A stretch of 63,306 bases of DNA, counting the filler, from Lenisia limosa (lineage: Eukaryota; Protista; Breviatea), in the NCBI GenBank assembly GCA_001655205.1. It is 12 parts of 12 records of this genome, joined end to end, with 100 filler letters (N's around TTAATTAATTAA, not from the genome) between each part and the next. Parts side by side here need not be neighbours in the genome. Positions count along the whole stretch, not along the records: positions 53,064 to 57,347 come from LPNZ01009782.1; 11 more parts are not named here. One strand, written 5' to 3'. A program made the position numbers and the translations under genes. Positions 1 to 63,306 of the stretch are shown here, in pieces; the stretch's first letter is position 1; each line of letters begins with the position of its first letter. The notes under the pieces are model-generated. The model did no database searches, was not told where the DNA came from, and worked only from the letters and a program-made list of their open reading frames with translations.

Positions 1-22
1 AAGGCTGTCCCCCCCCCCCAAC

Positions 23-3000
23 ATTTTGACATGTGTTCGCGGCCGGACTCCACTTGCCATTTCGGAAGATCAAAAGTTCGAACCCGTCAGAATCCCCAAG
101 GTCCAGATCGGCTACCGAAAATTCGAGAACAATTCCGGCCTCAAGTGACACGTCATCGAGCTTGGCGCTGGCGACAATCGCATCAATGAAGAAGGTCATT
201 ACGGTGGCGTTGCTATGGAGGGTCGGGTCCTGGAAGTTGGCGCTCGCGTTCGACGCAAAAACGAACATCAGTGTTGCGTTATTGGGAAGCTCCAGGCTGG
301 GGTATTACTATTTGAGGGGAAAATGAAAATAATTCGGAACAAAAAGGCACAAAATCAAATCTGTTGGCTGACAATGACAGCAAAAAATAAAGAAAAAAAA
401 GGTTCATTAGGTTGTAAAAAAGACAATATGTCAACAATTTACAGTATCGAGGATAGGGTAACATCCAGAAGTAATTTTTTTTTAACAAACCTGGGAGGAA
501 CATCGACCGCAACCGAGAAGTTTGAGGATACGGCCACTTCAGTCCGCCCTGTATCCAAAACGGCAGGTTTCACAACCAGGCATTCGTGGACGGCCAGGGA
601 GTAGTTACTGTGACACGTAGAGCATAGAGAGGGTGCAAAGAAGTCACATGACGCACACACCAGAGATATGCACGCAGACGCGAAGCAGGTTCCGTTATTG
701 CATGAGTATCCGGGTTGGATCTTGCAGTTTTTACAGGCTGCAGAGTCTCCACCAAAATCACATTCTTCATCATCATCAATTATGGCATTACCACAGAGAA
801 GACTACATATCGACGACTCTCCAACAACACGAGAGCAGTTATAGCCAGACTGAATTTCACAATTCAAACAGCCAGTAGAGTTGCCATTGTCACACTCTTC
901 AGCCACATCAACAACATTGTTTCCGCACAAGAGTGAACAGACAGAAGAGGAGCTGGAAGTATGCGAGCATTCGTAACCTTCTTGAACAATACAGTTCATA
1001 CAAGCAATAGAGTCGCCATTAGTGTCACATTCCTCATTGGAATCAACAGTTCCATCACCACAGAAGGGAAGAAGGAAACAGGAAGACGCTTCGCCAGCAA
1101 CACGAGAGCAGTTATAGCCAGGCTGAATTTCACAGTTCAAACATCCAGTAGAGTTGCCATTGTCACACTCTTCAGCCACATCAACAACATTGTTTCCGCA
1201 CAAGAGTGAACAGACAGAAGAAGAGCTGGAAGTATGCGAACATTCGTAACCTTCTTGAACAATACAGTTCACACAAGCAATAGATTCGCCATTAGTGTCA
1301 CATTCCTCATTGGAATCAACAGTTCCATCACCACAGAAGGGAAGAAGGAAACAGGAAGACGCTTCGCCAGCAACACGAGAGCAGTTATAGCCAGGCTGAA
1401 TTTCACAGTTCAAACATCCAGTAGAGTTTCCATTATCACACTGCTCAAGGCCCTCGACAATTGCATCACCACAGACTGAATTAGGAACACAACTATCCGA
1501 GTCATCGCCACACTGGCTCCAAAAGAGCGTAGTAGTTTCGCCAGCGGAGAGTGCACAGGTTACCTGGGTGGCGTTAGAGGAAAGAGGTAAACCAAAAGTC
1601 CACTCCGCCGATGTGTTAGTGCTTAACACCGCACAAGCTGGAAGACAATACGAGCATGACGCACTTGACGTAAGCTGCCAAGTGACAGACACCGTATCCG
1701 ATGGCCAATTGACGATCGAAGAGATGGGTAAGAACGAGACGACTGCAAGGTCAATAGGCTCGAGTCCGGGGAATTGTCCTGTTTGATAAGAAAGAGAAGC
1801 GTTGTGATCTATAAGAGCATGGAAATCCCAGGAAGATGCAGAAATAAGCACATCTCCATTGACTGAGATGATGACTGAAAGGCTGGAAGATGAAGCCAAA
1901 TGACTACTCAGCGGACTCACGCGGTGGCTAAGAAGTTCGTAAAAAGGCTGAATAACCTCATAACTTTCATCGTTGAACTGGAAATAGAAATTTGAAACAT
2001 ATTCGAAATGCTGAGTGGCGGTGCTTGGAAGAGAAATGGATGAGGTGTTATAGAGCAAGGCAAAATCAAGGGTTGCAAGCGCAGAGTCCAATGTTGAGAA
2101 AAGTAGGCTAGATGCCTCTTCAAATTCAGTGTAACTCATTGAAGCTGGAAGGTTACTGTAGGTGGCATTGAGAATAGTAGTAGCTGCCTCTACGATAGCT
2201 TCGCTTTCGGAAGATGCCGTGGCAAGATTAATGAGCCCATCTAAATACCTCAGAAGAATGGAGTTATCAGTCTCTCCAGTGATAGAAATCTGTGACAAAA
2301 CAGCTGCGACAGAATTGAGAAGTTCCAATGGAGTTTCAAGAGCTAGCTCACGACGAGAGGCTTGGAAATAGTCAAAGATCATGTGAATAACAGGAAGGGC
2401 ATCGTCAAAGTTAAGTTCGGCTACGGTGTTTAGTGTTGAGTTAAGCGCTTCCACGGTAATGGGTTCCGCAAGAGCGGCAAGAGTAATGCTGTGCGTGACT
2501 TTAGCCGTTTGTCCGTCGGCAGTGCGGCCAACAACTGAAACTTGGAAGGCCGTTTCCGGTTCTAACACCAGAAGTCTCGTTGTTTGGTTAGAGAAGCCCG
2601 TTAGAGGCTCAGGGGGGGCGGTACCTCTTTGGATAAGGAACTGGAAGACGACAACAGAGCTTGACCAGTTAGACGTGGTGAACTCGCAGTGATGGAAAGG
2701 ACCATTAGATTCGCACGAAGGGGGTTCAATTTGACCTGGTTGTAATGGAAGTGCGTGGTTGAAATTCTCAGTAGGAGAGCTGTAACTACTTCCATAGTGA
2801 TTGGTGGCGACACATGCTGCAGTTGCTTCAACTGCATCATCTTTAGGGAAAACACTGATGTATTGTTTGTTAATCTCTGCGGGCAGCTTAAACCCGACTA
2901 AGTTCCAGGAAAATGTGAAATAGGAACCCGGGAGTGGTGAGATACAATACAACTGCAGTGGACGTGCTGGCAGAACCTCATCTGATGAACTAGCGATCGC

Positions 3001-6000
3001 AAAAATAGGAGCATCCCCTGTAACGACAGAGACGGTAGTGATTGCCGTGGCACTTTTACCAGCAAGAGGGTCAGTAACAGAAACAGTAAAACGATAATCA
3101 CCAGCAAGGCCATAGAGAGGTGGTAGAACCGGCTTTGAAGAAGAAGAACCGGATATAGTGAATAGACAGGCATCACCACCGCTGAGTTCTATACAAGACC
3201 AATCAAAAAGAAGGCTACGAAAAGGGTCTTCCCTTGACAAACTTGCGGAAGCATCAATCTCAAACCAAGACCTGTCTGTAACAGTTCGATAAGACCCTCC
3301 AACAATTGAAGCAATTGGTGAAATATGAGCACGTGACATTGTATGTGTGTCAGAAGCAGAGTCTGTACCACTGAAAGTTGCCGTAAATGTGAAGTTAACG
3401 GGGATGCCAAAAGGAACAACAGTGTAGTCAACGTAAACAGTGGTCTTTGTGGGGTCTGTAGCGAATACAGAGGGAACATCAGATGACCAAAGAAAAGTTA
3501 GTGGACCACTTACACAGGATGAAACTTGTGCCATTGCTCTGAGCATGAAGGTGGAAGATGGGATAATCTCGGTTGTCGTGATGATGTTAACGGTGGGTGC
3601 ATACGAAGCTGATTTTGTGACTGTTATTATACACTCTTCGCTGACTCCCCCTAAGAAATTACTGACAGAAGCTGTTATCGTAATTTCTCCAATTGGAATC
3701 TCAGCAGCAGGGATGGAAATTGAATTAGATGACGTGTCAACACTGGTAAGAAGACCTAATGTGGAAGAAGCCCAGGTATATACCCCCTGACGGCTTCCAA
3801 GATTTGTGATTTGTAGCGTAACTTGAAGATTATCACATTGACTGAGTGAACTAGGGTGAAAGGCTGTAACAATAGGAATTGGAACATCATCGGGGGCTCG
3901 GACAATAGTGGAGCCCTGTGATGAGGCTAACGCTTCTGGACACGCTTTAATCTTGCCTGGAGCAAGAGAAATTGTATTATTCACACTGATAGTGGCGGAA
4001 TAATCGATAAAAATCTGAATTGCATTTCCGCTGGCCACAACATAGGGGTTGGTGCCGAAGGGACTCGGATCTGATAAGAAGTATATCGTAGAATCAAGGT
4101 TGACATCGGTGTCAAAGTAAAGAACGACTGTGGCCCCGGATGATGAGAACTGTGCTCTGATCAACTCTGGTGCCGCAGCGTTGACACACGATGTGAGCAA
4201 AGTTACCGATAAAAAGTCATTTGTATTTGCATCTCTATCGATAAGGTATATGTTCAGTAGTGATATCTCAGCTTGCGAGCTTGTGATGTTGATGAGGGGA
4301 AAGATGCAGCTTAACTCTGGTCCAGTCCCCCTAATACGGAATTGAGATGAAGGTGGGATGGCGGAAATATTACAACGAGCGCTGATATCCTGGGGAACGG
4401 AAAGCAAAACGGTAGACTTCGAGCTTAAAATATTTAGATCATAGTTGCTCACTGGGTCCGGATCGGATATTAACAAATCGGACAAGAGGCTCTGAGACTC
4501 AACATTAAGGTCAACAGTGATAAGGGAACTAGAAAACGTAAGAGTTGGGGTCGAAGGCATTTCATTGACGGCAACGACCATGATTGCAGAGGTGACGTCA
4601 TTAGAATGCGTTGCTGTCATCTTGAGGCGAAAGGTTCGAGCAGAATTATCAAAGCCCTTCACTTTCAAAGTAAGAAGTTCCGCAATCATGTCGGAAGCGA
4701 TCACATTAGTACGATTTAGGCAAGTAGCCCAACTCAGGTAGCTGGTGAAGAGCAAACCGTCCCCTTCAACGCAGACAGCCGTAGATATTTCAGTCACCGA
4801 AGCGTCTAGCCCATCCAGAGCCATACTTATGGGAGTATCTACTTCGACGTTCTCATCAATTGTGACCAAGGGGTCAAAACTCAAGGAAATAGCTTTGTTT
4901 GGGGATCCAAATGATCCAGAAATCGGAATAGTGGTAGACTGGGGAAGACTTCCGTCAGACCCGAACAAAGCAGACCCCGGACGACAATGCACAAATCCTA
5001 GCTCCCAGGCCGGGGTCGGAACGGAAGTAACGGTTCCCGCCCAGTGCGTCGCGCTGACCCAAGAACTGGTTAAAGAAAGCCCGGAAATATCCTCGGAACA
5101 AACGATCGGCTCTGAAGGTTGATTGGTCGCAGAACTAAAGACAGCATATATGACGTCGCCGACGGAGATTATTTCGTCGAGGTTATCCGGATCGGAGAAA
5201 GTGACGGAAATCAGTTCTGTTGGTTGTGCCGGGGTTGAGAAGGTCAGTTCTACAAAATGTTAAAAACCTTTATTATGTTTAGGGGAGCGGGGTATATGAT
5301 GCGTCTGGGGGGTATGATGACTAAGGGTGACTCACCCTAAGTGTAAGTCAGAGCATATGATTCGATAAGACCCCATTTTCTATACAAAGACAGCAAACAC
5401 TGCGTACAATGATATACTTGTATGTAGGGCTTCACTTTGGTACGAAAAAGATCGGTAAACTGAATATCGAGTATTTATCGAGAAATTACGTCATTTTCTG
5501 GATCGGAGTGAAGCCCAACTTGCACGGTGTGTCATTCATTGAGTGGATAATTCAAGTGATTCCAATTCCAAAACATTATCCCCCCCCCCCTCGTGTCATT
5601 TTTTTTTTAATTTNNNNNNNNNNNNNNNNNNNNNNNNNNNNNNNNNNNNNNNNNNNNNNNNNNNNNNNNNNNNNNNNNNNNNNNNNNNNNNNNNNNNNNN
5701 NNNNNNNNNNNNNNNNNNNNNNNNNNNNNNNCAGCACCGCAATTACAATGAATATGAATATGTGTATCATCTTAAGATTTTGGAGAGGAAAGTACAATTT
5801 CAATTCAAGAAATCATAAAAAATAAAATACAATAAAATACCCGATATTCAAGAGCAACAAAGCCCTCAAACCTTGAGGAGCGCTCTCGCCAACACCGTTG
5901 ACAGCCTTGACAACTACGGTATAGCTGGAAGAAAAGAGCAAGTCATTGATCATGGTGCTTGTGGTGGGAACAACTTCAGAAACGACCGGATCCTGGTTCG

Positions 6001-6474
6001 GAGGGAGATATAAAAAGACTTGAAAAGCTGTGGCGGAAGAGTCTTGTGGGCTCCACATAACTTCAGCGGAGGGACAGGAGAGAGAAACAGTCATATTTGT
6101 TACTGATGGTGGTGGCTGTGGTACATTGAAAACAAGTTCCTCAGATAGGGGGCCACAGTTAGAGATACACGACTGAACGCTAAAGCGATATTGGGGAACC
6201 GTCGTATTATGGGTGAACGAAAAGTTATTGGTGGTTCCTTCATAGATAATAGAAGATACTCCATCTACCACGTGCCTTAGGCGGTAAAGTACGGCTGCCT
6301 CGGTTGCGGACCAAGACAGGAAAAGGGCAGACCCAACGTCAAAGACGGCGGGCTTCGGAGTTGTCGGAAGTGAGTCGGAAACGGAAAACGTTCCGATTAC
6401 CGATGGCTCGGTGGAGTCCAAAAAAGTGTAGTTCACTTCGGGATCAAGTGTCAGCAGAAAACTTTCATCTGTAT
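23..6474 (-). CDS. Large extracellular/surface protein (partial): FN3 domain(s) + REJ/PKD-like region + tandem Cys-rich CGDG/CGN..EECD repeats (Myxococcus Cys-rich/DUF4215-like) + furin-like Cys stretch. Exons about 5872-6474, 491-5249, 23-296
   Basis: ORF 439..4992 stays open upstream to a TTTTGTAG acceptor at 5250. FN3 motif (W.P...Y.V.VKAVNGVGES) in ORF 5813..6532. Phase-compatible junction CAA G|AA CTG. REJ-like PIASIVGG...IDASAS...FDWSC and YRFTVSVTD motifs. Repeated CGDGTVDSNEECD / CGNNVVDVAEECD. Further exon SLELPNNATLMFVF...GKWSPAANTCQN is in frame using the CCCCAG acceptor at 297-298. Confidence 0.85.
297..390 (-). repeat. Family B repeat (5'-truncated tail) forming the 3' end of intron 297-490
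   Basis: Reverse complement reads TTGTCAGCCAACAGATTTGATTTTGTGCCTTTTTGTTCCGAATTATTTTCATTTTCCCCTCAAATAG...CCCCAG, matching the family B tail. Confidence 0.8.
826..1440 (-). repeat. Coding tandem repeat, 273-bp (91-aa) unit, about 2.3 near-identical copies
   Basis: CACGAGAGCAGTTATAGCCAG recurs at 828, 1101 and 1374 (period 273). Confidence 0.95.
5425..5518. mobile_element. Family A hAT-like MITE (intronic)
   Basis: TAGGGCTTCACT...AGTGAAGCCCAA; flanks CTTGTATG / CTTGCACG (6/8 degenerate TSD). Confidence 0.85.
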
Positions 6475-7061
6475 CTGAATGGTTAACGATGGTAAAAGGA
6501 GGGAGTATGATTAAAAAAGCAATCTTCAACACTATATAGTATGGGATTTAGCAATTTTGTTCAGTCTATTCGCTGATAAAAAAAGAATAAGAAAAATGAC
6601 TCCTTGCAATTAATTGAAAAATTTGAAGTGAAACATATTGAAATGCAAAGGTAACTCAATTTCAGTCACTAATAGGGCACCTTGCAATTAATTGCCATTA
6701 ATGGCAACTTTTGTATTGTTTTGAAGCAATTAATTGAAAATAATTGTGTAATAAGTTGCCATCTTTTGTAGAAAATCATATTATCAAAACATTATTTAGA
6801 ACTAATTGAGTGGCAGTTGGAAACTATCAAAAATAGACAAGGTTTTGAGCAATTGCAATTTGTCAAATAATGTCTTCAAAAAATTAATAGCAAGAGGTCT
6901 TAAGAAAAATAGTAGAGCATCGTTGTCATTTTCACTAAAAAGCGGGTAAATTATCGACATTTATCGATCATTTATCTATCATTTAAATTCGGTCTTTTTT
7001 GGAATCGACCGTGATGCGACAATGTTCACCGCATATGCGGGAAGTGTGCATGTCCATGAAC

Positions 7062-7161
7062 TACGGCTTCAGCTTTTGATCCAAATAAGACTGAATTCTC
7101 GATCAATCTTCGATAAATATCGAAACTTTGTCCGTCTTTTGGAACCGAAAGTGAAGCTCTA
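7062..7161. mobile_element. Family A MITE, degenerate
   Basis: TACGGCTTCAGCTT...AAGTGAAGCTCTA, internal AAGACTGAATT..TCGAT motifs; flanks CCATGAAC / GCATGGAC. Confidence 0.7.
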
Positions 7162-7340
7162 GCATGGACCCCTAGTCCTACCCGCCACACACACCACTCT
7201 TGAGTCCCACCCATCTCAGCTCACTTAATGCGGAAATGAGACTGCCATTTCCAAGAAGAGAAAAGGTGCCGGTGCTCTCACCTCCAAACTGACTGGTTAG
7301 AAAAGGTCTAATTCCGAAATATGGTTCAGAGAGCTGGATA

Positions 7341-7440
7341 NNNNNNNNNNNNNNNNNNNNNNNNNNNNNNNNNNNNNNNNNNNNTTAATTAATTAANNNN
7401 NNNNNNNNNNNNNNNNNNNNNNNNNNNNNNNNNNNNNNNN
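7341..7440. other. Artificial scaffold-joining spacer (44N + TTAATTAATTAA + 44N). Same spacer at 12359-12458, 19765-19864, 21113-21212, 23972-24071, 31770-31869, 35030-35129, 43109-43208, 52964-53063, 57348-57447, 62115-62214
   Basis: Identical 100-nt structure eleven times; TTAATTAATTAA places stop codons in all six frames. Confidence 0.97.
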
Positions 7441-8509
7441 TTGCGCTCCTGATGGAAATTGCGCCATCGTACCCCGCTACATTCTTTGACACCCGGGTGT
7501 TCTGCCTGATCCTGACGTACGCCGCCGTACTTGCTGCAAGCCGTGCCGATATCAAGAAAGTGGGGGGAGTACACAAACGTGTGCCTTTTTTGGGGACGGA
7601 TTATTGAGGTTTGTGCCTTGCAGCATATTGATTAGTAAAAGGAGAAGTTATGAGAACGACGCTGTTTTTGCTTTTTACGAATTTAGATGCTGGCAACCCC
7701 TGAAATTGCTCTGTTTTTAAGAGCCGTGCCGGAGTGTTTGACTATGTTCCAAGCCATTTCTACGGGAGCCTATGACCTAGCCCTCGCCACATTCTGTGAG
7801 CTTGCATATCAGCGATTACTCTTGATTACTCATCATGTTGCTTTTTACTTACGTTTATTGTTATTTCAAGTATTATTGTTTCGCGTGATGATGTGGACGG
7901 CTTCGGCCAGATACAACCTTGTGTTTTTTATTTCTCATTGCTATACATATTCTTCCCCGCTGACCGAAGGTGTTTTGTTTCCCCACTGACCGAAGGTGTT
8001 TTGTTTCCCCACTTACCGAAGGTGTTTTGTTTTCTAAGTATTCCATTTACGTACGCTGGAGTGATGGGATGAGGTGCTGCAGAAGGGCCTTGTCTGTTTT
8101 GTTGTTATCAACCTTATGGGTTGTCAGCCAGCAGAGTTGATTTGGGGGTTTTTTTTTCTCATAAATTTTCCAATTTTACCCCCCCCCCCNNNNNNNNNNN
8201 NNNNNNNNNNNNNNNNNNNNNNNNNNNNNNNNNNNNNNNNNNNNNNNNNNNNNNNNNNNNNNNNNNNNNNNNNNNNNNNNNNNNNNNNNNNNNNNNNNNC
8301 TCCCTCTATCTTAAACCCTACCACAACGTGTCACTTGGTATGCCTGCTACTTAGGGCTTCATTTCGGTTCAAAAAAAAGATTGAACTTCTCGATAAATCC
8401 TCGAAAACTTAAGTTAATTGCTGTTCGTTTTCTTGGGACACGTTTAATTGACCTTTCAGATGCCATGGCAGAGGCTTTCAAACTTCCAAGGGATAGAGTG
8501 GAAAAGTTG
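7441..8509 (+). CDS. PCI-domain protein, CSN1/RPN7-like (partial, multi-exon)
   Basis: Spliced reading ...LTYAAVLAASRADIKK|MLATPEIALFLRAVPECLTMFQAISTGAYDLALATF ... YLKPYHNVSL|DAMAEAFKLPRDRVEK resembles the PCI winged-helix of CSN1/RPN7; GT-AG introns at 7560-7686 and about 8341-8459. Confidence 0.65.
7960..8035. repeat. Intronic minisatellite, ~26-bp unit x3 (CTGACCGAAGGTGTTTTGTTTCCCCA)
   Basis: Direct reading. Confidence 0.9.
8056..8189 (+). repeat. Family B repeat, full length, in PCI gene intron, ending in oligo-C at a gap followed by an exon
   Basis: CTGGAGTGATGGGATGAGGTGCTGCAGAAG...GTCAGCCAGCAGAGTTGATTTGGG...CATAAATTTTCCAATTTTACCCCCCCCCCC. Confidence 0.9.
8353..8413. mobile_element. 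Family A MITE, left half only (intronic)
   Basis: TAGGGCTTCATTTCGGTTCAAAAAAAAGATTGAACTTCTCGATAAATCCTCGAAAACT. Confidence 0.8.
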
Positions 8510-8656
8510 GGGGGGGGGGGTGATGTTCCTAAATGNNNNNNNNNNNNNNNNNNNNNNNNNNNNNNNNNNNNNNNNNNNNNNNNNNNNNNNNNNNNNNNNN
8601 NNNNNNNNNNNNNNNNNNNNNNNNNTATGTTTGTATGCAGCATATAGTGTATAATA

Positions 8657-8730
8657 TTGACCGGGATAAGGCTTGACTGATTTTCCTTGGGAAACCACAT
8701 AGCAAATCGGTGAAGACAAATCCCAATCAC
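8657..8730. mobile_element. Family C TA-flanked MITE, degenerate
   Basis: TGACCGGGATAAGGCTTGACTGAT...ATAGCAAATCGGTGAAGACAAATCCCAATCACT. Confidence 0.7.
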
Positions 8731-8790
8731 TCAATAAAAGCGGAAGGTTGTCTTGGATATCGGAGTAATAATCAACGATTGAATAGACTA

Positions 8791-8898
8791 GTAACTTATG
8801 TTTGTTACTTTATTGGGCCTTTGGGTTATTTATGTTTGTTACTTTATTGAGCCTTTGAATAACTTATGTTTGTTACTGTATTGAGCCTTTGGGTTACG
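8791..8898. repeat. Minisatellite, ~33-bp unit x3 (ACTTATGTTTGTTACTTTATTGAGCCTTTG...)
   Basis: Direct reading. Confidence 0.85.
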
Positions 8899-9299
8899 TA
8901 CCCTGGAAGAGGCGTGATGTGACATGTTATATAATTTAATAATTTGATAATGCCGCTGAAATCAAAGTTGAAAGGGGGGTGAAAAGAAAATAGGGGAAAT
9001 TACGCTCAATATGACGCGCAATAATTATTGGCGTGCTCTGAGTGTCATCAGAGCTTAGAAGCAGGGGGTAGCCGGACATAAGAACTCACCACTTAGGGAC
9101 CTGGTGTTCTTCATCACTGCCGGCAAGCTAATGTACCAAATTGACAAAACAAAGGGTGGGGAACTTGTCGAAGAAATTGTGGATTTTTTGGGGGGGTTTT
9201 ACGGGTTTAGGTAGTTTTTGAAGATTGATGGGTGTGGGTAATCATGTCTATTTGGAATAATGGGATAATATAATAATTCATCTTGTATTCCTAAGTTAC

Positions 9300-10317
9300 T
9301 TAATTCGACGCAGGCCTGATCTTCTCGAAAGCATCGCAGAACACAGCGGGAAGCAACAGTCGCGACGAGTTGATGGAGCAAGGCGATGCCCTGCTTAACC
9401 GCCTGCAGCATGTCTCGCATTACGTTGCAGTTTAGCCATTCCCGTGTGTGTTTCGTTTTTCTTGTGTTGAGAGTTTTTTATTTGCATTTAAGTGGCCTGT
9501 CTTGGAGGGTGGCTAACCAAGCGTTTTTTCTAGCGTTGTTACTTCTACGTGTAAGGGAATGAAGTACATTCCCCACGCCGGCAGTAACTCACATTTTAAC
9601 CGGTCTTCTCTTCTTATCTCCCTCTTTTGCTCTATTTTATATTGTGTGTTTAATCTTGTGTTCCAAGAGAAAGTCGGTGTTTTAGTTCACCCAAAACACT
9701 GGTGGAATACGGATGTTATTAGAATGTGTATCCAATACTCGAGGGGCCGCTAGGAGCTCGAATGGTGTATTTCCGCTAATTGTTATCAGGGAGGAACTAT
9801 CGTATGATTAAAACTGACTCACATTCCTTTCATGAAAGTTTGCTGCGACATAAATAATATATCATACGGAGTCTCTGGTTCATCAAACTTATGGTTTTCG
9901 AGAAGAATTCTAAACAAATACAAATATTCATACCAAAAACCGTAATTTTCGTAGTCATATCAAAATTTTAGGATACTATGCAATACAAAATTATCTTTTT
10001 GAAGGTATGGAATGTTAAACATAATAACTTAACATTCACCAAATTTGATAATCCCGCTGTTGCTCTTTTGTAAACCAAAAATTCAGAATAAAATCTGACT
10101 AAATTTTGGTAATGTTTAGAGTCTGGCTTTCTTAATCAACCAGGATCACTTTGACACACTTTTAAACAGAAGTTGACTCACCGAAGGCAGAATTCAACTA
10201 ACCATCTTGACCACCTACGTAACCATTAGCCTTATTGATATCGGCTCCCTTCTCAGTGAGGTACTTCACAACATCCAAATGACCGATTTGAGCGGCATAG
10301 CTGAGGAGTGGATCTTC
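9300..10317 (-). CDS. Ankyrin-repeat protein (partial, multi-exon)
   Basis: Exon 10219-10317 (CAG|...|GTAGGT) encodes EDPLLSYAAQIGHLDVVKYLTEKGADINKANGY; a further piece near 9720-9775 reads GNTPFELLAAP; the lower boundary is uncertain. Confidence 0.7.
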
Positions 10318-11366
10318 CTGGTATGAAGGTTATCCAAAACGAGGAGGTATATAAAAGATGACAACACACCTGAATCCGAATGAATGAAAGACCTCATCTA
10401 TTCTCACACAGTGGAGAAACCAGAAACCCAAGAAATGTTGCACCCGTTTTGGGTGTTTATATCAACTATTATACTAGCTGCATTAGTCACATTAGTGACA
10501 AACCAAAAAATTCTGCAAACCAATAATCAAAGCATCACACGTAAGAGAATTTAGCAACCGATAGAAATAACGCAGATAACAGCATAAACAACCTGTTGAA
10601 TTCTCCTTCCGAACATTCTTTGATCTGACACGAGCGTCGCCTTCCCGAGGCCTTCGCAGCCTCAATAATGGCGGAGCATGGAAGGAACCCGCTGAAGGAA
10701 TCGCACTCGCAGAGCTCCTTCCNNNNNNNNNNNNNNNNNNNNNNNNNNNNNNNNNNNNNNNNNNNNNNNNNNNNNNNNNNNNNAGCAAACCGCCTCTCCC
10801 AGCCCACCACAGCCTCTTCTCTGCGCAGAACCTCCTGTTTAAGAGGCCTGTGTCGCAATCAGACCCGCCACAGGTAAGTGGAGCCGTGACTGACTTTCCT
10901 TCGGTGGTCAGTGTTTTGAGGATTCAATCCATGACAAATACTCCCCTCCCTTCAGAGCTTCATTTTTATTTCAAAGACGGAATTCTCCATAAAATCTTGA
11001 TAAATATCCTCTACCCAGTTCTTATGAAGCCGAAATGAAAAAACCCTCACTTTGCTTAAGTCCAGATGAAATAGCAATCTTTTTCGAGGATTTATTTTTT
11101 AATACAAAAGCCTTTGAGTGATATATTATTTTTGATACACATCTTTCATTGGACCTCATTGAATCCCCTGTTGTTAATAACCTTTTACTTCTTACTACGG
11201 ATTGATCCGAATAGTTTTCTTTGTGATTGTCGACGGTTTCGGCCACTCTAAACGTGATTTGGCCTGATGTTTTGTTTTGTTTTCAAATTATTCTTCCTTC
11301 TTGGTGTTTTTCTAGAGGGTTCATGCGTCATTTTTCTCCCCATCCCCTCCCTGATACATACCATAA

Positions 11367-11530
11367 AGTGACCGGGATAAATCTTGAACGATTTGCAACA
11401 TAGTGACCTTGACCGATTTTCAGGAAATCATAGCAAATCGGTCAAAACTTATCCCAGTCACTGTATATCACATAGCAAATTGGTCAAGACTTATCTCAGT
11501 CACTGTATAGCAAATCAGCCAAGGCTTATC
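11367..11530. mobile_element. Family C MITE with extra tandem right-end copies
   Basis: AGTGACCGGGATAAATCTTG...CAAAACTTATCCCAGTCACTGTA followed by a second ATAGCAAATTGGTCAAGACTTATCTCAGTCACTGTA and a third partial copy. Confidence 0.8.
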
Positions 11531-11737
11531 CCCTCCCTTAAATTTTCCATTTTTCACCCCATCAGATGCTGAATCGCTTTACACAAGGGCACAGCCACCT
11601 CCCCCAATCCCCCTCTATCGGAATGTTGACAGAAATCTCCCAGGGTATGGGGGGGGGGAGTACTTGCGGCTTTTTTATTTGTTTTTACATTCACCAATAA
11701 GATCAAATTACCATATGCACGTGCAGCAAAAATAAAA

Positions 11738-11814
11738 CAGTGACCGGGATAGTCTTGCCCGATTTTTCTTGGGAAATCATGTAGCAAATCGGTCAAGACT
11801 TATCCCGGTTACTG
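11738..11814. mobile_element. Family C Tc1/mariner-like MITE
   Basis: CAGTGACCGGGATAGTCTTG...CAAGACTTATCCCGGTTACTG-TA. Confidence 0.85.
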
Positions 11815-12189
11815 TACATATAATATGACACTATATAGTATATCGATATCGATATGTATATGATATAATATAACACGAATTAACGTTTGTAGGAGACAGC
11901 AGTGTGTACGCGGACAGTGAAATGTCATCACCCCGCGGTCCGTGGGCGTCTGCTTGTGAGCGGGTATAAATTCAGTTTTTTAATGTCTGTAGTTAACAAA
12001 CAAAAAGTGATAAAAGTGGTATTTAAAACAGTAATTAGATAATAAAAAGTGAGTTTTTAATGAACATGATTAAAAAAATAAAAGGGCAATTTTTGCAACC
12101 AGAGATGTTTTTTTAAAGAGCCACTCCATTTTTAGACAAGCTGAATAATGGGAGTACATGTGTTCATCATCATCAATTCTCTACCCCCC

Positions 12190-12358
12190 CGTTTTGTTTA
12201 TCTCAACTCTCGTATGTAACAGAGTTGATTTTGGGCTTTTTTTGTTTCATAAATTTTCCAATTTTACCGTAGGCTGAAATGGGATGCGATGCTGCAGAAG
12301 CGATTGGCCTGGCTTTGGTTTTGTTGTTATCAACTCTTGTGTGTTGTCAGCCAACAGA
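12190..12358 (+). repeat. Family B tandem pair (tail of one unit joined to head of the next)
   Basis: ...CAGAGTTGATTTTGGGC...AATTTTACC|GTAGGCTGAAATGGGATGCGATGCTGCAGAAG...GTCAGCCAACAGA; downstream of a putative + exon at about 11893-11963. Confidence 0.85.
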
Positions 12359-12458
12359 NNNNNNNNNNNNNNNNNNNNNNNNNNNNNNNNNNNNNNNNNN
12401 NNTTAATTAATTAANNNNNNNNNNNNNNNNNNNNNNNNNNNNNNNNNNNNNNNNNNNN

Positions 12459-12595
12459 AAATGGAACTCCTCAATTTTGCTGATATTCCAGCCGCAATGA
12501 AGGCCCTGTCTTCCCTTGCGATTTCTGAACTTCGGCTAAGAGGACCGTGTAAAGAGGATCCGCACCTGGTAGAAGTTGACTTGGCGGGCTTCTAG
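12459..12595 (+). CDS. 3'-terminal exon of a hypothetical protein (...RGPCKEDPHLVEVDLAGF*)
   Basis: Open frame with coding-like composition ending in TAG before AT-rich sequence. Confidence 0.45.
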
Positions 12596-12899
12596 CCCCA
12601 CATTACTGTTGTTATTTTCTTATTTCACGTTTTTTTTTGTCCCCCATGCTGTTTTCACCCCTTCCCCCACTCTTCTATGTTGTCTTATGCAACTGTTCAC
12701 ATTTCACAAGAGAGGGTAGAGTATCATTGAGACTTGTCGGTCAATTATCATTCGAGTGAAAATGATCCAAAAAGTGATATGATTCAGTTTGTGCCAAAAT
12801 TACTTCACATTCGGGGGAAATGGTCGGGCAACCAAGGAAAAGACGCCTACACTACAAACTCACATAAGATACCTAGCACTAAAGTACAGAATTGAAAAT

Positions 12900-15800
12900 A
12901 ACTTATTACTCGCGGGTTACTGGCGAAGCTTCTCTCTCCCTCAGCAACTGATCAGTCAATTTGGAAGATAAACCTTTTGGTTTACTTCGATAGGATTTGT
13001 GAAGTTTTATCGAACTGATATGACGCCCAATAATATAATATCTTCCAGTCCCTCACTCACCCTGTATAACTCAGACTGTGTTCGACTTCGCTCCAACTCT
13101 GCTGTGATTTTGGCCCCTTCAAGTTGCTCACATTTGCATTCCATCTACAGAGTCAGCCAGATTCCTTTTATAGAGTATTGTTTTGCAGTAAAGTCTCAAT
13201 TGAAATTAGGATCAGAGAGATCCGGTGGTTGACTGTACAGTAAGTTTTTCTTCGAAGGATCCTTTTAGAACAGAAAAAAAAGGCGGCAAAACGAGGCAAT
13301 ATTCACTGCTTATTATTAGTACAAACACAGTCACAGCAGATAATGCTTAATTCTCATTCCCCTCTCCCGAATTTTGGTTGCTTTGCTTCATACAAGATGA
13401 TAATTCCATTACCCACCTCAGCCTTAGCAGCTTTAAATTTGAGCTTTGCCTCCTCCAACTTCTTCTTCATTTGCTTACGGTCCTAAAATGGTTAATAAAT
13501 AGTTCATGTTCTTGTACTAAAAAAAGCTGCGTTACTAATTCTGAAAGTAATACTGGGAGAAATTCCTTAACAAAGAACCTGGGTGTGACTTTCAATCCTC
13601 TTTATTAAAACAAGAACATTTGCTGCTAGTCTTTTTGAAGCAAAACAGTTTGCTAAGATTTGGAAAAACAGTTCGTACTATGATGTAATTCCGCAATACC
13701 CCCTACCTTCGCAGCAGCAACGATCATTTTTGCGAGTTTGTCCCGCATGAAGCCCATTTCTCGGTCCAACTCGATAACACGTTGTTCACTTTCGTGGTGC
13801 TCTTCAGATACAAATCGCTAAAAAATGATGGGGTTCTGTAAAGTGCCCTAATTTCATCAATTCGCCCCTCGTACCCTGGCTTTTCTAACTTCTAGTTCAA
13901 GAGTTTCGCGCTCTTCCAACGACTGAAGCTTCAAAGAGGCTACACAATTAAATCTATTGGAATATTCAAAGCCAACAACAACAAAATGGCACTGATAGCA
14001 TACCAAGAGTGGCCTGGGATGCTTCAAGTTGTCTGTGGAGCCCTTCCACCTCCTCACTAAACAAAGTGAATATCCAGAGAACCATCTGCGCACTACACAG
14101 CCACAGAAAAAGATGATACAGAGATCAAGTAAAGGAGTTAATGAAGAAATGTACCCCCCACTCATTTCCTCTTGCATCCTCACGCAGAGTCTCGTTGGCA
14201 ATCCGAAGCATCTCCAGCTAGAAGGTTATTGGCTGTTTGCCGCTCAAATGTTATACTATTGTGTGTGTGCGTGCGCAAGTCAATGTTGTACTATTGTGCG
14301 TGTGCGTGAGCAAGTCAATGTTGTACTATTGTGTGTGTGTCTGGGCAAGTCAGTTGTACTATTGTGTGTGTGCCTGGGCAAGTCAAATGTTTTACTATTG
14401 TGTGTGTGCATGCTCAATCCAGTCCTTTGGGGACCAATGAAGCCATATCCTTCACGCCCACCTTTTGCCTGAACGAGTCCTTTTCTTCTTTGACTTCCTG
14501 GCTCAAAGCACGCTCTTCGCGTAAACGACGCTCAGCAAGCGCGTTATCCTGATCGTTGATCTGCTTCTGTCGCGCCACCTCAAGCCTAAAGAGTTACTTC
14601 GATGGAATGCTTCGCTTTGTTTTTGTTTTTTTTTTGACCGATTTCCTTGAAAATTGTTCCTTTGAGCGTATGGAAACTGGGTAATTCGTCAATATACCCA
14701 AGAAGCCACACTTACTCCAAGTTTTCCGCTCTATCGCGTGACTCCTTTAGCATTGATGCAATATGCGCCACTTCTTGTCTCAGAAGGTCCGTCGTTTTCG
14801 TGTTGGAAAGCTCTTCTGCCATATGTAAGGCAAGTTCAAACAAGATCGGACCAGAACTCCCCCCTCTCCCTCCACACCCTACTGCATGTTTTGGGGGGGC
14901 GCCATCTTACCAAGTTTTTCTCTCAAGCTTGAAATCTGAGTTTTGAAGCTGTTCACCTCATCATTATGCTGAAAAGGTGAGATTCAGTTGGCTTCTAGTT
15001 AGGGCTTCACTTCGGTGCGAAAAAAAAAAGACTGAGTTTCTCAATGAATCCTCGAAAACTATCGATATTTTACCGGTCTTTAAAAGCCCTGCTCCTAGGT
15101 AACATTCAAGAATGATCAAATCAAAAATCAAGAACATTCTTTCTTGATAATATAGAACCCCTATCAATAATAGCCAGTGGAGGGGGAAGGAACCCACCAT
15201 TGCCTTCAAGTTCTCAACTTCATTGTTGAAGTTATTGATCTGCACCGTCAGGAATGAATAACCTTACAAAAGCGTACAATAATGTAATGCTAAAAAAAAC
15301 CCACTTTCACCTCACCGCCACTTCATATTCTGTTCTCAAGCTTTCGTGGTCGTTCCTCAAATTGCTATACTGCTGTCTGTACGACTCCACTGTGTTCTCT
15401 GCATTGACTAATGCGTCTCTAGCGGGTCCCAGTGCCTCCTCTGCGACTTGTGCTTTTAGCGCCTCAATCTCCCTGAATTGCGTCATTTATGCAATGGTTT
15501 AAAGATCGAAAGGGTTCCAAGAAGGGACAAGAACAGAACTGTGTGCAATTGCACTATTTCTTTACTCCAATAACCATTTTGCTATTTCTCTCAATATAGA
15601 CACCCCCTTCACCCAGGATGAAGCAGCTGCTCATTAATGGTGTCAAATTCCTGCCGACGGAGGTCAATCTCCTCCTCCCATTGGTTCAGCTTTTCCTGGT
15701 ACTCCGTTTCAATCTCAGCCTAAACAATTATTTCTTACTTGAACGTTATCTATTAATTGGGATAAATAAAAGGGTCTGGACACTCCAATGAAATATGAAT

Positions 15801-16200
15801 CATTATGAACCTTCCCTCAAAGGTAACAGTGGACTTAGCTTTCGAATCCTCGTCCTCTTTGGATAAAAATAAAAAATAGGGGGAAGAGACAATACCAAGT
15901 TAAAAAGTTCACCCTTTCTTTAACACAGGTCATCCCCAAAACCTTTTCAGCACAAACACCTTCATGTTCTCTTAAAAGACGCTCGTGGGCTTGTTGAAGC
16001 TAAAAACGGTTGAGAAGATATTATGGAGAACATGGAGATTGTGCTCCGCTTACTGCAGCAAAATTGTTAGTCGACTCTGTTGCGGACTCTTTTGACTGTC
16101 TTAATGCAAGCGTTGTGACTTCAAGCTGGCTGGCTAACGCAGAGTTTTCTTCAACAACCTGACAAGATAAGAACTGTTAGGAGTTTGGCGGGTGAAAGGC
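12900..16200 (-). CDS. Coiled-coil protein, multi-exon (boundaries approximate)
   Basis: AG/GT-bounded minus-strand exons such as DRKQMKKKLEEAKLKFKAAKAE, RFVSEEHHESEQRVIELDREMGFMRDKLAK, LEVARQKQINDQDNALAERRLREERALSQEVKEEK. Confidence 0.65.
14245..14410. repeat. Intronic minisatellite, ~35-37-bp unit x4-5 (GTCAATGTTGTACTATTGTGTGTGTG..GCAA)
   Basis: Direct reading. Confidence 0.9.
15000..15091. mobile_element. Family A MITE (right end partly deleted)
   Basis: TAGGGCTTCACTTCGGTGCG...AAAGCCCTG; flanks CTTCTAGT / CTCCTAGG. Confidence 0.8.
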
Positions 16201-16718
16201 TAAAAGTCCTTTTACCTCATCAAACATCGTCTGTAATTGGATATACTGCGATGCTGCAGTGGGAGGATGGTCGGAGTCCCCCATTTTAGTTTACGTTTGA
16301 TTATTTACCCTATTTACCCTGAATTTCAATCAAGTTTACACTTTTTTTCCTCTTCCCTTAAATATCCCAAATACCTCGCCTGTTTAATTTGTTTCAATTT
16401 TTTTTGGACCAAGGAATGTGAGCGCCGAGTCTATTGCTCCGAGCCTATGGAGTATTTGTCACAATGAACATATATATGCCTAATATATCTAATATCTCAT
16501 AAAAATTATATAATTAATATAATATTATAGTTGATAAACATGTACACAGCATATTAAAGTTACTGTATGAGCAATTTCAGCACTCTGTATAGGAATTTCT
16601 TTCACGAAATTTTTAGACACTGTCCCTATTAAGTGAGAAAAGCACGACAAAGTTAACTACAACGAACAAAAAAACCAACAACAACAATCAGACCAACTAC
16701 TACCATTTTCTCAAAGAA

Positions 16719-18205
16719 ATGCGTTTCACCACTCTCCTCTTCAGCCTCTTGGCTCTCTTTCTCGTCGTATCGGCCGCTTCGGACAAGAAAAATGACCCCA
16801 AGTTCAAGCGTTCACTCAAAGTCACTGATAATAAAAACATGGTGAGGATCACATCCAAGCAGTCTGATGATGATGGCAAGACCTTCATTAGCTATACCCT
16901 CAGGAACACCCCTGTCGTGAGTGAGTGGGAAGTGTGGTGGTATGTATTTTCCCCTCGAACCTTTGATTGTCACTACACCTTCACCTTTTCACCCCTTAGC
17001 TTCCCGTCTTCGTGTCATGGACAAGTCCGCTGACGAGACCTCCACTGACTCTCTCATTGCTTCCCGCCTTCGTGTTTTCGAGATCATTGAGTTCAATCCC
17101 ACCACTGAGAAGCCCACTTATGAAGGTTTGAATGAGTAATTTATAAATGTTGTTGCCGTATTTGGTCTGGCTTCTATTCTGATATGGTGTGACATTTTAG
17201 AAGGCATGGATGTAGTTTCGCGCTATTCTTTCACGGACGCCACTTTCGGAGACTTCGTTGTCGGCAAGGAGGACGCTGACGGCATCATTGCTATTTCTAC
17301 TACCACCTCAGTATGCTTTATCCCATTGTGCAATTTTTATTTTTTCATTATTGTATTATGTGCTCGTTCTTTTCAAGTAGTTCTTTTCAAGTAGTATGTC
17401 CGTTTCCCCCCTTGATCTTTCTACTCAGGACAACATTGTTTCCATCAAGTATGAGCTTGCCAGCTCCATTGTCGAGAAGACTGATTACACCGTCTCCCCC
17501 AACTCGGCCAAATTCGACCTTGAGATCAATAACTTCGACTACAAGGGAACCGCCACCAAGTCTGCGGGGAGGGGCAGTTAGGGCTTCACTTCGGTTCAAA
17601 AAAAGACTGAATTTATCGATAAATCCTCGAAAACTATATATAATTTAGTGTCTATTTCAAACCGAAGTGAAGCCCTAGGGGCAGTGGTTCCTGTGCTCTT
17701 CATATTGTGTCACCTGCGTTCCTCACGCAATAGGCTTGCCGTCGGCTATATTTTGGACACCAAGGAGGCTGTTCGTCAGCGCACCACCTCCACTGAGCAG
17801 GACGAGGGTGTCGTGGCTGGCGAGGAGGAAGCCGAGATCGAGACCAACGGAATGTTCTTCTCTTACAAGAAGAAGGTGAGAGGAGGAGAGTAAAACGACT
17901 GAATCTAGGGGTATAAATATAAACAAGTTTATGGAGCGGTAGTTGAAATAAAAAAATATATTCTTCTCCTACAAGAAGGTTTGCTTGGCTGTGGTTGACG
18001 TTGTCGCATATTGTTTTTTGGTTATCCGGACGTGGTATTACCTGTTGTCACAGCGGCTGATTGCTTAGGTCCGTGCTGGCTCCAAGGATGTCGATGTCAC
18101 TGCCTCCGCCATTACTGAGGACACTGCTGATACCCAGGAGAAGGATGAGGGCGAGACTGCTCAGAAGGTCTACTTCACTATTGACGACAACTCCCAGCCT
18201 GACAG
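16719..18205 (+). CDS. Secreted or membrane protein of unknown function, at least 6 exons (3' end uncertain)
   Basis: ATG at 16719 with signal peptide MRFTTLLFSLLALFLVVSA; strongly biased codons; spliced chain ...DNIVSIKYELASS...SPNSAKFDLEINNFDYKGTATK|LAVGYILDTK...FFSYKKK|VRAGSKDVDV...KVYFTIDDNSQPD. Confidence 0.8.
17579..17677. mobile_element. Family A hAT-like MITE with perfect 8-bp TSD, inside an intron
   Basis: GGGGCAGT-[TAGGGCTTCACTTCGGTT...AACCGAAGTGAAGCCCTA]-GGGGCAGT. Confidence 0.95.
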
Positions 18206-18982
18206 GTTTGCACTCTTCACCTGATATTATAGTACTCATGATATGATATGTAGTGTTTTCGTATAGTACTATCATTCATACATGTACATATAGTAGTATG
18301 TATAACATATCCCAGCATAGTTTTTTACATATCATCATAATTTTTTTTTTTTTTTTGTTTGTATTTCCCTTTTTGCATGCTGTTCTGTTTTCACACNNNN
18401 NNNNNNNNNNNNNNNNNNNNNNNNNNNNNNNNNNNNNNNNNNNNNNNNNNNNNNNNNNNNNNNNNNNNNNNNNNNNNNNNNNNNNNNNNCTTCCTTCCCT
18501 CCATTGCCCTCCTTGCTCTTCTTGCTCTCTTCCTCTAGAGCCGAGGCCTTTAATTTTGATATATTTTTTTTATTGTTTACCCATCGTTTATATCTGTGCT
18601 CATCTTTCATGGTAATGTATCATGTGATAAAACCCCATCTGTGTCAAAAACTAGTCTCTTTGAAGTGTCATTGTAAAGTATACATCTGAGTGTGAAAAAA
18701 AATAGATGCGAGAATTATATTCAGTACTACGGCAGACAGAACAACATTCCATCTTGCAACAACATCACTAAATATAGCCAAAATTTTTTTTATATCATAC
18801 CAGATATTATAATAGAGATGAGAAATAGAAGAATTATGTCAAATGTCGCATTCAGCTGACCTTATCATATCCAATTAGCTACTTCCAGAGCCTTGGTTGA
18901 AGGGAACGGGGGAGTGATACATCAGAAGCCAAATAGAAAAGAAAGGGGGAGGGGAAGGGAAACGAACCCGGAAACAAAACAA

Positions 18983-19653
18983 CTAAAGGAAATAATCAAG
19001 AGGGGCCTTTTTGGCTTGGGTGCCACGAACTTCGTTAGGAGCAGCCTCAAATACCTAAACTATTAACAACAGGCAAAAGGATGAACGTTCATAAGGATTG
19101 GAGAAGACTGGCTGATACGAACAAAGAACGGGAAAACGAGAAACAGCAGCCTACCTTAAAGTTGGGGTTGCAGTTCTCGTCAAGTTCAAGAATGGCAGCA
19201 ACGTTACCACAGCGGTAACAGTAATTTGGGGCAGACCACACTGTCACCAAAGACCGCTCGAACATGTACTTGTAACCAGCCATAACAAGCTGATGCGCAC
19301 GTGCCACCAAAGACAGTCCATTGGTGTGATTAAACTAAAATATTAATCCTGCTGCCTGTGATTGCCCGGTATGATGTATTTTATCCCACGACAATTGGCC
19401 CAGCTTGTGGTTAATGGGTAGAAGAGCTGTTCTATCCCATTGTAACAAAAGGGAAATAAAAAAAAACTAATTAATAATTAAAAAAACTTGCGATAGTCGA
19501 AGAAATTACAGTATTTAGTAGGACTCTGTGCAATTATTTGTTGGAGGCAATTTACGCACAAAATAAGGCCCCAATAGCAGCTTACGCTTTTGAGGATGTG
19601 GGAGCCGAAGAGATAGCCAGCACCACGAGGACTGAGGGCCCAACCGTCTTGAT
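18983..19653 (-). CDS. PPP4C: Serine/threonine protein phosphatase 4 catalytic subunit-like (3' part); exons 19586-19653, 19155-19334, 18983-19054
   Basis: [52 protein letters not shown], and C-terminus [23 protein letters not shown] typical of PP4 within the PP2A/PP4/PP6 family. Confidence 0.88.
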
Positions 19654-19967
19654 CTGAAATGTGAGGAAATAGGTTGGGTGTCTGGGGAGGCTCGGATCGC
19701 TCAAGAAATGTTATTCTGTTAAGATACAAGTAAAACCGGATTGATAACTTGCTGTCAATTGAAGNNNNNNNNNNNNNNNNNNNNNNNNNNNNNNNNNNNN
19801 NNNNNNNNTTAATTAATTAANNNNNNNNNNNNNNNNNNNNNNNNNNNNNNNNNNNNNNNNNNNNTCTGAGCCGGCGACTGGTCCAGCCCCGCGGTCAGAC
19901 CTTCCCCATCCCGTGCAAGTGAGGGGGGATATTGTATATGATATAGCGTATGCTGGGGAGGCACGCA

Positions 19968-20080
19968 GAAAGCTGTGCACAGAGTTGTAAGGCAAATGGG
20001 TGAATAGTATTATACTATAACCAGAAACTCAGACAGATACGACCTTACTTTTTATTCTCATTGCAAGATGTACAGATATG
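19968..20080 (+). repeat. Family D intronic repeat (also about 7893-7950 and 24888-25010)
   Basis: GAAAG(C)TGTGCACA.AGTTG.AAGGCAAATG..GGTGAAT shared with 24888; CGGCTTCGGCCAGATA...TTCTCATT shared between 7898 and 24976. Confidence 0.65.
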
Positions 20081-20619
20081 TTAAGATAACTGTTTTTAAG
20101 ATTCATCATCAAATTTGATGACCTTTTTTCACGGTTTTAGGCGCGAGTCTCTTTTCGAAGACAGTTACGCTGCAATTTCAGCCGCACGGTGAATAAGGGA
20201 AAGAGGGGAGTTTCAGAGAAATAAGATGCTCTAGTGTATAGCTACAATAGAAATCTAAGGAAACAAATAAATACATTGGGATACTAGAAACAAATTACCA
20301 TGCCCACTTACCAGGGGGAGTGGGCATGGGTTTGTATTTTTGGAGAGGAGATGTTTTACCATTGTTTGTGTTGTTTTCAAGCTCTTTGTTCCCTCATTTC
20401 ACCCTTATGGGACATTGAGGATTCGTCTGGCTTGTAGTAAGTTTAACTGCTCTAGCCCCTCATCGCTTACAAGAAGATTGGACATCAAATTCTCAGGAGA
20501 ACAAGGTGGGAGCCGAGTCAAGTTCATAATAATTATTCTGGATAGAAATACAATGTACATATTGACATGTGATGTATATGAAATTTAATCTGGATGGATC
20601 TCAACAAAATATCCATTTT

Positions 20620-20718
20620 TCTTAAATTTTGTGGTGCTGCAGACGCGACTGGCCAGGGCTTTGTTTCTTTGATGTTTTTAACCCTTTTACGTTTCCCAAT
20701 GCGAGTTGATCGGTGTGT
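20620..20718 (+). repeat. Family B repeat, degenerate, running into a gap
   Basis: GTGGTGCTGCAGACGCGACTGGCCAGGGCTTTGTTT...GAGTTGAT. Confidence 0.75.
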
Positions 20719-20814
20719 NNNNNNNNNNNNNNNNNNNNNNNNNNNNNNNNNNNNNNNNNNNNNNNNNNNNNNNNNNNNNNNNNNNNNNNNNNNNNNNNNC
20801 ATATGTATATAATA

Positions 20815-20910
20815 CCAGAGCTTTACTTTCAGTTCCAAAAGACTAATATCGATATTTATCGAAGATTTATCGAATCATTTAGTCTTTGTGGAACCGAAAG
20901 TGATACTCTA
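20815..20910. mobile_element. Family A MITE, degenerate
   Basis: CAGAGCTTTACTTTC...AATATCGATATTTATCGAAGATTTATCGA...GAACCGAAAGTGATACTCTA. Confidence 0.7.
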
Positions 20911-21001
20911 ATATAATATATTCATGTTATATATATGATATGTATACATAGCATATACTAGATTCATAGTATTTTAGAGCAATAAACAGACTTTGCCCAC
21001 A

Positions 21002-21112
21002 CTGGAGTGATGGGATGCGGTTGCAGAAGTGACTGGCCTGGGCTTTGTTTGTTTGTTTTTTGTTATCACCCTCGTGCGTTGTCAGCCAACTGAGTTGATA
21101 TTGTGTTTTTTG
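21002..21112 (+). repeat. Family B repeat, truncated by scaffold end
   Basis: CTGGAGTGATGGGATGCGGTTGCAGAAGTGACTGGCCTGGGCTTTG...GTCAGCCAACTGAGTTGAT. Confidence 0.9.
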
Positions 21113-21212
21113 NNNNNNNNNNNNNNNNNNNNNNNNNNNNNNNNNNNNNNNNNNNNTTAATTAATTAANNNNNNNNNNNNNNNNNNNNNNNNNNNNNNNN
21201 NNNNNNNNNNNN

Positions 21213-21710
21213 CCCTTCCCCTCCACCACCCCCCGGAAGCTCTCCTGCCCCCCCTGCTGGAGGTAAGAATCTTTTTTGTGATAATGGGTACCTCAAGTAA
21301 GGAACATTTTAAAATTCCTTTTTTTTTTCAAACGTTCTACCTGTACTATGCTTTTTCATTTTTTTGAATTTTTGGTGAATGCTTTTGAAAATGAAAGTTG
21401 TAAATTAGTGTAGAGCGATATAAGTAGCATTGAAAATCGAGAAATCTGGAATTATCCAATTCACTTTCCCGCGAATGCAAGCGGTTAGTAGCATTGTCAC
21501 CAAACGGTGCACACATCTTGCAAAAAAAAAAGGAGAAAAAAAAGGAAATTTGAATATCTGAGGCTTGAGGTACCTTTCTCATTCATAGATACTGGTTTTT
21601 TATTTGTCATATTTCGAAGATTGTTAGAATCTAAATGACTGTTCATAATCCAGTTACTCCCCCTCCACCACTACCCCCCGGCAGTCCCCCTGCCACCCCA
21701 GATGGTGGTA
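21213..21710 (+). CDS. Proline-rich exons of a hypothetical protein
   Basis: PSPPPPPGSSPAPPAG|GTAAGA and CCAG|VTPPPPLPPGSPPATPDG. Confidence 0.4.
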
Positions 21711-23901
21711 TGCTTGGTGCTTCAAGTGTTTTTTTCTAAATCAATTATTAATAACAAATTAATATATTAAACATCTTCGTTCATATCTGTGAATTTTTAC
21801 TCATCTGTGAAAAACAATATATTTTTTAAAAAAATATACCATTTTCCCTGATAACATTAGTTGAATAATGCTAAATTTTTGTAAATATTGGGATAATTCG
21901 TTGTACTTTACGTAAATTGAAACAACAATAATAAAAAAAGAGGACCGCTTAACCCAACTTGTGATAGTACATTTTACCATTTTTACCAGACGATAGACAA
22001 ATAAAGAGCTATTTTCTACCACGACAATGGCCTCGTTTCCCTCCACCTCGAAGAGCATCAGTTTTCACTAGTATGTGAGAACAACTAAGCAACATAATAC
22101 CAAGGTCAGAATTAACGACACGTTTGTTGCGCCTGTGTGTTCCTTTTTGTCTTTTAATCTAAATAGTGACCAACTCATTTTGAACCAACCTTTTGCTTGA
22201 GTTTGTCTCACGTCCGCGTCCGCCTCTTCCTGTTTTCATTAAAAAAAAAGTGATTAAAACAGCCAACCTCCAGTTTTCTTTCAAGCTGTCTCTTTCTAAC
22301 TTCAGTTGCAGCTCCAGTATCGTCAATCTTGTCCGGGCCTAGGGTTGCGCCTTGTTTTGTGTCAACTTTCTTTTGGCGTTGTTTTCTTTCTTGAGTTTCT
22401 GTCTTTGTAATCACACCTTATTTCATTGGTTGGTAGTCCAGGCGTTACTCAGAGAACCTGTACAGATCTGTCCAGTGGAACTTCAATGGGGCCAAGGTCA
22501 ATTGCAGCTGTTGCGATGGCTTGTAATCCTGGCCTCCTCTTCAGTCACACCACCTGTAAGTCCCGAAACCTTGTAGAAAATGTCGCAAACATGATTGGGT
22601 ACCCTTGAGTTCACTGCTACCACCGCACTTGTGGATGCCAGAGTGCATGCAGCATGCGACAATCCGGCATTTTTCGCGGTTTCAAAAGCTCGCTTGGCCA
22701 GTCGAACATCGGTATCAAGTGTTGAGAGAATTGCGCATACTGTAAGATCTGTTCGGGCTTGTGCTTGTTCACGCATTGTCTCGTTTTCCTGAAACGAGAT
22801 TTCAGCAGGAGTCATCAGGCAAAGGTTCAGAGCGCCTGGTGCCATGATGTTGTGATCAAATAGGGCGTTTTGATAGTCCTTATATCATCCGATGCTGGGT
22901 TTTCATAGTGGTAGGCCTTCGCATGAGCAAAGGCCGAATTGGTGATTGCAGCGGGTCGTATTTGGTAAGTGAGAATCAACATTTCTTGATTGAGGCCTTG
23001 ATGACATCCTTGGAAACTGAAGACAAAACCTCCCTCATTGTACTTGCAAGCTTTTCTTGAGTTAAGCTGCATTTGTTAAGGTAGTCGTTCAGGTTGTCAT
23101 CGCAGGTCAAGGAAAGCAAACCGTTTAATGGGGCTAACGTATAATTATATGGTATTTTAATTTAAAACTTTTTGATATTTTAGTAAGCAAGAAGCCGTCG
23201 GAATAAAATGGAATCCCTTTAAAAAAAATTTTTTTTTTCAAATACATTTCTTTTTTTGATTCCCAGATCTTCTCACCACGGGGAATGGTCTTGAGGTACT
23301 CGGCATGTTTCTTCTCTCAGACCTTTCTTTACTGATGAGCATAAAAGTCAAAAAATCAAAACTTCACTAAAATACAATATTAACATGGGGTAACATTGAA
23401 CAAAAATTCCATACTCCGAGGTTTTTGTCCTGCTGACGCAAAGATTTTCTCTTTAAGGTAATTTTTGAAAGTGTTGCAGAAAATTACACGCTATATTTAT
23501 CAAATAAAATAAGGCTCTTAAGGCAACAAGAAGAAAAACACCATATTTACAGATCGTGAAAAGTTTTACTGAGGTTTGAGGGTCAAAATTTTGTCGAAAA
23601 CTGAATCGCCGGAAAAACCACTCGCACTGCCCGGAAATATACAGTGTTTTTCTGGGAAGACCTTTCATTAACTTCAACTGGGTTGTGATTATTATTTTAC
23701 ACGGTTTTTCTATCTTTTNNNNNNNNNNNNNNNNNNNNNNNNNNNNNNNNNNNNNNNNNNNNNNNNNNNNNNNNNNNNNNNNNNNNNNNNNNNNNNNNNN
23801 NNNNNNNNNNNNNNNNNNNNNNNNNNNNNNNNNNNNNNNNNNNNNNNNNNNNNNNNNNNNNNNNNNNNNNNNNNNNNCGCCACTGGATAGATACATATAT
23901 T

Positions 23902-23971
23902 GGGGCTTCACTTCGGATTTACAAAAGACTGAATTTCTCGATACATCTTTGAGAACTATCGAGATTTTACC
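23902..23971. mobile_element. Family A MITE, truncated at scaffold end
   Basis: GGGGCTTCACTTCGGATTTACAAAAGACTGAATTTCTCGATA. Confidence 0.8.
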
Positions 23972-24192
23972 NNNNNNNNNNNNNNNNNNNNNNNNNNNNN
24001 NNNNNNNNNNNNNNNTTAATTAATTAANNNNNNNNNNNNNNNNNNNNNNNNNNNNNNNNNNNNNNNNNNNNAACATGCACAGATGGCATGAGCTGCTTCG
24101 GCAAGATGCTACCTTGTTGTTTTAATGTCATATGCTATTTCGATGTTTACAATACAGCGCATAATAAACCCCCCATGACGTCATGACTTCAG

Positions 24193-27100
24193 GCTGACGA
24201 GGAGCTGCTGATGGTACAGAAGCCACGCGAGACACAGACACAACAAGCCCTCATCCAAGCCGCCGGTGCCACTGAGGAGGATGTCACTATTAGTGGGGGG
24301 GGGGGGGNNNNNNNNNNNNNNNNNNNNNNNNNNNNNNNNNNNNNNNNNNNNNNNNNNNNNNNNNNNNNNNNNNNNNNNNNNNNNNNNNNNNNNNNNNNNN
24401 NNNNNNNNNNNNNNNNNNNNNNNNNNNNNNNNNNNNNNNNNNNNNNNNNNNNNNNNNNNNNGTTGTCTCGGATAGCAGTTAATGGTAGAAGAATAGGCCT
24501 TCCTTGGAGCGATTTACTTGTATTATTCTATTTTGTAGGTCAAATTTGTATAACAATTGGATATTACCAGCCACCAGCCGTATAACACCCATCATGGTCC
24601 AGAGCTGCAGACTTGTGCTCGATGCAAAGTCGTCAAATATTGTTCGCGCGAATGCCAGCGCGCAGACTGGGCTGACCACAAGGAGGAATGCGCCGCTTTG
24701 ATCCGCTCCGCACCCAAGGTGGGANNNNNNNNNNNNNNNNNNNNNNNNNNNNNNNNNNNNNNNNNNNNNNNNNNNNNNNNNNNNNNNNNNNNNNNNNNNN
24801 NNNNNNNNNNNNNNNNNNNNNNNNNNNNNNNNNNNNNNNNNNNNNNNNNNNNNNNNNNNNNTGAGTATGATGAGGTAGGCCCATGGAGAAAGTGTGCACA
24901 TAGTTGCAAGGCAAATGATTGGGTGAATTAAGACTATACTATATATTCAATATCTCTTATTAGCTTGATGGTGTGCGGCTTCGGCCAGATATTTTTAATT
25001 CTCATTTCTATTTATACATTGACCTTGGTAAGCCGACCAATATAATCAGATTTCCTTGCCGAGAATTGGTCAAACTTGCCACGTTCATGTATCATATGAG
25101 TATATTATGTACATAGTGGGGTAGAAGAAAGGGGCGTAGTATGGATGGGTAGTGTAGTTTTTATATCCTATCATATTAACCTTTCTCATTTTCTCTCCTC
25201 TGTAATTGGATTCGTGTCCGTTTTACAGCCTAGAAATCAAAAGCCATCAAAGGAAGTTGTCTTGACGATATTGACAAACTCACCCATGGTAGGCTACTGC
25301 TTTTGACACTGCACGTTGTGGATTGAAAGGAAGATATGCTCTTATAACATATTGGGAAATACACTGCTGTCAATCTCGTGGTTCTATGCATTCTCTAACC
25401 CCCCCCCCCCANNNNNNNNNNNNNNNNNNNNNNNNNNNNNNNNNNNNNNNNNNNNNNNNNNNNNNNNNNNNNCTCACACGGACGTTTTTGGCCAATGAGG
25501 GTGGGCAACTTCTGTCAGATTGCTTTGATAACTAGAACTGATAAGAGAATAATAGCTGAGTCCAAGAACAGAGTTATTCAGTTATAAAAAGATGACACCA
25601 CCGCTCTTCGAATATCCGTGGTATCATTTTAATGTCCCAACTGCTTTCATCTGAAGATAATAACAGCCACAGAAAGAAGCGAGGAGCTAAAGGAGCTTGG
25701 CGAGGGAACAGTCTTTGCCGGCACGGGCTCCAGTCCGATCACTTTCAATGTCAAGAAGATCGTGGAAACCCTGGCTAAGGTTGGGCGAGTTTGGGAGCGC
25801 AATTGTGGATTTTTAAATGGTGTCATCTTATCGTTTATGTTCTATAATATATCATATCATATCTCATACCCCCATACCCTAACAATTCCCCCTCTGGTTC
25901 GTAACTGATACTTTGTGTTATCTCAGAGTTTTATTTGTCTTAAAAACAGTATTTTAGTGTTTTGTTAGCCGACAGGGTTGATTTGGGCTTTTTTTTTTGT
26001 TTCAGAAATTTTCCAATTTTACCCCCCCCCCCCCCNNNNNNNNNNNNNNNNNNNNNNNNNNNNNNNNNNNNNNNNNNNNNNNNNNNNNNNNNNNNNNNNN
26101 NNNNNNNNNNNNNNNNNNNNNNNNNNNNNNNNNNNNNCGCCCGATTGGTTCAGGCCTCTATCCCTTCGCTGCCCTTCTTAATCACTCGTGGGGGGTGAGG
26201 GTTGGAAGGGAGAGATAAGTCTTGACCTATTTTCCTTGGGAACATAGCAAATCAGTCAAGACTTATCCCGGTCAGTGTATGTGATAATATAATCTTCCGT
26301 TCCCCTTGAAAACATCTAACCATCCCAGATGCCTGCCTACCGCGTCACCCCTCTTCGACGGGCGAACTCTCAATATCCGGGCCCGGGTCAGTATCAAAAA
26401 GGGCGAGGAGGTGGAGAGGGTCAACAAAACAAATAACAATCAACTCACTTTGGTAAATATTTGAGTTGGGATAACAACCAACTCACTTTGGGTAAATATT
26501 TGAGTTGGGATAACAAACAACTCACTTTGGGTAAATATGTGAGAAGGGATAACAATCAACTCACTTTGGTAAATATTTGAGTAGGGATATTTTACGGTAT
26601 TTTTAGAACGAAGTAAAGCCTTATATTTGAGAAACAACACGAGGAGTTGAAACAACAAAATATAAAAGGGATAGGTGTGGGTGTCAACATCCTGATGGGT
26701 TCCAGTTCTTGTACACCACAATTCAACCCCCTTGAGTGATGGGATACAGTGCTGCGGAAAAGACTGCCCTGGGCTTTTTTTGTTTTGCTGTTATCATCCC
26801 TCATGTGTTGTTAGCCAACAGAGTTGATTATGGCTTTTTTATTTCATAAATTTTCTTATTTTACCCCCCCCCCCCCNNNNNNNNNNNNNNNNNNNNNNNN
26901 NNNNNNNNNNNNNNNNNNNNNNNNNNNNNNNNNNNNNNNNNNNNNNNNNNNNNNNNNNNNNNNNNNNNNNNNNNNNNNTCAGAACTACCTGATGGAGGGA
27001 TACGGCTTTGCATGTCGCTGTGAGAGATGTAGAAATGTGAGGGGGGTAAACTCAATGTTTTAAATGTTTGACCTGAGTTTGAACCTTTTTTGACTCCCCA

Positions 27101-29400
27101 GCCTACCCTTGATCGCGAAGCAACGGCACTTCTGTGTGAATGTGGCCAACTTGTTCACGTCTCAATAAAGGATGCCAAAGCAGGTTCGGTGGTTGATAGT
27201 TAAGTAGTATGTAGTACGCCGAAAATCGTATATTTATGTCATAATTGACGGGATGATTTGGACTGCTTTGGCGTGATACTGATGATTATTGTTTCATGTT
27301 ATACATACCGTAACCGGGATTATCCTGGTCACTGCACATAAAATACAGCTAAACGTTTGTGGGTGTCTCTGAAGAAGTAGCAACTCAGCAAGGAGACACC
27401 CCCAGGACTAACATATCCAGTCTACGATTGCCCCTGTGACAAGCCCGCCATGGAGCTCGGACCGGACATGTTACCGCCCGTCGTGTCACGTGCACTTGAG
27501 CTGCTGAGGAAATCCCGGCTGCAGTCGGGGGCTGGAGACATCCAGAAGGNNNNNNNNNNNNNNNNNNNNNNNNNNNNNNNNNNNNNNNNNNNNNNNNNNN
27601 NNNNNNNNNNNNNNNNNNNNNNNNNNNNNNNNNNNNNNNNNNNNNNNNNNNNNNNNNNNNNNNNNNNNNNNNNNNNNNNNNNNNNNNNNNNNNNNNTTTC
27701 TGTTAACCTCATGTTTTTAAACAAGTAATAGTATTTAAACATCGTAGAACGCTAAAGGAAAGAAGTGGCAGAATTAACAACTCAGTTCATCATACATGTC
27801 AACACAATATCATATACAGACAATATTTTCTGCATATCATGTATATATAGTACATGTAATATTATTATATTGTATAGTATGTGTAATATGTATACATATA
27901 GTATATATATTACTACTTTAAACAGAATTCAAAATGATTTTTCGATAAATGCTCTTATAATATCGGAACGAAAAGGAAGCCCCATTAAAATCCTTACCAG
28001 TGCAGTCGTACAAGAGCATCAGGAAAGCTTACAAGCTCATTGACCCGATTGTTGGGCCCAACCACTTCGCACGTGGAATGATGTTACAGGTCTGCCGCAC
28101 ATAAACACACACACATTATCATGTGTACCTCCACACACACCCACAACATTCCACCTTTGTACCTCCACCCCTTTTTTAGGTACCAATATTTTTTTTTTAT
28201 TATTGTTTTTTTGGACAATAGTCAATCCCCAATAATGATTATTGAAATCATATACTGACTGGAGTAAAGCCCCACTGATAGAGCTGTAGCACAAGTCCTC
28301 AGTGGAGATAGGCCTTCAAACCTGGGAAACCGCAGCAAAAACAGCGGAGCAAGCTTGCAAACCTCTTTCAAATAAGCGGGGGATGGGCAAGATTTATTCG
28401 GCTGCCATAACTGCCTTTTTTCGTTTCATTTGTCTGCATAAGTTATAATAACTCTACTCACCCTCCCACTAGCTTACCCCAACCCCCATCCTATGGTTGG
28501 CCTGCAGCACTACCAGGCAGCCAAGATCCTCATGTAGGCTTTTGTAGCATCAATATTCATCAGTCTTGGAATTCAACGTTTCTGGGAGCAAGAAGTAATG
28601 TAATTATATAGTAGTATTGTCTAGACATGGTAAATAAATACAACTAATTGGGACACAATATTATACTTTGGGACACATGAATACAACTACCACCAAAAGG
28701 TGACACCTCGTACAGCAACCTCACCCCTTATTATTCGTTTTTTATCTGATGGAATTCCAGTGACTATTATAATTAATATCTTTTATAAACGTGATGGTGT
28801 GGACTACTTCGGCAATATGGTCCATTGTATTTATTGTTTCCACCTTCTCACCACTTGAGAGATGGGTTGTTTGTGCTCTAGATTAGTCTGGCGGACTTTG
28901 TTTTGTTGTTTTCAACCCTCGTCTGTTTCTCAAATGTTTAGCCAGCAGAGTTGATTCTGGACTCTTTTTTTTTTTTTTTTTTTNNNNNNNNNNNNNNNNN
29001 NNNNNNNNNNNNNNNNNNNNNNNNNNNNNNNNNNNNNNNNNNNNNNNNNNNNNNNNNNNNNNNNNNNNNNGGCACTTGGACCATATTTCCGCTGCTGTTC
29101 AACACATCCGAAAAGCCAAGGAGATTCTGGCAGTCACTCACGGGCGTGCGGTATGGGGCGCTGATGCAGCAGTATACATACCGTATCACAATAATGGATT
29201 TCCTGTGATCCAATATAAAAAATGTTGTTTTTTTTAGACGGAAGTACTGGTTATGGCTAAAGAACAGTGTATATTTTATTCATCTGCACCTTTTCTCGTT
29301 TCGCTTATGCATTTCTGAGTGTCACAGTTCTAGCATCCTCTGGTGGTTGAAATCGCGTCCAAAGGTGAGAAGCACAATGTCTTCTTCATTTATATAATAG
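24193..29400 (+). CDS. SMYD-family SET-MYND lysine methyltransferase (multi-exon, with gaps)
   Basis: MYND finger CARCKVVKYCSRECQRADWADHKEEC (24571-24718); SET motifs GSGLYPFAALLNHS|CLPTASPLFDGRTLNIRARVSIKKGEE (26137-26187, 26329-26410); post-SET YGFACRCERC; C-terminal IRKAKEILAVTHG. Confidence 0.9.
25945..26035 (+). repeat. Family B tail upstream of the SET exon
   Basis: TTAGCCGACAGGGTTGATTTGGGC...AAATTTTCCAATTTTACCCCCCCCCCCCCC, then gap, then exon. Confidence 0.88.
26214..26279. mobile_element. Family C MITE in the 141-nt SMYD intron
   Basis: GATAAGTCTTGACCTATT...AATCAGTCAAGACTTATCCCGGTCAGTGTA. Confidence 0.8.
26433..26590. repeat. Intronic minisatellite, ~41-42-bp unit x4 (AACAATCAACTCACTTTGGTAAATATTTGAGTTGGGAT)
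   Basis: Direct reading; units are contiguous with no unique spacers. Confidence 0.9.
26733..26876 (+). repeat. Family B repeat, full length, upstream of the post-SET exon
   Basis: GAGTGATGGGATACAGTGCTGCGG...TTAGCCAACAGAGTTGAT...CATAAATTTTCTTATTTTACCCCCCCCCCCCC. Confidence 0.9.
28860..28983 (+). repeat. Family B repeat, degenerate, upstream of a SMYD C-terminal exon
   Basis: GAGAGATGGG...GGACTTTGTTTTGTTGTTTTCAACCCTCGT...TTAGCCAGCAGAGTTGATTCTGGAC. Confidence 0.8.
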
Positions 29401-29699
29401 ATAATAACACCTCTTATCACACTACTTTCTTCGTTTCATTCTTATAAGTTCTCTTACAAATAGTACATAAATTTGTAATGGTATTTTGAGAGCTTTGTCA
29501 AGATTGCTGCATTCCTTTTTTCCAATATCCTTTTTTTATCGGTTGTATGCACTGTACCTTTTTTCGTACATCCAGTTTTTATCGTTTGTATGCACTATAC
29601 CTNNNNNNNNNNNNNNNNNNNNNNNNNNNNNNNNNNNNNNNNNNNNNNNNNNNNNNNNNNNNNNNNNGGCAGTTTACGATTGAAACAAAACAGGAAGAC

Positions 29700-30320
29700 G
29701 TTCCCGAGTCACACTAGGTGGCCACCTCGGTTCGAATCGTGTAGGTGACGTTATTGGACACCTGAGAAATAACATATGAGAGGGGGTGACGTCATTGGAT
29801 GATGGAAAAGAAACAACACAAGATTCAGTACGTTTATCAAATCATAGTACTGGAGAAGTGGATGCATGAACCTCAAATTTCATACAGTGATCCAAAGCCT
29901 CACTGTTGGTGGTTTCTTGGGAGAATAATTGTGTGCTGAAAATAATCTCTACCAGGTTGGCTGCCTTCTTTGGAGATTTGGGGGTGGTGGAATATGCTAG
30001 TAGTAAGTCAATTTGAGTTCCCCATGTAGACCTGCACGATGGTAGAGCACTGAGCGATGACCGGAAAAGAGCGGTCAGGGACGAGTGTACATGTTAAATT
30101 TATAAAGGAATTACATGTAGTATAGATTATATCACATGTCGATCTGACATTAATTATACCACGTGTTATATCAAACCAACAGTAGATGAACTTTAACTGA
30201 GACAGTGAAGTAGATGAACTGTATCTGAGACAGGGTCACAAAGAGGTCTCCAACTCTTGTCAGCGAAGGGTATGATGGCACGTAGCATGCTAGAGACATA
30301 GAAGCTGATAATGCTGACTG
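29700..30320 (-). CDS. Hypothetical protein, 3' exons (approximate)
   Basis: Open minus-strand pieces YSTTPKSPKKAANLVEIIFSTQLFSQE... and terminal CAG|VSNNVTYTIRTEVAT*. Confidence 0.4.
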
Positions 30321-31127
30321 ACCATCTGCCTTTTACCACTTCCACTTACAAGTTTCCCTTGAGGCAACAGACCAGACCATCTAGAAAAAAAAATTGGGAT
30401 TTTCAGCTTTAGGAACTTCATATTGCCACACGCCCAAGACTTTCCATTTCACAGAATTAAATTCATGGTTGTATACATATATATTCGTAGACTGCCGTTC
30501 CTCGCCATTTTTATTGTCTTCACCATTGCTTGCATTTTCTCACTTTTTTCTTGTGACCTCAATTCACCACAAAGCAGCCGTTTTTATCGATAATTTCGCA
30601 AGTCTTTTTTATAATAAAAAAAACAATATGGTGTTAACCCCGTATTAGTTGATGGGTGTTTTTGGTTTTCAAGCCCCCGTCTCTCGCAGTGTTTCTTGCT
30701 TCCGACCTATCCCCTTTATCCCTTCACCCTGGCATTCCCTTTATCCTTTCAGAAGTTGAGGCGTTTGGAGAGCTTAGACGTCTCTCTATGATGTAATAGT
30801 ATAAAAGGTCTCAAGTTTTGGAATGTACAATAGATGGTTTGATGTCCTGTTGAAAATAGATGGTTTGATGCCCTTTGGCTGTTGACATATTATGTACATA
30901 CAATAGCTATATCGATTAGTATGAGAGCGAAACAACCTCCTTTGTTTCGTTTCTGTGGTTTCGTTTAGCAAGTTAACTTTTGGTTCATAGATCGATACTC
31001 ATTTCCATAGACTTGACTGAAAAAAATTATTCAAAAGTGGCACCATAGCAACACTCCAGTATTCCTTGAGAAACATACATTACACCAAGACAAGCGAGTT
31101 GACTACCCCCTCGTCCCCCTTCGTTGC

Positions 31128-31500
31128 TTAGTTGTCAACCCACTCCATCGTCGCTTCAGAGGAGTAGCCAAATTCGGTCTTATACTCGTCAAACATGGCC
31201 GACATGGCTTCCTGGTATGTTTTGAAGGCCTTGTCAATCTGTGGGGTGAGGAGAGAAACAAGAGGCGGATTTGATGAAAAACCCAACGGGGGCTGGAGAG
31301 GAGAATGGAGACGATTGGAAATGAGAACGATGGGAGAGTGGGGGAAAAAAAAGGAAAATTGATGACCCACCAAACAACTTGGGGGTGAACTGAACAAAAA
31401 AGACAATTTATGAAACAAAAACAACCCAGTGGACCAGCCCACCATTTTAGCTGACGGGTTGTCATCCTGAACCAATTCAATCGGCTCCCCAAAGATCAGG
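31128..31500 (-). CDS. DGAT2/MOGAT-family acyltransferase C-terminus (last two exons)
   Basis: LIFGEPIELVQDDNPSAKM|IDKAFKTYQEAMSAMFDEYKTEFGY resembles the DAGAT C-terminal G.PI....P....ID..H..Y...L..LF..HK..YG pattern; exon 31128-31238 is in frame with the stop. Confidence 0.6.
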
Positions 31501-31600
31501 CCGAATCCACGACCTCTCGCCTCGCTGTCTCCCCCCGTCCTCTTGCGGGCTTCGTAGTATTGGTCTATGCCGGATTAGAACAGCGAATAATTGGTGGTAC

Positions 31601-31700
31601 AAGGGCTTCACTTTGGTTTGAAAAGAGACAAAATTTCTCAATAAATCCTCGAAAACTATCAATATTTTATCGGACTTTTTCGAGCCGAAGTGAAGCCCAA
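31601..31700. mobile_element. Family A MITE
   Basis: AAGGGCTTCACTTTGG...CCGAAGTGAAGCCCAA. Confidence 0.85.
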
Positions 31701-31709
31701 GGACAACCC

Positions 31710-31769
31710 CCTCCCACCTGCAGGACCATACACCTCCCACCTGCAGGACCATACACCTCCCACCTGCAG
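31710..31769. repeat. 23-bp tandem repeat (CCTCCCACCTGCAGGACCATACA) x2.6 at scaffold end
   Basis: Direct reading. Confidence 0.9.
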
Positions 31770-34365
31770 NNNNNNNNNNNNNNNNNNNNNNNNNNNNNNN
31801 NNNNNNNNNNNNNTTAATTAATTAANNNNNNNNNNNNNNNNNNNNNNNNNNNNNNNNNNNNNNNNNNNNGACTTTTTTTTTGGCTGTGATATTAGATGCC
31901 CAATTGTTACGGATAAGGCTTCTTCTTGTTGGTCTGACTGAATGTCTGGATAAATGATAAATATGGTCTTATTCTCTCTCATTGCAATATCCCCGGTCCC
32001 AAAAAGACGTAATTTCTAGATAAATCCTCGATAAATAAATATCGATAATTTACTGGTCTTTTTCGTTCCGTAGGGAAGCCCGATGGGATAATTGAGGCAA
32101 ATAAAAATGATTCTCTCACACGACTTCTAACTTTTCCCAGTGAAGGCTCCTACTGAACTCCAAACTGCCGCATCTCCCTAATTGTAAGGGGATTTCCTCA
32201 ATGATTTGTTGTGGATGTGTACGCGCCCTTGATTTCTGTCTAAGATGAATCCTCATTGTGCAAGATTTTTTTTTGTTGTTGTTGTTTTTGTATGTGGTCT
32301 TTTCTCACATTCTAGCTCCGAACGGTGACGGTGGTATAATTATTGACTTGTATAAATAAATTTATGACTTTACTCGGGAGCTTGTTATATGTTTGTTCTT
32401 GAAGAACAAAAAAAAAGGGGGGGAGGGGGAGGTGAAGATTAACCCAGTGGTTAACATCACCCTCTTTTGCGAACCCAGCACAAACAACCGCAAATGACAC
32501 TTTTGACAGTGGGTATTATTCTATGTAAGGCACTCAAGGCTTGTCAAGGTGGATTCCATTAATTCTATTAGGAAAGTTGGAAAATTCGAACAAACACAGG
32601 AAACCGATGAAAAGAGTTGCTGAACTTTGTAAAAAAACTGGAAATTTCCCCAAAAAAATTCCCCCGACCTGGCTCCTTCCGGCTCGACCGCGTCGGTCTG
32701 AAAGAACGACCCCCTTCATTTCAGGTTGGACCGGGGAACCCAAAAATGAAACTTCTGCCCTTGCCCTTCTGTCAACCCTACCCTGCTTGCTACTTGCAAC
32801 CACCTTCCCATTCTCATTCATTAACACAAGACAACAAGCCTTGCCGCTCCTAGATTAATAATCGACATTTTGCTATACTAATGCCTAAATTGGGTTCCTC
32901 TACAGCCACCTATTAACAGGTGCTGAGTGCAGAGAGACATTGAACACATGTACATGTTTTCACTGTTGCCCTTCACCTCTTCACATAAGTGATCAATATT
33001 GTAGTGGTGTGGTCGTGTCAATACACGCCCCTCCCAACTTCGTTATAACCTGGTTTGTGTGGGTTTGCTGGGTGTACTTGTGTCTGCATGTTTAATCATT
33101 GATGAAAATGTGATGAGTGTAATGAATCTTAGCCTTTGATCACACGGGAGTGAATAATTTCTTCTTCGATTGACATTTAGCCTCACCAGATAAGTAACTA
33201 AAATCCCAACATTAGCGCTAATCTCTAGCACTTTAGCGATTAAGATTTCGACAGTAAATTTTCATTTAAAACAGTTTCCTTTTTTTAGCGAAACTCTACA
33301 AGCCTCTTGCAACCATCATACAACAGGAATGGAGACCCCACCCGCTTCCCTCTATTTTTACCCCCTAGATGAAGGCGCCCCTCACTGCGGGGCTCACGTC
33401 CGTGCCCGGATCTGCTGAAACATGGCCTTGCCTCCCCTTCAAAGACCTGAAGTTATCATCAGTATCGTGTTGTCTCAACGGAGGAATTGCTCTCAGTAGG
33501 CTGGCTTTTTTTTCAGAGAGTAAAGTATCTCCAGAAACCCCACTAATAGAGACTAGCCTCTTACAAGTTAACTTTCACTTACGGCTCCGAAAATGACCGA
33601 ATGTGAGATTTTTCGATTTTTATTTTTTATTTTTTTGAACCGAAAGCTCCAATCTCATCATATCATTAACCGCTAACCCATTACGCAGTTGACACGGCTT
33701 CGGATGTCACCCTTGTCAGAACTACAGAATCGGTACGCGATAATTCTATGGATTTTGAGCTTTAGCTTGAGACAATCGTGTCAGAAATTACCGCAGCCGG
33801 TGTATCTATCTTGAGGTTAATTGCAAATGGTTGAGTCGATTAAAATTAATTCAATACCTCTTAAAATGAAGTGGACGGCTTCAGTCCAATAGACTCTTTT
33901 GTTTTCGATTTCTCCTTTTCTCAAGAGTATCAACTTCATAATATTAACATTAGTTGACGCTTCGCTATTTCAAAAACCTTTACTAGCTATATGATATATC
34001 GTATACCATAACAATAGGTAGAGTAGGTCAAGCCATAAACAAATGTTTATAATATATTTTTGCTGCGGACCTTATAACTGTTTCCGGCCAACTGATCACT
34101 TTATTTTTGAAGGTAACGGAAGGTACTGATGTTTCCGTAACAACTGTATTGGGTCAATTCGGCTCCAAATGTAAGTGGGTCGACACTCTCTGATCAAACT
34201 CTATTTATGCTCGAAAGACACTCAGAAAGACTGAATATCGAAAATTCCTATCATTTTTTTTTATTCCCGCCTACTTTATAGGCTGCCTCCGCTCTTCTCT
34301 CCTGCCCCTTTGACACTTCACTACGCTATTTTATTATTATATCATAATGCGATATCACCTTTAAG

Positions 34366-34961
34366 TAGGGCTTCACTTCCGTACGAAAAGACCTGTAAAA
34401 CATCGGTAGCTATCGAAGATTTATCGAGAAATTCAGTGTCTTTTTATGAACAGAAGTGAAGCCTTAGGTGTACCATGAGGGGGGCATGGAGGCATACAGC
34501 CCCCACCCGATTGTACCCCCTCCCAAAAAACTCTCCCCTCTAGGGTTTCACTTCAGTTCGAAAAAAGACTTAATTTCTCGATAAAACTTCGAAAATTATT
34601 GATATTTTTCTGGTATTTTTCGAACCGAAGTGAAGCCTGACCCCCCTCCGACCACCTAACTTTCACCATTGAAATCTCACCGCTTTGACGTTTCAGTGTT
34701 TCTTGTGTCGTTCTCCCTCCTTCTCCCGCATGGAGCAGCGTACAGGGTTGAAACCCTTGCTATTGAAGCCGATATTGGTGTGTTGGGGGTGAGGATTAGG
34801 GCTTAACTCTGACCCAGAAAATTATTGGGTTTCTAGATAAATCATCGTCTGATACATAGAGTATATATACATAATTATATATAATTATAATATATAATTA
34901 CTAAAATATTATATGATATATTTTGGTATTTTACCGATTGTTTTCGTACCAGAGTGAAGCT
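34366..34961. mobile_element. Cluster of three family A MITEs (34366-34466, 34541-34640, 34798-34961)
   Basis: Three TAGGG(C/T)TT.AC...GTGAAGC pairs; the second has flanks CTCCCCTC / CCCCCCTC; the third carries an internal AT-rich expansion. Confidence 0.85.
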
Positions 34962-35463
34962 TGGGTGGGGTGGGGGTGTATTGAGTTGGAATTTTGTATT
35001 ATTATTAGGGTGCCCCGCAATTAATTGACNNNNNNNNNNNNNNNNNNNNNNNNNNNNNNNNNNNNNNNNNNNNTTAATTAATTAANNNNNNNNNNNNNNN
35101 NNNNNNNNNNNNNNNNNNNNNNNNNNNNNTATAATTACACATTGTATTCACTCCCTCCAGGCTCTGGCTTCTTTCAAATACCGAACAATGCATTTGCTGA
35201 GTCTCACCCCCGCCAACCTTACGACACCCGAATCTTCACCCACGCCGGATCGCAACTTCAAAGTCGGCTCTCTCATTTTCGGAGCTATCCCTCTTTTTTT
35301 TGGAGTAGAATCTCGGAAACCCAACGAGCGATTTTACTAGTTGTTTCCCCCTAACAGTCCAGTTGTCATCGGTTTCCAGCTTCGCCCTGACTAACGAGGC
35401 ATCTTACACGGTCAGTTAAGCCAAGTGTTTTCTTTTGTTTTGCTGTCCCGGATATTTGGTTGA

Positions 35464-36000
35464 TTGCAATGCTTGATCCCAAGCCAAGTCAGTATTGTGA
35501 TCCAGCATTCTTCAGCTTGCGATTACGCTTTAGTCAGTGAACAGCACTCCAATGCCCTCAACCAAAGCGCCGCTCACACAGTCACAGTCCGCCTTCACCC
35601 TCAAGAAGTCGTCTGCTCCTCAGCCCACCGCCTCACCACCGCCGTCTCCGCTTTCCGTCGTCATGCGCCGGCCTTGGAATCCCTCCGATCCCCCCGAGCT
35701 GATTCAGAGTCCGGACCGGCCAGCTCGACTTCGAATCCCGAACCCCAATTATGAAAGTTAGGTAGATTAGGTTAGTTATTATCTCAGATGTTTTGTTTTT
35801 CTTTGTTTTCCATTGTCATGTATGTTGTTTCCAGGTGAAAAGGGTCTAGTTTTTATTGAGGGCAATGTTGCGGAAGAAAGTCATGTATGTTGTTTCCAGG
35901 TGAAAAGGGTCTAGTTTTTATTGAGGGCAATGTTGCGGAAGAAAGCACGGGTATAGCACGCACCAGGTCCGGTGGAGCAGAATTGGTTGGAACGACCTGA
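35464..36000 (+). CDS. Ser/Pro-rich C-terminal exons of a hypothetical protein
   Basis: ORF 35537..35761 low-complexity SAPQPTASPPPSP...; last exon EKGLVFIEGNVAEESTGIARTRSGGAELVGTT*. Confidence 0.5.
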
Positions 36001-36242
36001 AGTGTTAGTCAGGATGCGATGTCGGTTTTCTGGATGAAAAGCTCTTTTCACCCACCTATGATAGGGACAATGGGAGGGATGGGAGGGGGAAGTGGATCAT
36101 CTAAAGAGTGTGAGCTCAAAAAATCTTAAAACAGTACTTCACTCGGTGTACTTTAGAAAAAACAGTTGCTTACCAGAAGAGGGGTTGAAGCCTTCAAGGG
36201 CAGACTCATAAAAAGAAGAAAGAGAAGCAAACAAGGTCCACA

Positions 36243-39200
36243 CTAAACAGGGCAGAGCCACTGCGAGGGTCCATGTCTAACGTAATGAGAGACGGTGAAA
36301 GGCAAAGAAGACAAAGTCACGCCTACGTTCCAGAAGAAGCGAGTAAAGAAGTAAGAGTCGTCTGAAGGTTCGTGGGGGAGGAAGCGGGTGGAGAAGGGAA
36401 GGTCATCTGCATAGGGAGTTAATGAATAGCGCTCCAATAGTACGCTGGTCTAAATACACAATTCATTATGAAATGCGAAGACAACAAACTGCACATTTCA
36501 CAATAATACGTAGCACAATGAGAACAGGTGAGTAGGACCCACAGAGGATGTAGTCGTAGGGTTGGAAGAAAGAAGAGGATACTGAAGCTGCCGCCCTAAA
36601 TTCGTGAAAACTGGCTTCTTGGAGCTTCCCAATGGTCTGTAATATCCAATGCTTCTGTTCTCTTATACCCCCTGAAGTGCTAGCGCGGATTTTTTGACCC
36701 CCCCCCCCNNNNNNNNNNNNNNNNNNNNNNNNNNNNNNNNNNNNNNNNNNNNNNNNNNNNNNNNNCCGGGACTGGAATTGCCCACAGTCGGCCTGAAGTG
36801 TGAGACTGAGTTGCTTCACAAATCCTTTGAAATCTACGAGATATATATTATACATATCATATGATATACTGTTGAAAATATATCAGTATTTTGTGGATCT
36901 TAATGGCAGCACTAATACCCCCGCCCACCGAGCCATCATTCGGAGGCTGTAGTTTTCTTCTTCTTCCGCCGGCGTCTTTTGCCGTTGGACGACGTGCTCC
37001 TAGGGGGGGGGGGGTAAAATCTANNNNNNNNNNNNNNNNNNNNNNNNNNNNNNNNNNNNNNNNNNNNNNNNNNNNNNNNNNNNNNNNNNNNNNNNNNNNN
37101 NNNNNNNNNNNNNNNNNNNNNNNNNNNNNNNNNNNNNNNNNNNNNNNNNNNNNNNNNNNNNNNNNNNNNNNNNNNTCGCTTCCATCACTCCAGCAAGGGG
37201 GGAGTGATGGAAGCCAACTCTACTGGCCAAACAAAACACAGGAGGGATTGAAATCAACAAAGTCCAGGCTGAGGGGTGTGGGGGGGAGGGTGATTGTAAA
37301 TCTACAATATTTATTGAAGAGATCTGTACAAATAAATAACCATGGTTATGACGTGGCATACTCGGGCTCGGGGCTTGGAGTGGCCTTGATGGTGAGGGCC
37401 TTCTGCGGCGGCGGAGTGTACGTTGTCGTCACTTTCTATATGCTCAGTCTGGAGTGCACATTTGTTGCACTATCATGAAGTCAAAGTTAATACGTTCAAA
37501 ATGATTTATGCACATTGTATGATATGAAATAACTCCAAACACCCACCTTGACAGGCGCTTTAGGCTGAGGCACAACAATAGTGGATGAAGTGGAGGGGGT
37601 GAATTTGGTGTATTGCTCGATGGCCAGTACCAGTGTTGTGGACGCCTTAGTGACAAAGAATTTGTTCTAAACTGTGAGAAGCGTTCTGAGCCTTGCTGTC
37701 TATAGTATTTCTCGATTCACCATTTTGGATCTCTCATAAAAACGGAAGAAAAGAAGACAAGAAGCCAGGAGGGCACCCACATCTTTGACGTGTTCAGTCT
37801 TCTCGGACCAATCTGAGAGGCGTGTCCATTGCAGCTTCGGTACCGTCAGATCCGGCTGGGTCTGGTTGTTGGTGGTGGCAATCTAATGGTGTTATATCAT
37901 CAGGTTGAAGTATCTGGTATTGATCATGAGTAGTGAATCGAATCGGAGAAACGCATCACTCGTCCAGAACAAAGATGACCTTCCACCGGACCAACCATGA
38001 GCTGTTTAGCTGGCTTGGCGACTGCTCTGGAGAGCATTGACGCGAATTGGCCGCATGTGATGAGGGGGTCAACAAAAACCTGGTGGAATCTGGCAGAAAA
38101 CAGGTCTTCGGTGCAAGCTTCGCTTTCGCTCACGTCAGCTGGATAGGGCTTCGGCATGACAGTGTACATTTGCAGCTGGGGGGGATATATGAAGACACTA
38201 TCAGAAATAAAAAAAAGAAGTGGTCTCGGGTACCAGAATGTGGTTTATACATTATAAAGTATACATCATGTACATTTAACATGAATGCATGATTCTATTG
38301 ATCAGTCCATACGGGTTGGATAGCTTCCGGGAGCTCCAGATTCTTAACCAGTTTTTGGAGGCAAATCTCCTGGTTTTCTGCAGGATAAAGGTGAGACTAA
38401 GACCAAATTTCTCACTCGATTGCCTCGGTTTGCAGTATTGCGCGAGGGTGTCTGTTTTGATCATCAGATCTGCAGGGAACTGATCGCCTCTCGCCAACTT
38501 CCGCACTGCAGTGTAACAAATGTAAGGGAAAAGGTGACATAATGGGGTAGTAGGCGTAAATGAATGTGAAGAAAAGAGACATAATATGATGGAGATAGTT
38601 ATTTGCCAACTTTTTCTCAAGACCAGCCCTTCGGCCTTGATTCCCAGCCGATTTGACAGTCGTCGGATCGTATCAAGAACCCTGTTGGGGTCAGTCCACT
38701 CGGAAATCAGAATCAATCGGTTAGTATATATAAATATATACATATGATACACATCATCATATCCCTTGTTTTGAAAGTGTTATATCGAATTCAAGCTCTT
38801 CACCAAGATGAAATAATCAATGAACAAGGCAGCATACGTGAAAGAAGTGTCAAGGACAACGTCTTTTTGCACTGTCAAATAGTTCTGCGGTGTTATATCG
38901 GGAATATACTTATCTGGTCCAACTATTCTTTCTTCAGCTGAAGAAGTGAACACCCACCTGTTTTTCAGCGAAGTTGAAGGAGGAGGCAGCTTCAGTATCA
39001 GTTTCCCAGGGGATTGTCTTCCATTCTACGTCCTGCTCACATTATTTGGGTAACACAAGACATAATTGTATGTATTATGTACAATCCTCAGAGATTTCAA
39101 TGATGTGTGAATCCGGTCACCGATTCGCTCGCGTCGGAAAGGTACATTTTCTTGAGCTGGTCGGACGCCTCTTCAATGTCACTACGCAGTCAAATGAGGG

Positions 39201-42200
39201 GAAATAAACACAAAAATATTGTGTCTTTTCTTGACTGGAATATTGTATATAGTAGATAAATAATTATGGCACAAGATGTAGTTTTGGAATCATGAGTTCA
39301 ACAGCAGTAAGCCCACGTGGACAGCGCTGTAGGCTTTGGGGAAGAGTGTGGTAAGATGGATTCGTAGCTGGGCAACGAGCACTGTGTCTTGACTGTGTGG
39401 TCAATAATGTGAACGGGACTAAGTGGAAGAAGCCAAGAGAGATTTGAAAAAAGTAAATAATGTTGAGACCTTGATAAGCGGGATAATAAAAACGTTCAGA
39501 GTAGTCCAAATTGAGAGAAAGAGAAGAGTTGAAAAGTGAACCGGATCATAATACTCCAACAAGGTGTAATAAACTGAGCCAAGAAAAAAATGCTGCTTTG
39601 GACAAAAATGCCGCGCGGAACCGACATTTTGGGGTGTGGTCAGACGAGGGATTGGCGAACACGTAGAGGGGGAACGCATGAGCTTGTGGCTCGTTTATGT
39701 ACACGGTGAAGCGCTCCTGAAGCGGGTTACTCGATAAATGGCGGGAAAGAAGTGACACGGGAGAGAAGTAACAAAAGACACAGGAGAGAAATGAAAAGGG
39801 ACACAAGAGAGAAATGACAAGAGACACCCGAGATGAGAACTACGCTAACTCTGTTCTTTCCAAGGGGCCTTGCCTCTTCGACAATAATTTGGCTTTGGTC
39901 GTAAATGGAGCATTCTGAAGGGATGAAGGCTTCACTTGGCCAATAAAACAACAAAACAGAATTGCTTTCTTTTTCTTTCTCTGGTACACGATATCATGTT
40001 TGACACAATGTAAGTATAGGTATACGGAACTATTATAACCTATGTATTATATAATATCATATTCTATCTGTTAACAGTACACATGATACGATTATATGAA
40101 TTATGCTTAATATTATCATAATATCAATGTGAATTGTGCACACCTTCAAGGGTTTTGTCTTCGTCAAGCTCCTTAGAACCATTATAGCTACACAGTATTA
40201 CCAAAGTGAAATAAAGAGTTTTCAAGTTAAACTAGTAATACAAAGCTTATCAAAGATGAATGAAATAATCAAATCCAACCTTGACGATTTGACCCGAAGA
40301 AGTTGATGAGAAATACCCACGGCCTGGCTGAACTCAGCTTTGAATTCGCCTGGAGGAGTCAATCGGATTTTTAAGGAACAAACAATAGTAGCACTATTGA
40401 TAAAGGTTCCTCAGTGCATTTTGGACAACAATTTATACCCTCAGTAATTTCAATGGGATTGAACAAACCGATTGATTTGTTTTTGTGGATGTGATGCCTG
40501 TGCAACTCCTTCTTTGACGCGCTGTTAATGAATTCATCATCGTCCTTCTTCATGATGTCAAGCTGCCGGGGGTGGGGGTAAGATAGAGGAGCTAGGGGGT
40601 GGGTGCATCAAACAGTGCAGCATGAAGAGAGAAAAGTGCCTACCGAAGGGTCCAGTCGTGCGGACTTCTGTGAGGTTGACCGGACAAAAGTCACCTGAAC
40701 AGTCATTGATAATAAAAAAAAACAGTAACAGCAATCTTATAATTCTCCTAAACAAAGACAACTATCATCAAAACCACAAACATTGAGCATAATAGTATCT
40801 CTGTAGAACTCCAGACGTTTCAAGAAGTAGGGCTGGAACCATAAGATCCAAGATGCTTATGAATAACAAGGCTATCATGCTCTTTAATACAAGCTCTAGA
40901 AATGCCGTGATATCATATGATATACAGTGACCGGGGTAAGTCTTGACCGATTTGCTCTATGATTCCCAAGGAAAATTGGTCGACTTATCCCAGTCACTGT
41001 ACTATAAGGAAGGTTTTGCGGGGTGTTGCCCAGACGCACCTCATTTCCCTTGACGCTTTCAAGGACAACATACCCTCCGTCAGCAAACTCGGACTCCTAA
41101 AAAGGTCATATTGAAGTGTTAGTTCCACGAGTATCTATTAAGAGCACCAGCTGGGAATCCCATAAGACTACCAGCATCAGCATATTTATACGCAGTAGCG
41201 CAGTAATAAGTCCAGCCGTCCAACCTTCAAGAGGGTGCTTGAGTCAGTCTTTGTCAAATGACCGTTGACCATGATGGCGAGAGATCGAGTGCCCAGACCC
41301 GTCATCTTAATGAACTCGTTCTTTAGGTCCGAGTATTTCGCCTGCGTGTGAGGTTGACAGTAAAAAAAGACAAATTACTATTTGCGAGGTGTGGGGTGTA
41401 TTGCAAGAGCTTGTTTCTGATGGAGAGTGGCCTCTTTGATCCTACATTTCTTGGGAGGTAGATCTCTAAGCATTCCTTTGCGATCTCCTTGTAGATGTTC
41501 TCAAAAGAGGTTCCCTAATAATGAGACAGAAGTAGGTAGAATGAGGCGGTTTTTTGAACCAATTCAATACAAATGCCTCCTACGTCCTGGTTAGTAGAGA
41601 AAAAGTTCCGCAGAGACTTGTCAAACTCCTCAATGGTGGCAGTACTTGCTAGTTTGTCCACACCGATGCTGTATATCACTCGAACCTAAGGGGTGAAACA
41701 GAGCACTAAGACAGTCTGTGGGAGCTCTTTTTGAATAAATACGAACAAAGCACATATTGTTTTGCAACAACTGAAAATACAATCTCTTCCCCATCCACCT
41801 AAACAAACCTGTCACCCTGAGCCCGCATATAAACCCGCTCCAACCAGATAGTCGTCGGGACGGACCTGAATGGGTTCTCTGTCGGGATGTGGAACCTGGA
41901 GTATTAATGGTAGTAATGCGGTTGGCCAAATGGCGAAGGTCTCACCTCAATAATCAGAGTTTCATGGGACTGAATTTTGAGATCAATGAAGTTCTAAAAA
42001 GTCAAACTGGCCACGGCTTCAGGTCCCTACTCCTTCGCCGATCTCTCGAACGCATCTTTTGCTCGCATTGTCCATGACCAACAGGCGACAGTCGGCCGCG
42101 TTAGCGTCTATCACCACACCCATGTCAAAGAAGAGCTTCTTGTTCTACGCCGTCACGAATCGACCGAGCTTACCTTCTCATTACGGAGGTCGTTGTATTG

Positions 42201-43000
42201 GTCTCTGATTGAAGCGCACTCAGCAACCACGACCATGAGGACTTCCTCCTTGATTTCTTCGATTGTGGACCGTCTGTCGGAATAAATGCGCTCGACACAT
42301 GCAACCACTTTATTATTCTCTGACGGTGCATGGTCAAAAAATGAAGCACCATAAAAAGACAATAAGCAAAGGGATAAAGGTCACATAGTAGAAAAAGTAT
42401 AGTCATTTGTACGCGATAATCCTCCATTTGGGGCCAGCTCACGTATCAAGATCCACGGTGAATTCATGGGGAATGGGGGCGGTTCCTGCTGTGATACCAC
42501 AGGTCTGGGGCTTGAAGAAATAGGCTTCCTGAAATGTCACTTGCTCGATCATTTTTCGGGTTAAACAATGGGGGTAGTGTGTCGCGGCTTGGGAGGCATA
42601 TCTCATTTGTTGATTGCAGATATGAAGCAAACCTGCTGTCTTTTGATTCTCTTTTCCTCTTGACGGTTTTCTTCGTCTATGACTGAAAAGTGAACAGAAG
42701 TGGTTTCTATCTAGGGCTTCACTTCGGTTCGAAAAAAGACTGAATGTCTCGATAAATCCTATCGATATTTTTCCGAGTTTTTTCAAAGCGAAGTGAAGCC
42801 ATATTTCTATCCCATAACATATAATATGGTCAAGGCTTCGTGGTTGCAAAGAAGATGCATACCTTTGATAACGGACATGGGCAGGTCCTCCATTTTCATT
42901 GGAGCTGGGGCAACCTGGTCAATTCGACGGTACATCAGCTGAACAAATAAGCTGGGAGTAATGCCAGATGCATTGGAACTTGACGTACCAACATGAGACT
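36243..43000 (-). CDS. One or more hypothetical multi-exon proteins (minus strand)
   Basis: Many AG/GT-bounded open exons, e.g. 36919-36999 EHVVQRQKTPAEEEENYSLRMMARWAG, AKYSDLKNEFIKMTGLGTRSLAIMVNGH, NKKLFFDMGVVIDANAADCRLLVMD; no family recognised. Confidence 0.55.
37001..37270 (-). repeat. Family B array whose tail provides the splice acceptor directly (ATTTTA-C12-TAG|exon)
   Basis: Head CTGGAGTGATGG at 37194 (minus), gap, tail at 37001-37020 abutting the in-frame exon 36919-36999; degenerate upstream unit to about 37270. Confidence 0.8.
40925..40999. mobile_element. Family C Tc1/mariner-like MITE with TA TSD
   Basis: TA-CAGTGACCGGGGTAAGTC...GACTTATCCCAGTCACTG-TA; a left half of another copy lies at 43024-43070. 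Confidence 0.9.
42712..42803. mobile_element. Family A hAT-like MITE with perfect 8-bp TSD
   Basis: TTTCTATC-[TAGGGCTTCACTTCG...CGAAGTGAAGCCATA]-TTTCTATC. Confidence 0.95.
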
Positions 43001-43208
43001 AGAGCATGGTAATCCTTTCCATACAGTGACCGGGATAAGTCTTGACCTATTTGCTCTGTGATTTCTATGTACTACATGCATATGATAGCCTGTTCCGCTA
43101 AGCCCTAGNNNNNNNNNNNNNNNNNNNNNNNNNNNNNNNNNNNNNNNNNNNNTTAATTAATTAANNNNNNNNNNNNNNNNNNNNNNNNNNNNNNNNNNNN
43201 NNNNNNNN

Positions 43209-43689
43209 GCGCTTGAGACCCCCGACCTTGCACATGCCTACGCCGACATGGTGGATCCTGATGTGCTGGTGGGGCATTGATTCTGGTCATGAAATAATTT
43301 GTCTTCTCAGATGAAATCATGAAGAGTACTTTCTTATTAACTCCCCCATCTAATTTATTACTTCAACTAACTGTGCTTTCTAACCCTTCAGAGTGGGAAA
43401 TCCAAGCCAGTCTTCACCCCCACCAACGAAGTTCTTGACCTCAAATCTATCCCAGAGGATGACCAGAACGATGCCAAAATCGCCTGGTTGAGAAAGGGCA
43501 CTGTTGGGGGGGAAGGGGTATGGCAAAACAAAACGCTTTAAAGTGGTTCCATATTCTCTAACATTCGCAGTTTGCTAAATGTGAGGAGTCGTGGGAAGAC
43601 CGATTTGATCGAATCGTCGCCTACCACCGCAAGAACCATTACGATAAAGGCATGGTAGCCAACATCATGGCAGTTTTCTCACCACCTAA
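43209..43689 (+). CDS. Hypothetical protein exons (partial)
   Basis: EWEIQASLHPTNEVLDLKSIPEDDQNDAKIAW and FAKCEESWEDRFDRIVAYHRKNHYDKGMVANIMAVFSPPK bounded by AG/GT. Confidence 0.55.
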
Positions 43690-43999
43690 GTGGGGGGGGG
43701 GGGNNNNNNNNNNNNNNNNNNNNNNNNNNNNNNNNNNNNNNNNNNNNNNNNNNNNNNNNNNNNNNNNNNNNNNNNNNNNNNNNNNNNNNNNNNNNNNNNN
43801 NNNNNNNNNNNNNNNNNNNNNNNNNNNNNNNNNNNNNNNNNNNNNNNNNNNNNNNNNNNNNNNNNNNNNNNNNNNNNNNNNNNNNNNNNNNNNNNNCGGA
43901 AAGCAGCCAAGGGCTCTACCGTTCGTAAAAGGAAATAGCTTCTTTTAAAAAACCAAGTTTTGATAGATTTTGTGTTATTGGTACATTAACTAGAAGAAA

Positions 44000-45042
44000 A
44001 CATGATTTACACTCTGTTGCCTCCATGCTCTATGATTACGCGGTAGAGGGAACCGTAGTAGCAGTAACGAATGCCAAGTGCCTAAAAGCGTAACATAAAT
44101 CAACTGGCCGTCAGATACAGTATAATGTGATTTTACAACCAAGCCTAACCTGGATATCTTGAATAGCGGCAACAAACTTGAGACAAGCATCAGATGGGTC
44201 AAAGTCTTCTAAAGAGCAAATTAATTCCTAGAAAATTAGTAGTTCCTCAACCGCCTACAGAGTCACGGAATTGAGCGTTTGAACTGGAAGAAACCAGGTA
44301 CTGAGCTGCAAATTGACGGAGAATTGCCGTGAATTCCTACAATTAAACAATTAACACTTGCAAACTTTTGTGTCATCAAGACTAAGCATTTTGAGGAAAT
44401 GTGAGATCAATTTTGGGTGCAGATGACATGTATCGATTTTGGAAATTTGATACCTCCTCGGCCTTAATAGGAGCTGGCCGTTTATTGTCATGCGCCTTCG
44501 AATTGCTCGGGGCTTGTGCACAGTTGTTCTCTTGAAGAGCTGAGAAGGTAAAAATTGTGAGATTTGAGACAAAATAAATATTACTGTCTTTTGTTGTCAG
44601 ACTCCACTCTCCTCACAAAAGATGGGACAAGAATCACTTTTGCCAAAAAATAGAATAATGAAAGGTTTAGGATAAACCCAGTTTCCCTTCCTGCTACCCC
44701 AATACTTGTTTCTACTGCTTTCGACACACCCTCATCTATGGAGAGATTGACTTCAAGGGATGAGTTGACAGCTTTCAGTTTCTCAGGGTTTGATATTTTT
44801 GGATCAGAGGTGTCCCTAATCCAATGAATGTCAAGTTGGTTAATAGGATACACAACACCCACCCTATTTCCCGACATAAAAAGTATTGATTCTGAGTACA
44901 CAAGCCCAGAGTGGGCATCTCTCTAAAAACTCTTTTTGATTTGGCAACCCCGGTATTTCGCCCCAAATTTACTCCAAAAAGCTTACCCGGTACTCCTTTT
45001 GCTGGGCTTTGGGGGGTCTGGTTCAATGAAAGGCCTTGTCAT
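44000..45042 (-). CDS. Hypothetical multi-exon protein (approximate)
   Basis: ATG near 45042 MTRPFIEPDPPKPSKRST|GTAAGC; later exon IRDTSDPKISNPEKLKAVNSSLEVNLSIDEGVSKAVE. Confidence 0.45.
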
Positions 45043-45669
45043 CTTTGAGAAAATAAGAACTAAAAGTGAAAGACACCAAACTACCCAAACTCATCTATAT
45101 TATATCGATATACTATATATATATATATATGTCAAAGAGATAAAAACAAAAAAAAACAATCTTCAATTCTCCCCTTCATCTGCATTTTTTTGAATATTGT
45201 TGTGTAGCTGCGTAGCAGGAGAAATCAAGAATTTAAATAGAGATGAAAAAAAAGTTGAAAAAAAGCGTAAAATTGACCAAACCTGATCGTGAACTGTCTG
45301 TTTCTTAACTATCCCTCCAGTCGCCCATCTTTTCTTCACATATTCCTAAAAAGTGAAAGAGGAGAGGAAGAAAACCCCTCAAAAGCTTGAAGAGATGATT
45401 ATATTGGTGAACTGGTGTCCCTCCCCACAGTGTTTTCCAGGGTGCGTTATTCTCACGAAATTCTCACCACATCACCACCGCGTCGTATTCACACTAATAT
45501 TGGTCTTTCACGTTGCCGTTTTGCCAGTTGTTGTTTTTAAGGTTGTGCCCAAAATAAATACGATACCTCTTCTGACTTTGTATTCCTCCCAACCCCCTAT
45601 TCCACCTATTCCAATAATAATAAATTAACAAATAATTGGGAAATTGGGAAATTAATAGACATTTATTCA

Positions 45670-48600
45670 TCCCAGATGTGGCACGTCATACCTGTTCCTG
45701 TTACAGTGCTCCTGCTCATGTCGATGCTTATGACAATGTATGTGGATGTGGTTAAAATTGTGTGCTTTGGTTTGGGGGTTAACACATTTTTCTGCTTTGT
45801 GGTGACGTGTATTGAGATATACTTTACATAATTGAGGGTTTATCGGATGGAAGCTTATAAGGTATCAAGAGGCTGGCTGGACTGTAAAGAGAGTGATGTA
45901 TATCAACGATAAACTCTAAATACCTAGGACAATGGCAACAGCTTCACTGGGACTTTCAACTTCCGATGGACTGAAATTTGAAGTTATGGATGACCCTACA
46001 AACCCAAAGGCTCCAGTACCCTATGTAGGCTCTGGATCTTGTGCTCTTCATTTTGGTGAGCACTGTCATCATCTCTTTTTTGTTTGCAAATGTAGAAACG
46101 TTTAATAACAAGAATAGGAAAGAAAAACGAATGATAGAGGGGATAGAGGTGCAATCAGTGAGATGATTATTGGGCGTATGTCATAGTAGACCAGTGCACG
46201 AAGTTACCATGCTCAATGGACGCTTCACGTTGCGATATGTTTGTACTGTTTCTTAATATGTAGGAGAAATACAACGCTCTGCTACAGCGGGTTCTTGATA
46301 TAGAAGCGGTGGGTGCCTCCCATGATCTCCCTAACCTATTGCGGCTTACTCCACCCTCTTTTTTGTCTTATGAATATACTTCTTTTCACCCCCCCCCCTC
46401 CCCCTCCCAGTTATGGTTTTTTAATGTACTGTACTTTATACGGGTGTTCTTCTCTCTTCAAATCTTGATTGAATAGTTTCATGTTTTAGTTGTTCCCTTG
46501 TGTTAATGTAGACTTTTCNNNNNNNNNNNNNNNNNNNNNNNNNNNNNNNNNNNNNNNNNNNNNNNNNNNNNNNNNNNNNNNNNNNNNNNNNNNNNNNNNN
46601 NNNNNNNNNNNNNNNNNNNNNNNNNNNTGGTGTATTCATCCTCACGTGTAATACTGACCGTTTTAGGAGTGGGATTTGATAAAACCTGTTCCTTTGCAGC
46701 TCACAACGGAACAGCCTTCCTTGCCTCTGCTGGAAACGTAGGATATGTGTTATGTAAATATCAAACGCTCTCGGATATGTTGTCCCATCACTTGTGATTA
46801 GGGCTTCACTTTGGTTCGAAAAAAGACTGAATTTCCCGATAAATCTTCGAAAACTATCGATATTTTTACGGTCTTTTTTGAACTGAAGTGAAGCCCAAGC
46901 TGGGGAGATACACAGACAGATGTGTGCACACACTATTTGATTCTACTCTTCTGACTAATTACTTCAGTATTACTAAATTTGTAGGTTATTAGCTGCAGCC
47001 CTGTGGCGCTCCCAACTCCTCTTTATGAAGGTACGAAATTGATCTCAGATACATAATATTATAGTTCTTCAGAAGTACTAGCAAAATCAGTGTAAAGCCT
47101 TGGGGAAAGAGGGACATATTCTATCCTTTTATTGTTCAATACTGTCTTATCCTTCTTTGAGGAAACGTGATGTCTCATGATGTAGCTAAAGGTTGTTTTG
47201 AACTCCTGTCTCAAGGAGCACCTGAGGGGGTTTACACATTTACCACTGAATATGGTGAGTAGCATTCTGGGGGCAAGACTACATCTTATGATCTTTTGAC
47301 AACTCGCTATTTATCTTCTCGGATTATGTTCTCAGGAGTGTACGATCTTGATTGCTTCAATGATGCCACTTATGGAGGTGAGTCTAAAGCATATTTTTTA
47401 TCATATTTAATCCATCAATCCTCCATCACACGTCTTATTTGGCGCTTTTCTTCCATTGAACTTTTGAACATTAATGGGGGCTGACCCGTTAGTTGGATGG
47501 ACCCGACTGACACCGTCCCTCATTTCTCAAATGAAGAGATGGCCTTCTTGCTCAGGAGACAACCTCATTAATCCATGTGGGGAGAAAAAGGTTTCTACTT
47601 GCCTTTTTAAACTCGAGTCCTTTTTTTTAGAGTGAAGTTGGCAAAGTAAAAATGCATCTTCAAATTCCGATAAGATAACAAAGAGAGATTCATTTTCTTA
47701 CAATTATTCATACCATGTCTCATCACATCAAGAAATGAATGTACTCTTGTTAGATAATATTAGATATATTATACATATATAATACATATCATAGCATATA
47801 GTGTACATACACCGTCGATTTTCTTCCCTGTCTCGCAAACGATTTCTCATCAGTGTAGCTTCGATATTCTTGAACTGCAACTATAATGCAGAAGGCAGTG
47901 CGCAGCATTGCGGTTGTGGCTTCACAACCACCTTCAAAATATTCGTTTCTGGTGGGGGAGGTGCACAAATAATGACTATTATGTGATTATTACATAACTG
48001 TAAAGAGAATATTGATGTGACATCCCCTCACCTCCATTTTTTTTTTTGGTTTTTAAATATTGCAATTGCTTTGGACTCATAATCAATTAGTTCTTTTTAT
48101 ACAGCTTTTACCATTTGTTCTTGAATGGGGGGGGGGGGNNNNNNNNNNNNNNNNNNNNNNNNNNNNNNNNNNNNNNNNNNNNNNNNNNNNNNNNNNNNNN
48201 NNNNNNNNNNNNNNNNNNNNNNNNNNNNNNNNNNNNNNNNTTTCGCCAATCATCATCCCCAGCAACCACATCTGCCGGTGAGTTGGCATTTTCCGAGCTT
48301 AAATGTGTGTTTTTACTTTGGTAACTCCACACAGCTGGATCAGAATCCCCAGATAGCTCGACGATGCTTTACTCCGCGTTTCCCAATGAGTCTGGATCAT
48401 ACCACTATCCTGTAAGCGCGGTGCTAGGGTTGTAAAGGATTACGTGTGTTCTTTGATTTTTCAGGGACACAAGCCTATTTGCACTGAAGACTGTACAATT
48501 ATTCAAACCAGTGGAACATCTTATCAATTTGTGAGTTTGGGTAAATGGCTGAATCATGAACGAATTCGCATGTGATTTGAAAAGGGTTTCACTCCAGTGC

Positions 48601-48760
48601 AATGGTTGTACTTCAACAATATAAACGAGGTGATGTGGACGCCTCTAACTCTTCCAGTCCAACCCTTCACCGGGATTTGTCTTCATGCACATTGGGATGA
48701 AGAAGTACACCTCGAACCCAAAAACGGCGACCATCAACCACATGTGGAGATAGCCTTTGC
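45670..48760 (+). CDS. Hypothetical multi-exon protein(s) (approximate)
   Basis: AG/GT-bounded exons such as MATASLGLSTSDGLKFEVMDDPTNPKAPVPYVGSGSCALHF, RIMFSGVYDLDCFNDATYG, GSESPDSSTMLYSAFPNESGSYHYP. Confidence 0.45.
46799..46898. mobile_element. Family A MITE (intronic)
   Basis: TAGGGCTTCACTTTGGTTCG...CTGAAGTGAAGCCCAA. Confidence 0.9.
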
Positions 48761-49167
48761 TAAAATTCTGTACATTCAACACTGAAGACTTCAAATCCCC
48801 GACACCTTTTAACTGTTTTTTTTTGCCAATTTGCGATCCGTTTTTAATACATTCACCCAATCATCATACCAAACAAATAAACAAAGTTGTTGCCACCAGT
48901 CAAAGCGCAAACTTGGCTCAAACATATGCAAAAATCATAATTATGACAATTGCGAAATTGTGCCCAAGAAAAATACGGTTTTACATTTAAACTCCCGAAA
49001 AAATAAAATTGTTTGGGATTTTGAAATTTTGACAGGAAGTGAGACGGTTATTATCCCACTTTATACTTAAACCTTGTCAAGTTAAGGCAATAGGGATCTT
49101 AGGCGTCAATTTGATTCTCTAACGAAGCAGCTTTCAAAGGACAAATATAGCTATTTAACTTAGAACA

Positions 49168-52100
49168 ATGAGTTCCAACCGTGAACTTACAATGGAGGAG
49201 ATCGGTACGTCTTAGTGTTCCATTCCTCATATCTTCCCAGGAGAGATCCGAAAGTTCCTCCAGGCACGCCAAGAAGTGGCCGCTGTTGTTACCTATATCA
49301 AAAAGACTAAAGATGTCAAAAAAGGAACTGAGGTTGGTGTTTTTCCTCTTTCCTCTTGGTCTTACCCTCTTCCAGATCGTTGATGACCGTATTCTTGTTG
49401 TCACAAACATATGTGTGTATTCTTTCAAGCCTGGAGCCAAGGTGAGAACATTTCCTTCCTCCCATCTGTATCGTTTTGACTCAAGTTATTGTGATATTGT
49501 TGGGTGTCAGTTTAGTGTGGACCATTTCAGGCATTTGGTCAATCAAGTTGATTGGTTGTAATTGGAGGTTGTTTGAAGTTATGCAACAGAACCTCAAAAG
49601 CATGATTTTAGTTATATATGAATATATCTTATAGTTTATAAATAACATGTGATTTGTTCAGTTTTTTTTTGTGTGTGTGAGTAGTGGATGTTGTGATTGC
49701 ATTTTTAGTCTAAATCTGTAGTCTGTTGCTCGCCAAGGGCACTTCTATGAGCTGAAGGAACTGCAGAGCGAATCTCCTGATGATGTGAGTTCATTCATTG
49801 TATATATGTATGTATAGACTCAGTCGACACACGAAAGTCCCACTGCCATAATTAAACCGAATCTCCCCCTTTTTTTCGGTCGTCAATAATGCTGACAAGG
49901 CTCTACTCGTTGCCCAATATTCACCCACTCACGTTATCAGGTCAAGTTTGTATTCAAGGACTTTATCCTGGCTGGACGATTTGAAGGTGCTGAAGCCGCC
50001 CTTGGAAAGGTAAGGCTAAAATATCTCAGACTGCAAATTTCAACTCTGTTCTTTTGAACACTGAAAACACCTTCTTTTTGCTGCTCCAACGTCACAGGTG
50101 ATCTGGTCCCTTCGAATGATCTATGGTGGCGGTAGCAAGCTTCCCGTCAAGATAACTGTCGCTCCCGAAGGACGGTGGGAGGGCGATGGATGAACCTTGG
50201 TGTGGTTGTTCTGATTCGACCCAGCATAAACAGTTCCAAACTGACTTGTGTTAACTCTCTAGTAAACTGCCCGTGCCGGACGTCAAACTTGGTGACTGTG
50301 GAGGATATGCCATGACATACAGAGCCGTTGCCTCTATTCTGAACATCCCCGTGAGGAGGAGGTCGTTAGTTAAACCTTTTCAAATCAACGTGCTTGACAT
50401 ACTGCTTTGTTCTATCATATCTCTAACTTCCTATCTCATGATGTAGCCCCGTGAGGATGTCTGTTGGGATATCGAGTCTATTTGGGGCCCCTCTGAGATC
50501 ACTGAATTCAACCTTGGCGAGTAGGAAGGGGGTAAGAAAACCAAAAACCTGTTGAAGGCGAGATTCTAGACACTCATGATTTCAAGTTTAACTTTATCAG
50601 GTTTGATGTGATGGTCGGCAAAGACCTTCAGGCGTTAGTCCAACCCCTCAGATACAACCCTTATTTCACAGCGTTTTCTGCCAAGCATATGCAAATGGGT
50701 TGGTTATATCACTTTTCGTTACCCATTATCTACACCCAATAGTAGATAATACCATATCATTCACCTCTATAGGCAAGGAAGGCTTGGGCTATCTTGGTGA
50801 CGTGTTCAGATACAACAGCACTATCACTGATCTGGTAGGCGCTTGAGCTGCATTCTGGCCTGCAAAAATGAATTTACCCAATGTCTCTTGATAGAAATAC
50901 TATCTTTTTTGGTTTTTGGTTTTTGGTTTTCTCACAATGTGATGCGGCGAATCTACTGGTCAGGGCTCTTGATTATTATCATTATTATTATTTTTCATTT
51001 CTACTCGTGTTTGAGTGTTTGGTCAATAGAGTTTAATGAGTGTAACTGTTTGTGGGGTTTTTTTTGTTGGGTTTTTTTTCATAATCCCGCTTCACCTTCG
51101 TAGGTATTGACTGACATCGGTGCCAACAAGCAAGACTGGGTGACTTTCTTTGACACCCTCGCGACCAACTCCAGCCTGGCCCTCTCCACCATTTCCATCA
51201 CTAACGCTGCCATTGACGATAAGGTACTTCCCACCCCTCACATTGCCCGTGTACCAGTGTTTTCTTTGACTGATATTTAGGCCGCAATTTCCCTTGCCAA
51301 CCTCATTGGAAACCTCAAGCAAGGCATCAAATCTCTGGACCTTTCAGGCTGCCAGGCTGAAAAGAAGGGCTGCACTGCCATCTGTGGGTATCCTCACTTT
51401 TTATTGTTGCTAAAGACTGAGNNNNNNNNNNNNNNNNNNNNNNNNNNNNNNNNNNNNNNNNNNNNNNNNNNNNNNNNNNNNNNNNNNNNNNNNNNNNNNN
51501 NNNNNNNNNNNNNNNNNNNNNNNNNNNNNNNNNNNNNNNNNNNNNNNNNNNNNNNNNNNNNNNNAACGCACTGAAGAAGAACGGCAAGTCCACCGCAACC
51601 CTTGTTGACCTGAACTTCAGCAAGAACCAGCTTGGTGCTGACGGCTCTTCTGCCCTCGCCAACTTCCTTTCAAGTACGCCGCTTTCTTTTGAGTGTCTCA
51701 GCCCACCTTCTGATGTGTTTACACTCTAGCCCCGAACTGTGTCAAGAAGCTCATTCTGAGTGACTGTGGCGTTTCTGTCGACCCTGTTGCCCAGGCCATT
51801 ATCCGCGGCTCCTCAGGTGGGGCATGCTTATCATTCTTTTGTGGTCAAATATACTTTTTTTTCCTCTCATAGCCATTTGCTCTGCGTGCCTTTGATACCG
51901 CTCACTTCTTAGAACTGACGCACGTTGACGTTTCGCACAACAAATTCATCCCCCGTGATGTGTCCGGCATGGAGGCGGTCATCAAGGCTGCCGGCAACCT
52001 CATCGACGTCAACCTTGTGGGCCTTGAGGGGTGTCAATTGATAGTGTAAGGCCGAGTGCAGACACTGAGACCATGAATCTGAAACATAATTTTTGTCATT

Positions 52101-52764
52101 TCTTCCACGTATCACTCACTTTCCCTTCACCATCCAGGCGTTCACAAGGATGTCTATGCCTTTCATTCGCACTCTCTGCCAGGCTTTTGCTGGAAATACC
52201 ATCCTCACCAACCTTACCATCTCTTTTGCCGGAAACGATATTGGTCAGTTGGACTGTTGGAAGTGTGTTTGCCTTGGTTGGCTTGTTTCTGAAAAAGACA
52301 GTTTGACCTTGTAACGATTTTAGGTCCCAAGGGTGGAAAGCAGCTTGTAGAGTCCCTTTCGAAGATGCACAATGTCACCACCCTTGACATTTCTGAGTGT
52401 GACCTCAGCGATGAGGGCCTCATCGAACTCTGTGACGGGTGGGGGAGGGGGGATAAATAAAAAGATACATCCTTGTCTCAGTCTGTCTACTTCAAGCTTT
52501 CCTTTTTGTGTTTTCGATTCTCATTCAGATTTCTTATTCCCTCAGTCTCGTTCGTATGTCCCATTTAAAGAAGCTTAATTTGGACAACAACCTCAAACCC
52601 AAGGTGGCTAAGGTCTGTGGGGAGACCTTCTTATTTTGGATTCTTTTCTGGTTTGAAGCCTGTCTGCTTTGATTGTTCGCTACATTTACCCTATTAGGCA
52701 ACTCGTGACCGCACAATGATGTATATCATTCAGCTCCTCGACAGTGAAAGGCCCATTCAACTGA
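49168..52764 (+). CDS. CARMIL / Acan125-like protein (PH-like domain + LRR), 5' part, many short exons
   Basis: MSSNRELTMEEIG...IVDDRILVVTN; CGGYAMTYRAVA...PREDVCWDIESIW...EFNLGE; DLQALVQPLRYNPYF; LRR exons LVDLNFSKNQLGADG, LTNLTISF, VTTLDISECDL; matches the CARMIL family linker and LRR pattern. Confidence 0.88.
50938..51103 (+). repeat. Degenerate family B copy ending at a CARMIL intron acceptor
   Basis: TGTGATGCGG...ACTGGTCAGGGCTCTTTG...CTCGTGTTTG...AGAGTTTAAT...TTTTTCATAAT...TTCGTAG|exon. Confidence 0.55.
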
Positions 52765-52913
52765 NNNNNNNNNNNNNNNNNNNNNNNNNNNNNNNNNNNN
52801 NNNNNNNNNNNNNNNNNNNNNNNNNNNNNNNNNNCAAAAGTGATATCAATATTTATCGAGGATTTATGTTTATTGGAACATTCGAAGCTTTTGTACTGGA
52901 AGGAAGCATTACC

Positions 52914-52963
52914 CGCTGGGGTGATGGAATGCGGTACTGCAGGAGTGACTGGTCTGGGCTTTG
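52914..52963 (+). repeat. Family B head in a CARMIL intron, truncated by scaffold end; family A remnant at about 52835-52890
   Basis: CTGGGGTGATGGAATGCGGTACTGCAGGAGTGACTGGTCTGGGCTTTG. Confidence 0.8.
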
Positions 52964-53640
52964 NNNNNNNNNNNNNNNNNNNNNNNNNNNNNNNNNNNNN
53001 NNNNNNNTTAATTAATTAANNNNNNNNNNNNNNNNNNNNNNNNNNNNNNNNNNNNNNNNNNNNAAAAAAAAAAAAAAAAAAAACAACATCAAAATAAAGT
53101 AAGTAACATATTTTGAGCAGTTAGAAATTAAAACAGAGTACTGGAATCTCCCAATTGCTTGCCTAGAAGATGAATCCAGAGTCCAGAGTTAACTTGAAAG
53201 GGGTTGTGTACGGTGTAAGTGTTTGCATCTTAGAGTTGTATGGAACTAAACAATACAGTACCGTCACCTTTTTCGATAAGACAATATCCTGGGAGCTCTT
53301 TGTCTGTTGCCTATCATCCACAAAAATTGCAACCTTGAGGGGATATCTGAAGTCTTCGCGACACACGTACGTTTTATTTCGTCCCGTGCCTTTGCATCAT
53401 CTTTTTTTTTTGATCATATTGTTTATCTTATATTTTGTGCCCCCATATGATTTATTTTCATATTGATAACCAACATAGAAGCTATCACGAAACCAGTCAA
53501 AAACTCTTTGGCGACCAGGCGGCTATTGTTGTATCCTCCAATTTCTTTGTGGGAATTGTCAAATATTGTTTTATTATTGCTTAGTAGTCTATGATTGCAT
53601 AACTTTGTATGTGTTTGTGTCCTACTAAAAACTAAAACAG

Positions 53641-54480
53641 GAAGCTCCTCTACTGGAAACCGAGGTCCGAGTTCCGCACACCATTGAGGAATTGGAACAA
53701 TCCGGTAACGTGTTGTCTCCTACATCAAGTTGGTATTAATGTTGTTTTAGATGCCGATTTACCACTGGACTTGGAGGAGGACAGGTTAGTTGACAGTAAT
53801 ATTTTTTGGGAAACATTTCTGCCTGTTATGTACCAAGCAAATAACACTGCAACCCAGGTGTTTGACTCACTGGTTGGCTCCCCCGCCGACCGGATCCCAT
53901 CTGGCCTTGCTCGTCACCGAGACGATGTGCCATGTGCTGAGCAGCCGGGGCATGCGGAGTATATGCACTTGCCAACGTACTGCTCTTTGCATACGCCCAC
54001 ACGCTTTGCCATTTCTTCTCATTCCAGCAGGCGACCGCAATAGTCATGATTGGACTTCATGTAAGCGGTTACATGGCAACATAAGAGAAAGAAGGCACGA
54101 GTTTTTACATTTTTGTTGACCGTTCAGGTCCAGGCCATGTCAATGGCAGCCCCTCTTTTACAGTTTGAAACATAGATTTTGATTAGTATTTTTTATTTGC
54201 AAGCTTAGTTGGGCTTTGTTTCATATATTTTCCAGTTTTACTCACCCCCCCCCCNNNNNNNNNNNNNNNNNNNNNNNNNNNNNNNNNNNNNNNNNNNNNN
54301 NNNNNNNNNNNNNNNNNNNNNNNNNNNNNNNNNNNNNNNNNNNNNNNNNNNNNNNNNNNNNNNNNNNNNNNNNNNNNNNNNNNNNNNNNNNNNNNNNNNN
54401 NNNNNNNNNNNNNNNNNNNNNNNNNNNNNNNNNNNNNNNNNNNNNNNNNNNNNNNNNNNNNNNNNNNNTTCTGATTAAAG
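53641..54480 (+). CDS. Hypothetical protein exons; family B tail at about 54200-54254 in its intron
   Basis: EAPLLETEVRVPHTIEELEQS|VGINVVLDADLPLDLEEDR with GT-AG introns; TTGGGCTTTGTTTCATATATTTTCCAGTTTTACTCA-C10. Confidence 0.45.
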
Positions 54481-55329
54481 TATATGCTGCGTCAACAACC
54501 CATTTATGATAGACCATGTTAATAAATCAAGCGAATTTGACTCTTATCTTAGTGCCATTCCAGAACGGTATTTTCGCCCATTTATGTGTAATTTTCTTTC
54601 ATTTTTGGCCCAATTTGTCTCGTATTCTTTACTCAAATGCCTCTTGGTTACTCAAGAGTGGAAAAAAATCAAATCTGATGATGCGAGAAAGTCTTTACTT
54701 TATCGCAGGGACATTCTAGGCCCATAATCAGTGTTTTTAATGTATTTCGCATGAAAAATTGAAGTACCATGAAGGTGGTATTTTGCATGTATGTGAAGCT
54801 GCTTTGCGTCTTGCTGAACGCCACCTCTCTGAAGCCCAAATCAACAATTTAGGGATTTGTGAACCTCACGGTCGCAAAGCCGCCAAATCATCGATAAATA
54901 ATATAATAATAATATCGATATTTTACCAGTCTCTTTCGCCATGATATATGTTAGGCTATAAAAACTCACCGCCGAATCTTTATGATCCTAGTAATAATAG
55001 AGATTCTACTGCAGAAAAACAAAACTGGATTCCCAAATTGAACAAAAGTTGTCCCTCAATCAACCTCTCTCAACTCCCAAAACGTATTTTTTTTCTGGAC
55101 AGGCAATTGGGTGGAAGTGAAAATAATATTAATAATTGAAAAAGATACATATAAAATGAAAGAAATAATCAAAAATAATACAAATGCAATTGAACAAAAT
55201 ATAAAAAATGGAACACTAATAGTATCAAAAAGACAAAAGGACAAAAAAGGAGGACCAATAGAATAAATTGTTTCACCCTTCAAAAAGACAAAAAAAAAGA
55301 CCATCATTAGAATGCATTGTTTCACCCAC

Positions 55330-56700
55330 CGCCTCGCTAAAGTCGCAATGCCGTTGAATTTGGGCTCCCAGTCAATAGGGGTGTCCAAGGCCATTGCTTC
55401 TCTTTCGATTATGGGAACGCCTACTGCCAAACGGGCGAGAGTCAAAGAAACCACATCCACTGCGGCGGCGTATTCGTCCTGATGCTCGTAAAAAATGGAT
55501 CAAATACGTGTATTACATTCCTTTTGACATTAGATACTCCCAGGTTCTTTATGGGTATTTGTAATTATCGTATCCCAATGTATTTCTTTCCTTAGATTTT
55601 TTTCAGTGATATTCTTTTGCTCTCAAAAAATAAATACATTCTTATCCCCATGTATAGTATATTTTATGTATTTTCTCGTTCTTTAATAGTACTTGTTCAC
55701 TATTATCTCAGCAATTTCGACACCATTTGCTTACAGGATTTTCAGAGTGCATTACAGCCACTGATCCCCACAAGATTTCCGGGTATTCGGGAAGCTGGGG
55801 GGGGGGNNNNNNNNNNNNNNNNNNNNNNNNNNNNNNNNNNNNNNNNNNNNNNNNNNNNNNNNNNNNNNNNNNNNNNNNNNNNNNACGAGCAAAAAATCTG
55901 CAGTTCTTAAAAGAAAGCTTGAAAGAAAAGGAACACTCAAAAATGAAAGAACGAAAAGAGGCGAGGAGTCTCTAACTCCATAGAACTACAATCCAGTATA
56001 GTCTCCAAGGATTTTCCCAAGAAATTCAGTCTTTATTGGGACCGAAGTGAGCCACCATATAAAGCCCACCTTTCGGTACGAAAAAAGCAAGGGGTTTTAC
56101 TAGTGCTTCACTTATGTTCAAAAAAAAAAAAACTCGGTGCAATATCGATAGTTTTCGAGGATTTATCGATAAATTCAGTCTATTTCCGAACCGAAGTGAA
56201 GCCTTAGGTTAACTGACCCACAGAGCCCTCATTGAACTTACCTTTTCAGGGGGAATTTCACAGGCCAAGTGATGGAGCGTCCTCATAACTTCCAGGGAGA
56301 ATCGCTGAGGAGCAGTTGGCTGGGGGAGTAAAAATGGAAAAGAGTTTAAACAAAAAAGCCTGAATCAACTCTGTTGGCTAACAACACACGAGGAAAACAA
56401 CAAAACAAAGCTCAGGCTAGAGGCACCGCATCCCACCAGAAAATGTTTTTATGAGACAAAAAAGAGAGAATCAAGTTTGTTGGCTTGCATTTGCCCCCTC
56501 CCCNNNNNNNNNNNNNNNNNNNNNNNNNNNNNNNNNNNNNNNNNNNNNNNNNNNNNNNNNNNNNNNNNNNNNNNNNNNNNNNNNNNNNNNNNNNNNNNNN
56601 NNNNNNNNNNAAATTACTTACTAAAGAGGGGGAATCATGTACGATGAAGGGGTTATACAGGGATAATTATGTTAAGCTAGGATGTAATATTTGGTTGAGA
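55330..56700 (-). CDS. Hypothetical multi-exon protein
   Basis: Phase-0 exons 56242-56319 (PTAPQRFSLEVMRTLHHLACEIPPEK) and 55735-55794 (LPEYPEILWGSVAVMHSENP), each with GTAAG donors; HQDEYAAAVDVVSLTLARLAVGVPIIERE... Confidence 0.6.
56101..56206. mobile_element. Family A MITE (other copies or remnants at about 56010-56052 and 56785-56869)
   Basis: TAGTGCTTCACTT...AACCGAAGTGAAGCCTTA. Confidence 0.85.
56320..56485 (-). repeat. Family B full unit (56320-56439) ending in the splice acceptor CCCCCAG, preceded by a degenerate tail
   Basis: Reverse complement: CTGGTGGGATGCGGTGCC...TTAGCCAACAGAGTTGATTCAGGC...TTTTCCATTTTTACTCCCCCAG|CCAACT... Confidence 0.9.
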
Positions 56701-57613
56701 TTATTTAACGAGTTCATTAGGATGGTGTACAATACTCCAATGACAGAACAAGTTGCATAATTTGAACCAATAATTTGCCTATTCTAGAGCTTCATTTTCG
56801 GTTGCAAAAGACTGACAAAATATCGATTATCGAGGATTTATCGAGAACTTAGTTTTTCAGTAAGCTCTAAATAATTCTCATTAATTGCCTAATGCATCCC
56901 CCCCCCCCCCNNNNNNNNNNNNNNNNNNNNNNNNNNNNNNNNNNNNNNNNNNNNNNNNNNNNNNNNNNNNNNNNNNNNNNNNNNNNNNNNNNNNNNNNNN
57001 NNNNNNNNNNNNNNNNNNNNNNNNNNNNNNNNNNNNNNNNNCTGTAGTGTTAAGGAAAGAGTCGCGGGTGAAGGTTGATAATAGTTACAGATTGAATGTT
57101 GTAACAAGGACAAGATTATCATTAGAGTGCAAGGGTTGTAAGTTATCCACAGTTTCACTGTCACTAACATCCCAAAATCCTATTATCATCATTATTACCA
57201 TTATCATTACATTCTTCATCACTATCATCATATATAGCTACCCCCACCCCTTCTGGTAAATTTTATGGTATCCCTCTGTATTTAATTGCTCTTGTTCAGA
57301 AAATCCCTCTCTTCCAACCCCCCCACTATCAGCCACAGCCCAGTTGANNNNNNNNNNNNNNNNNNNNNNNNNNNNNNNNNNNNNNNNNNNNTTAATTAAT
57401 TAANNNNNNNNNNNNNNNNNNNNNNNNNNNNNNNNNNNNNNNNNNNNCTATGTACATGTCATCTGGTTTTTGTCTAGTTTAAAAGTGTGTTGCTCATGTT
57501 GGTTATTGCTTGTTTTTTTGTTTGTTTGGAGTTCCAGATTATTCATTCGTGATAAGTACCTTTATGCCAATATTTTTCATCAAAAATTCGTTTACTCCCC
57601 CCCCCCTCCCCAG

Positions 57614-58220
57614 GCCCGTAATGACGTCCTCAACGCCAAGTTCCGAAGCCTAGACTTTGGAGACAGCGCCAAGGAGGCCTTTGAGGAGGTCAATGTTTGG
57701 ATCGAAACTTACGAGAGCAGAATGCGCAGAGTAGGGGGNNNNNNNNNNNNNNNNNNNNNNNNNTGAACGTCTTTTTGAAACTTCTCAACACATATGCTTG
57801 TAACTGAAGCGCAATTACCTTTTCACAGGTCCAACGCCGCATTTTTGAGGACGGGCAGTACGCAGCAGCGATGGCTGTCAACGAGCATGTTCACCAGGTC
57901 TGGGGCTGCTTGAGGTGTATAATCCACGACTTTATTCACCGTGAAGGCTGCCGACCAGGCCAAAGCAAACAAAAAGAGAATTAAAAAACTTGGCAAGCAA
58001 CGTGAGAAGTCCATTCTGCAAATAGCCAACCTTCTCGATAAACTGGGCCAAGACCTTTCCAAACATCGTCAGGCCATGCTGGCTGCTGCATCACAGGTTG
58101 GAGGATGATATTTGGTTCTGTGGTTTTTATTGGATGGGGCATTCAATTATTCACTTCTGTAGGCCAACTTTAAGGAGGCTGAGACTCTCCGAATCAAAGT
58201 TTGCTTCATCATAGCTACAT
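57614..58220 (+). CDS. Hypothetical helical protein, 3' exons; preceded by a family-B-like tail ending TTTACTCCCCCCCCCTCCCCAG (about 57560-57613)
   Basis: ARNDVLNAKFRSLDFGDSAKEAFEEVNVWIETYESRMRR|VQRRIFEDGQYAAAMAVNEHVHQ|AADQAKANKKRIKKLGK... Confidence 0.6.
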
Positions 58221-59299
58221 AATATAATAGCTTTTGAGATGCACATAGAACATTTTGCCTTATGACAATTCCGGCTTCAGATTATTTTGATATATTTTTT
58301 ATACTATCTACAGTCAGTTCCAATTTAACACCCCCAAAGGAAGAAAGCGCGGCTGTGAAAGCAAAGTCAAGTATTTTGCCCCTCTTGACAGCTCTCGCTG
58401 AATCGGGTTCATGGGAAGAGGCGGGTGAAATGTCATCCAAACTCAAGGAAGTGCTCCCAACTCCNNNNNNNNNNNNNNNNNNNNNNNNNNNNNNNNNNNN
58501 NNNNNNNNNNNNNNNNNNNNNNNNNNNNNNNNNNNNNNNNNNNNNNNNNNNNNNNNNNNTTCCACCATTAACGGCCTAGGTGCCCAGTGGCTTTCCCTCT
58601 GCCAATCTTGCAAGGACAAAAAGAGAAGTTGTTGTGGTAGGCTTGTGTGATAACTTTGAAACCTTTTCGATGAAAACAGGAAAACACTCTTACCCCAGTT
58701 TCCAGGTTCTTAATAACTACGAACGTAATGTCAAGAACCAGCGGAAGAATAGTCCAGAGCGAGCTGTGGCCGCGTTAGATATGGCGGTCATATCGGAACG
58801 TAAGGAGCATTTTTGTGATGATGTTATCATGATTTTGACATTAAGCTACATTTGCCCCCTTCCCCTAATACTGGTAGGCATCCGTAATGAGGCCCAAGCA
58901 ATTCTTCAGTACTACGCTCTCAATGAGGTTGGTTTCCGTTTTACAGATTTATCTAGTTCCGAGAGCGAGTTTCCCTAACTATCCAGATGTTTGTCATGGC
59001 ACAAGACATTTCAACACTACTCCCCGAAATCTTCAAGTTCCAAAAGAAGTTCCCTCTCCCGGACCAAGATGTAAGTTTCAGGTTACGTACCCTCACCCTT
59101 CAGCATCCTGCTTTTGCAACGCTGCCTCCCCTCATGCCCGATACCCAACCCCCTTGGTAATTATGTTTATGGTGTTATTTTGAAATATTTTTGTGTCTTG
59201 TTAGTTTTTTTTTTTGATACCTTTACGTGGTGCGAGATAGCACATTCGAATGTAACTTCCCAATCTTATGAATATTGAGGGGGAAAGAACATGAATAAA

Positions 59300-61820
59300 T
59301 AGTGGCTATTGGCAGAACTGGCCTGGTCGCTCGGGTACAACAACATTACGCATTTCTTCGCCTTGAACGTAAGGGTTAGGACAAACAACAAAAGTGAAGA
59401 CCCAACCAACCAGTAATGGGGTCGTACGCTGCGTTACCCTTGGTGTAAAGGTTGTTAGCTCTGTAGGCTGCCCGATACTACGCTCGTAAATATTTCAGAA
59501 ACAAGGATGAAAGTAGCAATTTTGAGTTTTTTTTTTTTTTTTTTNNNNNNNNNNNNNNNNNNNNNNNNNNNNNNNNNNNNNNNNNNNNNNNNNNNNNNNN
59601 NNNNNNNNNNNNNNNNNNNNNNNNNNNNNNNNNNNNNNNNNNNNNNNNNNNNNNNTCGCCTTCGGGACCCTCTGCATACTGTTTGTTAACGTTTATCAAC
59701 TTCACATAGTAATTGTTATTATTCCAGTCATAAATGAGTGGTGGAAGCAGTGGAATATTGGTGCCAGTGGGCCATCAACAAAACGAAGTTGATCCCAGAA
59801 GAACATCAGCAATTCCCTGTTCCAACCTGGAGAGTGACGGGATTGAAGGAGACGGAGTTGGCGTTGTGGGCCATTGCCCCAGCCTCTCGCCTCTGACGTG
59901 TTCTGTCCTCCACACGCTGGTCTTCCACCTCCATTTGCCGCCATCTTTCCTCTTCTTTCTCAACATACTCCTGACTATAACGTCAATATGGAACAGACTG
60001 ATTCACCGGTAAGGAGAAAAGATGTTGGGATACAGTGCAAAAAAAAGACCATTCTATTTACCCTTATTTATTCATATTTCGGTTCATCTCAAAATGAGGT
60101 GATATATTTTTTTTTTTTTGCATCTCTAGTTCTATAGGCGTTTTCCAAGAACATCTCCCTATTTTTAGACAAGCTCCTTCATATCAAGTTGACCTCTTGT
60201 GTGGAGTGATAGATCGCTTATTCCGGCCTCATACCGACGGGCAGCATAAGCCTCTTCGCGTCTCTCCCTCTCCTGCATGCGGAACTCTCTTTCCTCGTCA
60301 GCAGCGTTGGTGTGGAACCGGTCCTGCTCTGTGGAGATGAACTATGGAGGAACAATATTGCCAAGAACCGCCAGTAATTAATGGGACAAGAATTTGGTAA
60401 CTATTTCATCAAGAATAGCGAAATGATACAACCCCCACCAGCTATGTATCCAGAAGTGTCAGTGGGGCAAATGATCAGGTTCTCTGAAGTTTCGGGGCGA
60501 GCGTGTCCTTCACGTCTGTCATTTATTCTCCTAAAACCATATTAGCCAAATTAACGCAGAGAAGGGAGCGGAAGGGACCCACCTCTTCTCAAGGGCATCT
60601 TTATTCGAGGATTGGTATCTGTCCTCCCTAGTACGTGGCTGAATCTTTCTCTAAAGAACATTAAACCAACCCATACCCAATAAAACCAACTGATTCCCAA
60701 TGGTCGCCCATTTTGAAATTATTCAAAGGTTTGTTTTCCTAATATTTTTAGCTACGTGTGAACAAACAATAAATAATATAAACCACCCTTTAATAACCAC
60801 TGATTTTAAATTTCTCAAAAAAATATACTTAAGTCCTGGGGGGAAGAACCCCCAGTATGTAGGTGGAAGAATATTTGAACAATTATATTTTTGGAATTGA
60901 TTTGGAACCTCGGTGCTGCGGAGCACTGGAAAAAGATAACAGAATGCAGACAGAATGAGAAACTGAGAAACAGTACATTATATATAATAAATTAAATAAG
61001 GAAGCCAAGACCGGGTGTAGCAGGCCACTGAGATGGGTATTCGTCAGTAGCATCAGTTAGAGTGTCAAACTACATAGTGAACAAATGAGACCAAATCCCT
61101 GCCATATCATTGTTAATTCATCAGAATGGCGTTATATCAAAGTATGTAATTCCCAAACCAACATTTGGATGGGAGGGGTCCAGTCTGTCTCCAAGAATCC
61201 CGTGAAGGGGGTTCTATCAAGGTGAAAGGCAACCAAACCCTGCCAAAACAAAGGATGATATCCCACCTGGACATCCGGGGTGTTGTTGGCGAAGTGTGTG
61301 AGGGGCTGGGGGGATATTGACTGTGGAAAAGTTGTAGCAGCGGAGGCAGCAACCGAATTAACAAGGGATGGCGTGGACTGAGCCTGGTGGTAAAGGTTAG
61401 AAAGTAACAACACCAAGAGAACATACAGTATTTCCTTGGTTTGCAATGGTTCGATTAGCAGCTCCATGATCAAACGATGCTTCTGACGCCAATGCTGAGG
61501 CCATGTTGCGTGCCATGTTGTTGACCTGAATAGTCAGCGTTGAAAGGACTCCGAAGACAGCGGAGACAAAAAAAATACTGCACCATACCATCCTTTGTCT
61601 TACAAATCTTCGTGAAAATAGGTTATTCCTCACATCACGCACAAAATTCTTCATCAACTTACATTGACAGGGGGGAGGACGACCTCGGTCACAGACGTCA
61701 CTGAAGGAGCTCGAGAGTCGACAAGAGGAAATGCGTTGCCAATGGTGTTTATTGCCACGGAGGCTCCAATATTCGGGGACATCATAGGGTTGGTGGTGAG
61801 GCTGGGAGTTGGGTTGCCAA
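59300..61820 (-). CDS. Hypothetical multi-exon protein(s)
   Basis: Exons such as EQDRFHTNAADEEREFRMQERERREEAYAARR, EKEERWRQMEVEDQRVEDRTRQRREAG..FNPVTLQ, PNIGASVAINTIGNAFPLVDSRAPSVTSVTEVVLPPVN. Confidence 0.5.
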
Positions 61821-61989
61821 ANNNNNNNNNNNNNNNNNNNNNNNNNNNNNNNNNNNNNNNNNNNNNNNNNNNNNNNNNNNNNNNNNNNNNNNNNNNNNNN
61901 NNNNNNNNNNNNNNNNNNNNNNNNNNNNNNNNNNNNNNNNNNNNNNNNNNNNNNNNNNNNNNNNNNNNNNNNNNNNNNNNNNNCACACA

Positions 61990-62055
61990 CACGAAGATTT
62001 TTAAAAGAAAACAAAGCCCAGGACAGTTGATTCTGCAGCACCACATCCCACCAAG
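61990..62055 (-). repeat. Family B head in sense orientation upstream of a minus-strand exon
   Basis: Reverse complement: GGTGGGATGTGGTGCTGCAGAATCAACTGTCCTGGGCTTTGTTTTC. Confidence 0.75.
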
Positions 62056-62271
62056 CCAAAAAATGTGGGTATATGATACACATATATCTCTAAAAAAAAA
62101 AAAAAAAAAAAAAANNNNNNNNNNNNNNNNNNNNNNNNNNNNNNNNNNNNNNNNNNNNTTAATTAATTAANNNNNNNNNNNNNNNNNNNNNNNNNNNNNN
62201 NNNNNNNNNNNNNNCATACCTTGGGTATTATCATCATAATGCACCAGACACACACACACACATAGACATAC

Positions 62272-63306
62272 CTTGGGTATTGTCATCAACTGCTACAGCA
62301 CCGTTGCTAATTGACTCCCCAATAGCACGGAGGAACTCAGGATTCATCCCATTTGGGTAGTCATGAATACCGCTAAAATGTGTTATCGGTAGGACTCCGT
62401 GCAACTGATTTTGAAATAAATAATTGAATATGATATTAATGAAACAGGGGGTGCTGGGGAGGAAGCAAAGATGGAAAATTACAAGAAACAAAAGCCCAGA
62501 ATAAACTCTGTTAGCTATGAATAGACGAGATTTGAAAAAATAAATAAAAATCATAAAAACAATAAAAAAGGGCAGTCGCTTCTGAAGTTCGATAATTTTC
62601 GATAATTTTAGATAAAAATAGATGCATTTCCCGGCTTACAAAGTGGTGCTGGTGGACTTGCCAAGAGCCATGACTACAACGTGAAAAGAGCAACAGACAG
62701 AAGGGGGGAATCAAAGTTCATCATCAACAACAACAACACCAATCATAACGTGTATCGTTGACAATTAATAATTCCAATCATGCCAAGCCTCAACACCAAA
62801 AACATACATATCATAAAAGATGATGCCAACAACCCCAACAACCCCCACATATCAACAAATCCGCATACACAGTGTCCATCCGCCTCCTTCTATCTCCATG
62901 TTGCAGAAAACCTCGTATCCTCCAGAGAGGCTGGTTGTGTGAGTGTCAAATAAAATAATTAGATGGATTTATCGTCATTTATTGAGGATTTATCGATGGG
63001 TTTATCGATATTTGATTTTGATAATTCACAGATGTTAATGGAGGATTTCTCAAAAAAATCAATCATCACGGCAATTTTACTTCCGACATTCTTCACATTA
63101 CAGTGGCTCTACATAATTTTATGACTTGATATTGCAAGTTCCTTCAACTTCATTGTTCTTCTTGACAACACTCCGCCCTAAAGCCCACGTGTAGTTCCCA
63201 GACGGTTGGCCTAAGGAGTGGAGAGCTTTGCATGACGTTACCATAAGCTTCCTGATTTCCCTGTTCTCAGCCTCTACCGCTGCAATACGCTGGTAAAGGT
63301 CTTCGA
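62272..63306 (-). CDS. Protein with coiled coil followed by a fibrinogen-like (VFC.M....GGWTL) domain, partial; family B tail at about 62455-62525
   Basis: EDLYQRIAAVEAENREIRKLM; CAG|LSGGYEVFCNMEIEEGGWTL; LPITHFSGIHDYPNGMNPEFLRAIGESISNGAVAVDDNTQ. Confidence 0.55.

Follow-up and report, generated by a model that had tools for sequence, protein, structure and literature searches.

An abundant repeat of Lenisia limosa whose 3' end serves as an intron 3' splice site in one gene and probably remodels acceptors

In one gene of the breviate Lenisia limosa, the 3' end of an abundant repeat, here called family B, was shown to be the 3' splice site of an intron, and the family probably remodels acceptors. 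Our best explanation, which is based on one full copy in one gene and to which we give roughly even chances, is that family B is a non-autonomous, retroposon-like repeat of about 120 to 135 nt whose 3' terminus serves as the 3' end of introns. The window is the whole stretch of 63,306 nt that was analysed, and the genuine DNA examined here is the piece at positions 53064-57347. Two public runs from one 2016 study contain this DNA, one made of DNA-like contigs (X1) and one of poly(A) RNA (X2), and an independent ENA contig of 2,534 nt (L001) was reached through a bacterial-style open reading frame of the window (P0001). In a base-by-base comparison, blocks of 306, 619 and 1,067 nt of L001 were identical to the window, while a fourth block (56611-56910) differed slightly at one edge; three gaps of the window were closed by L001, with true contents of 52, 124 and 47 nt in comparison to the 78, 107 and 131 N given in the window.

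The features that carry the main finding are the following.

56320-56439, minus strand: family B copy 1, almost complete at 120 nt with its terminal AG (56321-56320) counted, from sequence and alignment
56320-56334, minus strand: 3' splice module of copy 1, TTTTTAC-TCCCCC-AG; the RNA exon block starts at 56319 with zero mismatches
56242-56319, minus strand: exon E1, 78 nt, from the RNA contig and the open frame
55735-55794, minus strand: exon E2, 60 nt, from the RNA contig and the open frame
55330-55478, minus strand: exon E3, 149 nt, from the RNA contig; X2 contains all sampled words

An RNA contig of X2 (record 10, 993 nt) matches 56319-56242, 55794-55734 and 55477-55330 with zero mismatches, and its canonical reading, with GT-AG borders and one G that fits on either side of the junction, places the second and third exons at 55794-55735 and 55478-55330. 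The three exons form one continuous open frame of 95 codons. Because this contig joins the exons from 56319 onward into one open frame, the AG directly behind the tail of copy 1 is an acceptor in use in poly(A) RNA, and the intron holding copy 1 is precisely spliced out, the RNA joining exons exactly at that AG. The RNA depth is zero elsewhere in these introns, except for other RNA contigs lying on a second repeat, family A, at 56145-56207. The preliminary description had placed a repeat copy at this position and had proposed that its tail supplies the 3' splice site; both points are borne out, as the copy is 120 nt long, lies on the minus strand and ends directly at the exon start.

Copy 1 begins with CTGGTGGGATGCGG, which is the start of the consensus given earlier, minus about 5 nt, and its final 15 nt are TTTTTACTCCCCCAG, with the exon beginning at the next base. 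This module consists of a yUnAy motif resembling a branch point, then a C-tract, then the acceptor. Two further copies were found in the piece.

56440-56485, minus strand: family B copy 3, 5'-truncated and starting with AGCCAAC, from pattern, alignment (z = 10) and repeat D5
54198-54254, plus strand: family B copy 2, a fragment from the 3' part that runs up to a gap with TTTTACTCA-C10, from alignment (z = 6.8)

Copy 3 stands head-to-tail with copy 1, directly upstream on the same strand, with 25 of 30 positions identical over 56456-56485 and a local alignment z of 10, and a pattern of 24 specified bases occurs at exactly two sites of the piece, those of copies 1 and 3, against 0.00 expected by chance. 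Copy 2 matches at least the 33 last nt of family B (z = 6.8); the RNA depth is zero over 53064-54207 and this copy has no RNA-supported exon behind it. It lies on the opposite strand and may be an antisense or intergenic copy. The C-tails differ in length (C5, C10+ and C12), and the 5' part is absent from both copy 2 and copy 3. No tRNA was found in family B by ARAGORN and no Rfam family at E <= 1 in the window piece and L001, in agreement with the earlier statement that a Pol III box is lacking, as a Pol III head, a tRNA and an Rfam match are all absent. Terminal inverted repeats had likewise been reported missing, and this holds as well: the termini CTGGTGGGA and TCCCCCAG are weakly complementary, pairing over 8-9 nt, and are the only such pair, and the terminal fold was no better than that of shuffled sequences (z = -0.95 and -1.45). 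Patterns of family B and family A had no match in the metagenome, genome and viral contig collections searched.

That family B is present in many copies was observed from the DNA-like contigs. The summed depth of X1 over 56353-56495 is 40,180 in comparison to about 30 on unique stretches, and over the repeat the summed DNA-contig depth exceeds that of single-copy DNA about 100- to 1000-fold, although summed depth does not equal copy number and a low-complexity stretch in the body may inflate the body figure. Three X1 contigs link a copy-1-like body with a copy-2-like tail, which is the layout of the consensus proposed earlier, and this together with the high summed depth supports the multi-copy family that had been described. 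The tail depths, estimated from bin means, are about 4,200 for the tail of copy 1 and about 5,400 for that of copy 2, so that the body is about 10 times deeper than the tail, the opposite of what pure 5' truncation predicts. The proposal of a constant 3' end with variable 5' truncation is upheld by the truncated copies 2 and 3 and by the tails of variable length, with the depth of the body as a caveat; the deeper body, together with its fusion to family A in some contigs, gives a hint that family B is modular.

The next intron of the same gene gave a second junction of this kind.

55795-55806, minus strand: E2 acceptor, made up of a C-run and an AG; 10 C beside the gap in the window, GTTTTACA-C12-AG in L001

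With the gap closed by L001, the intron before E2 ends ...CATTTCCTTCGTTTTACA-C12-AG, so that two consecutive introns of one gene end with TTTTAC, a C-run and a used AG; the preliminary description reports TTTTA, a C-run and TAG at another intron. The intron before E3 is single-copy DNA and ends TCCATTTTTTACGAGCATCAG (TTTTTTAC...CAG) without a C-run, and a candidate acceptor further upstream reads AATTACTTCCAG. All four acceptors in the gene, that of the single-copy intron included, have TTTTAC or ATTAC before them and then pyrimidines and AG, and 4 to 13 nt separate the motif from the AG in each case. TTTTAC fits the yUnAy branch consensus, and since it stands upstream of every acceptor, including that of an intron without the family B body, it is probably the general branch motif of this organism, as judged from the sequence of these four acceptors. 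For the same reason the A of TTTTAC is a more likely branch point than TTGAT (at -45), which had been named before. It follows that tail-only "copies" are inseparable from a generic 3' splice signal; the tail-only similarity of the E2 acceptor has z = 1.2-1.7 against copy 1, and the higher value against copy 2 (z = 5.4) is due to the C-run. C-runs were found only at element-like tails, and the other acceptors of the gene have none. The suggestion that the element brings its own branch point, tract and AG thus stands insofar as the tail works as an acceptor end, while the AG itself may come from the target or a target-site duplication (TSD) rather than from the element.

A possible footprint of the insertion was seen in the heptamer AGCCAAC, which occurs as the first bases of copy 3, inside copy 1 and directly behind the C5 of copy 1, where it gives the AG of the acceptor as well as the 5 nt with which E1 opens. 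The chance of a 7-nt match at two such places is about 0.01 when a slop of 3 nt either way is allowed. AGCCAAC may be a TSD, or it may be 5' microhomology left by target-primed reverse transcription (TPRT), such microhomology being typical of truncated TPRT insertions. The preliminary description saw no TSD; this 7-nt direct repeat, which flanks the unit of copy 3 and copy 1, is a candidate for one. The AGCCAAC repeat, the 5' truncation and the variable C-tail together suggest a retroposon-type insertion and fit the TPRT-like retroposon proposed before; the greater depth of the body over the tail does not fit pure 5' truncation.

The 5' side of the same intron depends on a candidate exon upstream.

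L001 681-770 (window gap 56504-56610): candidate exon E0, 90 nt, from frame and splice signals only
56504-56610, minus strand: assembly gap, really 124 nt, holding candidate exon E0 and bridged by X1 contig 6

Candidate E0 is open in phase, has an acceptor and carries a GTAATG donor, and in the last bin of the piece the RNA depth agrees with a preceding exon whose end is at 57327. Should E0 be real, 210 nt of intron would lie before E1, of which about 166 nt would be family B, and the 5' 44 nt of this intron are unrelated to family B. With this candidate exon, excising both copies leaves an intron of 61 nt (GTAATG...CTCCTCAG) whose AG lies 15 nt, or 5 codons, inside E1 and in frame. The first 15 nt of E1, CCAACTGCTCCTCAG, end in this second, in-frame AG, which may be the older acceptor; the acceptor may thus have been shifted upstream by 15 nt, without change of frame, through the insertion. 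The earlier idea that the element takes over the acceptor agrees with an in-frame older AG 15 nt downstream, the reconstruction with E0 being inferred.

Under our preferred explanation, the 3' terminus of family B would be a full 3' splice module, with the branch-point-like TTTTAC, a variable oligo-C and an AG at or right behind its end. When a copy lies in sense in the 3' part of an intron, the spliceosome would take this module and the first AG behind it, and the element would thus be turned into that intron's 3' end. At the present locus, a short intron of about 61 nt would have received, through a TPRT-like route and about 15 nt upstream of its older acceptor, first a 5'-truncated copy and later a full one (or else a dimer), leaving the 7-nt AGCCAAC duplication or microhomology, and the new module would have shifted the acceptor 15 nt upstream in frame. 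Antisense copies, or sense copies in the middle of an intron, would be selected against or would behave differently.

A stronger form of this explanation is that family B is a "half-introner", a retroelement family specialised for intron 3' ends that inserts in sense at or just before acceptors and carries its own branch point and C-tract, which we regard as less likely than not. Rather unlikely in our view is an ordinary intronic SINE- or MITE-like repeat, whose closeness to acceptors would be a by-product of short ancestral introns, of a tail that resembles a generic signal and of the selection of striking cases. TTTTAC or ATTAC before all four acceptors, the unique intron included, and the non-significant tail-only similarity are both in line with such a repeat, as are the plausible ancestral intron of 61 nt and the presence of another repeat, family A, in these introns. 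It accounts poorly for a used AG immediately behind the C-run at two consecutive introns and for C-runs being found only with element-like tails, and the preliminary description lists more cases in which 0-1 nt separate the C-run from the AG. A site-specific retroelement that homes to acceptors, with an endonuclease or a priming step targeting C-rich/YAG sequence and so fixing sense orientation and position without selection, would explain why the tail abuts the AG in both verified cases and why the flanking 7-nt repeat starts with AG, and the head-to-tail pair of copies 3 and 1 resembles re-insertion at the tail of an earlier copy. However, the native acceptors without the element show no C-run that could be a target, an autonomous partner or an endonuclease was not found, and just two junctions are seen, so that we consider homing quite improbable.

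The two remaining readings have lower probability again. In a true introner the full-length element would be a whole intron, with its 5' GT at CTG|GTGGGA and a 3' AG, that creates introns in exons, the present locus being nested or decayed. The 5' end of the element, CTG|GTGGGA, does resemble the used donors of this gene (GTGGGT and GTGGGG), introners which carry the 3' site and obtain the other from a TSD are known (PMC9860276), and family B would fill about 166 of the 210 nt of the intron if E0 is real; but the 5' 44 nt of the intron of E1 and nearly all of the intron of E2 are not family B, and the element's own GT is unused here, which leaves this reading very unlikely. We think it highly improbable that family B is a DNA transposon with terminal inverted repeats (a MITE) having short termini CTGG...CCAG and a 7-bp TSD. 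Although the fold pairs 8-9 terminal nt and a flanking repeat of 7 nt is present, the z-scores of the fold are not significant, the AGCCAAC on the upstream side belongs to the interior of the family and occurs inside copy 1 too, and 5'-truncated copies with a variable homopolymer tail are atypical for such elements.

The preferred explanation, a retroposon-like repeat whose 3' terminus becomes the 3' end of introns, can be set beside three known systems. Introners, described in Micromonas, Aureococcus, dinoflagellates and fungi, are multi-copy mobile elements in genes that are spliced out (PMC9860276, PMC12130899, PMC11282704), and some of them carry the 3' site and take the other site from a TSD (PMC9860276; PMC11282704). 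Family B is likewise multi-copy, and its copy 1 lies in a gene and is spliced out; one site may be carried and the other, or the AG, may come from the TSD or target. Sense copies of introners persist because they are spliced, which would be a further likeness. The key difference is that introners form whole introns, and surveys demand similarity at both intron borders (PMC12130899; PMC9860276), while family B coincides only with the 3' border; the intron before E1 has at least 44 unrelated nt at its 5' side and that before E2 is almost wholly unrelated. The functionally closest known cases are retroposon tails that serve as polypyrimidine tracts, as in the exonization of antisense Alu elements (PMC2330237) and in a canine SINE at the border of PMEL intron 10 and exon 11 (PMC7349775). 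There, as in family B, a homopolymer tail of variable length is the polypyrimidine tract beside the AG, but in those cases an antisense poly(A) is read as oligo-U, whereas family B lies in sense with an oligo-C and its own branch motif; moreover, the Alu and PMEL cases are sporadic and concern alternative or faulty exons, while copy 1 is a constitutive acceptor and the preliminary description claims a family-wide habit. SINEs and 5'-truncated non-LTR retroposons are, like family B, short repeats found in large numbers, among them 5'-truncated copies, and end in a homopolymer 3' tail of variable length; a short flanking duplication or microhomology and a modular body and tail may be further shared features. 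In contrast to SINEs, no Pol III head and no similarity to tRNA, 5S or 7SL was found in family B, its tail is made of oligo-C and is neither A-rich nor a simple repeat, and it has no known LINE partner.

It is known that transposons give rise to whole introns, as introners, and are occasionally exonized. If the end of one family routinely became the branch point, tract and acceptor of existing introns, this would be a separate route of intron evolution, by which acceptors are replaced, exon borders are shifted in frame and short introns grow, and repeats that lie in introns only in sense would be explained. Since introner surveys require similarity at both borders, such elements would be filtered out and may be more widespread than is known. 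Were the "half-introner" form to hold, splice sites would be shifted (here by 15 nt, in frame) and short introns lengthened, and the family would drive the turnover of acceptors across the genome while escaping, by their very design, the introner screens now in use.

Family A accompanies family B in this gene.

56141-56203, plus strand: family A, an ATCGAT-rich repeat in the intron after E1, depth 138,016, repeats D4/D6/I3

It also occurs at 56806-56850 and 54908-54938 and has the inverted arms CACTTCGGTTCG and CGAACCGAAGTG. Its summed depth of 138,016 is the highest in the piece and far above that of family B, and its ends, at 56141 and 56203, are break points of contigs (93 at one and 85 at the other). 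Some X1 contigs fuse family A to the body of family B, with joints at 56203->56363 and similar positions, and family A may represent a MITE or else a module that partners family B. Following one family A copy, a C13 comes after 45 nt.

Beyond 55330, the end of E3 on the minus strand, the RNA contig runs 318 nt into an exon or exons starting CGGAACCCTACAGG that are absent from the piece, and the 3' part of the gene lies either within a gap, outside the piece or on a different scaffold. Pfam gave no match for ten open reading frames, and no relatives were found for the open frame across the repeat, the open reading frame in the repeated region or the left-hand one. A 49-aa query from E3 matched only the window's own open reading frame and, spuriously, a coiled-coil golgin, and the gene has no recognisable relatives in these searches.

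Several observations concern the assembly. A homopolymer of C or G stands immediately before each of the four N gaps (C10, G10, CCCCCTCCCC and C13, at 54245-54254, 55797-55806, 56494-56503 and 56898-56910; three exact runs of at least 10 and one CCCCCTCCCC), and the gaps are thus assembly breaks. The C/G runs of at least 10 are far above what DNA of 39% GC should give. The gap before E2 was resolved as follows.

55807-55884, strand not assigned: assembly gap of 78 N, really 52 nt (L001 1416-1467), ending ...CATTTCCTTCGTTTTACACC

The sequence at the end of this gap may be either a family B tail-like fragment or a generic 3' signal. The stretch at 54494-54922 is repeated, with a depth of 400-2,300, and is present in RNA contigs on both strands with its pieces rearranged. 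L001 ends at 54740 within this repeated, transcribed stretch and an X1 contig ends in 54494-54922 too, so that the scaffold join near 54740 crosses a repeat and the scaffold may be misjoined there. The GC-rich stretch at 53830-54127, for which neither RNA nor a Pfam match was found, has a diverged second version in X1 with 5 substitutions and 19 gap letters, including a 10-nt insertion, and this second version is a paralogue or an allele. The piece opens with A20 (53064-53083), and A/T runs of 12-13 nt also flank family A (56120-56132).

In addition, G-runs were seen just inside the 5' ends of introns, at L001 42-64 (window 57326-57304) and 781-796 (in the gap 56504-56610). At L001 44-64, where the upstream exon has its donor, a family B tail in antisense was considered and rejected, as it is only 71% complementary and gave no BLAST match. 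The upstream donor reads GT-G7, and GGGGGAGGGGAGGGGG stands 20 nt past the donor of candidate E0; its GGGGGAG is exactly complementary to the CTCCCCC of the copy 1 tail, so that the two ends of the intron could pair.
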